Positions 1 to 64,000 of a DNA stretch of 64,000 nucleotides are shown one piece after another. The stretch is from Candidatus Bathyarchaeota archaeon. Its GTDB lineage: Archaea > Thermoproteota > Bathyarchaeia > Bathyarchaeales > Bathycorpusculaceae. A program made the translations under genes and the position numbers. The stretch spans positions 1,888,001 through 1,952,000 of the forward strand of contig OY970280.1 in NCBI GenBank assembly GCA_963715865.1, read 5' to 3'. The first letter of the stretch is position 1. Every line of letters starts with the position of its first letter. Below the pieces are notes generated by a model that ran no database searches, was not told the DNA's origin, and was given only the letters and a program-made list of their open reading frames with translations.

Positions 1-1036
1 GCTTTATGAAAAGCAGAACGAGAACAAAGTAAAATGTTGCTTATGCGCCAGGCGTTGCCTCATAAGCGAAGACTCAACAGGCTTCTGTTTGGTGAGAAAA
101 AATCAAGGCGGCATACTTTACACGCTTAATTATGGAAAAGCCGTGTCGGCTGGCGTTGACCCCATAAGCAAAAAGCCACTGTCACACTTTAACCCAGGCT
201 CATTGGTAATGTCGATTGCGGCGGCTGGCTGCAACTTCCGCTGCCAATTCTGCGATAACTGGATGATAAGCCAAGATAGAGAAGTTGCTGGCAAACCTTT
301 TCCTCCTGAAGAGGTAGTTAAATCGGCTCAGGACAGCAGTTGCCAAGGAATAAGTTACACTTATACTGAACCGACAATTTTCATGGAGTACGCTTACGAC
401 ACGGCAAAGCTTGCTAGGCAAGCGGGATTGTTTAACACTTTTGTTACGAACGGGTACATGACTCCTGAGGCGGTAAAGACTATCGCGCCCTTCTTGGATG
501 CGGCAACTGTTGATTTTAAAGGCGGCGGCGACCCAGACTTCTACAAATCGGTTTCAGCGGTGCCGAATGTTGAACCAATTTATGAAGCACTAAAAGAGCT
601 CAAGTTAAACGGTGTTCACATAGAGATTACCAATCTTGTTGTTCCCAAAATTGGTGATTCAATGGAGAAAATAAAGGCAATGACTGTTTGGATTAAAAAT
701 TATTTAGGAAAAGATACGCCGTTTCACCTGCTGCGTTTTCATCCTGACTACAAAATGACTACGCTCCCTGCCACAAAAGTTGAGGATATGGAAAGAGCAT
801 ACATGACCGCGAAAAACGAAGGATTAAATTACGTTTACCTTGGAAACGTGCCTGGTCACCCGTCAGAGAACACTTACTGCCCAAACTGTAACGAAGCAGT
901 AATCAAAAGGTACAGCTTCGAAATTACTCAATGGAAACTAACCAGTGATATGCGGTGTCCTGTGTGTGGACAGCAGATTCCGATAAAAGGCAAATTGCAC
1001 CAGTCTAGCTTGCGTTTTCCGTACGCATTGTTTTAG
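1..1036 (+). CDS. amrS: AmmeMemoRadiSam system radical SAM enzyme (AmrS/PflA-like), 5' partial
   Basis: Frame is open from position 2 (LYEKQNENKVKCCLCARRC..., N-terminal Cys cluster) into ORF 89..1036; CNFRCQFC radical SAM motif, KKPLSHF motif, C-terminal CPNC/CPVC zinc ribbon. Confidence 0.85.
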   Translation, partial: LYEKQNENKVKCCLCARRCLISEDSTGFCLVRKNQGGILYTLNYGKAVSAGVDPISKKPLSHFNPGSLVMSIAAAGCNFRCQFCDNWMISQDREVAGKPFPPEEVVKSAQDSSCQGISYTYTEPTIFMEYAYDTAKLARQAGLFNTFVTNGYMTPEAVKTIAPFLDAATVDFKGGGDPDFYKSVSAVPNVEPIYEALKELKLNGVHIEITNLVVPKIGDSMEKIKAMTVWIKNYLGKDTPFHLLRFHPDYKMTTLPATKVEDMERAYMTAKNEGLNYVYLGNVPGHPSENTYCPNCNEAVIKRYSFEITQWKLTSDMRCPVCGQQIPIKGKLHQSSLRFPYALF

Positions 1037-1082
1037 GCAACGTAGCGAAATAAGCGAATAATCATGCGGAGAATTACAGGGA

Positions 1083-2138
1083 ATGCAGTTCCCTTATGAT
1101 GAATTAGCAAAGAAGAGTTTAGCTAGGTACTTTGCCATCGTTCATAACAAGAAAATGGCGAAATTCCTCATAGCTAAAAAAGTCGCGGCTGAATTTGGCA
1201 GCAACGATTCTTTAGAAGCGCTTTGGAAACAGCACACGCACTACACGGAAGAGTTCCAAAGCCTCGAACGCCAAATTGACATAGGAATAAACTATAATGC
1301 CGTTCCTAAGCCAGAGAAATCATATTTGGACTTAAAGATTAAAATTGCTGAAAAGATACTTGAGTGCTGCAATTTTTGCAGTCGCAGATGCAGCGTAAAC
1401 AGATTAGCCGATAGGTTAGGGTTTTGTGGTTGCGGCAAAATCATGAATGTTTCAAGCATTTTTGCGCACATGGGCGAGGAACCGGAACTTGTTCCTTCGG
1501 GAACCATATTCACTATGGGCTGTACCATGCGGTGTCGCCACTGCCAAAACTGGACTATATCGCAATGGAAAGAAGCCCCGATGGAGTCTACGCCTGAAGA
1601 ATTGGCAAGGGAAGTTGAAAATTTGCGTTTAGAAGGCTGCAGAAACGTGAATCTGGTCGGTGGAGAACCTACACCATGGCTTAAGCATTGGCTGGAAACC
1701 TTCAAGCACGTAGGCGTAAACGTGCCTGTTGTTTGGAACTCTAATTCTTATTATAGCCGAGAAACAGCACAGTTGCTAGCGGGTTTTGCCGATGTTTACC
1801 TATTGGATTTCAAGTATGGTCCAGGCGACTGCGCTGAAAGGATTTCAGATGCACCAAATTATTGGGAGGTGTGCACGCGTAATCATCTTGAAGCCAAGAA
1901 ATACGGTGAACTACTCGTACGAGTGCTAGTTTTGCCAAGCCATTTAGACTGCTGCACCAAGCCGATACTGCAATGGATAGCTGACAATTTAGGCGTTGAA
2001 ACAAGAGTTAACGTCATGTTTCAGTACAGGCCTGAATGGCGAGCTTATGAGTTCCCAGAGTTGCGCCGAAGACTCACTAAAGCGGAGATAGAAAAGGCAT
2101 TGCAGTTGGCTGAAGAAGCAGGATTAAAGAACCTATAA
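1083..2138 (+). CDS. PflX-like radical SAM protein (pyruvate formate-lyase activating enzyme family)
   Basis: CNFCSRRC N-terminal cluster, HMGEEPEL and GTIFTMGCTMRCRHCQN motifs, NLVGGEPTP, WNSNSY. Confidence 0.85.
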   Translation: MQFPYDELAKKSLARYFAIVHNKKMAKFLIAKKVAAEFGSNDSLEALWKQHTHYTEEFQSLERQIDIGINYNAVPKPEKSYLDLKIKIAEKILECCNFCSRRCSVNRLADRLGFCGCGKIMNVSSIFAHMGEEPELVPSGTIFTMGCTMRCRHCQNWTISQWKEAPMESTPEELAREVENLRLEGCRNVNLVGGEPTPWLKHWLETFKHVGVNVPVVWNSNSYYSRETAQLLAGFADVYLLDFKYGPGDCAERISDAPNYWEVCTRNHLEAKKYGELLVRVLVLPSHLDCCTKPILQWIADNLGVETRVNVMFQYRPEWRAYEFPELRRRLTKAEIEKALQLAEEAGLKNL

Positions 2139-2295
2139 CCTAGCCTAAACCATCATTCACAGGTTTGTTAATCAAGAAAAGGTTAAACCTATTTGTGAAA
2201 GCCTAAAATAGCTGTGAACATAAAAAACAAAATAGCTTAAGCGAGAATAAAAGTTAAATAAAGTTCAACTGAAATACATCTTGTCGGGGCTGGTT

Positions 2296-3801
2296 ATGAA
2301 GAAATCACTCTCGACTGCATTCATGACAGCCATAATTATCAGTGTATTAATTTTAGTTAGTACTGTGCATTTCAGCACGGCTCAAAGCGGTACAAACGTT
2401 ACTGGCATAATAAGCTCAGACACTACTTGGACGAAAGCAAACAGCCCATATAACCTTACAGGGGACGTTCTTGTAAACAATGGTGTTGCCTTAACAATCG
2501 AGCCAGGTGTTTTTGTAAACCTTAGCAGTTATAAAATGACAGTTAACGGTACATTACAAGCAATCGGTAGCAGCCAAAACCCGATCGATATTAATGGTGA
2601 TAATAGTGCGGAAATTACCTTTACTCAATTTGCTGCTGATTGGAACCAATCCACAGGTACTGGCTGCATAATTGAGAATGCAAATCTAATCCCCTACATG
2701 GTCATGTATAACTCGCCAGAAATTAATAATGATAACGTTTATGATCGAATTAGTACGGGTGCAAATGCCTCAATTTCTAACTGTTTTATTTACGGTGGAT
2801 TAGATATTATTGGGGGGCAGGAAACAGTTTCGAATAACACTGTAACTTCTCCATCAGGATCTATGGGTCAAGGAATTATCATAAGCATCTTAGCAGTAAA
2901 TGCTACTGTTTCTGGCAATACGATAACTGCTTGCTCAGAAGGAATAACAGTAAATACAGAGGCTAGTTTTGGTGTTGGTAACTTTACTTCGCTAATTGAA
3001 GGAAACTTGATTGCTGACAATACTTACGGTATTGAAATCGTTGCGTTTTCTGGCGCAACGCTTCTGACCCCGTTAATTCAAAGCAACACTATCACAAGCA
3101 ATACTTACGGAATATACTTCGCTTCGTTCCCCTCAGGGGAGCTTACTCCTGCAACAATTGTTGACAACAATATCTACGATAATAGCAATTACAATGTCTT
3201 ATCAAATGTTACAAATGACGTTAGTGCCACTAATAATTGGTGGGGAACAACCGACACTCAATCTATAAACCAAACAATCTATGACTTTAAAAATGATCCT
3301 AACTGGGGCAACGTTAGCTTTGTTCCCTTCTTAGATTCTCCGAATACTCAAGCCCCAACTTTTGTTAATGTTTCTGCTGGTGCTGGTGGTTTTATCGTTC
3401 CAAGCGGTTATGTTAGCGTTAACTATGGTGGCAATCAAACTTTCATTATAACACCGAATTATGGTTACTACATCGCTGATGTCTTTGTGAATGGGACGTC
3501 CGTTGGCGCTTTTAGCTCCTACACGATTCAAAATGTTGATGGTGCAACAAACATATCAGCAACGTTTGCACCTAACCCAACGCCTACTCCAACACCGATA
3601 CCAACCTCAACCCCAACCCCAACGCCATCGTCTACGCAAACTCCTACTTCGTCGCCCTCTCCATCAACCTCGCCCACACCTACCGTTCCAGAGTTTCCAT
3701 CAGTCATTATTGTTACAATATTACTTATAGCAGCATCAGCGGCAATAATATTCTGCAATAGAACGAACCCCCAAGAAAATGCCATGACTAATTACACTTA
3801 G
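2296..3801 (+). CDS. Secreted surface glycoprotein: beta-helix repeats, Pro/Thr/Ser linker, C-terminal PEF-CTERM sorting signal and TM helix
   Basis: Signal peptide MKKSLSTAFMTAIIISVLILVSTVHFSTAQ; Asn/Thr-rich 'I..N.I' repeats; NNWWG motif; PTPTP linker; VPEFP then a hydrophobic helix. ATG 2296 preferred over TTG 2281. Confidence 0.8.
   Translation: MKKSLSTAFMTAIIISVLILVSTVHFSTAQSGTNVTGIISSDTTWTKANSPYNLTGDVLVNNGVALTIEPGVFVNLSSYKMTVNGTLQAIGSSQNPIDINGDNSAEITFTQFAADWNQSTGTGCIIENANLIPYMVMYNSPEINNDNVYDRISTGANASISNCFIYGGLDIIGGQETVSNNTVTSPSGSMGQGIIISILAVNATVSGNTITACSEGITVNTEASFGVGNFTSLIEGNLIADNTYGIEIVAFSGATLLTPLIQSNTITSNTYGIYFASFPSGELTPATIVDNNIYDNSNYNVLSNVTNDVSATNNWWGTTDTQSINQTIYDFKNDPNWGNVSFVPFLDSPNTQAPTFVNVSAGAGGFIVPSGYVSVNYGGNQTFIITPNYGYYIADVFVNGTSVGAFSSYTIQNVDGATNISATFAPNPTPTPTPIPTSTPTPTPSSTQTPTSSPSPSTSPTPTVPEFPSVIIVTILLIAASAAIIFCNRTNPQENAMTNYT
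3582..3686 (+). repeat. Low-complexity Pro/Thr/Ser codon repeat (linker)
   Basis: Encodes PTPTPTPIPTSTPTPTPSSTQTPTSSPSPSTSPTPT; degenerate at the DNA level. Confidence 0.8.
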
Positions 3802-3910
3802 AGGCTAGCAAATAAGCTACAGTTAATCTAAAGCATTTTTTACAATAAAAGAAGAAAATTAAGTCTTATTAAGTTAAAGCGGAAATTGCATTTGTGAAAG
3901 TGCCTAATCA

Positions 3911-4750
3911 ATGACTAAGTATTATGCGTTGGCATTAACGACCAGTTACTGGAAACCTGGCGATAACTATACCGACAAGATAATCAGCGCTTTAGAGGGC
4001 AAAATTGAAAACGGAGATTTCGTTGTCGTTTCGGAAAAAGCAATTTCAACCCCACTAGGCAACATAATAGACGAAAGCATTGTTAAACCAAGTTTAAACG
4101 CGAGGGTTATTGCGCGTTTTTGGATGCGAATTGTCTGGGGATATTTCCTTGGCGTATTATGCCGTTTTGGGCAGCGACTGTTGCGTAGGTTAAGGGAGTA
4201 TCCGTTGGAATCTGGCAGTCGCCATAAACAAGTAGCCCTAAAACAGGCGGGTTTTTTGCAGGCGCTCATGTTTGGTTCTGAAGGGGGAATTGATGGTTCC
4301 AATCTGCCCTACTCGTACGTTAGCCTGCCGTTAAATAATGCAGCTGAAATAGCGCAGGAAATTAAAAGCCAAATTCGGCTGAAATTGCGGAAAGATGTTT
4401 GCGTTATAATTGCTGACACCGATAAAACCTACAAGTTCAGGAATTTCTTTTTCACTCCAAGACCAAAACCCCTCAAAGACATACATTCCTTCGGCGGATT
4501 TACCACGTACATCACAGGCAGAATGCTTAAACTCAAAAAAAGTTCAACCCCGCTAGCGGTTGCAGGCTGCAATCTTCAAGCTAGCGAAGCATTAAAAATC
4601 ACCAACATAGCCGACAAAGCCAGAGGCACAGGTTCAGGCGCTACAGTTTGGGATATGGCGGCGAGGTTTCAAGTGGAAGTTAACGGTGTAAGCTGGGATA
4701 TGCTGGCTAAAATCAGGCATAACCCATTAGTTATCGTTAGAAAAAAATAA
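3911..4750 (+). CDS. Coenzyme F420-0:L-glutamate ligase (CofE)-like gamma-glutamyl ligase
   Basis: GDFVVVSEKAIS, GGIDGSN and VIIADTD motifs of the CofE fold. Confidence 0.7.
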   Translation: MTKYYALALTTSYWKPGDNYTDKIISALEGKIENGDFVVVSEKAISTPLGNIIDESIVKPSLNARVIARFWMRIVWGYFLGVLCRFGQRLLRRLREYPLESGSRHKQVALKQAGFLQALMFGSEGGIDGSNLPYSYVSLPLNNAAEIAQEIKSQIRLKLRKDVCVIIADTDKTYKFRNFFFTPRPKPLKDIHSFGGFTTYITGRMLKLKKSSTPLAVAGCNLQASEALKITNIADKARGTGSGATVWDMAARFQVEVNGVSWDMLAKIRHNPLVIVRKK

Positions 4751-4898
4751 ACCGTGAAGAATTATTTAAACAAAAAATCAAGCAAGTTCGATAGTTGCGA
4801 CTATTGCTGCACGGCGACTTGCGACTAAGAAATCTAGGTTAAGCTGCTCTCTGATGCTATGTTAAGTTTGTATACTGACTAAGGCATATTAAAAAAAA

Positions 4899-5783
4899 TT
4901 AAATTTTTACGCCCTGCGTTGGATCTTCGATTACCTTTTGGAATTCAGCCATTAACTTCTTTGTTACCGGTCCAAGTTTGCCTGTACCGATTTGGCGTTT
5001 GTTGACCTCACGTATCGGCACCATTTCCATAGCCGTTCCAGTGAAGAAAGCTTCGTCAGCGGTGAACAACATAAACGGCGTAAGATTGGTAACTGTTAGT
5101 TTTACACCAAGTTTAGCGGCAAGTTGTACTACGACTTCAGCGGTGATACCAGCAAGTGCACCTGTCGAAAGGGGCGGGGTCAATAATTCGCCGTTTTTAA
5201 CTATGAAAACGTTTTCGCCGACGCCTTCAGCTACGTAACCGTTGCTTTCTAGGCATATGGCTTCGTCAACGCCGTTTGCGTTTGCTTCGATTTTTGCAAG
5301 GACACTGTTCAGGTAGTTGAGTGATTTTATTTCATGTGATGTTGCGTCCACTGGGTTTCGTCTCACCCACGAGAGCATTGTGGTGATTCCGTTCTCTTTC
5401 GCTCCGCTCGCATGCAGTGAAATTGTGTCAGTTATGATTATGACTGAGGGCTTGGGGCATTTCCGCGGGTCTAATCCAAGGTCGCCTACGCCTCTGGTAA
5501 CTACCAAGCGAATGTATGAGTCTTTCAACTTGTTTTTCCGCAGGGTTTCAACGACGGCTTGAGTCATTTCCTCTTTGGTTAAGGGAATTTTCAGCGTTAT
5601 TACGTGCGCTGAACGGTACAGGCGGTCAATGTGCTCTTTGAGTTTGAAGACAATGTCGTTGTACTCGCGTATTCCCTCGAAAACGCCGTCACCGTACAAT
5701 AGCCCATGGTCGAAGACGGATATTTTAGCCTGCGATTTAGGATAATATGCGCCGTCAATGTAAACTACCAGTTCATTGTTCAT
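4899..5783 (-). CDS. ilvE: Branched-chain amino acid aminotransferase
   Basis: DHGLLYGDGVFEGIR, EIKSLNYL, EGVGENVF, LAGIT, FTGTA class IV PLP motifs. Confidence 0.95.
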   Translation of the reverse strand: MNNELVVYIDGAYYPKSQAKISVFDHGLLYGDGVFEGIREYNDIVFKLKEHIDRLYRSAHVITLKIPLTKEEMTQAVVETLRKNKLKDSYIRLVVTRGVGDLGLDPRKCPKPSVIIITDTISLHASGAKENGITTMLSWVRRNPVDATSHEIKSLNYLNSVLAKIEANANGVDEAICLESNGYVAEGVGENVFIVKNGELLTPPLSTGALAGITAEVVVQLAAKLGVKLTVTNLTPFMLFTADEAFFTGTAMEMVPIREVNKRQIGTGKLGPVTKKLMAEFQKVIEDPTQGVKI

Positions 5784-5865
5784 GCGGTTTTCACTTCTTT
5801 ATTGATGTTTCATATTATTCGATTATTTGATATAGTTTATGTCAATGATACGTATGATTCGTTTA

Positions 5866-7755
5866 TCAACCGTGGAACTGAGGTCTCTTGGAAATGTAGA
5901 GCGGCAATGGCAAGGGCTTGAAGGGTTTGCCAGCGATTTTCTCAGTAACTTTGGCTATTAATTGGTCAGCTGTCATGTTTTGCTGTTGACTTTTAAGCTC
6001 GCGGTCTCGGACAGACAGGGTTCCTGATTCAATTTCTTTTTCGCCAACAACGATGATGTAGGGTACCCATTCCTGCTCGGCTTCCCGAATTTTTTTCGGC
6101 AGAGTTGATGCATTATCGTCAATGTCTACGCGGATGCAATGCGAAGCGATTTGCTTAGCAAGCTCTTCCGCCTTGTCCATAAACTTATCAGATATTGGAA
6201 TAAGCCGCACTTGAGTTGGCGAAAGCCAAAGCGGAAGCATCGGCGCTTTACCAGCCATCTGTTCACGATAAGCCTTCTCAAGTAGCGCGTAGATGTCTCG
6301 CTCAATGGCGCCGCTTGGGGAACAGTGCAGAATTAGCGGGTACTGTTTCTCGCCTTTTTCGTCAACGTAGGTTATTTCATAGCGTTTAGCGTTTTCAACA
6401 TCGATTTGGTCTGTGCTGAGGGCTGCGGCTTTGTCTTGGTTGTCAACGAAGTTGATGTCCCATTTGAGGATAAAATAGAAGAATCGCTCGTTCCACACTT
6501 CAGCCAGCATGGGTTTGCCGAAAATTTTCGCCAATTCAGCAATGAAATCTTTATGTTCGTCGTAAAAGCCCTTTGTGAAGCGCAGGGCAATTTCATAATC
6601 GTCTTTTGTGAACCCTATGTTGCTTAAGACTTCCATGCAGATGTTAAAGCGTGTCAAGAACTCTTTTCTCGCCTGCTCTAAATCTGTGCAGAAAGCATGG
6701 CAATCAGGCATAGTGAAGGCACGTAGGCGTTTTAAGCCGACGACTTCGCCGCTCTTTTCACGCCTGAAGCTATATCGTGTTAACTCGTACAGCTTGATGG
6801 GCATTTGTTTGTAGCTGAACTGGGCGTCATGAGCCATAAGGAACTGGCCGAAGCACGCTGCGAACCGCAGGAAAAGCTCCTTGTCTTCGGATTTCAAGAC
6901 GTATTGACGGGCTGGAAATCGGTTTAAGTAACTTTTCAAGCTTGGATGATTAAAGTCATACATGATTGGGGTTTCAACTTCCATGGCGCCGTACGCATTC
7001 ATCCGACTTGTAACGTACTGTTCAAGCAACGATTTTATCATGCGACCTTTCGGATACCAGCGGATGTTACCTGGATCGCTGCCTGCTTCATAGTCTGCGA
7101 TTTCCAGCCTCTTCATCAATGTGACATGGGGTGGCATCTGGGTAACTGCCCTAGCTTTCTTAATCTCATATTGAGAAAACTTTTGCAGGTTAACATGTCC
7201 TTTAAATTTGAATTCTTCAACTGGCACTAACGAGCCATCAGTTAGGATAATTTGCCAGAACGATTGTAGCTTATCTTCAGCTTTTAACGCTGCAGAAACA
7301 AGCTCTTCTTCTTCTTTTCCTTCGCCCACAGCCTTCGCTTCTTGTATCGGCGCGTAAGAGCGTGCCTGCTCAGCCAGCGGATGTCCTTTAATGGAGATGG
7401 TGAATTGTTTGTTCCAGCCGAAGGGTGCACGGTAGGTTTCGATTCCTTTCTCTTTTGCGCAGGCTTCCATGTCTTTAATAACTTTCAAGGCTTCGCTGGG
7501 TTTTGACAGATTGCTGCTCAAATGAGCGAACGGATAAATTAGAATGCGGTTAACTTTGAGTTTTCCAAGAAAAGCTCTAACGTCATCGATGGCTTTCTGC
7601 GCCATTGCAGTGTTGTCGCCTTCTTCGATGGCGGTGAATAATACTACGACTTCTTCTATGCGGTTTTCTTTTTGTTCCGCTTCCTCAGCAATAGCAATTT
7701 CTTTTTGGACTGGTTTGAATACTATAAAGTTAGAGTGTAACTGTAATATTCGCAT
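5866..7755 (-). CDS. thrS: Threonine--tRNA ligase (archaeal type with N-terminal editing domain)
   Basis: MRILQLHS editing-domain start, FGWNKQFTISIKGHPLAE, LRFAACFG, SFRREKSGE, HCSPSGAIER, anticodon-binding domain. Confidence 0.97.
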   Translation of the reverse strand: MRILQLHSNFIVFKPVQKEIAIAEEAEQKENRIEEVVVLFTAIEEGDNTAMAQKAIDDVRAFLGKLKVNRILIYPFAHLSSNLSKPSEALKVIKDMEACAKEKGIETYRAPFGWNKQFTISIKGHPLAEQARSYAPIQEAKAVGEGKEEEELVSAALKAEDKLQSFWQIILTDGSLVPVEEFKFKGHVNLQKFSQYEIKKARAVTQMPPHVTLMKRLEIADYEAGSDPGNIRWYPKGRMIKSLLEQYVTSRMNAYGAMEVETPIMYDFNHPSLKSYLNRFPARQYVLKSEDKELFLRFAACFGQFLMAHDAQFSYKQMPIKLYELTRYSFRREKSGEVVGLKRLRAFTMPDCHAFCTDLEQARKEFLTRFNICMEVLSNIGFTKDDYEIALRFTKGFYDEHKDFIAELAKIFGKPMLAEVWNERFFYFILKWDINFVDNQDKAAALSTDQIDVENAKRYEITYVDEKGEKQYPLILHCSPSGAIERDIYALLEKAYREQMAGKAPMLPLWLSPTQVRLIPISDKFMDKAEELAKQIASHCIRVDIDDNASTLPKKIREAEQEWVPYIIVVGEKEIESGTLSVRDRELKSQQQNMTADQLIAKVTEKIAGKPFKPLPLPLYISKRPQFHG

Positions 7756-7770
7756 GGCATTTCACTCATC

Positions 7771-7980
7771 TTAGTGACCGTAACGCCACTTATCAAGTGT
7801 TTTATCTTTTTTCGTTCTCTTTTTAAATTCTTTATAATGCTCTTTGCAAATGTAAGCGCGTTTTTCGCCACTGCCAACATTTAAGCCAGCAGCCCGGGCT
7901 TTTTCAGCTGATATTGAACGAGCAGCTTCCCTTCCGCAGCCTGATACGCTGCATTTTACTCCTTTGTCTATGCGTCCCAC
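7771..7980 (-). CDS. Small conserved Zn-binding protein (CSVSGC...CKEH)
   Basis: 69 aa basic ORF, co-oriented between pfkB and thrS with short spacers. Confidence 0.75.
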   Translation of the reverse strand: MGRIDKGVKCSVSGCGREAARSISAEKARAAGLNVGSGEKRAYICKEHYKEFKKRTKKDKTLDKWRYGH

Positions 7981-8022
7981 AGTCTACGCCCCATGCACAT
8001 TAGTTTACTACGTACATATACG

Positions 8023-8946
8023 CTATTGCTTAAGTTCCTTTTCATACAAAGAATTGGCTCTCCGATAAATTTCTTCTTTTTTTCCAAAATAAGTGGGGCC
8101 AATTCCTTCGACAACCAGCGAAGCTGCAGCTGAACCGACGCAAGCGCACCATATTGATTCTTTTTGGCGCAGGTACTCGGTTAAGAAGCCGCCTATGAAA
8201 ACGTCTCCTGCACCTGTTGGGTCAACTAGGACCTGTGAAGGGCACGCTGCAATGTTGTATTGTGCTCCCTCGACTGAGAGTACTGAGCCTTTAGCGCCCA
8301 TGGTAACGATGACGGTTTCAACTCCAAAATCGTGAATAGCTTTTATGGCTGGTTTAAGCTCAGTCTGGCCAGTTAACGCGTAAATTTCGTTTAATGAGGA
8401 CTTGTAAATGTTAATTAAATTAAATATTCGTTTATCAACCGAAGCGTTTTCTGTTACGTTTCCTGCTTCGTCGAAGCTTCGAAGTAAACCCTGAGGGTCA
8501 AGCGACAGTATATCAGCACAGTGCTTGAGTTTTTCAACTACTTCGTATGAGACTTCGTTGGCAATAGGCGCAATATGAATAGCCTTAGCCCGCAAATCAG
8601 CTGGCACGTCGGCTAAGTTTATTGGGGCTCCTTTACTTTTCAATTTCAGGGTTCTATCAGCTAAATCTATGCTGTAGCTCAGCTCAAAACATGTGGTCTG
8701 CTCATCTGCAAGTTTAATTACGCCTGAGAGGTCAATGCCTTCTTGCCCCAGCCACCACAGGTAAGCTTCTGGAAAATTCCCACCCACTTTGGAGATTACA
8801 GAAGCCGTTGCTTCCAAACGTTTAGCGGCAAATGCCGCATAGGTTACAGCGCCGCCTAAAACAACAAATGGGGCAGTTCTGCTGGGCAGTAGAATTGTGT
8901 CGATTGAGAAGTGACCAATAACTGCTACATCTACGTTTTGAAGCAC
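8023..8946 (-). CDS. PfkB/ribokinase family carbohydrate kinase
   Basis: GGAVTY, LDPQG, DPTGAGDVFIGG motifs; start moved to GTG 8946 because the longer ORF overlaps nac. Confidence 0.9.
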   Translation of the reverse strand: MLQNVDVAVIGHFSIDTILLPSRTAPFVVLGGAVTYAAFAAKRLEATASVISKVGGNFPEAYLWWLGQEGIDLSGVIKLADEQTTCFELSYSIDLADRTLKLKSKGAPINLADVPADLRAKAIHIAPIANEVSYEVVEKLKHCADILSLDPQGLLRSFDEAGNVTENASVDKRIFNLINIYKSSLNEIYALTGQTELKPAIKAIHDFGVETVIVTMGAKGSVLSVEGAQYNIAACPSQVLVDPTGAGDVFIGGFLTEYLRQKESIWCACVGSAAASLVVEGIGPTYFGKKEEIYRRANSLYEKELKQ

Positions 8947-9008
8947 TACCCAAGCCCCATCATGATTAATATTGACATTGACATCGATATATAAATAACC
9001 ATTAGGAA

Positions 9009-9374
9009 TTAGGATTGAAGCAACAGTATAGCTTTCGCCAAATCCCCTTGGCATTCCTCAAGGGCTTCTTTTGCTTTCTCTAAACTTTTGCCAGTTTGAT
9101 CCGCCACCAGCCTCACGTCTTCTTCAGAAAACACTGGCTGAGCACCTTTAGCGGCTTGGCGTTGAGATGGGGCTTGCTCTGAAACCTGACCGCCAATAAC
9201 TTGGTACATTTTTTGCCCTTGTACTTCTAAAATTGCCACTTCTGGCTCATCGATAACTATGTCTTTGCCGCTTGTTTTAATTATGACTTGTTGAACGTCT
9301 GGTACAGTATTCATGTTCATGCCCATACGTTGCATCAAACGTTTTTGCTCTCGAGGATTCATGCGTCTATGCAT
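9009..9374 (-). CDS. nac: Nascent polypeptide-associated complex protein (aeNAC)
   Basis: MNPREQKRLMQRMG NAC domain and EEDVRLVADQT...GDLAKAI UBA domain. Confidence 0.95.
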   Translation of the reverse strand: MHRRMNPREQKRLMQRMGMNMNTVPDVQQVIIKTSGKDIVIDEPEVAILEVQGQKMYQVIGGQVSEQAPSQRQAAKGAQPVFSEEDVRLVADQTGKSLEKAKEALEECQGDLAKAILLLQS

Positions 9375-9883
9375 TGATTTTCACTTCCACGAAGTATTCT
9401 GCAGTAGAACTTGATATACTTAACTTTTCCAAGGTGTTCTTTTTGATTTTAGTTTAAACGAATTAGTAAAAACTCTTCCCTAACCAGCTAAAGTTAAAAA
9501 TTATATTCATTTAGCACAACTAAGCGGTTAGCAAATTGGCGGAGTCATTCTCTGGGATGTATACCCAAGTGTTAGTTTGTGGAGAAAAGGCTATACACTG
9601 CAATTCAGTTCTTCCAAAGATGGTTTCGCTGATTTGTCTCCTTCGTAGGTGCTTGTGAGTTTTGGATGAAACATTTCATTTATTTGCAACTTAACAAGAT
9701 TGTGGCAGGCATGATTATTTCAATCGTTTCAGCGTCGGTTTTTTTCGTTTGTTTTTTTCTTTGCTGCAAAAGTTCTTCAAAATCTCGAGTTTGGTAATTT
9801 AGTAAAGTGCACATGATTGTCATTTTGAAGCTTCATCTTATTAGGATTTATGAATTATTAGTCCACAACAAAAGAGGGATTTT

Positions 9884-9927
9884 GGGGGTTGACATCTCCA
9901 CTTTGGTGAGGGTGCAAATCAACCCCC
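9884..9927. other. Intergenic GC-rich stem-loop
   Basis: GGGGGTTGA (9884-9892) pairs perfectly with TCAACCCCC (9919-9927); the 26-nt interior can pair further. Confidence 0.6.
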
Positions 9928-9999
9928 GGCTTTCCAATTTATTTTTCATTGGATTCCTGAAAAATTTAAACTGAAATCAAAACGAATACCTTGACAAAC

Positions 10000-10467
10000 T
10001 TAACTTTCCTTGCAGCCGTGCCGTACCTTAACAGCTACGCCTGTTTTAAAAGCAGTCATCTCCACGCTTGAAAGCAATGCACGCCCAACCGCTAAAACAT
10101 GCTTATCCTCATCTAAAACGATTACTTCATCTTTAGCGCCAACTTCAGCATCAACCTTGACCACGTGAACGGCAAAAACGTCCCCGCCATCAGCAATGAA
10201 CTCAGAAACATCATTACGCACTGTAACAAAGCATTGGGCAAAAGCCAAGTTTTCAGCCATAAACTTTGCCGCTTTAATGCTTAAAGAAAGCAAGCCGTCA
10301 GTTGGACGCAGAGTAGCTAATCTTTCGCCTTTCAAGTTAATGAAGCGAATTCTGCCTGTTCTTGAAGAATATTGAATTTCAACGTTTTCTGGAAATAGCT
10401 TTGTGCCTACGCCTTTTCCAAACTGGTAATCAGCAATACTTCTCACTTTGCCAAGTGCGTTCTCCAC
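10000..10467 (-). CDS. PUA-domain RNA-binding protein (archaeosine TGT C-terminal-like)
   Basis: IADYQFG, SRTGRIR, LATLRPTDG, DVFAVHV, LAVGRA, GVAVKVRHG; GGTGA SD before GTG. Confidence 0.88.
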   Translation of the reverse strand: MENALGKVRSIADYQFGKGVGTKLFPENVEIQYSSRTGRIRFINLKGERLATLRPTDGLLSLSIKAAKFMAENLAFAQCFVTVRNDVSEFIADGGDVFAVHVVKVDAEVGAKDEVIVLDEDKHVLAVGRALLSSVEMTAFKTGVAVKVRHGCKES

Positions 10468-10540
10468 ATTTTCACCATCGATTGGTTTTTTGTTGTTTCG
10501 ACAAGTATAAACATAACAAGATAATAAAGACAGTGAAAGG

Positions 10541-11078
10541 GTGAAAGCTTACTTGAGATGCGAAGTCTGCGGACACAAAATTCACACTGAACCAATAACG
10601 GCAGTAATTGAAGGAGCTAAACTAACGGTTTGCGTTGAATGCTCAAAACATGGCAAAATAATCCATGAAGAAGCAGCCCTTCCCCAACAAGCCCTCAAAA
10701 AACCGCAGGCGCCAATTACACTGGTTCAGAAAAAACCAATAGTGGCTAAAGTAGAAATTACTCAAGAGATCACAGAAGATTATGCAAATAAGATAAAGCT
10801 GGCACGGGAAAAACTAGCGCTTACACATGAGGAACTCGGCAAAAAAATAAATGAGAAAGCCTCGGTTTTAAGAAACCTTGAAGGTGGGAAAATGGCGCCA
10901 AATAACCAGCTTAGCCTCAAAGCTTGAGCACATGTTAAAAATCAAGTTGCTTGTTCCAATCTCTGAAGAAAAAATCACTCAAATTCCTCAGTCCGCCAGC
11001 CGAGAATTGACGTTGGGCGACCTCATGGAATTGAACAAGAAAGGCGGGGAGGAGCCTACAGAACGAAAGCCATCATAG
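10541..11078 (+). CDS. mbf1: Archaeal multiprotein bridging factor 1 (Zn ribbon + HTH), interrupted by a +1 frameshift near 10913
   Basis: CEVCG/CVECS ribbon, IKLAREKLALTHEELGKKINEKAS HTH; C-terminal ASKLEHMLKIKLL...LTLGD lies in the next frame (ORF 10878..11078). Confidence 0.9.
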
Positions 11079-12334
11079 CGCAACGCAGGCTGAACCGTGA
11101 AAACTCAAGTTTAGATGAACTTAAAAGTTTAGCAGAATCCGCCGGATACACAGTTGTCGCCACATTAGAGCAAACTAGACCGCCTGATGCTCGCTACCAA
11201 ATAGGCGCTGGAAAAGTAGAAGAACTCGCCGAACTAGTCAAGGAAACCGGCGCAGAAAAAGTAATTTTTGACAACCAACTAAAAACACGCCAAACCTACA
11301 ATCTGGCAAAAGCAACACGAGTCGAAGTCATCGACAGGTTTCAGCTTATTCTTGAAATTTTCACTAAAAGAGCCACAACAACCGAAGCCCAAATGCAAAT
11401 CCAACTGGCCACACTGCAAAATGAGCTTAAGCATGCGAAAGAAAAAGTAAGATTAGCCAAAATGAGAGAGCAGCCTGGCTTTATGGGACTTGGATCTTAC
11501 GAAGCAGACGTTTACAAAGAAGCCATAAAACTACAAGTTCAAACAATCCTTAAAAAACTGAAAAAAATCCGCGAAAAAAGAATCCTGCACCGAGAAAGAA
11601 GAACGGAACTGGGTTTCCTTGCTATTTCACTTGCTGGATACACGAATGCTGGAAAAAGCTCCCTGTTTAACGCTTTAACCGAAGAAACCGTGCGAGTGGA
11701 TAAGTCATTATTTACTACTCTTTCAACGACCACGCGGATGGTGGAGTTTTCAAACCGCAAGTTTCTTTTAACAGACACCGTCGGCTTCATTGACCGATTG
11801 CCTTTATCGCTGATTGAAGCATTTCATTCAACCTTGGAAGAAACCATTTATTCAGACCTGATAATACTTGTTTTAGATTTAAGCGAGCCCATAGAAACAA
11901 TCGAGAAGAAAAACAACATCTGTCTGGAGACAATTGACCGCCTTGGAGCAGCAGGCATACCAACCATAACCGCACTAAACAAAATTGACTTAATCAGCGA
12001 AGCTGAAACTAAGCAGAAACTGAAAGCTCTAGAAGAGAAAACGCAAAATCCAATTCTCCTATCAGCAAAGTGCCAAACAAACCTCGACTTACTAAGACAG
12101 GAAATACTCAAAATTCTTGAAAATTACGTGCAAGCCCAGTTCTCTGTTCCGTTAACTAATAAGGCAATGCCATTTATCTCGTGGGTTCACGAAAAAACAG
12201 ACATCAGAAAAGAAAATTTCACCAACGATTCGGTTCAAGTAGTCTTTGAAGCTACCCCAGAATTAGCTGAGCAAGTGAGAAGAAAAGTGGAAGAATTAAA
12301 TGGCAAATTTGAAACCAACTCAAAAACAAAATGA
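11063..12334 (+). CDS. hflX: GTPase HflX; no ATG/GTG/TTG before 11393, putative ACG start at 11063
   Basis: In-frame upstream sequence KAIIAQRRLNRENSSLDELKSLAESAGY...YQIGAGK...VIDRFQLILEIF is the HflX N-domain; GYTNAGKS, LFTTL, DTVGF, NKID G-motifs. Confidence 0.93.
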   Translation, partial: TKAIIAQRRLNRENSSLDELKSLAESAGYTVVATLEQTRPPDARYQIGAGKVEELAELVKETGAEKVIFDNQLKTRQTYNLAKATRVEVIDRFQLILEIFTKRATTTEAQMQIQLATLQNELKHAKEKVRLAKMREQPGFMGLGSYEADVYKEAIKLQVQTILKKLKKIREKRILHRERRTELGFLAISLAGYTNAGKSSLFNALTEETVRVDKSLFTTLSTTTRMVEFSNRKFLLTDTVGFIDRLPLSLIEAFHSTLEETIYSDLIILVLDLSEPIETIEKKNNICLETIDRLGAAGIPTITALNKIDLISEAETKQKLKALEEKTQNPILLSAKCQTNLDLLRQEILKILENYVQAQFSVPLTNKAMPFISWVHEKTDIRKENFTNDSVQVVFEATPELAEQVRRKVEELNGKFETNSKTK

Positions 12335-12335
12335 C

Positions 12336-12890
12336 ACGCCTCAAATTGTTGTCTTAAGATGGGGGCATAGACCACAGCGGGACGTGCGATTAACTACCCA
12401 TGTCGCTTTAACTGCAAGGGCACTATGCGCTTCAGGCTTCATACTTTCAGACGTAGAAGACCCCAAAATAGAAGAAACCATAATGAAAGTCACCAAGAAT
12501 TGGGGTGGAACATTCTCTTTTGAAATGGGAACCTCATGGAAAAAGGCTGTTCGTGACTGGAAGGCTAAAGACGGCATTGTCACCCATTTAACGGCTTATG
12601 GAGAGAACATTCAAACAAGCGACGTTCTAAGCAGAATTAAAAAGCTGAATAAAGACGTTTTAGTTATTGTTGGAAGCCAGAAGGTTCCAGGCGAATTTTA
12701 TTCAAGCAATGTATCGGATTTTAACGTGTCTATTGGGAATCAACCCCATTCAGAATGTGCTGCGCTTGCAATATTTTTAGACAGATTTTTTGAAGGCAAA
12801 GAGTTAGCTAAAGGATTCGAAAAGGCGAAAATAGAGATTGTTCCCAGAGAAAGGGGAAAAGAAATCAAAAGTGATGTTGAATTTCCTTAA
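12336..12890 (+). CDS. trm56: tRNA (cytidine(56)-2'-O)-methyltransferase; start uncertain (ACG 12336 or ATG 12300)
   Basis: VVLRWGHRPQRDVRLTTHVALTARA, HLTAYG, VGSQKVP, NQPHSECAALAIFLDR SPOUT motifs. Confidence 0.93.
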   Translation, partial: TPQIVVLRWGHRPQRDVRLTTHVALTARALCASGFILSDVEDPKIEETIMKVTKNWGGTFSFEMGTSWKKAVRDWKAKDGIVTHLTAYGENIQTSDVLSRIKKLNKDVLVIVGSQKVPGEFYSSNVSDFNVSIGNQPHSECAALAIFLDRFFEGKELAKGFEKAKIEIVPRERGKEIKSDVEFP

Positions 12891-12953
12891 AACACGTAAG
12901 AAGAGTTTTATTACAGCTAGTTTCAATATTATATGTTAAAGGAACATTAGACT

Positions 12954-13466
12954 ATGTTATCGACTATTGATGATGCAACCTTAATGAAAGTGGCTTTGGC
13001 GTTAGGTGAAGAAGACGCGGTTAAACTTATTGAACACCTCAAAGGCGTAGAAGAAATAACGGACGATGAAATCGCGAACAAAACAGGCATTCGTCTTAAT
13101 TCAGTTCGCAAAATCCTCTACAAACTTTACGATCATTCACTTGTAAGCCTTAGAAGGACACGTGATCCAAAAACAGGCTGGTTTATTTTTCACTGGAGAC
13201 TTCAACCAGACCAGTTGGAAGGGTTTATTTTAAGCCAAAAACGCAGGGTTCTGGAGAAACTGAATGTTAGGTTGGAATATGAAAAGAACCATGACTTCTA
13301 TTACTGTGGTAGTCCAGAATGCAAGCGGGTTCCTTTTGAAGAGGCCGTTGAACTAGTTTTCCATTGTTCCACCTGTAGCAAACCCCTTGTGCATTTTGCA
13401 AACGAAAAAATGATAAGTAAACTCTCTGAAAAAGTTGATTTGTTAAGGAAGGAACTCGGTGAGTAA
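12954..13466 (+). CDS. tfe: Transcription factor E alpha subunit
   Basis: wHTH TDDEIANKTGIRLNSVRKILYKLY, GWFIFHW, Zn ribbon CGSPEC...CSTC. Confidence 0.95.
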   Translation: MLSTIDDATLMKVALALGEEDAVKLIEHLKGVEEITDDEIANKTGIRLNSVRKILYKLYDHSLVSLRRTRDPKTGWFIFHWRLQPDQLEGFILSQKRRVLEKLNVRLEYEKNHDFYYCGSPECKRVPFEEAVELVFHCSTCSKPLVHFANEKMISKLSEKVDLLRKELGE

Positions 13467-13983
13467 CAGGCTTCCTTCAAGGGAGCAAGCAATCGAACTT
13501 CTCCGCAAAAACAATTGCTCACCTAAAGTCATTAATCACTGTGAAGCGGTTGCAAAATTTGCTATGGAAACCGCAAGCAAACTTGAAAAGAAAGGCCTAA
13601 AAATAGACTTTAAACTCGTTGAAGTAGGCGCTCTTTTACATGACATTGGTCGTTCAAAAACTCACACTGTGGATCACGCGGTTATAGGTGCTAAGATAGC
13701 TGAATCAGCAGGTTTGCCAGAACCGGTTGTTAGGATAATTAAGAGGCATGTGGGCGGCGGAATTACATCTGAAGAAGCAGAGAAGTTTGGTTGGCCAAAA
13801 GATGTTTATGTGCCCCTCACTTTGGAAGAGAAAATTGTTTCATACGCCGACAAGGTAATTGAACAGTCAAAGAGAGTTCCGATTGACTTAGAGATTGAGC
13901 AGCTTCGAATGGAGCACAAAGATGATGCTGCAGAAAGAGTTAGAAAGCTTAATGAGGAAATAACCGGTCTATTGGGCAATTAA
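13459..13983 (+). CDS. HD-domain phosphohydrolase (archaeal HDIG family)
   Basis: HCEAV, LLHDIGR, HAVIG, RHVGGG, EKIVSYADK. Confidence 0.9.
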   Translation: MSNRLPSREQAIELLRKNNCSPKVINHCEAVAKFAMETASKLEKKGLKIDFKLVEVGALLHDIGRSKTHTVDHAVIGAKIAESAGLPEPVVRIIKRHVGGGITSEEAEKFGWPKDVYVPLTLEEKIVSYADKVIEQSKRVPIDLEIEQLRMEHKDDAAERVRKLNEEITGLLGN

Positions 13984-13985
13984 AC

Positions 13986-14768
13986 ATGACGACCTTAACA
14001 TTGCTCGTTAAAGCTTCCCATTCGGTTCAACTAAAACAAATAGATGATTTGTTAAAAGCTGAATTTGAAAATTTAGACTTAGACGTGAAGGTTTTAGGAA
14101 GCCCTGTTAACAGGTGGGTTCAAGTTTCCCTTTCAGGAGAAGACGAAGTCATAGCTACAAGCTATATCAACAAGAAAATAGGCGCTTGCCCCGTAAGCAT
14201 AAAAAACGTGAATCAGTTTTCGGTTTTAAAGGGATACATTTCCAAAGTTGACGATGCCAGACAAGAATTGAAGGTGGATGTTGGCGTTTTTGAGCCCAAG
14301 ACAATCCAAGCAACCATACCTTTAGCATATTTACAAGCTCAACTTGCGGATGGCAGAAAGGTTGCTTTGAAAAAAATCTCAGAAATCTACGGTTTACATG
14401 AGAATTTACCATTAAGCATAAAAGTAATTCGCCTAAACGGTGAGGAAGACGATGTGTTGCAAGCGGAATTATCAATGGAGCAAATCGAAAAAATCCATTT
14501 ATGGCAGCAGTCCCTTTTGGACAGGTTAATCATTTTAGGTTCGTCTCTTGGCGAGATAGAGACTGTGCTTGAACGGACTAGGCTAAACAGGGACGTTATT
14601 GGCACGGAGGCGTTAGGTATGTTTGAGCATGCTTTGACCTGTAAACTTGGTACAGATGCAACTGGTTTGATTCCGAAAATTGGCTGGTACATGAAGAATG
14701 CGGCTTTTATTGTTTTTAACCCTAAGAAAATCATTGGTTTTCTGGGTGAACAAGCATTAAACTTATAA
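13986..14768 (+). CDS. DUF2110-like conserved archaeal protein
   Basis: KVDVGV OB-like segment, LDRLII, LGMFEHALTCKLGTDATGLIPKIG. Confidence 0.7.
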   Translation: MTTLTLLVKASHSVQLKQIDDLLKAEFENLDLDVKVLGSPVNRWVQVSLSGEDEVIATSYINKKIGACPVSIKNVNQFSVLKGYISKVDDARQELKVDVGVFEPKTIQATIPLAYLQAQLADGRKVALKKISEIYGLHENLPLSIKVIRLNGEEDDVLQAELSMEQIEKIHLWQQSLLDRLIILGSSLGEIETVLERTRLNRDVIGTEALGMFEHALTCKLGTDATGLIPKIGWYMKNAAFIVFNPKKIIGFLGEQALNL

Positions 14769-14834
14769 TGGTGTACATTAATAGGTAAATAATCTATTAT
14801 CCAAATAAGACCAACAAGAGAGGGGAAGAAGTTC

Positions 14835-14996
14835 ATGAGCCAAGGTGAAGAAAAAGAGAGAAAAAAATACAGAATTGATATAGGAGCTTATGGCAGCATA
14901 GGTGTCGAGGCACCAACAAAGAAAGAGTGTTTGGAGCTATTCAATGAAGTCACTAGAACTAGACGTGACTCAAAGCTAGACGAAGCGATAAGATAA
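14835..14996 (+). CDS. Small hypothetical protein (53 aa), not in the ORF track
   Basis: MSQGEEKERKKYRIDIGAYGSIGVEAPTKKECLELFNEVTRTRRDSKLDEAIR; purine-rich GAGGGG upstream. Confidence 0.5.
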   Translation: MSQGEEKERKKYRIDIGAYGSIGVEAPTKKECLELFNEVTRTRRDSKLDEAIR

Positions 14997-15087
14997 CCTT
15001 AAGCACTAAATCAATCTGCTTAACCATACGCTTCTAAATTTACTTAGTCATATTAGAGACAAAATTCTAGCTTGCACATTTACAGTC

Positions 15088-15243
15088 TTAAAGTACATCG
15101 TGCTCTTCTTTGCAATGCCGCTCATAATCCTTCCTGTTATCGTATACTGCTTGATCCAGAGGGCACCTAAACTTGTTATCTTTAGTCATTTCAGGCTCTG
15201 GCACAGATATGTTCGATTCTCTTCTAGAACGCTTTTCTGACAA
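15088..15243 (-). CDS. Small C2H2-like zinc-finger protein (51 aa)
   Basis: GGAGG SD 7 nt before TTG 15243; CPLD-x9-HCKEEH pattern. Confidence 0.6.
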   Translation of the reverse strand: MSEKRSRRESNISVPEPEMTKDNKFRCPLDQAVYDNRKDYERHCKEEHDVL

Positions 15244-15421
15244 AACATCGCCTCCAATCAAAAGCTGATCTTTAAAACAAGTACTTAGGGCATACAAAAT
15301 AATTATTAAGATTATGTGATTGCGTCCACCCCACAAATAGCAATTTATGGGCTCATAAAGCATCAAAGTAGCTTTTGTTTACATAAGAAAAGTCTCTCAT
15401 AAACATACGCTGATATAAAAG

Positions 15422-15832
15422 CTATTGAAATTTTTTCAGTGCATCTTCAAGCTGGCTAAAACTTTTCAAAATCACGTCGGAATGTGCTATAATCCAGGGG
15501 CTCAAGCACTCCATTTCCGAAACCACTATGACTTTCTTGCCTTTACGTTTGGCGTAAAACAGCTCCATACATGCTCCTGCCGAAAGTTTGGGCAAATAAA
15601 CAACCATAATGTCACATCTGTCAGCATCATTTAAATCCCTCTGAATAAAGTCAAACGTGGGAACTCTATTCCACCAGTATTCCTTGCCTCCTTTATAGAG
15701 GACTTTTTCTCTAAGCCACGGATCAATGACATCAAACCCTGTTCTAGCAAGGACGCCAGTGATTTTTTCTCGATACTCTTGGTTGTTTTCCATGCCCAGA
15801 ATGGGGCCTGATATGAACACTAGCTTTTTCAT
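15422..15832 (-). CDS. Nucleoside 2-deoxyribosyltransferase family protein
   Basis: VFISGPI, VIDPW, RDLNDADRCDIMVV, SAGACMELFYA motifs. Confidence 0.8.
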   Translation of the reverse strand: MKKLVFISGPILGMENNQEYREKITGVLARTGFDVIDPWLREKVLYKGGKEYWWNRVPTFDFIQRDLNDADRCDIMVVYLPKLSAGACMELFYAKRKGKKVIVVSEMECLSPWIIAHSDVILKSFSQLEDALKKFQ

Positions 15833-15943
15833 AGTTTAATCAAACCGTAAAATTATTGAAAGCCTTGAAGACTTAATATTCTTTCTTAAAAGCGCCTCAC
15901 AATCTTTCTTTTTTCATCCTTCAACTTAAAAAAAATGTTTGCA

Positions 15944-15967
15944 AGTGGGCCGAGCCGTACTTGAACC
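15944..15967 (-). repeat. att-like direct repeat of the tRNA-Val 3' end
   Basis: agtgggccgagccgtacttgaacc vs agtgggccgagccggacttgaacc at 17330-17353 (23/24 identical). Confidence 0.9.
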
Positions 15968-16099
15968 AAATTGGTACAAGCCATAAGAGCAGTTTAAGGG
16001 ACTTTATCCTCTAATTAAAAAAATCAGCTGAAGTAAAAGGAAAGCTATAGGTCTTTATTCACAGGAAAATTTCTTATTCAAACAAACCTACTTTACACT

Positions 16100-17083
16100 A
16101 TGGCCAAATTTCTTTCTTTCACCGAGCTCTATGAAACGATTCAGCAAAAGTCCTCAGAAACAAGAGAGATTTTATGGGTATGTTCTCCCTATGTTGGATT
16201 AGATGCCCACAAGGTTTTTTCACAAGAAATCCTCAGGAATCCTCCATCGGATATTCGGTTTGTTTTTCGACTAAATGATATTAGTATAAGAAGAGGTGAA
16301 GTTAATCCGTATGAAATACAGTATTTCATGGAGCATTTTAAAGGTTGTAGTGTTAAGTCCCATGATACTTTCCATTCAAAGATTTACATTTTTGACAATT
16401 CAGCGTTGATAACATCTGCCAACTTAACGAAAACTGCCTTTGAAAGCAATATTGAAGTTGGAGTAATGCTCGAAGGCTCCCAAGTGGATGAAGTAAAGAG
16501 CTTCTTTAATCAAAGTTTATGGGAAACTGCAAAACCGATAGGTGATTTAAAAAAATTCAAGCAAATCTGGAATATAGCGCAAAAGAGTGCAAAAAACGGT
16601 AATTTGAAGAAAGCTAAGCCTCATACGAAAATCAAGGATTGGACGGATGATTATGTTAATACATGGTACATTGGTGTTCCCTGTCGGATGTCGGCAAAGA
16701 CTGAGCGGAAGATAAAGAAAGAAACGAACTGGCGGACTAAACTCTCGTTAGTAGGAGACATTGGTTATCACGCTTTTAAGGAAATTAAACTCGGTGACTT
16801 GGCATATTTAGCTAACTTGAACAAGAAACGGGGTAAAATAGAGATTGAATTGGCACGAATATATGATAAAAGTAGGGTTGAAACTGATGAGGGAGATCTT
16901 CATTTTGCATATGAAACAGAAAATACCTACTTGCTAGAAAGGAAACAATTCTATGAAATGCTAAAAAATGCAGATATTGGTTCTAGAACCTTTGAAACTA
17001 TACTTGATGATGATCAACTAAAGCATATAGCTAATGTTCTTTCTTCAATCAAGCTTAAAAGGAAAAGGAAATCAAAAACTTAG
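16100..17083 (+). CDS. Phospholipase D-family nuclease (single HKD motif) with uncharacterised C-terminal domain
   Basis: HSKIYIFD, ITSANLT, NIEVG motifs; N-terminal VCSPY. Confidence 0.8.
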   Translation: MAKFLSFTELYETIQQKSSETREILWVCSPYVGLDAHKVFSQEILRNPPSDIRFVFRLNDISIRRGEVNPYEIQYFMEHFKGCSVKSHDTFHSKIYIFDNSALITSANLTKTAFESNIEVGVMLEGSQVDEVKSFFNQSLWETAKPIGDLKKFKQIWNIAQKSAKNGNLKKAKPHTKIKDWTDDYVNTWYIGVPCRMSAKTERKIKKETNWRTKLSLVGDIGYHAFKEIKLGDLAYLANLNKKRGKIEIELARIYDKSRVETDEGDLHFAYETENTYLLERKQFYEMLKNADIGSRTFETILDDDQLKHIANVLSSIKLKRKRKSKT

Positions 17084-17331
17084 CAGCGCGCACTTCAATT
17101 TAAGACTGATTACCTGAAAAGTGTCCAATCAAAATGTCTGAGAATGAAGTTTGAGTTAAGAATGCGAATTTAAAGTTCGGAGTCAATTATTGTGCTTGCT
17201 TTTTCCATTTAATTTCGGAGTTTTTCTTTCTGCATCTTTATATGTGTGCGAAGCGCTAAGCACAACGGATTCTAATTAGATTCGAACCTGAGCAAGTTTA
17301 GGCCTCTATGGGATTTGAACCTAAATGGGAG

Positions 17332-17406
17332 TGGGCCGAGCCGGACTTGAACCGGCGACCTTTGGCTCGTAAAGCCAACGTCCTAACCAAGCTAGACGAC
17401 CGGCCC
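17332..17406 (-). tRNA. tRNA-Val(TAC), no intron, CCA not encoded
   Basis: GGGCCGG acceptor stem, anticodon arm TTGGC-TTTACGA-GCCAA, T-arm GCCGG-TTCAAGT-CCGGC, discriminator A. Confidence 0.97.
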
Positions 17407-17519
17407 GCACATTTTGCTTATTCAAAGCTTGATTTAAGGTGTTTGGATTAAGGAATTGCATTTGGTTCATATTAGAATTTTCCTTATCCTAAGGTCAATT
17501 AGTCATATTGAAAAAACTT

Positions 17520-18443
17520 TTAGCCTTTACTTTGCGATTTTTTGGTTGTAACCAAGAAAACTCCGATGAAAATCAAGACTGCGCCTGCTAGAACCGAGGG
17601 ATATAATGTTTCGTTGACGAAGAGTACGGCGAAAACTACGGTGACGAGTGGTTCCGCGAAGAGAAAAGAGCTTGCAGTTGCCCCTGCTTTTTTTAGCACG
17701 TAGAACCAAATGTAGTATCCGAGCAGTGAACAGGTCGAAGACAGGTACAGTATCCCTAGCCACTGATTGGTTGTTAGGGTGAAGATTTGGAAGAATGAGT
17801 TGTCAGCCAACGAGAAGGGAATTAAGCAGACGCCACCCAGTAGGCTAACGTAAGCCACGACCAGGAAGGCGTCATATTTCTGCATGATTTTCTCGCCCAG
17901 CAGGCTGTAAACTGCCCACATCACAGGCGTAGAAAGCAGTATAAGAGTGCCCACCAAGAACGTCATGCTTCCCTCAAGATTCAAAAGGTCAGCTAAAACA
18001 ACTAACAAAGTGCCTGCCACAGCAGTGATTATCCCAACGGTTTGCTTTTTCATTAAATGCTCACCGAACAATCGAGCCGAGAAAACCGTTATGAGTAAGG
18101 GCGATAGAAGACAGACAAGAACAGCTGCAATCGACGCTCCAGCCAGCTGAATCCCCGTATATTGAATGGTGAAGAAGAAAGTTACGCCGGTCAACGCAAG
18201 TGCAAGCAGTGTCAAGAGGTCTCTTTTTTGGACACGAAGCTTGTAGTCTGGGCTTACACGTTTTTTAGCCATTAGCGCGATGAGGAAGAGGGCTCCAGCG
18301 ACCAGAAACCTGAAAGTTGCAACGGCAGTCGGGGAAAGTCCGTCGCCTAAAAGTTCCTTCACCACGACAAATGAGCTGCCCCAGAAAACAATCAGTAGCA
18401 CCATTAAGAAAGCCTGAAAGGGACTGATTGAACGGGAAGCCAT
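17520..18443 (-). CDS. EamA/DMT family transporter
   Basis: FWGSSF, FRFLVA, two EamA repeats, about 10 TM helices, EPLVT. Confidence 0.92.
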   Translation of the reverse strand: MASRSISPFQAFLMVLLIVFWGSSFVVVKELLGDGLSPTAVATFRFLVAGALFLIALMAKKRVSPDYKLRVQKRDLLTLLALALTGVTFFFTIQYTGIQLAGASIAAVLVCLLSPLLITVFSARLFGEHLMKKQTVGIITAVAGTLLVVLADLLNLEGSMTFLVGTLILLSTPVMWAVYSLLGEKIMQKYDAFLVVAYVSLLGGVCLIPFSLADNSFFQIFTLTTNQWLGILYLSSTCSLLGYYIWFYVLKKAGATASSFLFAEPLVTVVFAVLFVNETLYPSVLAGAVLIFIGVFLVTTKKSQSKG

Positions 18444-18535
18444 GTCTCAAAGTATTGCTGTTTTCCTTTTAAGCATTAAACAAGTCACGTGCCAATTTGA
18501 TGTGAAAAGGTGGGCTGAGCCCTTATTTGGTTGAG

Positions 18536-18559
18536 ACTTATATATTAAGTTGACTTAAT
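18536..18559 (+). promoter_or_regulatory. TATA box (TTATATAT) overlapped by palindrome ATTAAGT-TG-ACTTAAT upstream of the ferritin-like gene
   Basis: Perfect 7-bp arms at 18544-18559; second overlapping ACTTA-N5-TAAGT at 18536-18550. Confidence 0.55.
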
Positions 18560-18577
18560 TTTTGTAGGTGAATAATC

Positions 18578-19036
18578 TTGGTTTCTCAAAAACTTTTAGA
18601 ATTTTTAAATAAAGGAATAGCCCGCGAACTCCAAGTCAGCATACAATACATGTGGCAACACGTCCAAGTCACAGGCATGGACGGCGCCATCGTAGAAGAC
18701 ATTTTCCGCAAGACCGCCATCGCCGAAATGAAACATGCTGAACGCCTCGCAGAACGCTTAGACTACCTCAACGGCGTACCCACAACCAAACCCGACCCAA
18801 TTTTCGTTGGTGGCAGCCTCATCGAAATGCTCAAACAAGACGAGCAGAACGAAGAAGAAGCCATCAACCTCTACAAGCAGGCAATTCAGGTTGCGGCTGA
18901 AGAAGGCGACTACACCACAAGGCGGCTGCTGGAAGATATTCTCGCGGAAGAGGAAAACCACATCAACACGTTCGGCAAACTCCTCGTCGGCATGACCGAA
19001 CCATTTACCCAGCCAGGAACATCTCAAATAGAATAA
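18578..19036 (+). CDS. Bacterioferritin/ferritin-like diiron protein
   Basis: RELQVSIQY, EMKHAERLAER, EEEAINLY, EEENH diiron ligands. Confidence 0.9.
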   Translation: MVSQKLLEFLNKGIARELQVSIQYMWQHVQVTGMDGAIVEDIFRKTAIAEMKHAERLAERLDYLNGVPTTKPDPIFVGGSLIEMLKQDEQNEEEAINLYKQAIQVAAEEGDYTTRRLLEDILAEEENHINTFGKLLVGMTEPFTQPGTSQIE

Positions 19037-19069
19037 CAAACAAAAAGAAAACAAAGAAAAAGGCTGCTC

Positions 19070-20416
19070 TTAACGCAGCTTCATCAAAATCATTTCTGCT
19101 GCTAAAACCATGGGCTCCCATGTTTCACATAGCGGGGGGGCGTATGCTGTGTCTGCTTTGGCTAGTTCTCTCACGGTCATCTGTTTTTGTATGGCGAATG
19201 AGATGGCGTTTATGCGTTGGGTGACTTCTTCTCCGCCGATTATTTGTGTGCCGATTATGCGCTGGGATTCTTTTTCAACGATAAGCTTCACTTTGATAGG
19301 TTTAGCGGTTGGGTAGTAGTCTGCTTTTGTTTTGCTGCTGATTGTGCCTGTGACGACTTCGATTCTGTTTCTTGCTGCTGCTGTTTCGCTTATGCCTGTT
19401 GCGCCTGCCTCGATTTCGAACAGTCGTGTTACGGCTGAGGCTAAGATGCCTGTGAACTGTGCGTAGTCGCCCCCGGCGTTTGCTCCTGCAACTTTGCCTT
19501 GTCTAACCGCTATCGTGCCAAGCTGAGCGCATATGGGTCGGTGCGTGATGATGTTTGGTGCTTCAGCGCAGTCGCCAACAGCATACACATCTTTTACGTC
19601 TGTTTCCATTCTTGCGTTAGTCTTAATCGCATGTGTCTCACCCAACGGTATGCCGGCATCAACGGCAAGTTTCGTGTTGGCTCTTACTCCGAAAGCGCTG
19701 ATGAACAAGTCAGCCTCAATTTTTTCGCCTCCAGCCATAATAGCTGTAACTTTGTCTTCTCCGAGAAACTCTTCCACACCTTTGCTGGTCAGTATGCGCA
19801 TGCCCTTCTCCTCCAGATGCTCTTGCACAAGCTTCGCCATGTCAGCGTCAAGCAGTTGAGGCAGTATCTGCGGCAACATCTCTACGACAGTAACTGTTAA
19901 GCCTCGCTCGATTAAGGCTACGCCTGCTTCCAGCCCGATTAACCCGGCGCCCATGATAACGGCTGATTTCGCGCCAGCTTTAACTGCAGCATCAATCTTC
20001 TCGCCATCCTCTATGCCGCGGAGGCTTAGGATTCCAGGTTTTTCTCTGCCTTTAATCGGCGGCATAAACGAGTCAGCGCCAGTTGCAATCACCAAGCTGT
20101 CGTATGGCAGTACTTCGGTGGCTCCTGCCTTGTCAACAACTGTGACGGTTTTCTCTTTAGTGTTAATCGCAGTGGCTTTTGTTTCGTTCCGCAAATTCAA
20201 CTTTAACATTTGGAAGTATGCTGGTGAATAAACAATCAAATCGTGAAAACTTGGAATTTGCCCGCCAATGACAAAGGGTAAGCCGCAACGTGAGTAACCA
20301 GCAGTCTTTTCCTGTGTTATCAAAGTGATTTCGGCTGTGCGGTCTTTTTTGCGTGCTGCTGAGGCTGCTTCAACGCCTGCAGCGTTAGCTCCGATAATAA
20401 TAATGCGTCTAGCCAT
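19070..20416 (-). CDS. NADH oxidase/CoA-disulfide reductase family flavoprotein
   Basis: IIGANAAG FAD motif, single-Cys YSRCGLP, GAGLIGLE, VYAVGDCAE, DTAYAPP; start set at ATG 20416 because the longer ORF overlaps gcvH. Confidence 0.88.
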   Translation of the reverse strand: MARRIIIIGANAAGVEAASAARKKDRTAEITLITQEKTAGYSRCGLPFVIGGQIPSFHDLIVYSPAYFQMLKLNLRNETKATAINTKEKTVTVVDKAGATEVLPYDSLVIATGADSFMPPIKGREKPGILSLRGIEDGEKIDAAVKAGAKSAVIMGAGLIGLEAGVALIERGLTVTVVEMLPQILPQLLDADMAKLVQEHLEEKGMRILTSKGVEEFLGEDKVTAIMAGGEKIEADLFISAFGVRANTKLAVDAGIPLGETHAIKTNARMETDVKDVYAVGDCAEAPNIITHRPICAQLGTIAVRQGKVAGANAGGDYAQFTGILASAVTRLFEIEAGATGISETAAARNRIEVVTGTISSKTKADYYPTAKPIKVKLIVEKESQRIIGTQIIGGEEVTQRINAISFAIQKQMTVRELAKADTAYAPPLCETWEPMVLAAEMILMKLR

Positions 20417-20432
20417 CCACTTTGCCTTCTGC

Positions 20433-20849
20433 TTATTTGGATTGGGCTTGAGCCTTGTGCCACTCAACAGCTTTGTTAAAGTCCATCAAGTTTGCAAGCT
20501 CAGCCTGTAAGTTTGAGGGTTTAACAACGATTAACCAGCCTTTCACGTACGGGTCCTCGTTGAGAGTCTCCGGTTTAGACTGAACTTCATCGTTGACTTC
20601 TTCGATTGTTCCGCTTACGGCTGCAACCAAGTCTGAAACTGCTTTAACAGACTCCAACGTTCCATAGGGCTCGCCTTGCTTCACTTCTGTTCCGACGCTC
20701 GGCAATTCGGCGTAAACGATTTCTCTCAGCGACTTCTGCGCATAGTCAGTGATGCCCATGCGAACTTTGTCTCCTTCAATTTTTATCCATTCAAAATCTT
20801 TAGAATAATAAAGCCCTTCAGGCACTCCGTATGCTTCAACTTTTACCAT
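20433..20849 (-). CDS. gcvH: Glycine cleavage H / lipoyl-carrier protein
   Basis: GITDYAQ, LESVKAVSD (lipoyl-Lys), NEDPYVKGW. Confidence 0.95.
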   Translation of the reverse strand: MVKVEAYGVPEGLYYSKDFEWIKIEGDKVRMGITDYAQKSLREIVYAELPSVGTEVKQGEPYGTLESVKAVSDLVAAVSGTIEEVNDEVQSKPETLNEDPYVKGWLIVVKPSNLQAELANLMDFNKAVEWHKAQAQSK

Positions 20850-20926
20850 GCATTTGAACCTTCTAAATTTTGATAAATATGCAGTCTAGATTCAAGCTTA
20901 AAAGGTTTCACAAAAGAGAAAAGGGC

Positions 20927-22006
20927 TTAACGTTCGCGTTTGCCAGCTATCCAATCTTCTGTCCATTGCCTAGCCTCAGGGTCAGGAACCTGAATTGGCG
21001 GATGCTTAAACGCGTAAGATGGCATGCTTAGTAAGGCGCCAGCGATTTTACGGTCCAACGCTATTTTCGCTGCACGAATCAAATCAATAACTACGCCAGC
21101 ACTGTTGGGTGAATCTTCCACTTCAAGTTTAACGCTGATGTTAATGGGGCGGTCACCAAACTTTCTCCCCTTCAATGAAATGTAACAAATCTTCTTGTTT
21201 TGCAAGAAACCGACATAATCCGAAGGTCCAATGCGCGTGGGCAAGTCGTAAGGCACAAGGCTCGTAACAGCCTCAGTCTTGCTAATTCGTTTAGTCTTCA
21301 ACCGGTCTTCAACGGTCATGTTCAAAAAGTCAGTGTCGCCGCCAAGATTAAGCTGGTATGTTTCGTCAACAATGGCACCTCGGTCAAGGCAGAGCCGCAC
21401 CAAGCTTCGATGCAGAATAGTTGCTCCTACTTGGCTCTTAATGTCGTCGCCTAGAACGGGCAAACCTGCAGTTTCAAACTTTTTAGCCCACTCTGGATTC
21501 GAACCGATAAACTCGGGCATGCAATTCACAAATGCGCAGCCAGCATCCATAGCACATTGAGCATAAAAGCGTGTTGCGTCTCGGCTGCCAACAGGCAAGT
21601 AGTTAACAAGAACCTGAGCTTTCACTTCTTTTAGAACCTTAACCACATTTGCCTTATCATAGCCGCTGTCATCATAAACATTAAAAGTCTGCCTCATGTG
21701 CTCAGCAACGCCATCCAAAATTGGCGCAGGAGAAACTTTCACGCCTAAATGTGGCACATCAGCAAATTTTACACAACAGTTAGGCTTGGTGAAAATGGCT
21801 TCAGAGAGGTCTTTGCCAATCTTATCCTTATTCACTTCAAAGGCAGCAACAAACCGTATGTCTCTAATATGATACCCGCCATAGTTCACGTGCATTAGCC
21901 CGGGCACAGTGGTGTTTTCTTTAGCGTCTTTGTAGTATTGGGTTCCCTGAATCAGGGCTGATGCGCTGTTGCCAACGCCTACAAGTGCTACGCGTATTTC
22001 AGGCAT
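20927..22006 (-). CDS. ino1: myo-inositol-1-phosphate synthase
   Basis: VGVGNSAS, YLPVGS, GDDIKSQVGAT, YQLNLGGDTDF, KRISKT, VEDSPNSAG. Confidence 0.95.
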   Translation of the reverse strand: MPEIRVALVGVGNSASALIQGTQYYKDAKENTTVPGLMHVNYGGYHIRDIRFVAAFEVNKDKIGKDLSEAIFTKPNCCVKFADVPHLGVKVSPAPILDGVAEHMRQTFNVYDDSGYDKANVVKVLKEVKAQVLVNYLPVGSRDATRFYAQCAMDAGCAFVNCMPEFIGSNPEWAKKFETAGLPVLGDDIKSQVGATILHRSLVRLCLDRGAIVDETYQLNLGGDTDFLNMTVEDRLKTKRISKTEAVTSLVPYDLPTRIGPSDYVGFLQNKKICYISLKGRKFGDRPINISVKLEVEDSPNSAGVVIDLIRAAKIALDRKIAGALLSMPSYAFKHPPIQVPDPEARQWTEDWIAGKRER

Positions 22007-22139
22007 TAAACGATAACCATCCAAGATTATATTGTTAGTGAAGGCTTAATGTACGCCTACTCTATAACTTTTTCTAAACACTATGGCAAAATTAAAAGGG
22101 AACCGCCAACACATAGCTAACCAGTTGAAGTGAAAGGCA

Positions 22140-22517
22140 ATGAGCAAAAACGAAGTCGCCATCTCGTATTCGCCCTTCAAAGAAATTGTTATCTTGGAAA
22201 AAACCCGTTTTAACACGCCTGAAGATATAGCAAGATTTACTTCTGTGATAGCAGGCGGCAAACTGGCTGGTTTATACTGGGTTGATGGCGTTGTCTTCTT
22301 GTATTTTCCGCTTCCCGCTTCAACAACTGTAGTCGCCAGAGAACTGTTAGAGAACGGCAAAGTTTACTGGACCTTCGTTGGTTACGCGCTTATGCCAAAA
22401 TATGCACAGGTAATCGAAACTAAAGAAAAAATGATTGTGCCCGTAGTTGATATCTCGTCTGATTCCATTCTTAGAAAAGTTGCCCAATGGCTAAAAGAAC
22501 AAAATAGTGACGCCTAA
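22140..22517 (+). CDS. Conserved hypothetical protein
   Basis: 125 aa ORF divergent from ino1, GTGAAAGG leader, co-oriented with ribK. Confidence 0.7.
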   Translation: MSKNEVAISYSPFKEIVILEKTRFNTPEDIARFTSVIAGGKLAGLYWVDGVVFLYFPLPASTTVVARELLENGKVYWTFVGYALMPKYAQVIETKEKMIVPVVDISSDSILRKVAQWLKEQNSDA

Positions 22518-22534
22518 ATTTTGAAGGCTCATTT

Positions 22535-22921
22535 TTGGGGAAAATAATATTCAAAGGCACGGTTTTTTCTGGCACTGGTGAAGGACGAAAATTTATTGAT
22601 TTACCATGGGTAAAACGGCAAATAGAAGAAAAGCTCGGTTTTACTCCTTATTCTGGAACACTAAACATCCGCCTTTCAAAAGAGAGAGCAAAGCAGAAAA
22701 AACTGCTTGAAAATGCAAAGCGCTTAGAGGTTTACCCGGAAAAAGGTTACTGCATTGGCATACTAATCAAAGCATACATAGACAGTTTAGAGGGCGCAAT
22801 TATTATTCCACAGGTTCCCAATTATCCAAGCGACGTTTTAGAGGTTATTGCTCCTTGGTATTTGCGTGAGCGCCTTAAGATAACAGATGGCAGCGTAGTA
22901 ACTGTCACCGTCAACGTGTAG
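22535..22921 (+). CDS. ribK: CTP-dependent riboflavin kinase (stand-alone, no HTH)
   Basis: GTVFSGTGEG, GFTPYSGTLN, LEVIAP.YLRERL motifs. Confidence 0.9.
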   Translation: MGKIIFKGTVFSGTGEGRKFIDLPWVKRQIEEKLGFTPYSGTLNIRLSKERAKQKKLLENAKRLEVYPEKGYCIGILIKAYIDSLEGAIIIPQVPNYPSDVLEVIAPWYLRERLKITDGSVVTVTVNV

Positions 22922-24422
22922 GGATACATATTTTCTTAAGAGAAGCAATATATTCGTCTGCACAGCCGTTTCTTTTTAGGTATGCACCATAGGTTACAAG
23001 GGCTTTCATGGCTCGAGCGGCATCTTCAGGCGAAGAATAAGAAGGCACACAAAGCCTGTCAAACCTTGAACGCGTGTAGAGCGCCATTTCTGTTTCGCCA
23101 ATATCGCACATTACTATGGGCTTGCTATATTTAGAGGCAATTTTCACAATACCGTCGATATATTTTTCTCTTAATCCTGGCATGTGATGCAGCCCAAGCA
23201 AAATTATGCCATAAATTTGCGGATCCTTAAACATCAAATCAGCGGCAATCACAAACATGTCATCAGTCACCGAGCCAGTAAGGTCAACTGGGTTTGACGT
23301 AGCAGCAATCTTCAAAATGACATTTTTGTCTTTGAGTTCTTGGAATTTCCGCTCAGTTTCACTAGAAAAACGTTCAACTGTTAATCCTAAAAGTTCGCAT
23401 TCATCGACGGTCATAACGCCGGGTCCACCTGCGTCTGTGAGTATGCCGATATTTTTGCCCATAGCTGGCGGCTGCATAGCTAAGGCTTTTCCCATGTCAA
23501 AAAACTCTTCCATATCTCTTGCTCTAATAATTCCGCCCTGCTCGAAGGCAGCATCGTAAATTTTGTCTGACCCTGCAATTGCGCCTGTGTGTGAGGCGGC
23601 AGCTCTTGCACCTGCCTCGCTTTTGCCAGATTTTATGACTATGACGGGTTTTTTTACTGTAACTTTTTTTGCTATTTTTAGGAATTCTCTTCCTGCTTTA
23701 ATGTCTTCTAAATAGACGAGTATGACTTTGGTTTCCTTGTCATGAAGTAAATAGTGAAGTATGTCTGATTCGGTTACGTCGCATTTGTTGCCGATGCTGA
23801 CGAATTTGCTAACGCCCATCTGTCGACCAGTCAAATAGTCTAGGGCGGCAACGCCGAAGGCTCCACTTTGAGTGATCATGGCTATGTTGCCGGGCATTGG
23901 TCTGGGGGTTGCTACAACTTCGTCTCCGGTTGTGAGAGTTTTTGTTTCTGGAAGAAACAGAGTATCTATGCCTGTTTTTGAGTAGTATACTCCAAGGCAG
24001 TTGGGTCCTAAAACGCGTATTCCGCCTTTTTTTGCTGCGGTCACTACTTGTTCTTCTAGTTCTGCGTTTCCTACTTCTCTGAAGCCTGAGCTGATTATGA
24101 TGGCGGCTTTGACTTTTTTGGCTGCTGCTTGCTCCATGATGCTGGGCACAACTTGCGCTGGAACAATAACTACGATTAATTCTACTTCGTCAGGAATATG
24201 GGTTACAGAGGGGTAACATTTGAAACCTAAGATTGAATCTTCATTCGGATTAACAGGGTAGAGTTCTCCCTTGAAAATTCCACGCAGCTTGTTGGTTGAA
24301 AAATTTTTGAAAATCACGTGTCCTGCTTTATCAACTTTTTTTGTTGCTCCGATAACTGCGACTGAATGCGGGTTGAAGAACGCGTCCAATTTCTGTAATG
24401 TATCTTCCATACCTGATTCCAC
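22911..24422 (-). CDS. acdA: ADP-forming acyl-CoA synthetase alpha subunit
   Basis: SVAVIGA CoA-binding fold, ISSGFRE, GPNCLG, TQSGA, SHTGAIAG phospho-His, NPVDLTG. Confidence 0.9.
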   Translation of the reverse strand: MESGMEDTLQKLDAFFNPHSVAVIGATKKVDKAGHVIFKNFSTNKLRGIFKGELYPVNPNEDSILGFKCYPSVTHIPDEVELIVVIVPAQVVPSIMEQAAAKKVKAAIIISSGFREVGNAELEEQVVTAAKKGGIRVLGPNCLGVYYSKTGIDTLFLPETKTLTTGDEVVATPRPMPGNIAMITQSGAFGVAALDYLTGRQMGVSKFVSIGNKCDVTESDILHYLLHDKETKVILVYLEDIKAGREFLKIAKKVTVKKPVIVIKSGKSEAGARAAASHTGAIAGSDKIYDAAFEQGGIIRARDMEEFFDMGKALAMQPPAMGKNIGILTDAGGPGVMTVDECELLGLTVERFSSETERKFQELKDKNVILKIAATSNPVDLTGSVTDDMFVIAADLMFKDPQIYGIILLGLHHMPGLREKYIDGIVKIASKYSKPIVMCDIGETEMALYTRSRFDRLCVPSYSSPEDAARAMKALVTYGAYLKRNGCADEYIASLKKICIPTR

Positions 24423-24736
24423 TGTTTCGCTATGAGCTTGGAAGCTGTTTTTATGTGTTACTATTCAAAAAGTTCTTTGTTCAATTAAATGGTTATTTGT
24501 TTCTTCTGTATTAACTTTCTTTATGGCTTAAGCTAGCTAGATTAGTTGCGACTATTTGATTCCATTTACAATTGTGAGTTTGCTGAAGAGAAAAGTCGCT
24601 ATAAACAAGCCACTTGAACGTTGTAGATTAGTTTCGACAAGGCAGAAAGCTTTTGTCGAGACAATTGAGGAAAAACGAGTAGAGATTCAAAGGCTAGATT
24701 TGTTCAAAAATCCCGTAAAAGTTTTGTTCAAACAAT

Positions 24737-25942
24737 CTAGTTGCTTTTCTTCATAAATTGTTCTAACGCGTTGAACGCTTCATCCAACTCTTCTATCGGC
24801 GGCAGGAAAACTGCTCGGGCGTGGCCTTTGCCGTAAACTGGGTCAAAGCCTGAGCCGTTAACGATGAGTACGCCAGTTTCTTTTAGCAGTTCCACGACGA
24901 ATTCCATGTCGGTTTTCCATCGTGTGCCTACTTCGTGGATTTTGGGGAAGATATAGAAAGCGCCTTCGGGTTTTGTTGTACTTATGCCTTCAATTTCGTT
25001 TAATCGTTTCCACGCGAAGTCTCTTCTCTGTTTCAACCTATCAACAATATCTTTTACGCAATCTTGAGGCCCATTAAGTGCGGCTGCTCCAGCTATCTGC
25101 ACGGGCGTATTGGCACAAATGCGGATTCGACATTCCTTCTCAACAGCCTGCTTAAGCTCGTCGAGTTGTTTGCCTTCGCCTTTAAAGTACATGTAGCCTA
25201 AGCGCCAACCTGTCATTTGGTAAACTTTGGAGAACCCGTTTAACCCAACAACAGGCACGTCCTTGGACAGGTAGGCGGTGCTGACGAATTCTTTCTCGTA
25301 AGTTATTTGGTCGTAAATTTCATCGGAAATCACAAGCAAGCCGTGTTCGCCTGCTATGTCAAGCATTTCCTGAATCATTTTTCTATCGTAAACTGCGCCT
25401 GTGGGATTGTTTGGGTTAATGATTACTAATGCGCGTGTTTTTTCTGATATTTTGCTTCTCAAATCATCAAGGTTTGGCTGCCAACCTTCCTCTTCGATTG
25501 TTTCATATGCAACTGGTGCGCCGTCAAAAAATCTGGTATATGAAATGTACGGTGGATAGGTTGGACCTGGAAAGAGGATTTCGTCGCCTCTTTCAACGAG
25601 GGCTCCAAGGATCATTTGGATTCCTTCCGAAATGCCCTCTGTAATTAGCACATTGTCCGCTGAAATGTCTACATTGTTGACTTTTTTCTCTTTTCTGACG
25701 ATGGCTTCTCTGAGGTCGGCTCTTCCTTCGGAAGGTGAATAGTAATTATCGTCTTGTTCAATTGCCTTGCTTAAAGCGTCTTTAACGTTTTGTGGCGTTT
25801 TAAAATCGAATGCCGCAGGATCGCCGATGTTTAGGTAGTAGATTTTTTGGCCGTTTTTCACTAGCTGTTCAGTGTATGGTATCACGTCTCGTATCGCATA
25901 CTCGATGTTTTTTGCTCTGCTGGTTACTTTGATGCGCGCCAA
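24737..25942 (-). CDS. Class I/II aminotransferase (AlaAT/AspAT-like)
   Basis: YLNIGDP, INPNNPTG, SDEIYD, GFSKVY..TGWRLG, PEGAFY. Confidence 0.92.
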   Translation of the reverse strand: MARIKVTSRAKNIEYAIRDVIPYTEQLVKNGQKIYYLNIGDPAAFDFKTPQNVKDALSKAIEQDDNYYSPSEGRADLREAIVRKEKKVNNVDISADNVLITEGISEGIQMILGALVERGDEILFPGPTYPPYISYTRFFDGAPVAYETIEEEGWQPNLDDLRSKISEKTRALVIINPNNPTGAVYDRKMIQEMLDIAGEHGLLVISDEIYDQITYEKEFVSTAYLSKDVPVVGLNGFSKVYQMTGWRLGYMYFKGEGKQLDELKQAVEKECRIRICANTPVQIAGAAALNGPQDCVKDIVDRLKQRRDFAWKRLNEIEGISTTKPEGAFYIFPKIHEVGTRWKTDMEFVVELLKETGVLIVNGSGFDPVYGKGHARAVFLPPIEELDEAFNALEQFMKKSN

Positions 25943-26118
25943 CTTGTGTTACCTGTAACCCAAACACTTGCTAACCGAAAAAATAAATCTTCCTAAGATT
26001 AAACAGCATGAATAGACTTACTTATATTTTATCGCCTATAAGGAAGGATATCTGTTACTTCTCAGCACATTTTTATTTCCGATTCTCTTTGAATAAAGGT
26101 TGGTTTTGGTGAAAAAAG

Positions 26119-27951
26119 ATGTTTGGCTGGATTGGCGCTTTTCTGAAAATAGATTTAAGCAAAAGTAAGGCTGTTGCAGAACAATATGACGAATCTTTAG
26201 CGTTGAATTTTCTCGGCGGCAGAGGCTTCGCAGTCAAAATCCTTTGGGACACCCTTAAACAGGGAATCGACCCGTTATCACCTGAAAACAAACTGATTTT
26301 TGCTGCTGGACCACTAACTGCCATTGGTTTACCGAACAGTGGCAAACTCGTTGTTGCCTCAAAAAGCCCTTTAACCGGCGGGTTTGGCGATGGAAATTCG
26401 GGGACGTGGGCGGCTGTGAACATGCGCAAGGCTGGTTACGACGCGCTCATCATAGAGGGCAAAGCGCAAACACCAGTCATCCTCTACATTAAAGATAAAG
26501 TCTGTGAGTTCGTGGATGCCAAGGATTTTTGGGGATTAAACTCCTTCGAAACACACGAACAGTTGAGTAAAAAATATTCCCGCACGGCAGGCATCGTCTC
26601 TATCGGTCCAGCTGGAGAGAACCTTATCAAGTTTGCAACCATTGTTTCGCAAGAGGGGCGCGCGGGCGGACGACCTGGAATGGGCGCTGTCATGGGCTCC
26701 AAAAATTTGAAGGCCATAGTAATTGAAGGCTCTTCCTCAATACCGCTTGCAGACCCCAACGAGATGAAGAAGCTGGCTGCCGACGGTTACCGAGAAGTCC
26801 TCGCTAAACCACTTTACGCTTTTTGGAAAAGGCAAGGAACCATGTCGACAGTGGAGTGGTCTCAGGAGAACAGTGCTCTTCCCACCTTCAATTACAGGCA
26901 AGGCGTTTTCGATAGAGCTGAGGAAATTGGAGGGTTTGCTATGGAAAAAATCAAGGTTTCGAACCGCGGATGCCCACAGTGCAACATGACGTGCGGCAAC
27001 GTTGTTAAAGACAGCGAAGGAAAAGATTCAGAACTGGATTATGAGAACGTGATTATGCTGGGTTCTAACATTGGTTTGGGGAATCTTGGGCAAGTAGCCA
27101 CTTTGAACCGCATGGCTGACGAGTTTGGGTTTGATTCTATCTCTCTTGGGAACGTGCTTGGCTTTGCCATGGAAGCCTCCGAGAAAGGGCTGATAGCCGA
27201 GAAGATTCAGTGGGGACAGTTTGAAGAGACTAAAGCGTTGATTAATGATATTGCTTACAGGCGCGGTTTGGGTGCAGTCTTAGCTGAAGGAGTCCGAGCT
27301 GCTTCAGCAGCGATTGGCAATGGATCGAGCGATTGGGCAATGCATGTTAAAGGCTTAGAGGTCTCCGGTTACGATTGCCATGCTGCGCCCGGTATGGCTT
27401 TGGCTTACGGCACAAGCTCAATTGGCGCCCACCATAAAGACGCTTGGGTTATAACATGGGAGATTAAAGCTGGCAGAGGAAATTATGACGAAGAAAAAGT
27501 TGATTACCTCATTAAAACCCAGCTTATTCGTGGCGGACTCTTCGAAGCATTAACCGTCTGCCGTTTCCCCTACAATTCGCTTGGCTTTGAGCTTGAATGG
27601 TACCAAAAATACTTGCGGGCAGCCACCGGAGTAGAGTTTTCTTTAGAGCAGTTAAACCAGATAAGCGATAGAATACTCAATTTAATGCGCGCTTTCTGGG
27701 TGCGAGAGTACAAGGAAAAATGGACCAGAGACTTGGATGTTCCGCCTATGAGATGGTTTAAAGAACCACTAACCGAAGGCACATTAAAAGGTTCTATGCT
27801 TGATTTTAAAAAATACAATGATATGCTGAGCACTTACTATGAGAAGAGAGGGTGGGATGAACGGGGAATACCAAAGAAACCCACTCTGGCACGGCTAGGT
27901 CTCGTTGATGAGGCTAAACAACTGGATACATACGTTAAATTAGAAGAGTAA
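26119..27951 (+). CDS. aor: Tungsten-dependent aldehyde:ferredoxin oxidoreductase family protein
   Basis: LGGRG, KSPLTG, GRPGMGAVMGSKNLKA, CPQCNMTC, DYEN, HVKGLE motifs. Confidence 0.92.
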   Translation: MFGWIGAFLKIDLSKSKAVAEQYDESLALNFLGGRGFAVKILWDTLKQGIDPLSPENKLIFAAGPLTAIGLPNSGKLVVASKSPLTGGFGDGNSGTWAAVNMRKAGYDALIIEGKAQTPVILYIKDKVCEFVDAKDFWGLNSFETHEQLSKKYSRTAGIVSIGPAGENLIKFATIVSQEGRAGGRPGMGAVMGSKNLKAIVIEGSSSIPLADPNEMKKLAADGYREVLAKPLYAFWKRQGTMSTVEWSQENSALPTFNYRQGVFDRAEEIGGFAMEKIKVSNRGCPQCNMTCGNVVKDSEGKDSELDYENVIMLGSNIGLGNLGQVATLNRMADEFGFDSISLGNVLGFAMEASEKGLIAEKIQWGQFEETKALINDIAYRRGLGAVLAEGVRAASAAIGNGSSDWAMHVKGLEVSGYDCHAAPGMALAYGTSSIGAHHKDAWVITWEIKAGRGNYDEEKVDYLIKTQLIRGGLFEALTVCRFPYNSLGFELEWYQKYLRAATGVEFSLEQLNQISDRILNLMRAFWVREYKEKWTRDLDVPPMRWFKEPLTEGTLKGSMLDFKKYNDMLSTYYEKRGWDERGIPKKPTLARLGLVDEAKQLDTYVKLEE

Positions 27952-27962
27952 CCAGCCTATTG

Positions 27963-29406
27963 TCAGTACGCCCTTGCAAAATACACCATTTCTTTAGCTT
28001 TTTGCCCACAGTAAATGCAGTTTGTCGTTGGTTCTTCTTTTTGGAAGGGTCGAACTCTGATGGTTGCACCTGTTTCATCTTTAATTTTTGCTTCGCAGTC
28101 AGCGCTGCCGCACCATGCTGCCTTGACAAACCCGCCTTTGTCACATATGACTTTTTTGAATTCCTCATAGTTTTGTACAGTGCTGGTTTTTTCTTCCAGA
28201 AAGGCTTTGGCTTTAGCAAACATGCTATCCTGAATTTCTTGCAGAAGCTTCTCTACAGTGGCTGGAATGTCTATTTCTTTAACTGCGAGTTTTTTGGCAG
28301 GTGTCCCGTCTTACCATTACCACTTGCTGCTGTTTAAGGTCTCGCGGACCAATTTCTATTCTGATTGGAACGCCTTTGAGTTCCCACTGATTGAATTTCC
28401 AGCCCGGCGTGTACCCTTCCCGGTCATCTAACACAAAGCTTACACCTTTAGCCTTGAGCATTTCAGCGATTTCTTTAGCTTTAGCGGCTATTGCAGCGGG
28501 TTCTGCACCCTTGTAAGGAATAGGAACAATAACAACCTGTGTGGGTGCGACTTTGGGAGGTATGATTAAGCCTTTGTCGTCGCCGTGAACCATTACCATA
28601 GCGCCAATAAGTCGCGTGGTGATGCCCCAGCTGGTTTGCCAAACATAATGGTCCTTCTCGTCCTCACCGATGAATTTAACATCAAAGACTTTCCCGAAGT
28701 TCTGGCCAAGATTGTGGCTGGTTCCCATCTGCAACGCTTTGCCATCAGGCATCATCGCTTCTAATGCCGTAGTGTAGAGGGCTCCAGCAAATTTTTCGCT
28801 GTCACTTTTTGTGCCCACGAGCACTGGAATTGCAAGGTAATTCTCCATGATGTCCCTATACTCGTTTAGAGCATACATGACTTCTGCTTCTGCTTCCTCA
28901 CTTGTGGCGTGCGCAGTGTGGCCTTCTTGCCAAAGAAACTCTCTTGTTCGCAAAAAGAGTCTTGTGGCTTTTGTTTCCCACCGCACAATGTTGCACCACT
29001 GATTAATCTTGACGGGTAGGTCTCGCCAGCTGCGAATCCACTTGGCAAAGGTAGCGTATATTATGGTTTCGCTGGTTGGTCTAATGGCAAGCTTCTCCTC
29101 TAGCGAGGTGTCTCCGCCCTGCGTTATCCAAGCAACTTCTGGGGTGAATCCAGCGAAATGCTCCGCTTCTTTCTTTAGTAAGCCTTCAGGGATAAACATT
29201 GGAAAATACACGTTCCGATGCCCTGTGGCTTTGATTTTTTTGTTTAGGATTTCTTGGATTTTCTCCCATATCGCGTAAGCGTCTTCGCGGATTATCATGC
29301 AGCCTTTAACAGGCGCGTAATCTGCAAGTCCAGCTTTCAAAACGACTTCCACGTACCACTCGGAGAAGTCTTGGTTTTTCTTTACGGTTACTCCAGTGTC
29401 CGACAT
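27963..29406 (-). CDS. proS: Proline--tRNA ligase (archaeal/eukaryotic type), split by a +1 frameshift in an A6 run at 28290-28295
   Basis: DFSEWY, RPTSET, RTREFLWQEGHT, QMGTSH, QTSWGITTR; C-terminal CGSADCE...FARAY domain continues in the next frame. Confidence 0.95.
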
Positions 29407-29511
29407 AGCTTATTTCTCTTCTTTCCAGTTGTATGCTTGTAGCATATAAAACCGTAACGGGGCAATCGTTCAAAACAGCCGCCAATAAAGCAGGTAAAAG
29501 AAGAAAATGAC

Positions 29512-29670
29512 TCAATTCGATCTTCTGAAAAACTCCTTTTTAGGGAAGTCTTTGCATTCGTAGATTCGCAGTTGTCTTTGAGGCTCGATACGGCATCTCT
29601 TGCGAGCGTTCTTACGCCTTATCAGCGGGGCAAGTTGAAAGAAAGGGCATCTTGAACAAAGGGTACTCAA
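29512..29670 (-). CDS. Small basic Cys-rich protein (52 aa), not in the ORF track
   Basis: GGAGG SD 7 nt before TTG; MSTLCSRCPFFQLAPLIRRKNARKRCRIEPQRQLRIYECKDFPKKEFFRRSN. Confidence 0.6.
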   Translation of the reverse strand: MSTLCSRCPFFQLAPLIRRKNARKRCRIEPQRQLRIYECKDFPKKEFFRRSN

Positions 29671-29702
29671 GTTTTATCCTCCATCAATAATCATACAACA
29701 AG

Positions 29703-30338
29703 TTAATTGCTAATTGCAGGTGCCTGCCGCATATATTTTACATCTTCAATTTGATTGAGCATAAAGTCCGCGATGTCAGCGCGTGAAATCCCTGTGCCTA
29801 CCTCGCCTCTGCCTAGGTAACCAGCTCTAACTTTTCCGGATTTAGGCTTGTTGTTAAGCATGGTTAGACGCACTATTGTCCAGTCAAGGTCGGATGCACG
29901 CACTGCTTCGGCGACGCTTACTATCTCTTCGTACGTAGCGTTCATAGTGAGCTTAACAAGGCCGACTAAAACCCTTGCTTTGAACTCAGGCATATCGTTA
30001 GGGTCTTTAGCACTTAAGGTTGAAGTTATTATTAACCTGCGCACGCCCTGCTTTTTCATGGCTGCAATTATGTTTTGCATCCCTTCAGTGAGTGGTTTGT
30101 TTTTTGAGCCGCCCCGAGGTCCCAACACGCTAATGACTGCATCCGCACCACTAACGGCACGCTCAATCAAGGCAACGTCAGACAACTCACCTTGAACAAT
30201 CGACAGGTGTTCATGTACGATGCCAAGTTTTGAGGGATTGCGAACATATGCAACGACCTCGTTACCTGATGCAAGCGCCTGTTCCACAAGCTGCTTCCCT
30301 GTTCCACCGGTTGCTCCGAAAACAGTAATTCTTTTCAA
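29703..30338 (-). CDS. NAD(P)H-binding atypical SDR (flavin/biliverdin reductase-like)
   Basis: VFGATGGTG, DAVISVLG, DWTIVR, ISRADIA; start TTG 30338. Confidence 0.9.
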   Translation of the reverse strand: MKRITVFGATGGTGKQLVEQALASGNEVVAYVRNPSKLGIVHEHLSIVQGELSDVALIERAVSGADAVISVLGPRGGSKNKPLTEGMQNIIAAMKKQGVRRLIITSTLSAKDPNDMPEFKARVLVGLVKLTMNATYEEIVSVAEAVRASDLDWTIVRLTMLNNKPKSGKVRAGYLGRGEVGTGISRADIADFMLNQIEDVKYMRQAPAISN

Positions 30339-30386
30339 ACCACTTCCTCCAAGCAAGATGGTCTTAACCGAGTCTTCTCTGCATTA

Positions 30387-31571
30387 TCACCTTGTCATCA
30401 TCCGTCTAAACACTGGCACTGCAATGGCTATCATGACGACTCCGAACACTATCAGCACGATGAGGTCGGTAGATATTTGCGGGATTCCAGCGCCCAACAC
30501 CATGACTTTTCTAAGTGCGTCTGAAGCGTAGGTTAGTGGCAGGATCTTTGAGATGTCTTGCATGTACCAGGGCATCTGCTGGATGGGGAAGAAGACGCCA
30601 CTGAGGAACATCATTGGAAACATCAGTGTCATCATGAGCATTTGAGCGGTCTCTTGGTCTTTTGTAAAGGAAGTTATCACTATACCTAGACCGACGAAAG
30701 AGAATACGCCTAGCAGGAGCAGCGCGAATACGAGGAGGATGCTTCCTTGGATTGCTACTCCAAACAAGCCCACGGCTAATATGAGTATAATTATTCCTTG
30801 AATAAGTCCCCTTGCAGTTTGCCCTAAAGTCTTGCCTAGGATTATGGAGAGCCTGTTGATTGGCGCCACCATCATGCCGTCCATTGTGCCAATCTCTTTC
30901 TCTTGGGAAATAGCGACTGGCAGCCCCGTCATGACACTCATCATAACCGTCATAGCCATTATCCCTGGAGCAATGAAGTCAAAGTAGGTGGGGTTGCCTG
31001 AGACGATGCCTTGGGTTTGCACGTTAAAGGGTTTAACGACTGCTAAGGTGTTTGTTACATTGAGCGCTTGGACCTTTTGTTGCGCTATAGCGGTTCCCAT
31101 TTCATCAAACACAGTTTTCAAAACGCCTTGAATGGTGGCGGATATTTGTGGGTTAGACTCATCGCTAACAATAATGAGGGTGCCTTGCTGTCCAGTCATG
31201 ATGCTTGTAGAAAAGTTACTGGGAATGATGATGCCGCCTTCAAGGTCTCCCTTCTGAACCATATCTCGTATATCCGCTACGCTTGACACGTTAGAGATAA
31301 TCAGCATGTGGGTTTGGTTGTTAATCTGTTGCAGACCCATGATGAAGCTTTGGCTTGGAAGAGTGATGTTGTTAAAACCTGAATCCTCATTGACCAGCCC
31401 AACTTGCAGGTTATTCACCGTGCCGTTGGATGGATAGATGAATCCAACCATGACCATCATAAACAGAGGCATCAGTATAAGCAGAACTAGCCCCAGTCGG
31501 TTTCTGAACAATTCAGTCAGGTCTTTCCAAGCAATTCTGAAAGAGTGTGAAAGAAGAGTTTTTGCGCCCAT
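30387..31571 (-). CDS. ABC-2 type exporter permease
   Basis: N-terminal TM, extracellular loop, FIAPG, EKEIGT, FLSGVFFP, LPLTY. Confidence 0.92.
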   Translation of the reverse strand: MGAKTLLSHSFRIAWKDLTELFRNRLGLVLLILMPLFMMVMVGFIYPSNGTVNNLQVGLVNEDSGFNNITLPSQSFIMGLQQINNQTHMLIISNVSSVADIRDMVQKGDLEGGIIIPSNFSTSIMTGQQGTLIIVSDESNPQISATIQGVLKTVFDEMGTAIAQQKVQALNVTNTLAVVKPFNVQTQGIVSGNPTYFDFIAPGIMAMTVMMSVMTGLPVAISQEKEIGTMDGMMVAPINRLSIILGKTLGQTARGLIQGIIILILAVGLFGVAIQGSILLVFALLLLGVFSFVGLGIVITSFTKDQETAQMLMMTLMFPMMFLSGVFFPIQQMPWYMQDISKILPLTYASDALRKVMVLGAGIPQISTDLIVLIVFGVVMIAIAVPVFRRMMTR

Positions 31572-31576
31572 TCTTC

Positions 31577-32593
31577 TCACCTAACTCTCCTTGGCGCTTC
31601 CCCGAAATGCCTATGTGCCATAGGGATTTTCTGGTCTGCGCTATCTCTTACTTGATGACCCGTAATGTGAAGGAACACGTCTTCAAGGGTTGGTTGTAGG
31701 TTTTCCATGGAGCTTATTTTTCCGCCGTTTGCTCGTATGGCATCTATGATGTTATCAAACGCTTCGTCGCCGTGAACCAAAATCTTAAGTTCAGTTGAGT
31801 TCTCTTGGGTTACGGCATCTGCGCATTTAAGCGCCTGAAGATTTTCTATGAGAACTGAAGAAAGGTTAGGTATGCTAAGTTTTATTATGGTTGTGTCTGC
31901 TCCTGAAATTATTTTTTTCAAGTTGGCTGAGGTGTCCAACGCCTCGATTTTTCCATGATCTATGATTGCAATGCGGTCACACAGTAAGTCAGCGTCAACC
32001 ATCATGTGGGTGGTTATAACGACGGTTGCGCCGTTTTCCCGGTTTAGTTTCTTTATGAATTCTCTGATTTCAACTGAGGACTGGGGGTCTAAACCTAACG
32101 TGGGCTCATCCAAAAACAGCACCTGAGGCATGTTAAGTAACGCTCGGACCACATTCATTCTCTGGCGCATTCCAGTTGAAAACGTGCCCACTTGGGCGTT
32201 CTTCCACTGAGTCAGCTGCACCAGTTCCAGCAGTTCATCGATGCGTTTGGTTAAGACGTCTTTGGGGATGTTGAAGAGGCTGCCGAAAAACCAGAGGTTC
32301 TCTTTGGCGGTTAGGCGGTTGTACATTATCATTTTCTCGGAGACGATGCCGATAAGTGTGCGCACTTCAGTGTCGTCTTTGACAATGTCATAGCCGCCTA
32401 TTGTGGCGGTTCCCTTGGTGGGTCGGGCTAACGTGGAGAGCATGCGCAGGATTGTGCTTTTGCCAGCTCCGTTGGGACCGAGCAAGCCGAAGATTTCGCC
32501 TTTTTTGACGTCGAATGAGATGTCGTCTACGGCTGTGAATTTGTTGAACATTTTTGTGAGGTTCTTGACTTCGATTATCGACGCATTCGCCAT
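31577..32593 (-). CDS. ABC exporter ATP-binding subunit (DrrA-like)
   Basis: GPNGAGKS, FSTGM, LFLDEPT, TTHMM, PTLEDVF. Confidence 0.93.
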   Translation of the reverse strand: MANASIIEVKNLTKMFNKFTAVDDISFDVKKGEIFGLLGPNGAGKSTILRMLSTLARPTKGTATIGGYDIVKDDTEVRTLIGIVSEKMIMYNRLTAKENLWFFGSLFNIPKDVLTKRIDELLELVQLTQWKNAQVGTFSTGMRQRMNVVRALLNMPQVLFLDEPTLGLDPQSSVEIREFIKKLNRENGATVVITTHMMVDADLLCDRIAIIDHGKIEALDTSANLKKIISGADTTIIKLSIPNLSSVLIENLQALKCADAVTQENSTELKILVHGDEAFDNIIDAIRANGGKISSMENLQPTLEDVFLHITGHQVRDSADQKIPMAHRHFGEAPRRVR

Positions 32594-32611
32594 TTCGGTA
32601 ACCACATTAAC

Positions 32612-32638
32612 GCAATATTATTCAGAGCAATATATTGC
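32612..32638. promoter_or_regulatory. Candidate operator in the divergent padR/ABC promoter
   Basis: Perfect palindrome GCAATATATTGC (32627-32638) plus half-site GCAATATT (32612-32619). Confidence 0.45.
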
Positions 32639-32684
32639 GGTAAAATATAAGTATTACTGCAGACAACTATAGATTCGAAGCACT

Positions 32685-33278
32685 ATGGCAACAGAAACTG
32701 AAGAGAAGACAACCGCAAACTGGCTCAAAGAAGCCCAAAAAGGCTACATACGCATTGGAGTCCTCATCCTTCTCAACAAGAAACCCTCCCACGGCTACGA
32801 AATCATGAAAGAAATCAACAAGCGAACCAAAGGCTTCTGGAAACCCACCGCAGGCGGCGTCTACCCCATTCTACGCGACTTGGAAAAATCAGGATACATC
32901 AAAGGCGAATGGCAAATCCAGAAAAACCGCAAGCTCAAAGTTTACAAAATCACCGAATCAGGAGAACTCATCCTCAGACGAGCCATCGTAAAACAAGCCG
33001 AAATCTCCGATAACATCGGCAACCTTTTCCGAGAATTCGCCAAAGACGTCCTCAACATCGAGACGACAACATCGTCCATGCCGAACATGCCTTCCCTCTT
33101 TACACCGTTCCTTGAAGAGAAACCAGACAGCGAAGAAAACCTCACACACCTGAAGCATGAGCGAAAACACATCTACGAAACGGTAAAAATGATGCAGGAA
33201 CGACTAAAACTCATCGACGAGAGAATCGCAGAAATAAAAAAAGAAGCCAAAAGCGATTCTTCCAGAGCCCCAGAGTAG
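32685..33278 (+). CDS. PadR family transcriptional regulator
   Basis: HGYEIMKEI, GGVYPILRDLEKSGYI, KVYKITESG wHTH; C-terminal coiled coil. Confidence 0.9.
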   Translation: MATETEEKTTANWLKEAQKGYIRIGVLILLNKKPSHGYEIMKEINKRTKGFWKPTAGGVYPILRDLEKSGYIKGEWQIQKNRKLKVYKITESGELILRRAIVKQAEISDNIGNLFREFAKDVLNIETTTSSMPNMPSLFTPFLEEKPDSEENLTHLKHERKHIYETVKMMQERLKLIDERIAEIKKEAKSDSSRAPE

Positions 33279-33340
33279 CGAACATGCGAAACTGTTATTT
33301 TGGCAACCGCTTCTAATACTCTTTCAAGGAAGCCGACCCC

Positions 33341-33778
33341 ATGGCAAGTGAACGTTATGCTTACATCTTAACGGTTGACGAGAAATATTGGAACCGATTG
33401 CGCCAACGCAACAAAACCACTCTTGGAACACACGTTTTTATCCGAAAAAACCAAGTTGCACCCAAACAGGTTCAGCAGTTACTATTTTATGTTACTAGAA
33501 AACGGCAAGTTTTAGGTGCTGCAGATTTCGTTGAGCGCTTAACTGGCAATTACGAAGAGTTATGGGAAAAGTTTGGCAGCGAAAGCTGTTTTGAATCATT
33601 CGATGAATACAAAAAGTTCGCTGGTGGTAGAGAAATGATGACTTTCATAAGGTTCAGCAATTTTAATGAAATCGCTAATCCTAAGCCTAAAGAAGAACTT
33701 TCCAAGGTTCTTGGGTCTTTGCATCGCTTCGGAATAGGAAAATACCTTGATAAGGAAACTGCCATGCAATTGGTGTAA
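33341..33778 (+). CDS. EVE/ASCH (PUA-like) domain protein
   Basis: LLFYVT..RQVLGAADFVE...LWEKFG...FESFDEY pattern typical of PUA-like folds. Confidence 0.55.
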   Translation: MASERYAYILTVDEKYWNRLRQRNKTTLGTHVFIRKNQVAPKQVQQLLFYVTRKRQVLGAADFVERLTGNYEELWEKFGSESCFESFDEYKKFAGGREMMTFIRFSNFNEIANPKPKEELSKVLGSLHRFGIGKYLDKETAMQLV

Positions 33779-33826
33779 AGAATTAAATCTGTGACCTCAA
33801 TATCTCCTTAAGGTAGTGAGTCCTGA

Positions 33827-34150
33827 ATGTTCCGCGTGAGAGTAAACAAAATCGAGTCAACCCGTGATTTAGACGGCAACCTTGGAAAAAGAATTGAATT
33901 GCTTGAAGAGCGAGAAGTCAACCCCTATGTGCTAAGACCACAATCGGATGAAGCCAAAATGGCACAGGATATCATGCAAGCACTCCAACAGCAAATGCCT
34001 TTCCTGCCCCAGAGAACTCAGCTTGCCACGCCAAAAATAATCCTTTTCTTAACGGAGCAGGAATACGACAGTTTAGGCATAAGCTTTGATGTTAACCAAG
34101 TTTACGAAGTAATGCTGGAAAACCAAGCAATACGTTTCACGAAAGTTTAA
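33827..34150 (+). CDS. Arcadin-1-like protein
   Basis: FRVRV..IE...GNLGKRIEL and PKIILFLTEQEY..LG..F.VNQVYE pattern, recalled as arcadin-1; not verified by HMM. Confidence 0.55.
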   Translation: MFRVRVNKIESTRDLDGNLGKRIELLEEREVNPYVLRPQSDEAKMAQDIMQALQQQMPFLPQRTQLATPKIILFLTEQEYDSLGISFDVNQVYEVMLENQAIRFTKV

Positions 34151-34475
34151 GGATTTCCTTTCTCATCTGCCTCAGAGCAGTATGCTTAGGATGAAAAGAC
34201 AAAACAAACATCATACTCCTCAACGCTGAACATATCTCCTCTAAACCAGACATTTTGCCTTCATCACAGTAAAGCGGAATAGGCTCATCGCCATCGCTTT
34301 CCTCATAGTAAACGTAAATCGGCGAACCCGCCCCATCGAACCTTACCATCTCAAAATTTAAATTCAAACGCTTAGCCGTTTCCCGCGTGGCAGTCCTAAC
34401 CGATTCCAACCGTTTCCTACATGGAACACCAGTTGACGCGTAAACCATCAGTTTCCCACAGTTCCCCTTGAACAT
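34137..34475 (-). CDS. Hypothetical protein
   Basis: ORF 34137..34502; ATG 34475 has a GGTG SD. Confidence 0.6.
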   Translation of the reverse strand: MFKGNCGKLMVYASTGVPCRKRLESVRTATRETAKRLNLNFEMVRFDGAGSPIYVYYEESDGDEPIPLYCDEGKMSGLEEICSALRSMMFVLSFHPKHTALRQMRKEILKLS

Positions 34476-34600
34476 GGCACACCACAAACACTCAGTCTGC
34501 AAAAAATGCTTTTAAAACAAGTCATGAAACGACTCTTTCAAGCAGTAGAGAGGTGAGTGAAAGTGAAAACCTCTTAAACCGCCAAAAGAAGATTTAACCC

Positions 34601-34870
34601 ATGAAAACCAGAGTACACGTCTTTGTAAGTGGCAGAGTTCAAGGCGTTTTCTTTAGGCAAAAAACCAAGCAGCAAGCGGAAAGTTTTGGTGTTACAGGTT
34701 GGGTACGTAATTTGCCTGATGGTAGAGTGGAAGCAGTTTTTGAAGGTGAAGAAGAAGCTGTTAAAGCACTCGTGGAATACTGCCATCATGGTCCTTCGTA
34801 TGCAAGAGTAACAAACATTGATGCATCATGGGAAGATTATCGAGGAGAATTTAGCGACTTCAAAATGTGA
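34601..34870 (+). CDS. acyP: Acylphosphatase
   Basis: VSGRVQGVFFR, GWVRNLPDGRVEAVFEG, HGP. Confidence 0.95.
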   Translation: MKTRVHVFVSGRVQGVFFRQKTKQQAESFGVTGWVRNLPDGRVEAVFEGEEEAVKALVEYCHHGPSYARVTNIDASWEDYRGEFSDFKM

Positions 34871-34879
34871 TAGGCAAAG

Positions 34880-35278
34880 TTACGCTTTTTTATTGGGGAC
34901 TCTAAAATGTGAATCTTTTCCAGCGCTAATGTATTCGCCGCCCATGCCTCGCACTGCTGAAGCAATCTTTGCAAAGTTTTCTGAACCTAAAAACTGCTTT
35001 GGTTTAATTATTATGTATTCGCCTTTCTCCTCAAAGGTTAATCGAGCTTCCAGTTCCTCTGGGAATGACACGCGAATGTCATCAAGCGACCTCTGTTTTG
35101 TACTAACGTCACGTGTTGCTGGCGCTTGAGCAGTTGCAGGCTGAGTAATTTGACCCACTGCAAGTGACTTCATTGATGCTGAAACGGAACGCAAATCTTC
35201 TGAAATTTTGCTTAAAACAGTAAGTATTTCATCAACTTTTCCGACTAGCTCATTCAGTTTTTCTTTGTCAGTGCTCAT
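34880..35278 (-). CDS. Hypothetical protein: N-terminal coiled coil plus compact C-terminal domain
   Basis: 132 aa; heptad N-terminus; KPKQFLGSENFAKIA...GGEYISAGKDSHFRVP. Confidence 0.7.
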   Translation of the reverse strand: MSTDKEKLNELVGKVDEILTVLSKISEDLRSVSASMKSLAVGQITQPATAQAPATRDVSTKQRSLDDIRVSFPEELEARLTFEEKGEYIIIKPKQFLGSENFAKIASAVRGMGGEYISAGKDSHFRVPNKKA

Positions 35279-35372
35279 GCAAACGCTCCCTTCAAACTCC
35301 TAATTAATCCCAAGACGCTTATTAATTATTTGCAAACCTCCACACTAACTAAAATCTGGAAGAAAAAAAGGC

Positions 35373-36410
35373 ATGATTGAAATCGACGGAAGCCAAAAAA
35401 GCGGAAGCGGCACAATACTTCGCCTCTCCGTAGCCTTGGCAGCCATCGCAAAACAGCCACTACATATCTATAACATAAGACAAAACCGCCCTCAACCAGG
35501 CTTAAAACATCAACATTTGGAAGCAGTGCTGACAGCAGCCAAACTCTGCAACGCCAAAGTGCGAGGAGCAACCTTAGGTTCACGGGAGCTTTGGTTCACG
35601 CCCCAGCAAATAAAAGGCGGTAGCATTGAAGCAGAAATCGAAACCGCAGGAAGCATCCCAATGCTGCTACTGGCGACACTGCCAATCTGTTTGTTCGCTA
35701 ATAACCCTGTGCACTTACATGTGGCAAAAGGCGGAACAGACACAACTCATGCACCCACCATCAATTACATGCGAAATGTGTTCCTGCCAGCGTTGAAGCA
35801 AATGGGAATTGACGCTGCCGTAACTGTTCAAAAATACGGTTATTACCCAAAAGGAATGGGAGAAGCAACAATGACCGCCAGACCTAACCCAACGCTAAAA
35901 CCGATTCAGCTGGAGAATTTTGGCAAGTTAAAAAGCATAAAGGGCGTTTCAGTCTGCACCTTCTTAGCCCATAAGCAAGTGGCAGAGCGGCAAGCAAAAG
36001 CAGCAGAAGACCACCTCTCACAAAAAGGCTATAAAGCCACTATCCAGATTGTAAACGACCAATCCAATCCTTTCCAAAAAGGAAGCTCAATTGTTTTGTG
36101 GGCTGAAACCGACACAGGCGTAATCATTGGTTCTGACGCGATAGGTGAACTCGGTAAAACCAGTGAAGCCGTTGGAAAAGAAGCCGCAGAAAAGCTCATC
36201 ACCGAGTTATCTGCTGAGCCAACGGTTGATGTTTACTTGGCAGATATGCTCATTCCCTACATGACGCTGGCACAGGGCAAATCAGTCTTTCTGGCGAGAG
36301 CAATTTCTGAGCATATTGAATCTAACATTTGGCTGATGGAAAAAATGTTAAACGTTAAATTCACCATTCAAAAAGTAAACAACCTCTATAGGATAGAAAG
36401 AAGCAGCTGA
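35373..36410 (+). CDS. rtcA: RNA 3'-terminal phosphate cyclase
   Basis: MIEIDGS, ILRLSVAL, RPQPGLKHQHL, GGTDT, YGYYPKGMGE, DMLIPY. Confidence 0.93.
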   Translation: MIEIDGSQKSGSGTILRLSVALAAIAKQPLHIYNIRQNRPQPGLKHQHLEAVLTAAKLCNAKVRGATLGSRELWFTPQQIKGGSIEAEIETAGSIPMLLLATLPICLFANNPVHLHVAKGGTDTTHAPTINYMRNVFLPALKQMGIDAAVTVQKYGYYPKGMGEATMTARPNPTLKPIQLENFGKLKSIKGVSVCTFLAHKQVAERQAKAAEDHLSQKGYKATIQIVNDQSNPFQKGSSIVLWAETDTGVIIGSDAIGELGKTSEAVGKEAAEKLITELSAEPTVDVYLADMLIPYMTLAQGKSVFLARAISEHIESNIWLMEKMLNVKFTIQKVNNLYRIERSS

Positions 36411-36414
36411 TTGC

Positions 36415-37485
36415 ATGCCTAAATCAACCATTTGCATAAAAGTTCCAAAAAAACAAGGCCAGAGAACAATAGCATTAGCCAACAAACTTGAACTTATCGA
36501 TAAATCATTGGGAATTCAACGGGATGAAGGCACCCTTTGCATCCCCTTAATTAGGCATCCAGAAGAAACTGAGTTGGCAACGCTAAAAAACCAAGTGCCA
36601 AATTATCAATTAACAACTAGCGTTTTCACTGAAAAAAAGCCTCCAGCAGAAACTCTCATTCAAGCGCTCGAAAAAACCTTACCTTCGCATTTGCTGGCCA
36701 CTTTGCCTCAGGCACTAGACATAATCGGAGACATAGCTATAATTGAAGTTCCACCAGAACTCAAAACGTACGAAAACCTCATCGGCGAAGCAATCCTGAA
36801 AACACACAGAAACATTCGAACTGTGCTCGCAAAAGCAGGCGCAATAAGCGGAACCTACCGACTCCGCGAGTTCACTTTTATCGCTGGAGAACACAAAACC
36901 CAAACAGTCCACAGAGAATTTGGATGCCAATATCACGTTGACATTGCCAAAGCGTATTTTTCTCCTCGGCTTTCACATGAGCACCAGCGCGTTGCATCAC
37001 TCGTGCAAACTGGCGAAACCGTGGTAGACTTATTCGCTGGAGTTGGACCCTTCTCAGTGCTAATCGCCAAAAAAAACCTAAAAGTGAAGGTTTATGCTGT
37101 TGATATCAATCCTGAAGCCGTTGAGTTGCTTAAAGTTAACGTAAGGGTTAACAGGGTTGAAAACCGAGTTTTCCCCATCCTCGGAGATGCAAAGCAAATT
37201 ACCTCAAACAAGCTTAAGGGCTTGGCAGACCGTGTAATAATGAATTTGCCTGAAACAGCAATCGAGTTTGCGGATGCCGCTTGCCAAGCAATCAAGCCTC
37301 AAGGTGGAATAATCCATTTTTACGCTTTCGTTCGTTCACCTGACTCAATAGAAAACCTAAAACTTCGTTTTTCTGAAGCTGCAAGGAAAGCCGGCAGAAA
37401 AGTGGAATCGTTTCTTTACGCAAAAAGCATCCGTGAAACTGCTCCATACGAGTCGCAGATTGTTTTAGATGCTAAAGTTGCTTAG
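36415..37485 (+). CDS. trm5: tRNA (guanine-37-N1) methyltransferase, Trm5/Taw2 family
   Basis: DIIGDIA, YFSPRL..E..RV, VDLFAGVGPF, DINP, DRVIMNLP. Confidence 0.9.
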   Translation: MPKSTICIKVPKKQGQRTIALANKLELIDKSLGIQRDEGTLCIPLIRHPEETELATLKNQVPNYQLTTSVFTEKKPPAETLIQALEKTLPSHLLATLPQALDIIGDIAIIEVPPELKTYENLIGEAILKTHRNIRTVLAKAGAISGTYRLREFTFIAGEHKTQTVHREFGCQYHVDIAKAYFSPRLSHEHQRVASLVQTGETVVDLFAGVGPFSVLIAKKNLKVKVYAVDINPEAVELLKVNVRVNRVENRVFPILGDAKQITSNKLKGLADRVIMNLPETAIEFADAACQAIKPQGGIIHFYAFVRSPDSIENLKLRFSEAARKAGRKVESFLYAKSIRETAPYESQIVLDAKVA

Positions 37486-37916
37486 TCATGAAGAATGAGT
37501 GTAATGTTGACTTTCTGTCGTGGATTTTTTAGCTTCTCCACCAATTCTCTTGGTAAATCATTTGCTGATTTGTCAGCACGAATTGCCAACGTTCGGTTAC
37601 AAATATAATCGCTTTTTCTAATCACCATATCGGTTGGATGAGTTAAAATCAACCTTGGTGAGCCAAAGGCGTTAATTTGCTCTGTTAAGCCGCCAGCCTC
37701 GATAATGATGGTTAGTTTAGCGTTTGGTCTTTTCAATTTGTCTTTGAATGTTGGGTTTAAGTCCGCTACTGCTTTATCTGCGGCTACTCCGATTATGCAA
37801 TCGCCAGTTTTTGACAGGCGCTTTTCTCGTGTAAACATTAAAGTTGAAGGGTGAATAGCTTTAATATTTTCGTGCCCAGCAGCCGACATGTTTTCTCTTG
37901 TTTCTTTAGCACTCAA
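37482..37916 (-). CDS. DUF371 family protein
   Basis: GHENIKAIH, GDCIIGV, VIRKSDY, ADKSANDL. Confidence 0.85.
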   Translation of the reverse strand: MSAKETRENMSAAGHENIKAIHPSTLMFTREKRLSKTGDCIIGVAADKAVADLNPTFKDKLKRPNAKLTIIIEAGGLTEQINAFGSPRLILTHPTDMVIRKSDYICNRTLAIRADKSANDLPRELVEKLKNPRQKVNITLILHD

Positions 37917-38879
37917 TTACTCGTTAACCTCAATGGAATCCACTTTGCCGTCCCCATCTAAATCAAACCCCTGAATCACAACGGCGAAAGTGTCCTCGCC
38001 TTTGTATTTTTGCAGAGTATTTTTCCAAAAATTAGTCAAGGCTAAAACGCACGCTTTTGTTCCTACGGCTTTGTTTCCTGCTAAAACCACGATGCGCTTG
38101 GTCTTATCCCATGGATTAACAATTTTAGCTATTAACCCTGAAACATCCGAAGTGTAAACTTGCAAAGTCTTTTTTGACGACAAACCACCCAGCAGGAATC
38201 CTTGCTCGGATGACTGCATTATGAATTTTATGGGTAAATACTCGTTTATTTCCTGTGTAAGAAGGTTGGTTCCCGGTCCACCAACAAGGATTAAATTGTT
38301 TTTTTCCTCTTTCTCCGCTTTCACATCAACGTCGAGTTTCACGGCGAATTCCGTTGGCATTTTAGTAAATTGCCCAAGGAAAAACGCTAAATGAGCAGCG
38401 TAATGTCCATCTCTGGCACTGGTTTTGAATGGTCCATGCGGTTGCGGGCTGCCTACAACTATTTTTCCGTCAAAGATGCCGTTGCTAATGAATTCTTTGA
38501 AGAACTCTTGGAGTTGCTCATCTATGCTTAGAAGGCATAGGTTTTGGATTGGTTTGTAGCCATAGGGGAGCTCGATGCCGAAGGCTGGTGAAACGGTTTT
38601 GTAATATTTTGCTGTTGCACCTTTCTTCTTTTCTTCTCTTTCGACTGTTATGGCGCCTGCTTTGGCTAGTTTTCTTATGTGGTAGTAGACTTTTTGCTCA
38701 TGCATTCCGAGTTGCCGTGCGATTTCTAAGGGGTACATTTCTTTTTTTGATAGCAGGGTTAGGATTTTCCAGCTTAGGCTGCCTAGTATCAGTTTTAGTT
38801 TTTGTGAATCGTTTATTATGCTGATTTCTTTTACTTCTTGGATGTTGCCGTTGTCTTGCAGTAGCAGTTTTTTGTCCAT
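37917..38879 (-). CDS. ArsR-like HTH regulator fused to an S-layer-like C-terminal domain
   Basis: MYPLEIARQLGMHEQKVYYHIRKL HTH; NLILVGGP..N; VLAG..AVGTKAC; C-terminal DLDGDGKVD. Confidence 0.75.
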   Translation of the reverse strand: MDKKLLLQDNGNIQEVKEISIINDSQKLKLILGSLSWKILTLLSKKEMYPLEIARQLGMHEQKVYYHIRKLAKAGAITVEREEKKKGATAKYYKTVSPAFGIELPYGYKPIQNLCLLSIDEQLQEFFKEFISNGIFDGKIVVGSPQPHGPFKTSARDGHYAAHLAFFLGQFTKMPTEFAVKLDVDVKAEKEEKNNLILVGGPGTNLLTQEINEYLPIKFIMQSSEQGFLLGGLSSKKTLQVYTSDVSGLIAKIVNPWDKTKRIVVLAGNKAVGTKACVLALTNFWKNTLQKYKGEDTFAVVIQGFDLDGDGKVDSIEVNE

Positions 38880-39102
38880 GGCATGGTCGAGATGAATAAC
38901 ATCAAGGTACTATAAAAAATTTATTTATAACGGTTGAAAAAATCAGGCTCCTGCTGTGCAACTTTACGCTAACACGAAGAAGCAAAATGAAAAGGCTTAA
39001 AAAAAAAGTTTTTAGCACTCAAAGTTTTATCCTAAAAATCCTTATTAACAAAGCGCAGCTTTCCATAAGTTAGTACTATTGTGTGAAAGCGAGGCTTCGT
39101 AA

Positions 39103-40932
39103 ATGTGTGGAATCTTTGGTTGCGTTTTAAAAGAAGGAAACGCTGCGCCTGTAATACGTTCATCACTTAAACGGCTTGAATATCGCGGCTACGATTCAGT
39201 AGGCATAGCAACAATATCCGATGGAAAAATTTACCTAAAAAAGGACCAAGGAAAAATAGATGATGTTCACAAAATCCTAAACCTCGACGATTTACCTGGC
39301 AACATAGGTATTGGTCACACACGGTGGGCAACGCATGGTGCGCCCTTAAAAGTTAACTCTCACCCTCACGCCGATTGCACAGGAGAAATAATGGTTGTTC
39401 ATAATGGAATCATTGAGAATTTTATGGAGCTCAGAACAGAACTGCAGAATCTTGATCACACATTTGTTTCAAAAACTGACACCGAAGTAATCCCACACCT
39501 TATTGAGGAAACCCTCAAAGAGAACCCCAAACTCTCTTTTGCCGATGCGGTTCAAGAAAGCCTTAAGCGTCTTGAAGGTTCCTATGCCCTTGCCATAATC
39601 TCCACAAAAGAGCCTGACAAGATTATCTGCGCCAGAAACGAAAGCCCCCTAGTTTTAGGCATCAATGGTAACGGTGTTTTTTGTGCTTCTGATATTCCAG
39701 CGTTTCTGCCAGTTACCAACAAGGCAGTCATGGTGAATAATGGTGAACTCGTTATTCTGACAGCGCAAGGTTACGAGATTAAGAAAATTCAGGACTCCAG
39801 CCTTGTCAAGCGCGCACCGGAAACTATTGAGTGGACAGCGGAAATGGCTGTTAAACAAGGCTATCCGCATTTTATGATTAAGGAGATTCATGAGCAGCCT
39901 GAAACTCTTCGCAACACGTTGAGAATGCAGGAGCATTATTTGGATTTACTTTCAACTTTTCTTGACCGCGCGAACGAGGTTTTTCTTGTTGCATGCGGAA
40001 CAAGCTACCATGCGTGTTTGGCGGCTTCATACATGTTTTCTAAACTTGCGTTTTTGCCCACTTACCCGGTTTATGCTTCAGAATTTATAGAGCAACATGG
40101 CAAATCAGTAAACATAGACAGCACCATCTTAGCTGTTAGTCAGTCAGGCGAAACAGCCGACACCATAGCAGCCGTTACCTGTGCCCAGCAGCGTGCAGCC
40201 ACGATTCTAAGCTTAACTAATGTTATCGGCTCTACTTTGACACGTATTTCTCGTGTTTATATTGGTCAGCAGTCTGGTCCAGAGATTGGAGTTGCAGCTA
40301 CGAAAACTTTTACGTCTCAGCTTTCCGTGTTGGCGCAACTTGCGCTTAGGTTGGCAAAGAAGAGAGGCAAAGTTTCTCAGGATGAAATAGACAGTCTTGA
40401 AGAGAATTTAGATAAATTGCCTGATATTGTTGATACAGTAGTTAAGACGCAGGAGGAAAAAGTTAAGCAAATTGCCAAGAAATACAAGGATTCCAAAGTG
40501 TTCTTTTTCTTAGGCAGAGGAATCAGCACTGCCACCGCTTATGAAGGCAGACTCAAGCTAATGGAGATAGCGTATATTCCGTCGATAGCGTTTCCAGCAG
40601 GCGAGAGCAAGCATGGCCCAATTAGTCTTGTTGAAAACGGTTTTCCGGTGGTTTTCATTTGCCCAAAGGATGATTCGCATAAGACGTTGATTGGTAACAT
40701 TATGGAGATGAAAGCCAGAGGAGCATCAATCATTGCCGTTGTCGAGGAGGGGGACGAGGAAATCAAGACGTTGGCAGATGAGTATGTTGAGGTTCCGAAG
40801 GGCATTCCCAGTGTTCTGTCGCCGATACCTTTTGCGGTGCCCCTGCAGCTTTTAGCGTATTATGTTGCTCTTGAGAAAGGATACAACCCGGACATGCCAA
40901 GGAACCTGGCTAAGTCTGTAACTGTAAAGTAA
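39103..40932 (+). CDS. glmS: Glutamine--fructose-6-phosphate aminotransferase
   Basis: MCGIFG, LEYRGYDS, GHTRWATHG, SQSGETADT, ATKTF, RNLAKSVTV. Confidence 0.97.
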   Translation: MCGIFGCVLKEGNAAPVIRSSLKRLEYRGYDSVGIATISDGKIYLKKDQGKIDDVHKILNLDDLPGNIGIGHTRWATHGAPLKVNSHPHADCTGEIMVVHNGIIENFMELRTELQNLDHTFVSKTDTEVIPHLIEETLKENPKLSFADAVQESLKRLEGSYALAIISTKEPDKIICARNESPLVLGINGNGVFCASDIPAFLPVTNKAVMVNNGELVILTAQGYEIKKIQDSSLVKRAPETIEWTAEMAVKQGYPHFMIKEIHEQPETLRNTLRMQEHYLDLLSTFLDRANEVFLVACGTSYHACLAASYMFSKLAFLPTYPVYASEFIEQHGKSVNIDSTILAVSQSGETADTIAAVTCAQQRAATILSLTNVIGSTLTRISRVYIGQQSGPEIGVAATKTFTSQLSVLAQLALRLAKKRGKVSQDEIDSLEENLDKLPDIVDTVVKTQEEKVKQIAKKYKDSKVFFFLGRGISTATAYEGRLKLMEIAYIPSIAFPAGESKHGPISLVENGFPVVFICPKDDSHKTLIGNIMEMKARGASIIAVVEEGDEEIKTLADEYVEVPKGIPSVLSPIPFAVPLQLLAYYVALEKGYNPDMPRNLAKSVTVK

Positions 40933-41003
40933 CTTTTCCTTTTTTTAACAATCGTATAATGTTAAAAGGGGCAAACGCACAGTATCTATTTTGGTGTTCC
41001 GGT

Positions 41004-41678
41004 TTGGGGAAGGCGGAATGGGAAAAACTTATCGATGGTTTAGTGAAACAGGGCATTCTTTACTCGCCGAAAGTAGTAAATGCAATGCTTAGTGTGCCCC
41101 GCGTTAAATTCTTGCCTGAAGACATTCAACCTTATGGCGCCGTGGACACGCCTCTTCAAATTGGTTTTGGCCAAACAGTCTCGGCGCCACATATGGTTTC
41201 GATAATGAATGAAGCTCTCCAATTGGAAGTTGGCCAAAAAGTCCTCGAGGTTGGTGCTGGTTCAGGCTGGCATGCTGCAACTATAACAGAGTTGGTAGCG
41301 CCGAAAGATGTGCCTAGAAGTGAGTGGGGACACGTTTATACTGTTGAGATAGTTCAGGTTTTAGCGGAAACGGCTAGGAAGAACATTATGAACGCTGGCT
41401 ATGGCGACCGCATAACTATAATCAACGCTGACGGGTCAAAAGGGTATCCTGAAAAGGCTCCTTACGACCGTATCGTTGTGACGGCTGCAGCTCCAGAAGC
41501 CCCCCAGCCACTACTGGACCAGTTGAAAGCTAATGGAGTAATGGTGATTCCAGTTGGCGAAATTTCGCTCTTCCAAACTCTAATGAGGCTAACTAAAGAT
41601 GAGGCTGGCAAGATTAGGCAGGAGAATCTTGGGGAAGTAGCTTTTGTTCCATTAACAGGCGAATATGGACACGGCTAA
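41004..41678 (+). CDS. pcm: Protein-L-isoaspartate O-methyltransferase
   Basis: QTVSAPHMV, LEVGAGSGW, APYDRIVVTAA, VAFVPL; TTG 41004 with GGTG SD. Confidence 0.93.
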   Translation: MGKAEWEKLIDGLVKQGILYSPKVVNAMLSVPRVKFLPEDIQPYGAVDTPLQIGFGQTVSAPHMVSIMNEALQLEVGQKVLEVGAGSGWHAATITELVAPKDVPRSEWGHVYTVEIVQVLAETARKNIMNAGYGDRITIINADGSKGYPEKAPYDRIVVTAAAPEAPQPLLDQLKANGVMVIPVGEISLFQTLMRLTKDEAGKIRQENLGEVAFVPLTGEYGHG

Positions 41679-41679
41679 G

Positions 41680-42714
41680 CTAGCTGAACCATTTTTCCAA
41701 TGATACTTTGCCTTTCTGCTTCTTTGTGCCTTCTAGCATTTTATCTAGTGATTTTCTCACGCGGTCTTCCGAGAAGTCTTTCTGCCTGCAAAGGAAATCG
41801 GCGACGCCTTCTACGTCGGGTTCTTTCCATTCTAACTTGTAGTTATCTGTGACTTGCGGGTGCAGAAAGATTTCTCTTATGCAGTTGGGCTCAACTGGAA
41901 AAGTGGCGTTTTTTATATTGGGTAACGCGTTTTCTAATGTTCCGTATTGTTTTATTAGTTTTAGGGCGGTTTTTGGTCCTAGCCCTTTTATGCCCTCTGG
42001 GTTATAGTCTGTTCCAATTAGGATGCCTACGTCTATTAGTTGCTCGTAAGTTAAGCCGCATGCGTCTAGGGCTTTGGATAGTTCAATTACTTCAGGCACA
42101 ATGTCGATGTAGATGTTTTTGCTTGGAAGCTTCCGCCTACCAGAAATAGTAACGTTCCGAAGGAGTCTTGGAGCGCCGAAAAGTAGGCTGTCGTAGTCTT
42201 GGCTTGCGCAGTAATCCGCATTGCTACGTTTTGTCATGTGTGCGGCTTGGGCTTCTCCTTCGCTTGGCGCTTGGACCCATGGCAACCCCATGAGGCTCAG
42301 CAGTTTCATGGCGTCGTCCTTCATGTAGTCCTTCATGGTCATAGTAGCCTGCGCAAACATCCGCATCTTTGCCGTATCGCCTATCGCCACCGCCTTCTCA
42401 TAGTGCACGGCGGCTCCCACTTTGACTTGCCTGCGCCGCTCAATCTCAGCCGCCTTCAAGGTTGGCGGAACACCATCGAAAACGTAGATGGTTTTTATTC
42501 CCATTTCCACTAGGTTGCTTGTGCGGTAGAATAAGCCGCTTAGGTGACTGGTGACTTTTCCCATGCTGTCTTTTAGCGGTGTGCCGTCTGGTTGTCGAAT
42601 GATGGCGAGAAACTGGTAAATCGCGTTGTAAGCGTCTATGGCGATGATTTTGCCACTTAAATCCTCCAGCTTAACAGGAGTTTTCGGAACGAGGCCTTTG
42701 AAGTCTACGCCCAA
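41680..42714 (-). CDS. fen1: Flap endonuclease 1
   Basis: MGV, IDAYNAIYQFL, VFDG, SEGEAQAA, SQDYDSLLFGAP, GTDYN, C-terminal PIP box LEKWF. Confidence 0.97.
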   Translation of the reverse strand: MGVDFKGLVPKTPVKLEDLSGKIIAIDAYNAIYQFLAIIRQPDGTPLKDSMGKVTSHLSGLFYRTSNLVEMGIKTIYVFDGVPPTLKAAEIERRRQVKVGAAVHYEKAVAIGDTAKMRMFAQATMTMKDYMKDDAMKLLSLMGLPWVQAPSEGEAQAAHMTKRSNADYCASQDYDSLLFGAPRLLRNVTISGRRKLPSKNIYIDIVPEVIELSKALDACGLTYEQLIDVGILIGTDYNPEGIKGLGPKTALKLIKQYGTLENALPNIKNATFPVEPNCIREIFLHPQVTDNYKLEWKEPDVEGVADFLCRQKDFSEDRVRKSLDKMLEGTKKQKGKVSLEKWFS

Positions 42715-42797
42715 AACTTATCACGAATGAAATAAGGCAAGACACCTTCTTAATAAACTTGCGAAATAGCTCATTTCTTGGTGGTAGTCGCTTAAGG

Positions 42798-42826
42798 TAT
42801 AAATATGGGTTATACTTTTGTATAAC
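42798..42826 (+). promoter_or_regulatory. TATA box plus palindromic operator of the vapBC pair
   Basis: TATAAATA (42798-42805) followed by GTTATAC-TTTT-GTATAAC (42809-42826). Confidence 0.65.
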
Positions 42827-42839
42827 TGGTGGTTAGACA

Positions 42840-43103
42840 TTGATTGAGGAAGAAATGAAAGTCGGTCCAAAAGGGCAGGTCGTAATTCCGCGAGCAATGC
42901 GCAAAGCCCTGAAAATTGAGCCCGGCTCCAAGGTCCTATTCACGTTGGAGGATGACAAGTTAATCCTGAAAAAGCCTGCTTTCGACGCGGTGGCTGTATT
43001 TGAAAGAATAGCTAAGAGTGGCAAATCAGTTTCCAAAGTGGATCCTCACGCTTACGAAGAAGAACTTGAAGAGAGATACAAACGTGCTCTATCTGGACGC
43101 TAA
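42840..43103 (+). CDS. vapB: AbrB/MazE/SpoVT family antitoxin
   Basis: KVGPKGQVVIPRAMRKALKIEPG motif; overlaps the PIN gene. Confidence 0.88.
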   Translation: MIEEEMKVGPKGQVVIPRAMRKALKIEPGSKVLFTLEDDKLILKKPAFDAVAVFERIAKSGKSVSKVDPHAYEEELEERYKRALSGR

Positions 43104-43482
43104 CGTTTTCATTTTCGCTGCTTTAAACGCTGAAGAGTTTGGAAGCAAAGCAGTGTCTTTGCTTAAGAAAATTCAGCAAGGTGAGGAACAAGCGATCACT
43201 TCGGCATTGACCTTTGATGAAACATTTTGGGAAGTAAAAAAGAACCGAGGAATTGAAAAAGCGTTGGAAGCAGGAGAGGCTATGTTGAATTTTCCTAACT
43301 TAGAGATTATACCTGCTGACAGAGAAGTGGTTTTGTCAGCTTTGCAAATCATCAGGGAATGCCATTTAGCGCCAAGAGATGCCATTCATGCGGCAACGGC
43401 TATAGCAGAAAAAGCAGACTTCATAGTTTCAACGGATACTCACTTTGATAGGGTAAAAGAGCTAAAACGGAAAAAACTATAA
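43084..43482 (+). CDS. vapC: PIN-domain toxin
   Basis: GTG start, YLDANVF, TFDE, PRDAIHAA, STDTHFD acidic tetrad. Confidence 0.9.
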   Translation: MLYLDANVFIFAALNAEEFGSKAVSLLKKIQQGEEQAITSALTFDETFWEVKKNRGIEKALEAGEAMLNFPNLEIIPADREVVLSALQIIRECHLAPRDAIHAATAIAEKADFIVSTDTHFDRVKELKRKKL

Positions 43483-43601
43483 CAGTACTCAAACAAAGCA
43501 AGTTGCCGTCAAGTTGGCACCCAAGTGATGCAGTTAGAATATGGCGATTCTATTGGTAATAAACTTGCCCAAGAACATTAGTAAAATAGCTTACAGTATA
43601 T

Positions 43602-44321
43602 TTATATGCACTTTCCTTTGTCCCAGTAGTAAAGAAACAGGTCTCTGACCCAGTTGAGGAACACTGTGTCTTTTCCAAAAAAGCCTGCATGATCTTGTCT
43701 TCCCCCAATGAATCGAAAGCATATGACCGCCTCTTTTTCCGTGAGCCCGAAGATTGCTGGAAGGTCTGGAAGAGTCCGATTTTCAAGGTTTGGAAATTTT
43801 GCAGGCGGGAGGGGGGAAAGAATTTGGAATTCTACTTTTTTTGGGATTTGTTTCACTATCGTATCAAAGGATCCAGGGGGTGGTTCTGGGATGGCTCCCC
43901 ACATGTATTGTTCGGCTTCTCCAATCATCTGTGAAGACTTGGTTGTGCTCTCTATCATGCCCATTCGCAGGCTTGTTTGTGAAAGCTCGCCCAGTCTCTT
44001 CACGAATTGGTGAGGAAGCCGCCAAACGTCATGAGTTAAGAAGTATTCCTTATGTTTGAGTACAAATTCTATAGGAGAAGAGAGTTCTAACACGAGTCTG
44101 CCATACTCGGTAATGGCGTATGTGCCTTCAGGTTGCTTTTGAACAAGCATGGCTTCGCTCAGGCGTTGCAATTGTCTGAAAGTCTCGGTTGTGGTTAAGT
44201 TTAGTTTGCGGGCGACATCGTTCATCTTCCCATTTTTCTCTTTTAGCTGGAGCAGTATGTCGAGTCTGCTTTCGCTTGCGAGTTCATAAAACAGCCTTTC
44301 AATGCCTTCCTGTTTATCCAA
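43602..44321 (-). CDS. Winged-HTH transcriptional regulator with C-terminal DUF1724-like domain
   Basis: ELASESRLDIL, ETFRQLQRLSE, YAITEYG; TTG 44321 with GGTGA SD. Confidence 0.75.
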   Translation of the reverse strand: MDKQEGIERLFYELASESRLDILLQLKEKNGKMNDVARKLNLTTTETFRQLQRLSEAMLVQKQPEGTYAITEYGRLVLELSSPIEFVLKHKEYFLTHDVWRLPHQFVKRLGELSQTSLRMGMIESTTKSSQMIGEAEQYMWGAIPEPPPGSFDTIVKQIPKKVEFQILSPLPPAKFPNLENRTLPDLPAIFGLTEKEAVICFRFIGGRQDHAGFFGKDTVFLNWVRDLFLYYWDKGKCI

Positions 44322-44432
44322 CTTTTTATCACCGATGTTAAAGCATTCACACCACTGTATTCCATTGCACATTGTAAGCAAATAAAGGTAATCGGCTTCC
44401 GACGCTTAATAAGAAATCAAGAGGCAAGAAAG

Positions 44433-44723
44433 ATGGCAAACGAAATTGAAGAAACGGAACGCTTCTTTTCCATCGAACTCAAATCAAAAGCTGACCTAAA
44501 GAACATTACCTTGGCAAATGGCGCCCAAGACAACGTCCTCGTGGAGGGCACAATAGGCGAACTTGTACAAGCAACCTTCGTGGAAGGTGTCATTTTGGAA
44601 ATTGCTGGCAAAAAAGGAACAGTGAGAATTAACTTGAAAGAGAAAGAGCTAAGAAAAGAGACCAAAGGCGAGGACACCTCTGTGAACGAAAAAGAATCAC
44701 GGGAGGTGAAATTATGCCAGTAA
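44433..44723 (+). CDS. Hypothetical protein
   Basis: 96 aa beta-rich ORF (LVEGTIG...LEIAG..GTVRINL); contains the SD for the next gene. Confidence 0.65.
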   Translation: MANEIEETERFFSIELKSKADLKNITLANGAQDNVLVEGTIGELVQATFVEGVILEIAGKKGTVRINLKEKELRKETKGEDTSVNEKESREVKLCQ

Positions 44724-44923
44724 CAGCACTGAGAATATTTGTTTATGCTGCGATTATCATATTGAGTATTGCTGCTGTTAAGACGTTAATCCCTAATTCG
44801 CAAGCAAGTAAACCATGCCTATTAGGATACAAGGCTACCTGCTCTTTCACACCCATAAGCACTGCAATCTTGATTGTGGCAGCCATTATCTTATTCCTTA
44901 TAGCGAAAGGAGTGATTGGCTGA
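44714..44923 (+). CDS. Small two-TM membrane protein with a CLLGYKATC loop
   Basis: GGAGGTGA SD; two hydrophobic helices. Confidence 0.65.
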   Translation: MPVTALRIFVYAAIIILSIAAVKTLIPNSQASKPCLLGYKATCSFTPISTAILIVAAIILFLIAKGVIG

Positions 44924-45030
44924 TGATTTACGAAAGAACTGAGCTTTAATTCCAGCTTTTTTCTGTTTTTAATAAGCATAGCAGATATAAGGAACCCTTA
45001 CAATTTAAAACCGCAACGAAGTGTTCCCTT

Positions 45031-45213
45031 ATGACAGAAAGAACATTATCCTTAGTCACCTGTACAAGCTGCGGCAAACCAATTCCGCCAGGCAGCGAAT
45101 CCACAAAATTCCAGTGCCCCAACTGCGGAGAAATCCAAATCAAACGCGACGGAAAATGCCGCAAATTCGGCCGCTTGTACAAATGCCCGAAATGCGGATT
45201 CACAGGACCATAA
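45031..45213 (+). CDS. Double zinc-ribbon protein (DUF1610/HVO_2753 family)
   Basis: CTSC, FQCPNCG, DGKCR, YKCPKCGFTGP; typical position upstream of EF-1 beta. Confidence 0.9.
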   Translation: MTERTLSLVTCTSCGKPIPPGSESTKFQCPNCGEIQIKRDGKCRKFGRLYKCPKCGFTGP

Positions 45214-45226
45214 AGGCGATTTAACC

Positions 45227-45502
45227 ATGGGAAGCGTTTTGGTAACATACAAGATTTTCCCAGAAGACATAGTGGAAAACTTTGACGACCTCAAAAAGAA
45301 AATCCAAAACATCATGCCCGAATTCTCCGCAATCGAAGGATACGGCGAAGAACCAATAGCCTTCGGACTCGTAGTGCTGCTTGTTCAAGTTAAATTTCCA
45401 GAAGATAAAACAGGCATCGTTGACGAATTCGAAGAAAAACTCGCAAAAATACCAGGCATAAGCCAAGCCCAAACCTTCATGGTGCGCAGAACAAGCAGAT
45501 AA
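45227..45502 (+). CDS. ef1b: Elongation factor 1-beta
   Basis: KIFPED, EPIAFGLV motifs. Confidence 0.93.
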   Translation: MGSVLVTYKIFPEDIVENFDDLKKKIQNIMPEFSAIEGYGEEPIAFGLVVLLVQVKFPEDKTGIVDEFEEKLAKIPGISQAQTFMVRRTSR

Positions 45503-45645
45503 AACGCTTAATTACCCAAAAAGCCACAAGACACTTCTTTAATATGCGCCTGAAAGTCTCAACCGTTACGCTTTAAAGTTTATATAGGAATAAACGTTCT
45601 TTTCAAACACACACTCTTAACATCAAATTATTTGGAGGATTCTGT

Positions 45646-47817
45646 TTGAGCGAAATTCAATTACACGTTGGAGACGCACGGCAAAGAGACGTGGGCAGAG
45701 GAATCGCCCGCATAGACCAGCGAACCATGCAGAAACTAGGCATAAGCGCTGGAGACGTAATAGAAATCATAAACAAACGCACAACATCAGCCATCGCTTG
45801 GCCTGCATACAGCGAAGACCAAAACCGCGACATCATCCGCATCGACGGCTTCACACGCAAAAACAGCGGCGTAGCCATAAACGAATATGTAGTGGTGCGA
45901 CCGGCAAAAGTCAAAGCAGCATTAAGCATAACACTTGCACCTGTCGACATGCGCTTAAACGTGGACGAAGACTTCACAAACTTCGTTAAAAACCGCCTCA
46001 TGGAACGCACCCTCGTAGAAGGCGACACAACCTTAGTAATGATGCTAGGGCACGCCATACCATTCACCGTGTCAAAAACTCGACCTCACGGCATAATAAA
46101 AGTAACAACCGAATCACGCTTAACCATACTAAACGAACCAGCACCCGAAGGCAAAGGTCTACCGAGAACCACATACGAAGACATCGGCGGCTTACACGAA
46201 GAAATCCAACGAGTCCGCGAAATGGTAGAACTACCACTCCGCCACCCAGAACTCTTCCAACGTTTAGGAATAGAACCTCCAAAAGGCGTACTCCTTCACG
46301 GTCCACCAGGCTGCGGAAAAACCCTCCTAGCCAGAGCAGTCGCCAACGAGTCAGAAGCCAACTTCTACTCAATTAACGGTCCAGAAATCATGAGCAAATT
46401 CTACGGTGAATCCGAAGCACGCTTACGCGAAATTTTCCAGCAAGCCCAACAGAACGCGCCAAGCATAATATTCGTGGACGAACTTGATGCCATAGCGCCT
46501 AAACGAGAAGAAGTCACAGGCGAAGTTGAAAGACGCGTCGTTGCACAACTCCTCGCATTGATGGATGGTTTAAGCGGAAGAGGAAACGTCATAGTCATCG
46601 GCGCAACCAACCGTCCACAAGCACTTGACCCTGCACTGCGCAGACCTGGAAGATTTGACAGAGAAATAGAAATCGGCGTACCCGACAAGAAAGGAAGATA
46701 CGAAGTCCTCCAAATACACACAAGAGGCATGCCACTTGCTGAAGATGTTGACCTCAAAAAACTCGCTGACATAACCCATGGCTACACAGGCGCCGATGTA
46801 TCCGCGCTAGGCAGAGAAACAGCCATGAAAGCCCTCCGCAGATACCTACCACAAATAAACCTTGAAGAAGAACGCGTTCCACCAGCCGTCTTAGAGAAAA
46901 TGGAGGTTAAAATGGACGATTTCGTTGGCGCATACAAGGAAGTCACGCCTACGGCCATGCGTGAAGTCTACATTGAAGTTTCCACTGTTCACTGGGATGA
47001 CACCGGTGGACTCGACGATGTAAAACAGCACCTCAAAGAAGCTGTTGAGTGGCCAATGAAGAATCCTGAAATGTTCACTAGGCTTGGAATTAGACCGCCA
47101 AAAGGCATACTGCTGTATGGTCCACCAGGCTGCGGCAAAACCCTCCTAGCCAGAGCAGTGGCAACAGAAAGCGAAGCCAACTTCATATCAATCAAGGGTC
47201 CTGAAGTTTTCTCCAAATGGGTTGGAGAATCAGAAAAAGCCATACGCGAAGTATTCCGCAAAGCCCGAATGGCAGCGCCTGCCGTCATATTCCTAGATGA
47301 AATAGACTCGCTCACGCCTAGACGTGGAATGGGTATGTCTGACAGCGGCGTTTCAGAACGAGTCATAAGTCAACTCCTAACAGAAATGGATGGCATAGTA
47401 ACATTACAAGACATTGTAGTTATCGCTGCTACCAACCGTCCCGACATGGTGGATTCCGCCGTTCTACGTCCCGGAAGGTTTGACAGACTGATTTATGTGC
47501 CTGAACCTGATGAAAAAAGCCGCTTGCAAATATTCAAAATCTACACAAAAGGTATGCCAATCAGCAAAGATGTTGACTTGAACCAGTTGACAATGATGAC
47601 CAAATACTATTCGGGCGCTGACATAGAATCCTTGTGCAGAGAAGCCGCAATGCATGCGTTAAGAAGGGATGTAAACTCCCAAGAAGTCACTATGAAAGAT
47701 TTCCAGGATGCCTTGAAAGAAATGGGTCCATCAGTATCGCCTGACATGGAGAAATGGTACAAGAGCTTCATACAGCAAGTCCGGCAAGTACAAAAACCAG
47801 CAACACCAGTTGCTTAG
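45646..47817 (+). CDS. cdc48: CDC48/VCP family AAA ATPase
   Basis: N-domain DVGRGIARID, two GPPGCGKT Walker A motifs, ATNRP, RPGRFD. Confidence 0.97.
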   Translation: MSEIQLHVGDARQRDVGRGIARIDQRTMQKLGISAGDVIEIINKRTTSAIAWPAYSEDQNRDIIRIDGFTRKNSGVAINEYVVVRPAKVKAALSITLAPVDMRLNVDEDFTNFVKNRLMERTLVEGDTTLVMMLGHAIPFTVSKTRPHGIIKVTTESRLTILNEPAPEGKGLPRTTYEDIGGLHEEIQRVREMVELPLRHPELFQRLGIEPPKGVLLHGPPGCGKTLLARAVANESEANFYSINGPEIMSKFYGESEARLREIFQQAQQNAPSIIFVDELDAIAPKREEVTGEVERRVVAQLLALMDGLSGRGNVIVIGATNRPQALDPALRRPGRFDREIEIGVPDKKGRYEVLQIHTRGMPLAEDVDLKKLADITHGYTGADVSALGRETAMKALRRYLPQINLEEERVPPAVLEKMEVKMDDFVGAYKEVTPTAMREVYIEVSTVHWDDTGGLDDVKQHLKEAVEWPMKNPEMFTRLGIRPPKGILLYGPPGCGKTLLARAVATESEANFISIKGPEVFSKWVGESEKAIREVFRKARMAAPAVIFLDEIDSLTPRRGMGMSDSGVSERVISQLLTEMDGIVTLQDIVVIAATNRPDMVDSAVLRPGRFDRLIYVPEPDEKSRLQIFKIYTKGMPISKDVDLNQLTMMTKYYSGADIESLCREAAMHALRRDVNSQEVTMKDFQDALKEMGPSVSPDMEKWYKSFIQQVRQVQKPATPVA

Positions 47818-47831
47818 AGAAGGAAAGCTTG

Positions 47832-48062
47832 ATGCCTCAGATAAAAACTTGGAAAACACGCCCAGCTTACTCCGTTATATTGGAAATTCTCAATAAAAAG
47901 GGCGACATGGCTGATGACGACCTGTTTGCTCAGTTAAAAGACGAGTATGACGATTTAGGCTACAAAGACTTCAATGATCTGCTGCTAAGGCTTGAGGTAA
48001 CCGGCAAAATTCGCACTTCTTCCATGGCGCGTGGAAAACGCCGAGTCGAGTTAGTCCATTAA
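47832..48062 (+). CDS. Small winged-helix protein
   Basis: 76 aa; ILEILNKKG...FNDLLLRLEVTGKI..wing. Confidence 0.65.
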   Translation: MPQIKTWKTRPAYSVILEILNKKGDMADDDLFAQLKDEYDDLGYKDFNDLLLRLEVTGKIRTSSMARGKRRVELVH

Positions 48063-48066
48063 CGTA

Positions 48067-49320
48067 ATGATGATGACGCACATAGTGCAAACAACAGGCA
48101 ATACTCCCGACGCCATAGTTGTTGGAGCGGGACCTGTTGGTTCATATGCAGCACTAAACTTGGCTAAACTAGGCGTTAAAGTCACAGTTTTCGAAGAGCA
48201 CCCTGAAATTGGGTTACCTTCCCATTGCGCTGGGCACCTGAGCATTCGAAGCTTAAGCAACATGGGTTTGTATCCGCTTCCAAATGGGATTGTTGAAAAC
48301 ACTTTTAGTACAGCCAACTTTTATTCGTCCGCTGGCACCAAATTTTCACTTCACCTTTCTCGCCCAGTGACTGCCGCTGTGAACAGGGCACGTTTTGACA
48401 AGTACTTGGCTAGGCAAGCTGAAGCGGCTGGCGCACGTTTCGTCTTAAACGCCTGTGTCCAATCGCTGATTATGGCGGATGGCTTTGTCAAAGGCGTAAA
48501 TATCCAACGAAACGGGGGAAAAGAAGAGAAAGTTTATTCTAAGATTACTTTGGATGCTGAGGGCGTAGCTTCTAGGGTTTTGAGACAAGCAGGTTTAACA
48601 GCACTTAAACCTGAAGGACTGGTTTATGCGGTTGAAGCTGAAGTAGAAAACGTGCAGGATGTTGAGCGTAACGCGGTTGAAGTTTACTTTGGCAAGGCTT
48701 ATGCACCTGGCTTTTACGGGTGGCTTATTCCAAAGCTTGATGGAACTGCGAAAGTTGGTTTAGCAACAAACAAGGGAGACCCCCGAAAGTTCCTGCGTGA
48801 GCTAATGTCGAAGCATCCCGTTGCTTCTAAACAGCTTGGTAAAGCCAGAATAACACAAATTGGGTATCACGCCATATCTTTGGGTGGTCCAATCGGCAGA
48901 GCTTACTCGAACGGTTTTCTTGCTGTCGGCGACTGCGCTTCGCAAGTTAAACCAACCACTGGAGGGGGAGTAATTTTCGGGTTAACATGCGCCAAAATAG
49001 CAGCGGAAACTGCTAGTGGAGCCCTACAGCGAGGCGATGTTTCCTCTGATTTCCTGCGGGTTTACCAAAAGCGCTGTTCTGACTTGTTGGGTTTTGATTT
49101 TAGTGTTATGCTTAGGCTTAGGCGGTTTCTTGATTCTTTGTCTGACGTGAAAGTGGATGAGGTGTTGCGGTTCTGCGGAAAGTTGGGCGTGGATAAAGCA
49201 TTAAGCGATGTGGATGAAATTGATTTTCAAGGAAAGCTTATGCTTAAGGTTATAGGTAAACCTTCAATGCTGGCGGCTATTGCTTACTTTGTTATGCTTT
49301 ACTTGTCTGCAAAGCCTTAA
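48067..49320 (+). CDS. Geranylgeranyl reductase family flavoprotein
   Basis: VVGAGPVGS, EEH..G.PSHCAG, PGFYGWLIP, VGDCASQVKPTTGGG. Confidence 0.9.
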   Translation: MMMTHIVQTTGNTPDAIVVGAGPVGSYAALNLAKLGVKVTVFEEHPEIGLPSHCAGHLSIRSLSNMGLYPLPNGIVENTFSTANFYSSAGTKFSLHLSRPVTAAVNRARFDKYLARQAEAAGARFVLNACVQSLIMADGFVKGVNIQRNGGKEEKVYSKITLDAEGVASRVLRQAGLTALKPEGLVYAVEAEVENVQDVERNAVEVYFGKAYAPGFYGWLIPKLDGTAKVGLATNKGDPRKFLRELMSKHPVASKQLGKARITQIGYHAISLGGPIGRAYSNGFLAVGDCASQVKPTTGGGVIFGLTCAKIAAETASGALQRGDVSSDFLRVYQKRCSDLLGFDFSVMLRLRRFLDSLSDVKVDEVLRFCGKLGVDKALSDVDEIDFQGKLMLKVIGKPSMLAAIAYFVMLYLSAKP

Positions 49321-49355
49321 AATCTTGGATGCCAAACTATAGGCGGGAAACGCGA

Positions 49356-49718
49356 ATGAGCGAATTTGAATATAAGCAAGTCCTCGTTTTCCGCGCGGAT
49401 TTGAAGATGAGTAAAGGAAAAATTGCAGCGCAAGCTGGGCACGCAGCGGTTTCTGCTGCTCAAGACGCTTTTGTGCATCATAAGAAGTGGTGGGAAGCCT
49501 GGCTTTTTGAGGGGCAACGTAAAATAGCGGTTAAGGTTCCCGGCGAGAAGGAGCTGGGTGAGCTTGAAGAGGCAGCTGACGAGTTGGGTTTGCCTCATGC
49601 GTTGATTGTTGATCGAGGTTTAACGGAGGTTCCAGAGGGCACAATAACCTGCTTGGGGATTGGTCCTGCACCAGCAGAAAAGATCGATCGGTTAACGGGC
49701 AAGCTTAAATTGTTCTAA
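49356..49718 (+). CDS. pth2: Peptidyl-tRNA hydrolase 2
   Basis: KQVLVFRADLKMSKGKIAAQAGHA, DRGLTE, CLGIGP. Confidence 0.96.
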   Translation: MSEFEYKQVLVFRADLKMSKGKIAAQAGHAAVSAAQDAFVHHKKWWEAWLFEGQRKIAVKVPGEKELGELEEAADELGLPHALIVDRGLTEVPEGTITCLGIGPAPAEKIDRLTGKLKLF

Positions 49719-49727
49719 GGCGATTTT

Positions 49728-51101
49728 TTGCCTATTCCTGAAATTGACAAGTTGCTCGGAATCGAAGTTTATGCTACTAAAACTTCGGGTGTTGGCGGTG
49801 TCATTCGTGAAGTGGTTGATGATTTTGTGGTTGAAGAGGTTCTGGTTGACGGCTCCAAAGCGAGTGTGAATGGGGTTGTTGCAACCAGGGTTTTAGGTTC
49901 TACACTTCAAAGCCAGCGGTATTTGCTGTGCGTTTTGGTTAAGCGTAACTGGGACACCTTCATTGCAGTCAAAAATGTTGCAAGGGGATTAGGCATTGAC
50001 CAAGCGAGAGTCCAGTTTGCAGGGATAAAGGATGCTAAGGCTGTTACTGCCCAACATATCACTATTGAAAACGTTTCGATGGAAGATGTTGGGAAAGTTA
50101 ACGTTAAAGATATAGAAGTTCATCCTGTTGGTTACGTTCGAGAAAAGTTATCGCTGTTTTACCTTTTAGGCAACAATTTCACTATAACAATCAAATCCAT
50201 TAAGCATTCTGAGGCAACCGTTGAAAAACGAGTAGCCCAAGCAATACAGGAAATTAAAGCTTTAGGTGGCATTCCAAACTTTTTTGGGCACCAACGTTTC
50301 GGAACCACACGCCCAATAACGCATTTGGTTGGAAAAGCTCTTGTTAGAGGCGATTTTGAGGAGGCAGCAATGCTTTTTCTAGCTAAATCAAGCGTTCATG
50401 AGCATCCAGCCTCAAGGCAGGCACGCCAAGAACTGCAGTCAAAAAGAAACTTCAAGCAGGCGCTGGAGAATTTTCCTAAGCAACTTCGTTTTGAAAGGTT
50501 AATGCTGAGTCACTTGGTTAATAAACCGGATGATTATGTTGGTGCCTTTCAACGGTTGCCTGCTAAGCTTCAAGAGCTTTTTGTTCAAGCACATCAATCT
50601 TACCTGTTTAACCGTTTCCTGAGCGAGCGGGTTAAGCAAGGTTACTCTTTGAATAAGGCTGAGGTTGGGGATTATGCGGTTGGTGTTGAGCGTTCTGGAT
50701 TACCCTTTACCAGCATGTCAAAAATTGTAACCGTGGAAACTGTGGCTGAAGTTAACGAGCAAATTAAGGCTGGAAAAATGCGAGTTGCTTTACCCATAGT
50801 TGGAGTAAAACAGAAGTTGTCTCAAGGGGTCATGGGGCAGATGGAAAAAGAGGTTCTTGAGGAAGAAGAAATCAAGATGGAAAACTTGCGAATTAACGCT
50901 TTATCAAGGATTGGCGGTAAAGGCGGGTTGCGAACGGCAGTTACTCCAATCAGAGACTTCAAGCTTCAAAATGTTTCAGCAAATGCAGGCGGCAAAGGCT
51001 GCCAAGCAGAATTAAGCTTCATGCTGCTTAGAGGTTCCTACGCAACGGTTCTTCTAAGAGAGATAATGAAGCCATCTAACCTGATAACCGCTGGCTTCTA
51101 A
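49728..51101 (+). CDS. truD: tRNA pseudouridine(13) synthase
   Basis: DFVVEE, AGIKDAKAVTAQ, GNNFTI, PNFFGHQRFG, QSYLFN, GSYATV. Confidence 0.95.
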   Translation: MPIPEIDKLLGIEVYATKTSGVGGVIREVVDDFVVEEVLVDGSKASVNGVVATRVLGSTLQSQRYLLCVLVKRNWDTFIAVKNVARGLGIDQARVQFAGIKDAKAVTAQHITIENVSMEDVGKVNVKDIEVHPVGYVREKLSLFYLLGNNFTITIKSIKHSEATVEKRVAQAIQEIKALGGIPNFFGHQRFGTTRPITHLVGKALVRGDFEEAAMLFLAKSSVHEHPASRQARQELQSKRNFKQALENFPKQLRFERLMLSHLVNKPDDYVGAFQRLPAKLQELFVQAHQSYLFNRFLSERVKQGYSLNKAEVGDYAVGVERSGLPFTSMSKIVTVETVAEVNEQIKAGKMRVALPIVGVKQKLSQGVMGQMEKEVLEEEEIKMENLRINALSRIGGKGGLRTAVTPIRDFKLQNVSANAGGKGCQAELSFMLLRGSYATVLLREIMKPSNLITAGF

Positions 51102-51250
51102 ACCTTTAAAATTTTTCCCTTTAGCTTGGTCTATTTAAAATGGGCTTTAGTGACTTAGAGCTAGAATTCAAACGCTAATACTTCTCAAGCTGCTCAGTGA
51201 TAAAGTTGATAAGCAAGTGGTAAATTCACTTTCTATTAGGAAGTTTTTTT

Positions 51251-51808
51251 ACGGAAAATGAACGGCAATGCGTTATACCGCTTCACAAACCAAGTCTCAA
51301 AGAATTGATCTTCTTTTTCGCTTCAGGAGTCCTCGTAAGCATCCCTTTTACTTTGTTTTTTTCGCAGTTTTACTTTTTGTTCCCGTCAGCTTTGGCAGTA
51401 ATTGTTTTAGCGCCCTTCATAGAGGAGTTAGCTAAAGTTTTCCCTCTATTCTATAGGCATGGTGAAACAGAAAGGTCCCTTGTTACATTAGGTATTTTGA
51501 TTGGGTTAGGTTTCGGCATTTCTGAACTGGTATTGTATGTTGCCTTTTTGGGTGCGCCTTTGATTGATAGAATTCCAGGCGTCATTTTTCATGCTTCAAG
51601 CGCAGCCATAACTGCTTACGGTATAGCTAAGAAAAATCCTCTTCCTTACTACTTGTTGTCTGTGGTGCTTCACGCAACAAATAACTTCATTGCTTACGAA
51701 CCTCAGGTGACTTTTGGTTTGTTCGTTGAATTGATAGTTTTAATCGCGGTTTATCTTCTTGCTTGGCGCTTTTACCATAAGGCTTCAAAAGAAAAAATAG
51801 TCGTATAA
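51251..51808 (+). CDS. PrsW-family intramembrane metalloprotease; start uncertain (ACG 51251 or TTG 51305)
   Basis: APFIEELAK, GLGFGISE, FHAS, LHATNN motifs; frame open from 51224. Confidence 0.8.
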   Translation, partial: TENERQCVIPLHKPSLKELIFFFASGVLVSIPFTLFFSQFYFLFPSALAVIVLAPFIEELAKVFPLFYRHGETERSLVTLGILIGLGFGISELVLYVAFLGAPLIDRIPGVIFHASSAAITAYGIAKKNPLPYYLLSVVLHATNNFIAYEPQVTFGLFVELIVLIAVYLLAWRFYHKASKEKIVV

Positions 51809-51810
51809 CG

Positions 51811-52335
51811 CTAAACTTTCTCAGTTCTAGCTAAATCTCTGAGCCTGTTGACCCCATCTATCTCATTAATGAAGTCAGCGACGCTTTTAGGAACAAGCTC
51901 TGTCCAACTGTCGCCTTTAAGCATTTTTTCTCTAACGATGGTTGACATGTAAAGTTTCCTATCAAACAACGGAATGCTTTTGACCGGATAACCTGCTTCC
52001 ATGAAAAGTCTTTGTGTCAACGGCTCATTAGAATAACAAACATTGAACTTTGGCGTGTAACCTTCAACCGCACTAACCCAAAGCATATGCAAATGGACAT
52101 CTGGAACGGGAACAATCCAAAGTCTGGAATAATCCACTTTGGCTTCTTGCAATGCACGGCGAATCATAACTAGTCTTTCGCCCGCTGTAAACGGGTTGTT
52201 GATGTTATGACTATACTGAGCGCTACCGATGACTATGACGAGTTCATCAACTTCTTTTAATACGGCCTTGATGGCGCCAAGGTGACCTAAATGGAAAGGC
52301 TGAAATCTGCCAACGTAAAAGCCCCGATTAACCAC
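51811..52335 (-). CDS. Nicotinamide-mononucleotide adenylyltransferase
   Basis: GRFQPFHLGH, IGSAQ, NPFTAGER. Confidence 0.94.
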   Translation of the reverse strand: MVNRGFYVGRFQPFHLGHLGAIKAVLKEVDELVIVIGSAQYSHNINNPFTAGERLVMIRRALQEAKVDYSRLWIVPVPDVHLHMLWVSAVEGYTPKFNVCYSNEPLTQRLFMEAGYPVKSIPLFDRKLYMSTIVREKMLKGDSWTELVPKSVADFINEIDGVNRLRDLARTEKV

Positions 52336-52401
52336 AATACTTCCTCGCCTTTGAGGTTAAACTCGCATGCTTTTATGATTTGCGTTTAAAAAAAATGCAA
52401 G

Positions 52402-52986
52402 TTAAACCAAATTTCTTAGAACATATTCAACAGGGAAAACCTGAAGCAGACCACCATTTGCTTCTATTTCTTTTGAGGCTGAAAAACCTCTTTTCTCTCG
52501 ACGTAAAAGCGCATGTTTAACTTTTAAGCCTCCGCCGTAACCACCTAGCGTAAAATCGGATTTTACAACCCTGTGGCAGGGAACAATGGGTGCAAAAGGA
52601 TTTGCTGCCATAATGTTGCCAACAGCTCTTGGACCACCACCCACAGCCTTGGCGAGTGAACCGTAGGAAGCTACATAACCAAGTGGAATCTCCGCAGTTG
52701 CTTTAAGCACTTTTTGAGTATAAACTGGCAAACGAGTCAAGGCTAAAGGGAAGCTTACGTTAACGTTTTTTCCATCATAAATGTTCTTCAAAGAAGCAAG
52801 AATGTTTTTGGCGAAAGCTGAGGGCTCATGGAAAACCTGAAAGGGTACATTGAACGGTGTACTTCTTAAAATGTTATTTAATATTACTTGTTGGCTTGCA
52901 CCAAAGGATGATGCGACGATTTGATGTTGAGCGCAGGCAACGCTGAACCAAACACCATCAATGTTTTGACTATAAATTTCTATCAA
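52402..52986 (-). CDS. ogt: Methylated-DNA--protein-cysteine methyltransferase
   Basis: RAVGN, NPFAPIVPCHRVV, LGGYGGG. Confidence 0.93.
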   Translation of the reverse strand: MIEIYSQNIDGVWFSVACAQHQIVASSFGASQQVILNNILRSTPFNVPFQVFHEPSAFAKNILASLKNIYDGKNVNVSFPLALTRLPVYTQKVLKATAEIPLGYVASYGSLAKAVGGGPRAVGNIMAANPFAPIVPCHRVVKSDFTLGGYGGGLKVKHALLRREKRGFSASKEIEANGGLLQVFPVEYVLRNLV

Positions 52987-53033
52987 TTGCTTTCACTATG
53001 CAGTTATTTGCCATGTTAACAGCATGCGGTATG

Positions 53034-53204
53034 TTAAAAGTTTCTGCGGTATAAACTTGTTTTGCCTTTACATTCCATGCAAATAGCCACTATCTTAACA
53101 TTCTCCATGGGTTGCTGAAAATTCAGTAAACCCTTCCCAAGCACGGTTATGTAACCGACTGGTTTTCCACATTTCTGGCATCTTACAGGCTTAGACTCAC
53201 TCAT
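53034..53204 (-). CDS. Small zinc-finger protein (CQKC...CMEC)
   Basis: GGTGAGG SD before ATG 53204; two CxxC. Confidence 0.7.
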   Translation of the reverse strand: MSESKPVRCQKCGKPVGYITVLGKGLLNFQQPMENVKIVAICMECKGKTSLYRRNF

Positions 53205-53289
53205 GTTAAGTCGCCTCACCTAGTCTAGAATTGTTATAAGTAACCTTAATAGATTGTCTTGTGTATAACAACGGGAAAAGGCGAAAATT

Positions 53290-53952
53290 ATGGAAGGATA
53301 TGGACCACAATTACCGCAAATACCACAAGATCAATCACAGCAAGCCCAGCAAGGCGGCTACGCGTGGATTCCAGGCGCCACCACAGTTGGCGCTGTCTTC
53401 TCAGGCGGAGTAATTTTAGCCTCTGAAAAAAGAGTAACATACGGTTATTTTGTTATGAGTAAAGGCGGCAAAAAAGTATTCAAAATAACCGACCGAATCG
53501 GCGTTGCCTGCGCAGGACTTGTTGGAGACATGCAAATTCTCGCTAAAGAAATGGAAGCGCAAGGTAATCTTTTCAGCATGGACACTGGCAGAAAAATCAG
53601 CGTGCGCTCAGCAGCAAAACTTATGGCAAACATCCTCTTCAACCGTCGATATGCGCCATTAATTACTCAAACAATTGTTGGCGGCATGGATGAAGAAGGC
53701 CCATCGCTTTACGTTCTAGACGTTTTAGGCTCACTTATACCTGATAAATATGCGGTGGTCGGTTCAGGAACAGAAATAGCCATGGGTGTTTTAGAAGAAG
53801 GCTACAAAGAAAGCATGAACACAAAAGAAGCGAAAGAACTCGTAATGCGATCTATAAAGTCAGCAATAAGCAGAGATTCAATGAGCGGCGACGGCATAGA
53901 CTTCCTTATTATAACTAAGGAAGGCATAACTGAAGAATCCGTAAAGTTTTAA
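53290..53952 (+). CDS. psmB: Proteasome beta subunit
   Basis: Propeptide then GA/TTVG, ASEKR, GLVGD, GSG, RDSMSGDG. Confidence 0.95.
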   Translation: MEGYGPQLPQIPQDQSQQAQQGGYAWIPGATTVGAVFSGGVILASEKRVTYGYFVMSKGGKKVFKITDRIGVACAGLVGDMQILAKEMEAQGNLFSMDTGRKISVRSAAKLMANILFNRRYAPLITQTIVGGMDEEGPSLYVLDVLGSLIPDKYAVVGSGTEIAMGVLEEGYKESMNTKEAKELVMRSIKSAISRDSMSGDGIDFLIITKEGITEESVKF

Positions 53953-54031
53953 ACAATTTTTCTTCAAAATTTATCTTCACATTAAAGAGATTCAGCAGCG
54001 CATATCCGCATGTAGCTAAGAAGGAAGCGTT

Positions 54032-54655
54032 ATGTCGTTTGAACTAAGCCTAGAAGAAGGAAAATTCTTAATTCAACTTGCCCGAAGCGCAGTAAAAGAA
54101 CACCTAGAAAAAGGGAAAGCCATTCAACCTCCAAAAGAAACTCCCAAGAAACTTTTTGAACAATGTGGCGTTTTCGTAACAATAAACAGCGTAAGGAACT
54201 GCGAGAAGGAGCTTCGCGGCTGCATAGGTTACCCTTACCCAACAAGTCAGCTTGTGGAGGCAGTGATTGATTCAGCCATTAATGCTGCAACGCAAGACCC
54301 ACGGTTTTATCCCTTATCCTTAGATGAGTTGAGCAAAGTTGTTTTTGAAGTAAGCGTGCTAACGCCTCCAGAACCTGTGGAAGTTAAAAATCCAAAAGAG
54401 TACTTGAGTAAAATTAAGGTTGGCGAAGACGGCTTAATTGTTGAAAAAGGCTACTATAGGGGTTTGCTTTTGCCACAGGTGCCTGTTGAATGGGGATGGT
54501 GCGAAGAAGAATTTCTTTGCCAATGCTGCATCAAAGCAGGGGTTCCCCCGGACAGTTGGCTAACGAAAGGCACTAAAATATACAAGTTTAAAGCTATAAT
54601 TTTTGAGGAAGAAACGCCAATGGGCGAAGTTAAACGTCTACACCTTAGCAAATAA
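54032..54655 (+). CDS. amrA: AMMECR1-domain protein (AmmeMemoRadiSam protein A)
   Basis: GVFVT, LRGCIG, DPRF, GLLLPQV, CCIKAG, F.A.IF.E. Confidence 0.93.
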   Translation: MSFELSLEEGKFLIQLARSAVKEHLEKGKAIQPPKETPKKLFEQCGVFVTINSVRNCEKELRGCIGYPYPTSQLVEAVIDSAINAATQDPRFYPLSLDELSKVVFEVSVLTPPEPVEVKNPKEYLSKIKVGEDGLIVEKGYYRGLLLPQVPVEWGWCEEEFLCQCCIKAGVPPDSWLTKGTKIYKFKAIIFEEETPMGEVKRLHLSK

Positions 54656-54664
54656 CAATTGGCG

Positions 54665-55804
54665 TTAATCTAGTAGGGTTTCAATGATTGTAACTGCCCT
54701 GTCTAAACCTTTAAACTTGTTAGAAAACTCATTCAGGGCCAACATGTTTCTGTCGAAGGATTCTTTTTCCTTTTCCATTTTTTCAACAGCTTTTTCAAGC
54801 CCGCTTTTGTTTTTAACAGTTATTGAGCAGTTTAAGTCTTGAAGTTTAGCAGCGTTTCCCAACTGTTCAGGCTGTGTAGGAATGCAGATGCTTGGTTTTG
54901 CGTATTTGATGGTTTCAAAGCATGTTATGTGACCACCGCTAAAGATTACGAATTTAGCGTTTTTCATACATTCCTGCCTCTCTTCGGCAGAGAGCCATGT
55001 GTGAAGCTCACAATTGCCAATTTTTGCTGTGGCTTTTTTTCCAGGCGTTCCTAAGCTAACGATACATTTAGTTTTCAGTTTTTCAAGAACTGGAAAAAGG
55101 GTTTTCATTAGTTTTGCTTTTGTTCCCGATGGTCCGCTTACTGGGGCAAAAATATGTTCTTGTGATCCTTTAACGTATGTTGTGTCAACGAAGCTTCCAA
55201 TAAACTCAACTTTTCCGTTTAATCCTATTTTATCCAAGTTTCCAATGCTGTACTCTGAAATTGTGTACGGCGGCGGATTGTCTGGAATTATTATTTTTGA
55301 GCAGTGCTTTACATACCGTTCAACCAATCTTTCGCCTGGATTTAGAAAAGCAGAGAAACCGTAGCTTGGCCTTATCATGTTAGCTATGTAAACTGAGGGA
55401 ATTCTCCATCTATGAGCAAGTCGAAGCGCGTTTATGTCACCATCGGCGATAAGAATGTCCGGCGCAATATCGCGAATGTTTTCTCTAAGGTCATAGTAAC
55501 GATGTATAGTTTCCATCGCATTAGAATTTTTTATTTCCAGCCTATTTTTTTCCATGTTAAACAATGGAAGAGGAAATAAAACGTTGATTAGTGAGGCAGA
55601 AGTGATTATGCCGTAAGCGTTCTCATACCAGGATACTGGCGTGCATTTGTAAACATTTCTAAATTCCTTTTGGAGCATCTGGTAAGCTTTGCCGCCTGAG
55701 AAAAAGAACAGTTCATGACCATTTTTCTCAAGCCTCTTTCCTAATGGTATGATGCGGGAAACATGGCCTAAGCCAAGTTCTGAACAGCTTAATAGCAGTC
55801 TCAT
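54665..55804 (-). CDS. GT-B glycosyltransferase (GT28/MJ1255-like)
   Basis: GLGHVSR, GGHITCFE, QPEQ..NA. Confidence 0.85.
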   Translation of the reverse strand: MRLLLSCSELGLGHVSRIIPLGKRLEKNGHELFFFSGGKAYQMLQKEFRNVYKCTPVSWYENAYGIITSASLINVLFPLPLFNMEKNRLEIKNSNAMETIHRYYDLRENIRDIAPDILIADGDINALRLAHRWRIPSVYIANMIRPSYGFSAFLNPGERLVERYVKHCSKIIIPDNPPPYTISEYSIGNLDKIGLNGKVEFIGSFVDTTYVKGSQEHIFAPVSGPSGTKAKLMKTLFPVLEKLKTKCIVSLGTPGKKATAKIGNCELHTWLSAEERQECMKNAKFVIFSGGHITCFETIKYAKPSICIPTQPEQLGNAAKLQDLNCSITVKNKSGLEKAVEKMEKEKESFDRNMLALNEFSNKFKGLDRAVTIIETLLD

Positions 55805-55896
55805 ATGCTTACAGATAAGTTGGTGATTTATTTTAACTATCTCTTATTGGGCTGAAAAAAGCAAGCAATTTAAAGCTTAGTTGATAAATTATAGTT

Positions 55897-56754
55897 ATGT
55901 TTGTTCCTCGAAAAATTCTGGAAGAAAAGCTCAGGCAAATACTTGCTGAGGACATAGGGCAAGGTGATGTAACAGCCCAAGCAATTATTCCTCCAAATTT
56001 AAACGTAAAGGCAATAGTTATAACTAAAGAGGAAGGCATAGCTGCTGGAATTGAAGAAACAATCATTCTTGCTGAATATTTAGGATTAAAAGTTAAAGCT
56101 AAAGTTGCTGATGGAGAAAAAATCAAAAATAAGCAAGTATTAATGGAAATCTCAGGAGATGCCCAAACCATTCTCTCGGCTGAGAGAACAATGCTAAATC
56201 TTCTTTCACGAATGAGCGGCATCGCAACCATCACGCGAACGTTAACAGAGAAATTAAGAAAAGCAAACGTGCCAACAGCAATTGCGGCAACACGCAAAAC
56301 AGCGCCAGGACTGCTTTACTTTGACAAAAAAGCAGTCACCATAGGGAGCGGAGACCCACATAGGCTTCATTTGGATGATATGATTTTGATTAAAGACAAT
56401 CATATTGCAATAGTTGGAAGCCCTGAAGAAGCAGTTAAAAAAGCAAAAGCAAACGCTTCTTTCACCAAAAAAATCGAGGTTGAAGTTACAAAAGCCTCAG
56501 ATGTCTTGAAAGTTGCACAGGCAGGAGCAGACGTGATAATGCTTGATAACTTCTCAATCGAGCAGGTTAAAGATGCTGTAGGTTTGCTGAAGAAGGCGGG
56601 CTTTTTAGGCAAAGTAATTTTGGAGGCAAGCGGTGGAATCACAGCTAAAAACATAATGGATTATGCAATGGCAAAAGTCGATATCATCAGTATGGGAGAA
56701 ATAACTCATAGTGTCAAAGCGATAGATATTAGTTTAGAAATTGAGAAAAGTTGA
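55897..56754 (+). CDS. nadC: Nicotinate-nucleotide pyrophosphorylase (quinolinate PRTase)
   Basis: EDIGQGDVT, AERTMLN, TRKT.PG, IKDNH, EVEV, IMLDN, EASGGI. Confidence 0.96.
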   Translation: MFVPRKILEEKLRQILAEDIGQGDVTAQAIIPPNLNVKAIVITKEEGIAAGIEETIILAEYLGLKVKAKVADGEKIKNKQVLMEISGDAQTILSAERTMLNLLSRMSGIATITRTLTEKLRKANVPTAIAATRKTAPGLLYFDKKAVTIGSGDPHRLHLDDMILIKDNHIAIVGSPEEAVKKAKANASFTKKIEVEVTKASDVLKVAQAGADVIMLDNFSIEQVKDAVGLLKKAGFLGKVILEASGGITAKNIMDYAMAKVDIISMGEITHSVKAIDISLEIEKS

Positions 56755-56757
56755 AAT

Positions 56758-57309
56758 TTAGCCTCCGATAGAGATCAGCCACGTTTCAACGATAGCTCCA
56801 ACCACAAGCAAAAGTGCACAAATCCCAATTAAAATGCCTGTGTTTTTAAGCTCTCGCCATCGCCTTTGCAGCAGTCTACGGAACAGCCAGATGCTTTCAG
56901 TAATGCCGATTGAGTAAGATGTAAATTCTAACCAAAATACGGGTGTAATAACCAGAAGTGCAAAACCTAAGAGCGGAGAGTATCCTTGTACGCTGGCAAT
57001 AGCACCCATCGCCATGCCAGTATCAAAAAGTATTAAGAAGCCCAGCATTGGTCCAATGACGGGAACGAACATTAGCAAGCAGATATAGAAGTTGTTTAAG
57101 AAAATATATTCAGGTAATGTGCCATTAGCTTGGTTTGTGGTGAGTGTTTGATTTACGCCATCACTTATTTGCTTCGCGTCTTGAGCGCTAAGCGGCACCA
57201 AAGATCCAATGATAGTTAATAAGACCGCGATCACGAAAATTATTATCGTAGAATAGATTCTCTTGCGTTTTGATGACGCCTTCTTCCAAAAAGACAAATC
57301 AAGCTTCAT
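56758..57309 (-). CDS. SpoIIM/DUF95 family membrane protein
   Basis: IFLNN, LEFTSY, GAIVETW; multiple TM helices. Confidence 0.8.
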   Translation of the reverse strand: MKLDLSFWKKASSKRKRIYSTIIIFVIAVLLTIIGSLVPLSAQDAKQISDGVNQTLTTNQANGTLPEYIFLNNFYICLLMFVPVIGPMLGFLILFDTGMAMGAIASVQGYSPLLGFALLVITPVFWLEFTSYSIGITESIWLFRRLLQRRWRELKNTGILIGICALLLVVGAIVETWLISIGG

Positions 57310-57325
57310 GACATGAACCTTCTTT

Positions 57326-58018
57326 TTAGCGTATGGGCTTAATTTTTAAGGCACGAAATCCTCGTGCACAAGGGTTTAACGTTTCAGACAATTTAACCTT
57401 TGTTAAAGTTCCTTCAACGTCAACAGCATAACCACGTACGTCATGCTCAGCAGCTATGAGTGAACTAAGATACACGCGGTCTTCTTGTATTGTTGGCTGG
57501 CACAATAAAGGTAAACCCAACAAAACAGGCTCTTTTTCATCCACCGCTTTTTTGCAATCATAAAGAATCGCTTCTGCACCAGCCGTTAACTCAGCAATCC
57601 GCACAGGAACACTCTCTTTACCAATAGCCAACGTGTCCACGTCATAGAGCCGTTTGATTTCGCCAGCAATTTTCCTAAGCCTGGGCAAAATCTTGAGAAT
57701 GTTTTGCCTTCCCGTTCTTGACGCACGCAAGTTTAAAAGCTCAACCGGCGATAACTCCTCAATTGAGACACCGCCAAGCGACATATCCAAATGCACAACA
57801 TCAGCCTTCATTTTATCAAGCAAACTTCTGCAAAGCTCAGCCTCATGCACTATCACCTCAAACCCGTTTTCAACTTCCCTAAAAATCGGTTCAGCCAACC
57901 GAAAAGATGGCTCCCTATACGGTGGATTAACCAGCACCGAAACAGAAGCAACAAGGTACAGTGGCTTAAACTGTGGGTCCAGTATTGCTGCTGCAGAATC
58001 CGCCGATATAACTCTCAA
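57326..58018 (-). CDS. DUF4152-like archaeal protein (RNase H-like)
   Basis: ADSAAAIL, VVHLDMSLGG, GKESVPVRIAELTAG. Confidence 0.7.
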   Translation of the reverse strand: MRVISADSAAAILDPQFKPLYLVASVSVLVNPPYREPSFRLAEPIFREVENGFEVIVHEAELCRSLLDKMKADVVHLDMSLGGVSIEELSPVELLNLRASRTGRQNILKILPRLRKIAGEIKRLYDVDTLAIGKESVPVRIAELTAGAEAILYDCKKAVDEKEPVLLGLPLLCQPTIQEDRVYLSSLIAAEHDVRGYAVDVEGTLTKVKLSETLNPCARGFRALKIKPIR

Positions 58019-58057
58019 GTCTTACACCTAACAATAATAGTAGCTAAGCAGAAGAAA

Positions 58058-58699
58058 TTAGCTTTCCTCTTCACATTTACCCTTCGATTTCAAGCCTAAA
58101 GCCAAAAGGTACATTTCAGAACTTTTAGCTCGGCTGGCCTGAGGCTTCACAATCTTAACTGTTTCAAAAAGATTCTTTACTGTTTGAATAAAATCGTTGA
58201 GCAAGTCACCTTCAAAAACCTTAACAAAAAAGTTCCCTGAGGGTCTCAGTAGGCATTGGGCTATTTCTAATGCTTTGGTCGCTAAGTCGATTTGTCTTGC
58301 ATGGTCAACTTCCCATACCCCAGTAATGTTCGGTGCAGCATCAGAAATTACCACATCCGCTTCGCGAGGTAAGAAAGAGCGTATTTCCTCTACTATTCCC
58401 GGCTCAGTTAAGTCTGCAACTATTGTCCTAACGTATTCCTGAGTGAAAGGGTCGATTGGTTTCAAGTCGACGCCTAGAACAAAACCGTTTTTTCCAGTCA
58501 TTTTCCTTGCTGCTTGAATCCAGCCGCCTGGCGCAGCACCTAAATCGACTACTATGTCGTTTCTTTGTATGAAACCATATTTCTCGTTGGCTTGAACTAG
58601 CTTGTATGTGGCTCTGGAGCGGTAGTTTTCTTCTTTGGCTTTTTTATAGTAGTATTCGCGTTTTCTATCTTGGATCCAAGCTTTCGGCAACTGAACCAT
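58058..58699 (-). CDS. rlmE: 23S rRNA 2'-O-methyltransferase RlmE/FtsJ
   Basis: YRSRATYKL, DLGAAPGGW, SDAAP, KVF, KPQASR..SSE.Y. Confidence 0.95.
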   Translation of the reverse strand: MVQLPKAWIQDRKREYYYKKAKEENYRSRATYKLVQANEKYGFIQRNDIVVDLGAAPGGWIQAARKMTGKNGFVLGVDLKPIDPFTQEYVRTIVADLTEPGIVEEIRSFLPREADVVISDAAPNITGVWEVDHARQIDLATKALEIAQCLLRPSGNFFVKVFEGDLLNDFIQTVKNLFETVKIVKPQASRAKSSEMYLLALGLKSKGKCEEES

Positions 58700-59096
58700 C
58701 CTCTTGTGTGCTGGGTGCGCTCGGACCTTCAGGAATAGCGGTAGCCTCTTTTCCTAAACCTAAAACCCAATCAGTTAATTTTGGGCAGGTTTTAGGGGAA
58801 AGTGCGGTTGTTGGGTCACACCTTGCGTTGTCTGGACAGAGCAAGCATGGGCAGTCAACGATGGTTTCTATTGATGCTGGAAGCCTTTTTGGGTAAAGCC
58901 GATAGGTCCATCTGCCTTCTTGCAGTTCTTTTTCTCGGCGGATTAACCCTTTTTCTTCTAGTTTAATGGAGACGCGTGAGCCTTCTCGGCTGCTTGCGCC
59001 TAGTTCTCGCCATAAGTCTGATTGAAGCACGCCTTGATAACCTGTGTTTACCACATAATGGAGTGCTTTCTGTTCAAGGTCATTACGTTTAGGCAT
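58665..59096 (-). CDS. Transcription factor E beta subunit (RPC34/C39-like; wHTH + FeS cluster)
   Basis: GVLQSDLW...SIKLEEKGLIRR wHTH; CPCLLCPDNARC-x10-CPKLTDW matches the RPC34/TFE beta [4Fe-4S] motif. Confidence 0.8.
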   Translation of the reverse strand: MPKRNDLEQKALHYVVNTGYQGVLQSDLWRELGASSREGSRVSIKLEEKGLIRREKELQEGRWTYRLYPKRLPASIETIVDCPCLLCPDNARCDPTTALSPKTCPKLTDWVLGLGKEATAIPEGPSAPSTQEDGSVAESLDPR

Positions 59097-59179
59097 CTAA
59101 TATCAATCCAGATAATGCAATTAGAATATAAGCGTTGAATTCACATAAAAATATGTATCCCTTAAAAAACTTGGAATCC

Positions 59180-60214
59180 ATGGAAAACATGCCGAAAAAG
59201 CAGCGAAATGAGGAAATTTACTGTTTAGGCATAGAATCTACAGCGGATGATTTCGGTGTTGGAATAGCCGCCTTTAACGGAGAAATACTCGCCAATAAAT
59301 CCGACAGTTACATACCAGCGGAAGGCGGAATCCACCCCAGAGAAGCAGCAAGGCATCATGCTGAAGTGGCTGATAAAGTCCTAAACGATGCCTTAAGTGC
59401 AGCTGGTGTAAAACCAAGTGACCTGGCGGTTATCGCTTTTTCTCAAGGTCCAGGTTTAGGACCATGTTTGCGCACGGGAGCTACTGTTGCCCGAGCTTTA
59501 GCTTCGTATCTTAACATTCCCCTTGTGGGTGTTAACCATTCCGTGGCGCACATTGAGATTGGGAAACTTAAAACTGGCGTTGTTGACCCTGTGACCCTTT
59601 ACGCTTCAGGAGGCAACACTATGGTGACGGCTTTTGAGTCTGGGCGCTACAGAGTTTTCGGTGAAACCTTGGATATTGCGCTTGGGAATTGTTTGGATGT
59701 TTTTGCTCGGGAAGCTGGTCTTAAGCATCGGAAGGGTTTGCCGCTTGGGGCTGCCGTGGAGCGGCTGGCGTCTGATGGGAAAAGGCTGGTTTCTTTGCCG
59801 TATGTTGTGAAGGGCATGGACTTATCCCTTAGCGGTTTATTGACTGCGGCAACGGCTCTGCTACACAGGGGCGACTGTTGCTTGGAGGATTTGTGTTATA
59901 GTCTTCAGGAGAACGCTTTTTCAATGGTGACTGAAGTTACTGAGCGGGCGTTGGCGCATACTGAGAAGGAGGAGGTTTTGTTAACTGGCGGGGTAGCAGC
60001 CAATAAACGGTTGCAATCCATGCTTGCTGTTATCGCGGAGGAGCATGATGCGCGGTTTAGTGTGGTTCCGCTTGAGTTTGCAACTGACAACGGCGCCATG
60101 ATTGCTTGGACTGGCGTTTTAGCTTACAGGCACGGATTGGTTACGCCTTTGGACGAGAGTTTTGTTAAGTTGCGGTGGCGAGTGGATAAGGTGGATGTGC
60201 CATGGATACAGTAG
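59180..60214 (+). CDS. kae1: t6A synthase Kae1 (KEOPS)
   Basis: GIESTA, GGIHPREAARHH, GPGLGPCL, VNHSVAHIE, SGGNT, GGVAAN, DNGAMIA; exact start uncertain. Confidence 0.95.
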   Translation: MENMPKKQRNEEIYCLGIESTADDFGVGIAAFNGEILANKSDSYIPAEGGIHPREAARHHAEVADKVLNDALSAAGVKPSDLAVIAFSQGPGLGPCLRTGATVARALASYLNIPLVGVNHSVAHIEIGKLKTGVVDPVTLYASGGNTMVTAFESGRYRVFGETLDIALGNCLDVFAREAGLKHRKGLPLGAAVERLASDGKRLVSLPYVVKGMDLSLSGLLTAATALLHRGDCCLEDLCYSLQENAFSMVTEVTERALAHTEKEEVLLTGGVAANKRLQSMLAVIAEEHDARFSVVPLEFATDNGAMIAWTGVLAYRHGLVTPLDESFVKLRWRVDKVDVPWIQ

Positions 60215-60861
60215 CCGAGCAAACGCTGCTTAAGAAAGGCGCGGAAGCCAGCCTCTACCTTGCCGATTGGCATGGAAGAAAAGTAGTCGTCAAGGTGCGA
60301 ATCCCTAAAAAGTACCGTCCAGCAGCGTTGGATGAGCAGATTCGAAGTTACCGAACAGTGCATGAACCGCAGTTGATGCATGAAGCGAAAGCGGCTGGCG
60401 TGCCGACTCCGCTGATATACATGGTTAATGTTCCAGAAGCTTCGATTACGATGGAGTATGTTGAAGGGCAGCAGATTAAGCAGCTACTGAACAGGGTTCC
60501 GCAGGACAAACGAAGAGAATTGTGCGTTAAAATCGGTGAATTAATCGGAAAACTGCACAGACAAGGCTTAATCCACGGCGACCTTACAACCTCAAACATG
60601 ATCCTTAGCCCAGAAGGCAAAATTTACTTTGTTGACTTCGGCTTGGGCGAAAAAAATATCGAGTTAGAGGCGCAGGGTGTGGATTTGCATTTGATGAAGC
60701 GGGCGCTGCAGAGTACGCATTACCAGTTCTGGGAAGAATGCTTCAAAAACGTGTTGTATGGTTACTCGTTGGTTTTAGGTGTCGAGGCAGTGGAAAAGGT
60801 TTATGAGAAAATCAGGGAGATAGAGAGGCGTGGCCGCTATGTCGAGGAAAGAAAACAATAA
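60202..60861 (+). CDS. bud32: KEOPS kinase Bud32
   Basis: KGAEA, HGDLTTSN, DFGLG, DLHL, RGRY. Confidence 0.95.
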   Translation: MDTVAEQTLLKKGAEASLYLADWHGRKVVVKVRIPKKYRPAALDEQIRSYRTVHEPQLMHEAKAAGVPTPLIYMVNVPEASITMEYVEGQQIKQLLNRVPQDKRRELCVKIGELIGKLHRQGLIHGDLTTSNMILSPEGKIYFVDFGLGEKNIELEAQGVDLHLMKRALQSTHYQFWEECFKNVLYGYSLVLGVEAVEKVYEKIREIERRGRYVEERKQ

Positions 60862-61465
60862 CCAAACCTGCAGTCTCAATGGCAAGGTTGTCTTTTTTGC
60901 CACGGGCAACGTTAACAAGTTTAACGAAGCACGAAGCATTCTTAGCCCTTACGGCATTGCGGTCGGAATGCTACGCGTAAAAGGCGACGAGATACAAAGC
61001 GACAGCCTCAAAGAAATAGCCCAACAAAGCGCCATAAACGCGTATAAGCGAAGCCGACTGCCCATTTTTGTGGAAGATGCAGGTTTATTTATCGATGCCC
61101 TAAGCGGTTTTCCTGGTCCTTATGCGGCTTACGCGTATAAAACGATTCATAACAGCGGCATTCTGAAGCTAATGGAAAACGTGAAAGATAGGCGAGCGAA
61201 ATTCCAGTCAGTCATAGCTTACAGCGACGAAACCCTCTGCGAACCAGAATGCTTCGACGGCGAATCCAATGGCGAAATAACCTTAACTGAACGCAGGCAG
61301 AAGGGAAAATCAGCTTTTGGCTTTGACCCGATTTTTCAGCCACTTGGGAGCAGTAAGTCGTTTGCGGAAATGACTATTGAGGAGAAGAATGGTTTTTCTC
61401 ATAGGGCGATGGCTATACGGAAATTCGCTGAATGGTACAAACAAAGCTTATTCGCAAAAAAGTGA
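60839..61465 (+). CDS. rdgB: Non-canonical purine NTP pyrophosphatase
   Basis: ATGNVNKF, EDAGL, GFPGPY, FGFDPIF, SHRA; start uncertain. Confidence 0.94.
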   Translation: MSRKENNNQTCSLNGKVVFFATGNVNKFNEARSILSPYGIAVGMLRVKGDEIQSDSLKEIAQQSAINAYKRSRLPIFVEDAGLFIDALSGFPGPYAAYAYKTIHNSGILKLMENVKDRRAKFQSVIAYSDETLCEPECFDGESNGEITLTERRQKGKSAFGFDPIFQPLGSSKSFAEMTIEEKNGFSHRAMAIRKFAEWYKQSLFAKK

Positions 61466-61704
61466 TTTATAGACCATAATCCTAATACTAACCTTATGAA
61501 AGAGCTGACCTTCTACATTACTGATGCTGAAAAAATAAACAAAAAATACGGTGAAGATTATGTTTGCCGTGAAATTAATTCAATCTCCAACTCAATGCAG
61601 AAATGTCTCTCAGAAGTGGAGCAAATTTTAGTATTATAATAACTTCCCGTTTTAAGTTGTATTAATCAATTGTTTAAACTTTCAAAAATTGCGCCCGATA
61701 TTAG

Positions 61705-61741
61705 TTTCGCTATCAGCGAAATTATTTAAAGCGGAGCGAAA
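61705..61741 (+). repeat. Left copy of 37-bp inverted operator/TATA module
   Basis: TTTCGCTATCAGCGAAA-TTATTTAAAGCG-GAGCGAAA. Confidence 0.85.
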
Positions 61742-61743
61742 GT

Positions 61744-62421
61744 TTACCGCGGACGTTTTTGGCTCTTTCTGGAATTCCAATCTTTCTCAAGGCTTTCAAG
61801 CAGAACGCCAGCAGCTTCTTCTCCTCGGGCAGGATAGTTAAAGAGGTCCACGTATAGCTGTACCTTACTCACAACGCTAACCTCGCCTATTTTGGTCAAG
61901 CCGTAAAACACTCCTTCATCATATGGCAAAACCATAGATACATTTCCACCTTTTTCGGTTGGTCTCAAGTCCAACTGTTGAGCTATACTCACAGCTTTGT
62001 CCCTTTCTTTGATGTAGAAGTGGATAGTCGTTGGTCTCACGTAGGGCGCAATAAGATTAGCACCCGCTAAGACAGTGAGAGCATATCCTGCGCTGCTTAA
62101 CTCTTTCATCTTCGAAATAAAAACTTCAATATCTCTCTCGAAAGTATGATAATTCAAGAATGTGTTCATAGAAGTATAGTTGTTAAATGCAGCCCACCGT
62201 TGCAAAAGTCTCACGGGATCCGACACATTTAGCTCATATCGGTCATCTCTATCAACATGCCCTTGATCGATTAGCGACATCACAACGGCATGAGTAAAAC
62301 CCAAAGAAACCTTTGACTCTTTTGACAAGCCCTCGATGGTCCAGCCTTTGAAAGGATCAATAAGGAGAACCCGTAGTACGCGGGAGGCTTTAGGCGAAAA
62401 AATGTTCCGTACCTTTCTCAT
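61744..62421 (-). CDS. Type IV TA AbiEi-like antitoxin / wHTH regulator
   Basis: N-terminal wHTH (RVLRVLL...LSKES.VSLG); C-terminal VSKVQLYVDL...RGEEAA. Confidence 0.75.
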   Translation of the reverse strand: MRKVRNIFSPKASRVLRVLLIDPFKGWTIEGLSKESKVSLGFTHAVVMSLIDQGHVDRDDRYELNVSDPVRLLQRWAAFNNYTSMNTFLNYHTFERDIEVFISKMKELSSAGYALTVLAGANLIAPYVRPTTIHFYIKERDKAVSIAQQLDLRPTEKGGNVSMVLPYDEGVFYGLTKIGEVSVVSKVQLYVDLFNYPARGEEAAGVLLESLEKDWNSRKSQKRPR

Positions 62422-62434
62422 ATGGGAAAGATTG

Positions 62435-62471
62435 TTTCGCTCTCATTTATAAAGTTTCGCTATTAGCGAAA
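62435..62471 (-). repeat. Right copy of 37-bp inverted operator/TATA module
   Basis: Reverse complement TTTCGCTAATAGCGAAA-CTTTATAAATGA-GAGCGAAA; 29/37 identical to the left copy. Confidence 0.85.
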
Positions 62472-62544
62472 ACGAAGCTTAAACTATAAAAAGGGTTCAG
62501 AAAGTAAATTGTCCCAACCCTCAAATAGTTAAAGGTGACTATAC

Positions 62545-63342
62545 TTGTACGATAGGAACCAGACTGAAGTTTCTAAGGGCGCGCTCGTTGAGCTGGCTCT
62601 AGCATTGGGACTTTACAAGGATGACCTAGTTTTAGCTGGTGGATGGACTCCCTATTTCTTAAGCCAAGGTTACATAGAGCATTGTGGCTCTGTTGATATA
62701 GACTTAGTGTTGCGTCCTTCCATTATGGCTCGGTACGAGTCAATTCGGGATATCGTACTGAGTCTCGGTTATGAACCCACGGAAAACCCTTTCCGTTTAC
62801 AACGAGAACTTGTTGCTCTTAACGGAGCACCTTTCCCATTTCATCTTGATTTTCTTACAGAGCCAGAGGCAAAGAGTCAAGTAAAAAACTTGATAGAAGT
62901 TCAAGAAGGGTTACAAGCAGTCTTTATTCCTGGTTGTAGCATCGTATTCACTTATAACTACTTGGAAACTGTCAGGGGTACTTTGCCTAAGGGTGGAGAG
63001 GGCGTTGTCAACATTAAAACCTCCGATATAGTTGGAACACTAACGATGAAAGGTCTTGCACTGGGCCGTTCACGAAAGTTGGAGAAAGACAGTTATGACA
63101 TATACACAGTGGCTGGTTTCCATGGAGGAGATCCTTACAAAGCTGCCTCCATCTTCAAGCAATTGGTAAAAAAGCTAGGCAATGCCGTTATACTTGAAGT
63201 CACAGATATAGCCCTTAAAAAGATCAGAGATGGTTTCGCTTCGTCAAACAGTTATGCGGCTCGAGCAGTTTCACGCTTCGTTGAAGAAGACGTGTCAACA
63301 GACGCATCAGAAAGAGTCTCAGCATTTATTTCCAAAATATAG
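62545..63342 (+). CDS. Pol-beta superfamily nucleotidyltransferase (AbiEii-like toxin)
   Basis: LVLAGGW, HCGSVDIDL (GS-x-D-x-D), KDSYDIY; AAGGTGA SD before TTG. Confidence 0.75.
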   Translation: MYDRNQTEVSKGALVELALALGLYKDDLVLAGGWTPYFLSQGYIEHCGSVDIDLVLRPSIMARYESIRDIVLSLGYEPTENPFRLQRELVALNGAPFPFHLDFLTEPEAKSQVKNLIEVQEGLQAVFIPGCSIVFTYNYLETVRGTLPKGGEGVVNIKTSDIVGTLTMKGLALGRSRKLEKDSYDIYTVAGFHGGDPYKAASIFKQLVKKLGNAVILEVTDIALKKIRDGFASSNSYAARAVSRFVEEDVSTDASERVSAFISKI

Positions 63343-63412
63343 AATGACAACGCAAAACATGCATATGTGGGTGTTTATCAAAAAATTTTTTTCCCCTCAC
63401 TTGCTCACCAAC

Positions 63413-63604
63413 TCAAGGGCACTCGATAATTTTAGGCAAAAAGCCTAACAAGCTTTCAGGGTTCTTCCCAATTCTGTCACAATACAACCTTAACCGTCGT
63501 AAGAAAACACGTTTTGTTGCATCGGAAACCAACTTATTGTACCAAGTCTTATCAGACTCAAAGCTCAAAATCCACCTGGTCAATTCTTCCGTCTGAGGGC
63601 TCAT
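63413..63604 (-). pseudogene. Truncated tyrosine recombinase/integrase (N-terminal fragment only)
   Basis: TKRVFLRRLRLYCDRIGKNPESLL resembles the SAM-like N-domain of archaeal integrases; ends after 63 aa with no catalytic domain. Confidence 0.5.
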
Positions 63605-63744
63605 ATTTCATTACCTCTAGAAGAATAATACAATTTTAATTCGGGAAGAAAGAGGAAGCCAAAAATCGAAATAGTTCTGCCTGTGGTTGGAGCTACTTTT
63701 AAATATTCGTGAGGTATGGTTTAGGTGCAGTTTAAGGTGTAAAG

Positions 63745-64000
63745 ATGCCAAAGCAGGAAAAAGGAAAATCACATTCAATACGACCAGTCAGCAGGCGTCC
63801 TCCAAGCTGGTGTAAGTACCAGCCTGAAGAAGTAGAATCATTCATAATAAAATTAGCCAAGGAAGGTCACTCACTCAGCAGCATAGGCACCATCCTTAGG
63901 GATCAATACGCGATTCCACTGGTGAAGCCTATAGTTGGCAAAAGCATAAGCGACGTTCTCCAAGGCGCAGGATTAGCCCCATCCTTGCCAGAAGACCTAT
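63745..64000 (+). CDS. rps15: 30S ribosomal protein S15 (uS15), 3' partial; not in the ORF track
   Basis: Manual translation MPKQEKGKSHSIRPVSRRPPSWCKY.PEEVE..IIKLAKEG...IGTILRDQYAIP...LPEDL. Confidence 0.95.
   Translation, partial: MPKQEKGKSHSIRPVSRRPPSWCKYQPEEVESFIIKLAKEGHSLSSIGTILRDQYAIPLVKPIVGKSISDVLQGAGLAPSLPEDL

Follow-up and report, generated by a model that had tools for sequence, protein, structure and literature searches.

The hflX gene of a peat-soil Bathyarchaeia archaeon is probably translated from an ACG codon, which would be read as a near-cognate start by the normal initiator tRNA; we assign this reading a probability of about 0.8. Initiation at ACG is supported by the conservation of the codon, by a fixed spacing to the Shine-Dalgarno (SD) sequence, by in-frame stops directly upstream in several genomes and by a genome-wide excess of ACG in comparable positions. 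The gene is located in a window of 64,000 nucleotides, which corresponds to positions 1888001–1952000 of a closed 2.35-Mb genome. Coordinates given below refer to this window unless a genome position is indicated.

The hflX frame is open from position 10967 onwards, and its earliest ATG, GTG or TTG is the ATG at 11393–11395 (+). Counted from the putative initiation codon ACG at 11063–11065 (+), inspection of the open reading frame gives 110 codons without a canonical start. Read from this ACG, the coding sequence (11063–12334, +; 423 codons plus stop) scores 295.7 bits with TIGR03156, compared to a cut-off of 216.75, and the Pfam domains PF13167 (GTP-bdg_N), PF16360 (GTP-bdg_M) and PF01926 (MMR_HSR1) are all present. 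PF13167 covers residues 15–100 as numbered from the ACG. A start at 11393, 110 codons inside the protein, is implausible because the whole HflX N-domain would be lost. The frame is intact and conserved in comparison to relatives. The ACG is preceded by the SD sequence GGAGG (11048–11052, +) with a 10-nt spacer, in accordance with 16S pairing and with the spacing found order-wide. The open frame, the encoded N-domain and the strong SD had been named in the original prediction, and the open reading frame and Pfam analyses agree with it.

The mbf1 and hflX genes are co-directional, and the upstream stop lies within a few nucleotides of the downstream start. In the window, the mbf1 frame reads CGA at 11064–11066 and ends with TAG at 11076–11078, the junction sequence being ACGA and not the 4-nt ATGA overlap. 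It had been pointed out that a T at 11064 would create ATG for hflX and TGA for mbf1 at once, and this frame arithmetic is correct.

The mbf1 gene itself is split by a 1-nt insertion in this assembly. Its 5′ part (10541–10927, +), comprising the zinc ribbon and the beginning of the HTH, ends at a premature TGA, and the 3′ part (10914–11078, +) continues in a shifted frame and overlaps the hflX start by 16 nt; neither piece matches Pfam. The intact aMBF1 orthologue of the relative L002 reaches 142.4 bits with TIGR00270 (cut-off 110), and mbf1 is a single continuous open reading frame in 28 of 30 relatives. The frameshift is caused by one extra T at 10911–10912 (+), where the window has CAGCTTAGCC and the near-identical MAG palsa_986 (98 % identity) has CAGCTAGCC, i.e. 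CTT-A in comparison to CTA. The comparison leaves two origins for the extra base, a mutation of the strain or an error in the assembly of this closed genome, which was probably built from long reads. A genuine frameshift would abolish the coupling of hflX to the translation of mbf1. A programmed +1 frameshift at CTT-AGC-C, as in Ty1, was rejected, the extra base being private to this assembly. A compensating pair of 1-nt indels in comparison to the same MAG was also observed near the mbf1 start, at 10539 and 10552, by which 13 nt are shifted locally. The adjacency of mbf1 and hflX is known from Crenarchaeota (PMC3062615). There, too, the same gene pair is adjacent and both proteins are linked to the ribosome, but the earlier work concerns the neighborhood alone, whereas the overlap and the start codon are described here.

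To follow the codon through the class, hflX was located in 40 relatives and in 200 genomes sampled from the class, with class-wide loci of 451 nt each, and the aligned start was read in 110 loci. Among 70 genomes of the same order, the position is occupied by ACG in 59, by ATG and by ACA in three each, and by ATT, ATA, ACC, ACT and GAC in one each. The alignment of the junction proposed in the original prediction thus reveals that the relatives do not all have ATG. No canonical start is found between codons −8 and +3 in 55 of the 59 ACG genomes. An in-frame hflX stop is located one codon 5′ of the ACG in five genomes and two codons 5′ in three, and therefore no N-terminal extension is possible in those genomes. 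GGAGG at the exact 10-nt spacing occurs in 57 of the 70 genomes.

The codon is equally constant in other collections. The best 80 named Bathyarchaeia records, which stem from many projects (Stordalen Mire, SPRUCE, Microflora Danica, deep subsurface, groundwater and the termite-gut Candidatus Bathycorpusculum), carry ACG without exception (80/80). The independent Illumina-based MAG palsa_986 also has ACG. When the same-order genomes and the best 80 named records are merged, ACG accounts for 125 and ATG for three of 136 distinct hflX starts, with the relatives representing non-independent samples. A metagenome scan with the pattern A[C/T]G returned 77 distinct matches, 75 of them hflX. All 75 read ACG and none ATG, a count that is silent on editing, as these contigs possibly include metatranscriptome assemblies; the lone ATG match was not hflX. 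In the aligned sequences the conservation of ACG is far beyond chance.

ATG is found in three genomes of the order, L037 (from the same genus) as well as L053 and L056 (both from family f7), in each case at exactly the position of the ACG. L037 and L053, which lack an earlier mbf1 stop, show the predicted ATGA overlap with its TGA as the mbf1 stop, and they are the only genomes with ATGA as stop/start overlap. In L056 mbf1 ends earlier, with a TAA 2 nt 5′ of the ATG. Outside the order, the aligned or a nearby codon is ATG, TTG or GTG in other orders of the class, and ACG recurs in the families f25 and f31.

The conservation concerns the codon and not merely the amino acid. Where the aligned position encodes Thr, ACG is used in 59 of 64 cases. 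In contrast, the Ala codon two positions after the start is distributed over GCA (26), GCC (22), GCG (12) and GCT (5), and all six synonyms are in use for Arg codons further into hflX. The codon is therefore constrained beyond the need for the amino acid; synonymous sites are saturated order-wide. In 15 same-order genomes mbf1 ends before the start codon, and ACG is the commonest codon there as well (8/15). Coding of mbf1 thus does not account for the ACG.

Family f6 and part of f7 have ACA, ACC or GAC in the aligned position, in most cases preceded directly by ATA or ATT. L028, L055, L058 and L064 (f6) as well as L030 (f7) have ACA, ACC or GAC with such a preceding codon, or an aligned ATA. 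L057 (also f7) offers only GTA-ACA at the hflX start, and the start codon is without explanation there. Overall, ATA, ATT or ATC at or adjoining the site was found in the sister lineages L019, L028, L030, L055, L058, L064, L080 and L084. These are likewise one-mismatch codons.

The analysis was extended to the whole genome, in which approximately 2,600 likely genes were called with a simple codon-usage model and the open region following the upstream stop was examined up to the first canonical start. Codons at least 10 codons before the first canonical start were counted, and GGAG or GAGG at start-like spacing was accepted as SD. In these start-less 5′ regions, 17 of 108 ACG codons (15.7 %) stand behind an SD, compared to 3.1 % for all codons pooled (p=3.5e-8); a genome-wide scan for ACG starts had been suggested in the original prediction. 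Among the non-canonical codons, strong enrichment behind an SD is seen for ACG alone in this genome, and the SD association of ATT, ATA and CTG is at or near background. With GGAGG as sole criterion five ACG cases are obtained, too few for significance, and the looser SD definition was used. TGT is the second most SD-associated codon (11/118, 9 %, p=0.001); this signal may originate from an ATG one base upstream in another frame, i.e. from mis-framed gene calls.

The 17 cases include hflX, rpoK, an NfnA/PyrK-like gene, argH, the gene of uS11, an Lrp-type regulator and a pilin-like gene. Apart from the SD, the sites have nothing in common upstream. About half of the candidates are located at most 40 nt from an upstream stop on the same strand, and several are without a close upstream gene. 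For rpoK (Rpo6/K; G000:C1:2094690 (+), L149), comparison within 30 family genomes gave ACG in 25 and ATG in two, three not being read from the alignment. The codons flanking this ACG vary, a stop precedes it by two codons, and the earliest canonical start is reached only 30 codons downstream, within the Rpb6 domain. In the gene of the NfnA/PyrK-like FAD/Fe-S subunit (G000:C1:1872997 (-), L119) the ACG is located 10 nt 3′ of GGAGG, and in 30 family genomes this single position behind GGAGG is occupied by ACG (9), ATG (18), GTG (2) or TTG (1).

Open 5′ stretches of about 110–150 codons without a canonical start were also noticed at G000:C1:2124320 (-), 420285 (+) and 705776 (+), none of them with a clean SD-ACG arrangement. 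Of these three genes, one encodes a thymidylate kinase whose P-loop is not in frame, so that a frameshift is suspected. In a TrpE-like gene an ATG is present right at the beginning, but in a frame shifted by one. In the third gene, an archaeal dnaG, two ACG codons qualify as candidates, both of them preceded by weak purine-rich sites.

Two further genes of the window had been proposed to share the ACG pattern, and their recurrence had been taken to make three independent random errors unlikely. One of the two withstands comparison. The gene of a PrsW-family protease (51251–51808, +) has an ACG at 51251 that aligns with the ATG or GTG of the relatives examined; a T-to-C change confined to this genome has altered the start codon, which follows a weak AGGAAG site. 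The trm56 case fails, and the argument from three cases is weakened to the same extent. The gene of this tRNA Cm56 methyltransferase (12300–12890, +) starts with a conserved ATG at 12300, inside the 3′ end of hflX, and the ACG at 12336 encodes Thr in the usual way, without being conserved. Within the genus the codon aligned with 12336 is CTG, CCG, TTA, GCC, GAG or others, so that it was rejected as a start, and the ATG at 12300 is kept throughout the genus, followed by in-frame extensions of variable length. More distant families have their start, ATG or TTG, at the position of 12336, and for this reason the homology begins there. The trm56 of this genus has acquired about 12 additional N-terminal codons, variable in number, its ATG lying 35 nt inside hflX. 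For hflX itself, the dedicated control at the level of translation initiation or editing that had been proposed is an inference.

The initiation machinery of the genome is ordinary. The 3′ end of the 16S rRNA, GGATCACCTCCT, contains the anti-SD CCUCC, which pairs with GGAGG, and the 10-nt spacer of hflX is within the normal range of 6–11 nt observed for the ATG starts of this genome. There is one initiator-type tRNA, which is canonical (A1:U72, three G-C pairs from GGG/CCC in the anticodon stem, CAU). The sole tRNA(CGU) has G1:C72, is nearly identical to tRNA-Thr(UGU) and represents an ordinary elongator for Thr. Among the predicted tRNAs of the genome, none combines initiator features with the anticodon CGU, and reassignment of the start codon by a dedicated CGU initiator tRNA was rejected, as the only tRNA(CGU) is this elongator. 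The aIF1 gene has an ordinary ATG start. A search for an RNA hairpin or thermometer over SD and start revealed none, the fold being no better than that of shuffled sequences (z = +0.97). All three tRNA(CAU) genes carry introns, including the initiator (G000:C1:1878827-1878927 (-)); the very long 'introns' of 427–2043 nt that ARAGORN reports in some other tRNAs are probably false calls.

How far the codon itself matters can be judged from the position of the mbf1 stop. Relative to the hflX start, this stop is found at +13 in 40 genomes, at +10 in 12, at −2 in 14 and at +1 in two. Tight translational coupling at gene overlaps has been demonstrated in Haloferax (Huber et al. 2019, PMC6728339), and ribosomes leaving mbf1 could simply restart at the nearest codon behind the SD, in which case ACG would be tolerated and not selected. 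The confinement of the stop to +13, +10 or −2 in nearly all genomes is in line with such termination-reinitiation, as is the proximity of about half of the ACG candidates to an upstream stop. The same applies to the variable start codon of the genomes with the stop at −2, which have ACG in seven, ACA in two and ACC, ATT, ATA, ATG and GAC in one each. However, codon identity is maintained in the 40 genomes with the stop at +13, which all have ACG. Several of the ACG candidates lack a close upstream gene, and ACN synonyms, which would be common if any codon sufficed, are rare. The difference between +13 and −2 might be a matter of phylogeny, or the codon might be less critical where reinitiation follows at once. 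Altogether, we consider reinitiation without selection for ACG a rather unlikely explanation. Still less can be said for a start at another place, be it the ATG at 11393, the ATC or ATA three to four codons downstream of the ACG, or a −1 shift leading to an aMBF1-HflX fusion. ATC and ATA are listed as alternative starts in table 11, the frames overlap, and slippage at A-AAG is possible in principle. On the other hand, 11393 would delete the entire N-domain, and codons +3 and +4 vary freely (Ile/Val/Leu) at 19–22 nt from the SD. A fusion is impossible in the 15 same-order genomes in which mbf1 stops before the ACG as well as in the five ACG genomes with an in-frame hflX stop one codon upstream, and the site is not an X-XXY-YYZ slippery sequence. 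These variants therefore appear very improbable.

The original prediction had left three options, namely ACG initiation, editing of the mRNA, and an error or mutation. Initiation at ACG is well supported by the data above. An error of sequencing or assembly, or a recent inactivating mutation in an hflX that is truly ATG-started or a pseudogene, might be suspected in a closed assembly with at least one private frameshift nearby, in mbf1, and with a private ACG in the PrsW-like gene. It is refuted by the occurrence of ACG in 125 of 136 distinct sequences, which come from numerous studies, by the uniform ACG of all 75 metagenome contigs, by an hflX frame that is intact and conserved, and by independent assemblies, about 90 % of the relatives keeping the C. 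Site-specific C-to-U editing would convert ACG to AUG and thereby create the hflX start and a UGA stop for mbf1 at once. The genomic ACG is located exactly where some relatives have ATG, a single edit would restore the classic ATGA overlap, and conservation of the ACG is what a fixed editing site would lead one to expect. Yet the ATA, ATT and ATC of the sister lineages are not repairable by C-to-U, and about 17 unrelated ACG sites share only the SD upstream. The suggested search for a cytidine deaminase, performed with PF00383, returned two CDA-fold proteins, both of the dCMP-deaminase type and, unlike CDAT8, without a THUMP domain; one of the two is fused to an AAA_18 kinase-like domain. We know of no mRNA editing in archaea. 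Editing is hence disfavored and has, in our estimate, little probability. If it did occur, it would be the first archaeal mRNA editing, and a regulated one, with one deamination switching on hflX and shortening aMBF1.

For initiation at the ACG, the following sequence of events can be envisaged. The GGAGG located 10 nt 5′ of the codon would pair with the CCUCC of the 16S rRNA and position the small ribosomal subunit. The ordinary initiator Met-tRNA (CAU) would then read ACG with one mismatch in the middle position, so that the first residue should be Met. In E. coli, GFP started from ACG carries an N-terminal Met (bioRxiv 10.1101/063800). Ribosomes that end mbf1, 13 nt 3′ or 2 nt 5′ of the ACG, would probably feed the hflX start by coupling, and the poor start would keep the output of HflX low relative to aMBF1. 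The persistence of ACG suggests that the weak start is a selected state, since ATG occurs in only 3 of 136 distinct starts although C-to-T is an easy change; the relatives behind this count are not independent. More tentatively, the ACG start might make HflX synthesis a read-out of start-codon stringency, i.e. of aIF1 activity or of free subunits. Such a sensor, which would correspond in archaea to the AUU loop of infC, is not very likely but is favored over editing by the present data.

Near-cognate initiation is well known in eukaryotes, where ACG is read by the normal initiator Met-tRNA with low output, and the archaeal factors aIF1, aIF1A and aIF2 are homologues of eukaryotic initiation factors. 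Viral examples of ACG starts cited in PMC9845219 are AAV VP2 and Sendai virus C′. These eukaryotic and viral cases share with hflX the ACG at the start and, presumably, its reading by the normal initiator Met-tRNA with one mismatch and the low output. They differ in that scanning and Kozak context are used instead of SD pairing and gene overlap, and in that ACG produces alternative isoforms, whereas here it would be the sole start of a housekeeping gene. The bacterial infC gene, encoding IF3, has a conserved weak AUU start against which IF3 discriminates in an autoregulatory loop. Similar to the ACG of hflX, it is a one-mismatch start conserved over long evolutionary distances in a translation-related gene. 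The AUU of infC serves, however, as a sensor for autoregulation, and both codon and domain of life differ.

Plant organelles offer a parallel for the editing hypothesis, in that C-to-U editing of ACG to an AUG start is mentioned for ndhD and psbL in PMC9845219. As for hflX, a genomic ACG at the initiator position is conserved between species. In contrast, organelle editing needs PPR-type recognition together with a deaminase, and no such system was found here, the deaminase search being based on PF00383; moreover, the sister lineages have AUA or AUU. A possible ACG start was also described for the tape-measure gene of the mycobacteriophage Corndog, with bypassing left open by the authors (PMC4351075). 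There as well ACG stands where related phages have ATG, and no canonical start exists upstream of the detected peptides. Corndog represents a single phage gene in a bacterial host, whereas the present case is order-wide in archaea and comprises about 17 genes of one genome. With the ATGA-type termination-reinitiation coupling of Haloferax (PMC6728339) the junction shares the co-directional overlap and the SD inside the upstream gene, and relatives with ATG and an open mbf1 frame show exactly ATGA. It differs by a mostly 16-nt overlap (stop at +13) with ACG, the canonical 4-nt signal being absent. Near-cognate codons made up about 30 % of the putative alternative initiation sites in Haloferax and were set aside in that study (PMC7261190). 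Our literature search found no description of conserved ACG starts in archaea. What is new here is the conservation of the ACG of hflX order-wide and beyond; ACG and ATG were moreover counted without bias, the excess of ACG was quantified for the genome as a whole, and a dedicated tRNA was excluded.

To our knowledge, ACG is listed as a start codon in no prokaryotic genetic-code table, and therefore gene finders shorten hflX by 110 codons. Truncation also affects rpoK, the NfnA-like gene and a dozen further genes, and this concerns hundreds of Bathyarchaeia genomes. An order-wide ACG in a ribosome-rescue gene that overlaps the gene of a ribosome-associated factor is a tangible example on which near-cognate initiation in archaea can be tested. 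Archaea initiate translation with an ancestor-like relative of the eukaryotic machinery, in which ACG and CUG starts are regulatory. The mbf1-hflX junction thus offers a natural system for asking whether weak starts set dosage in archaeal operons.
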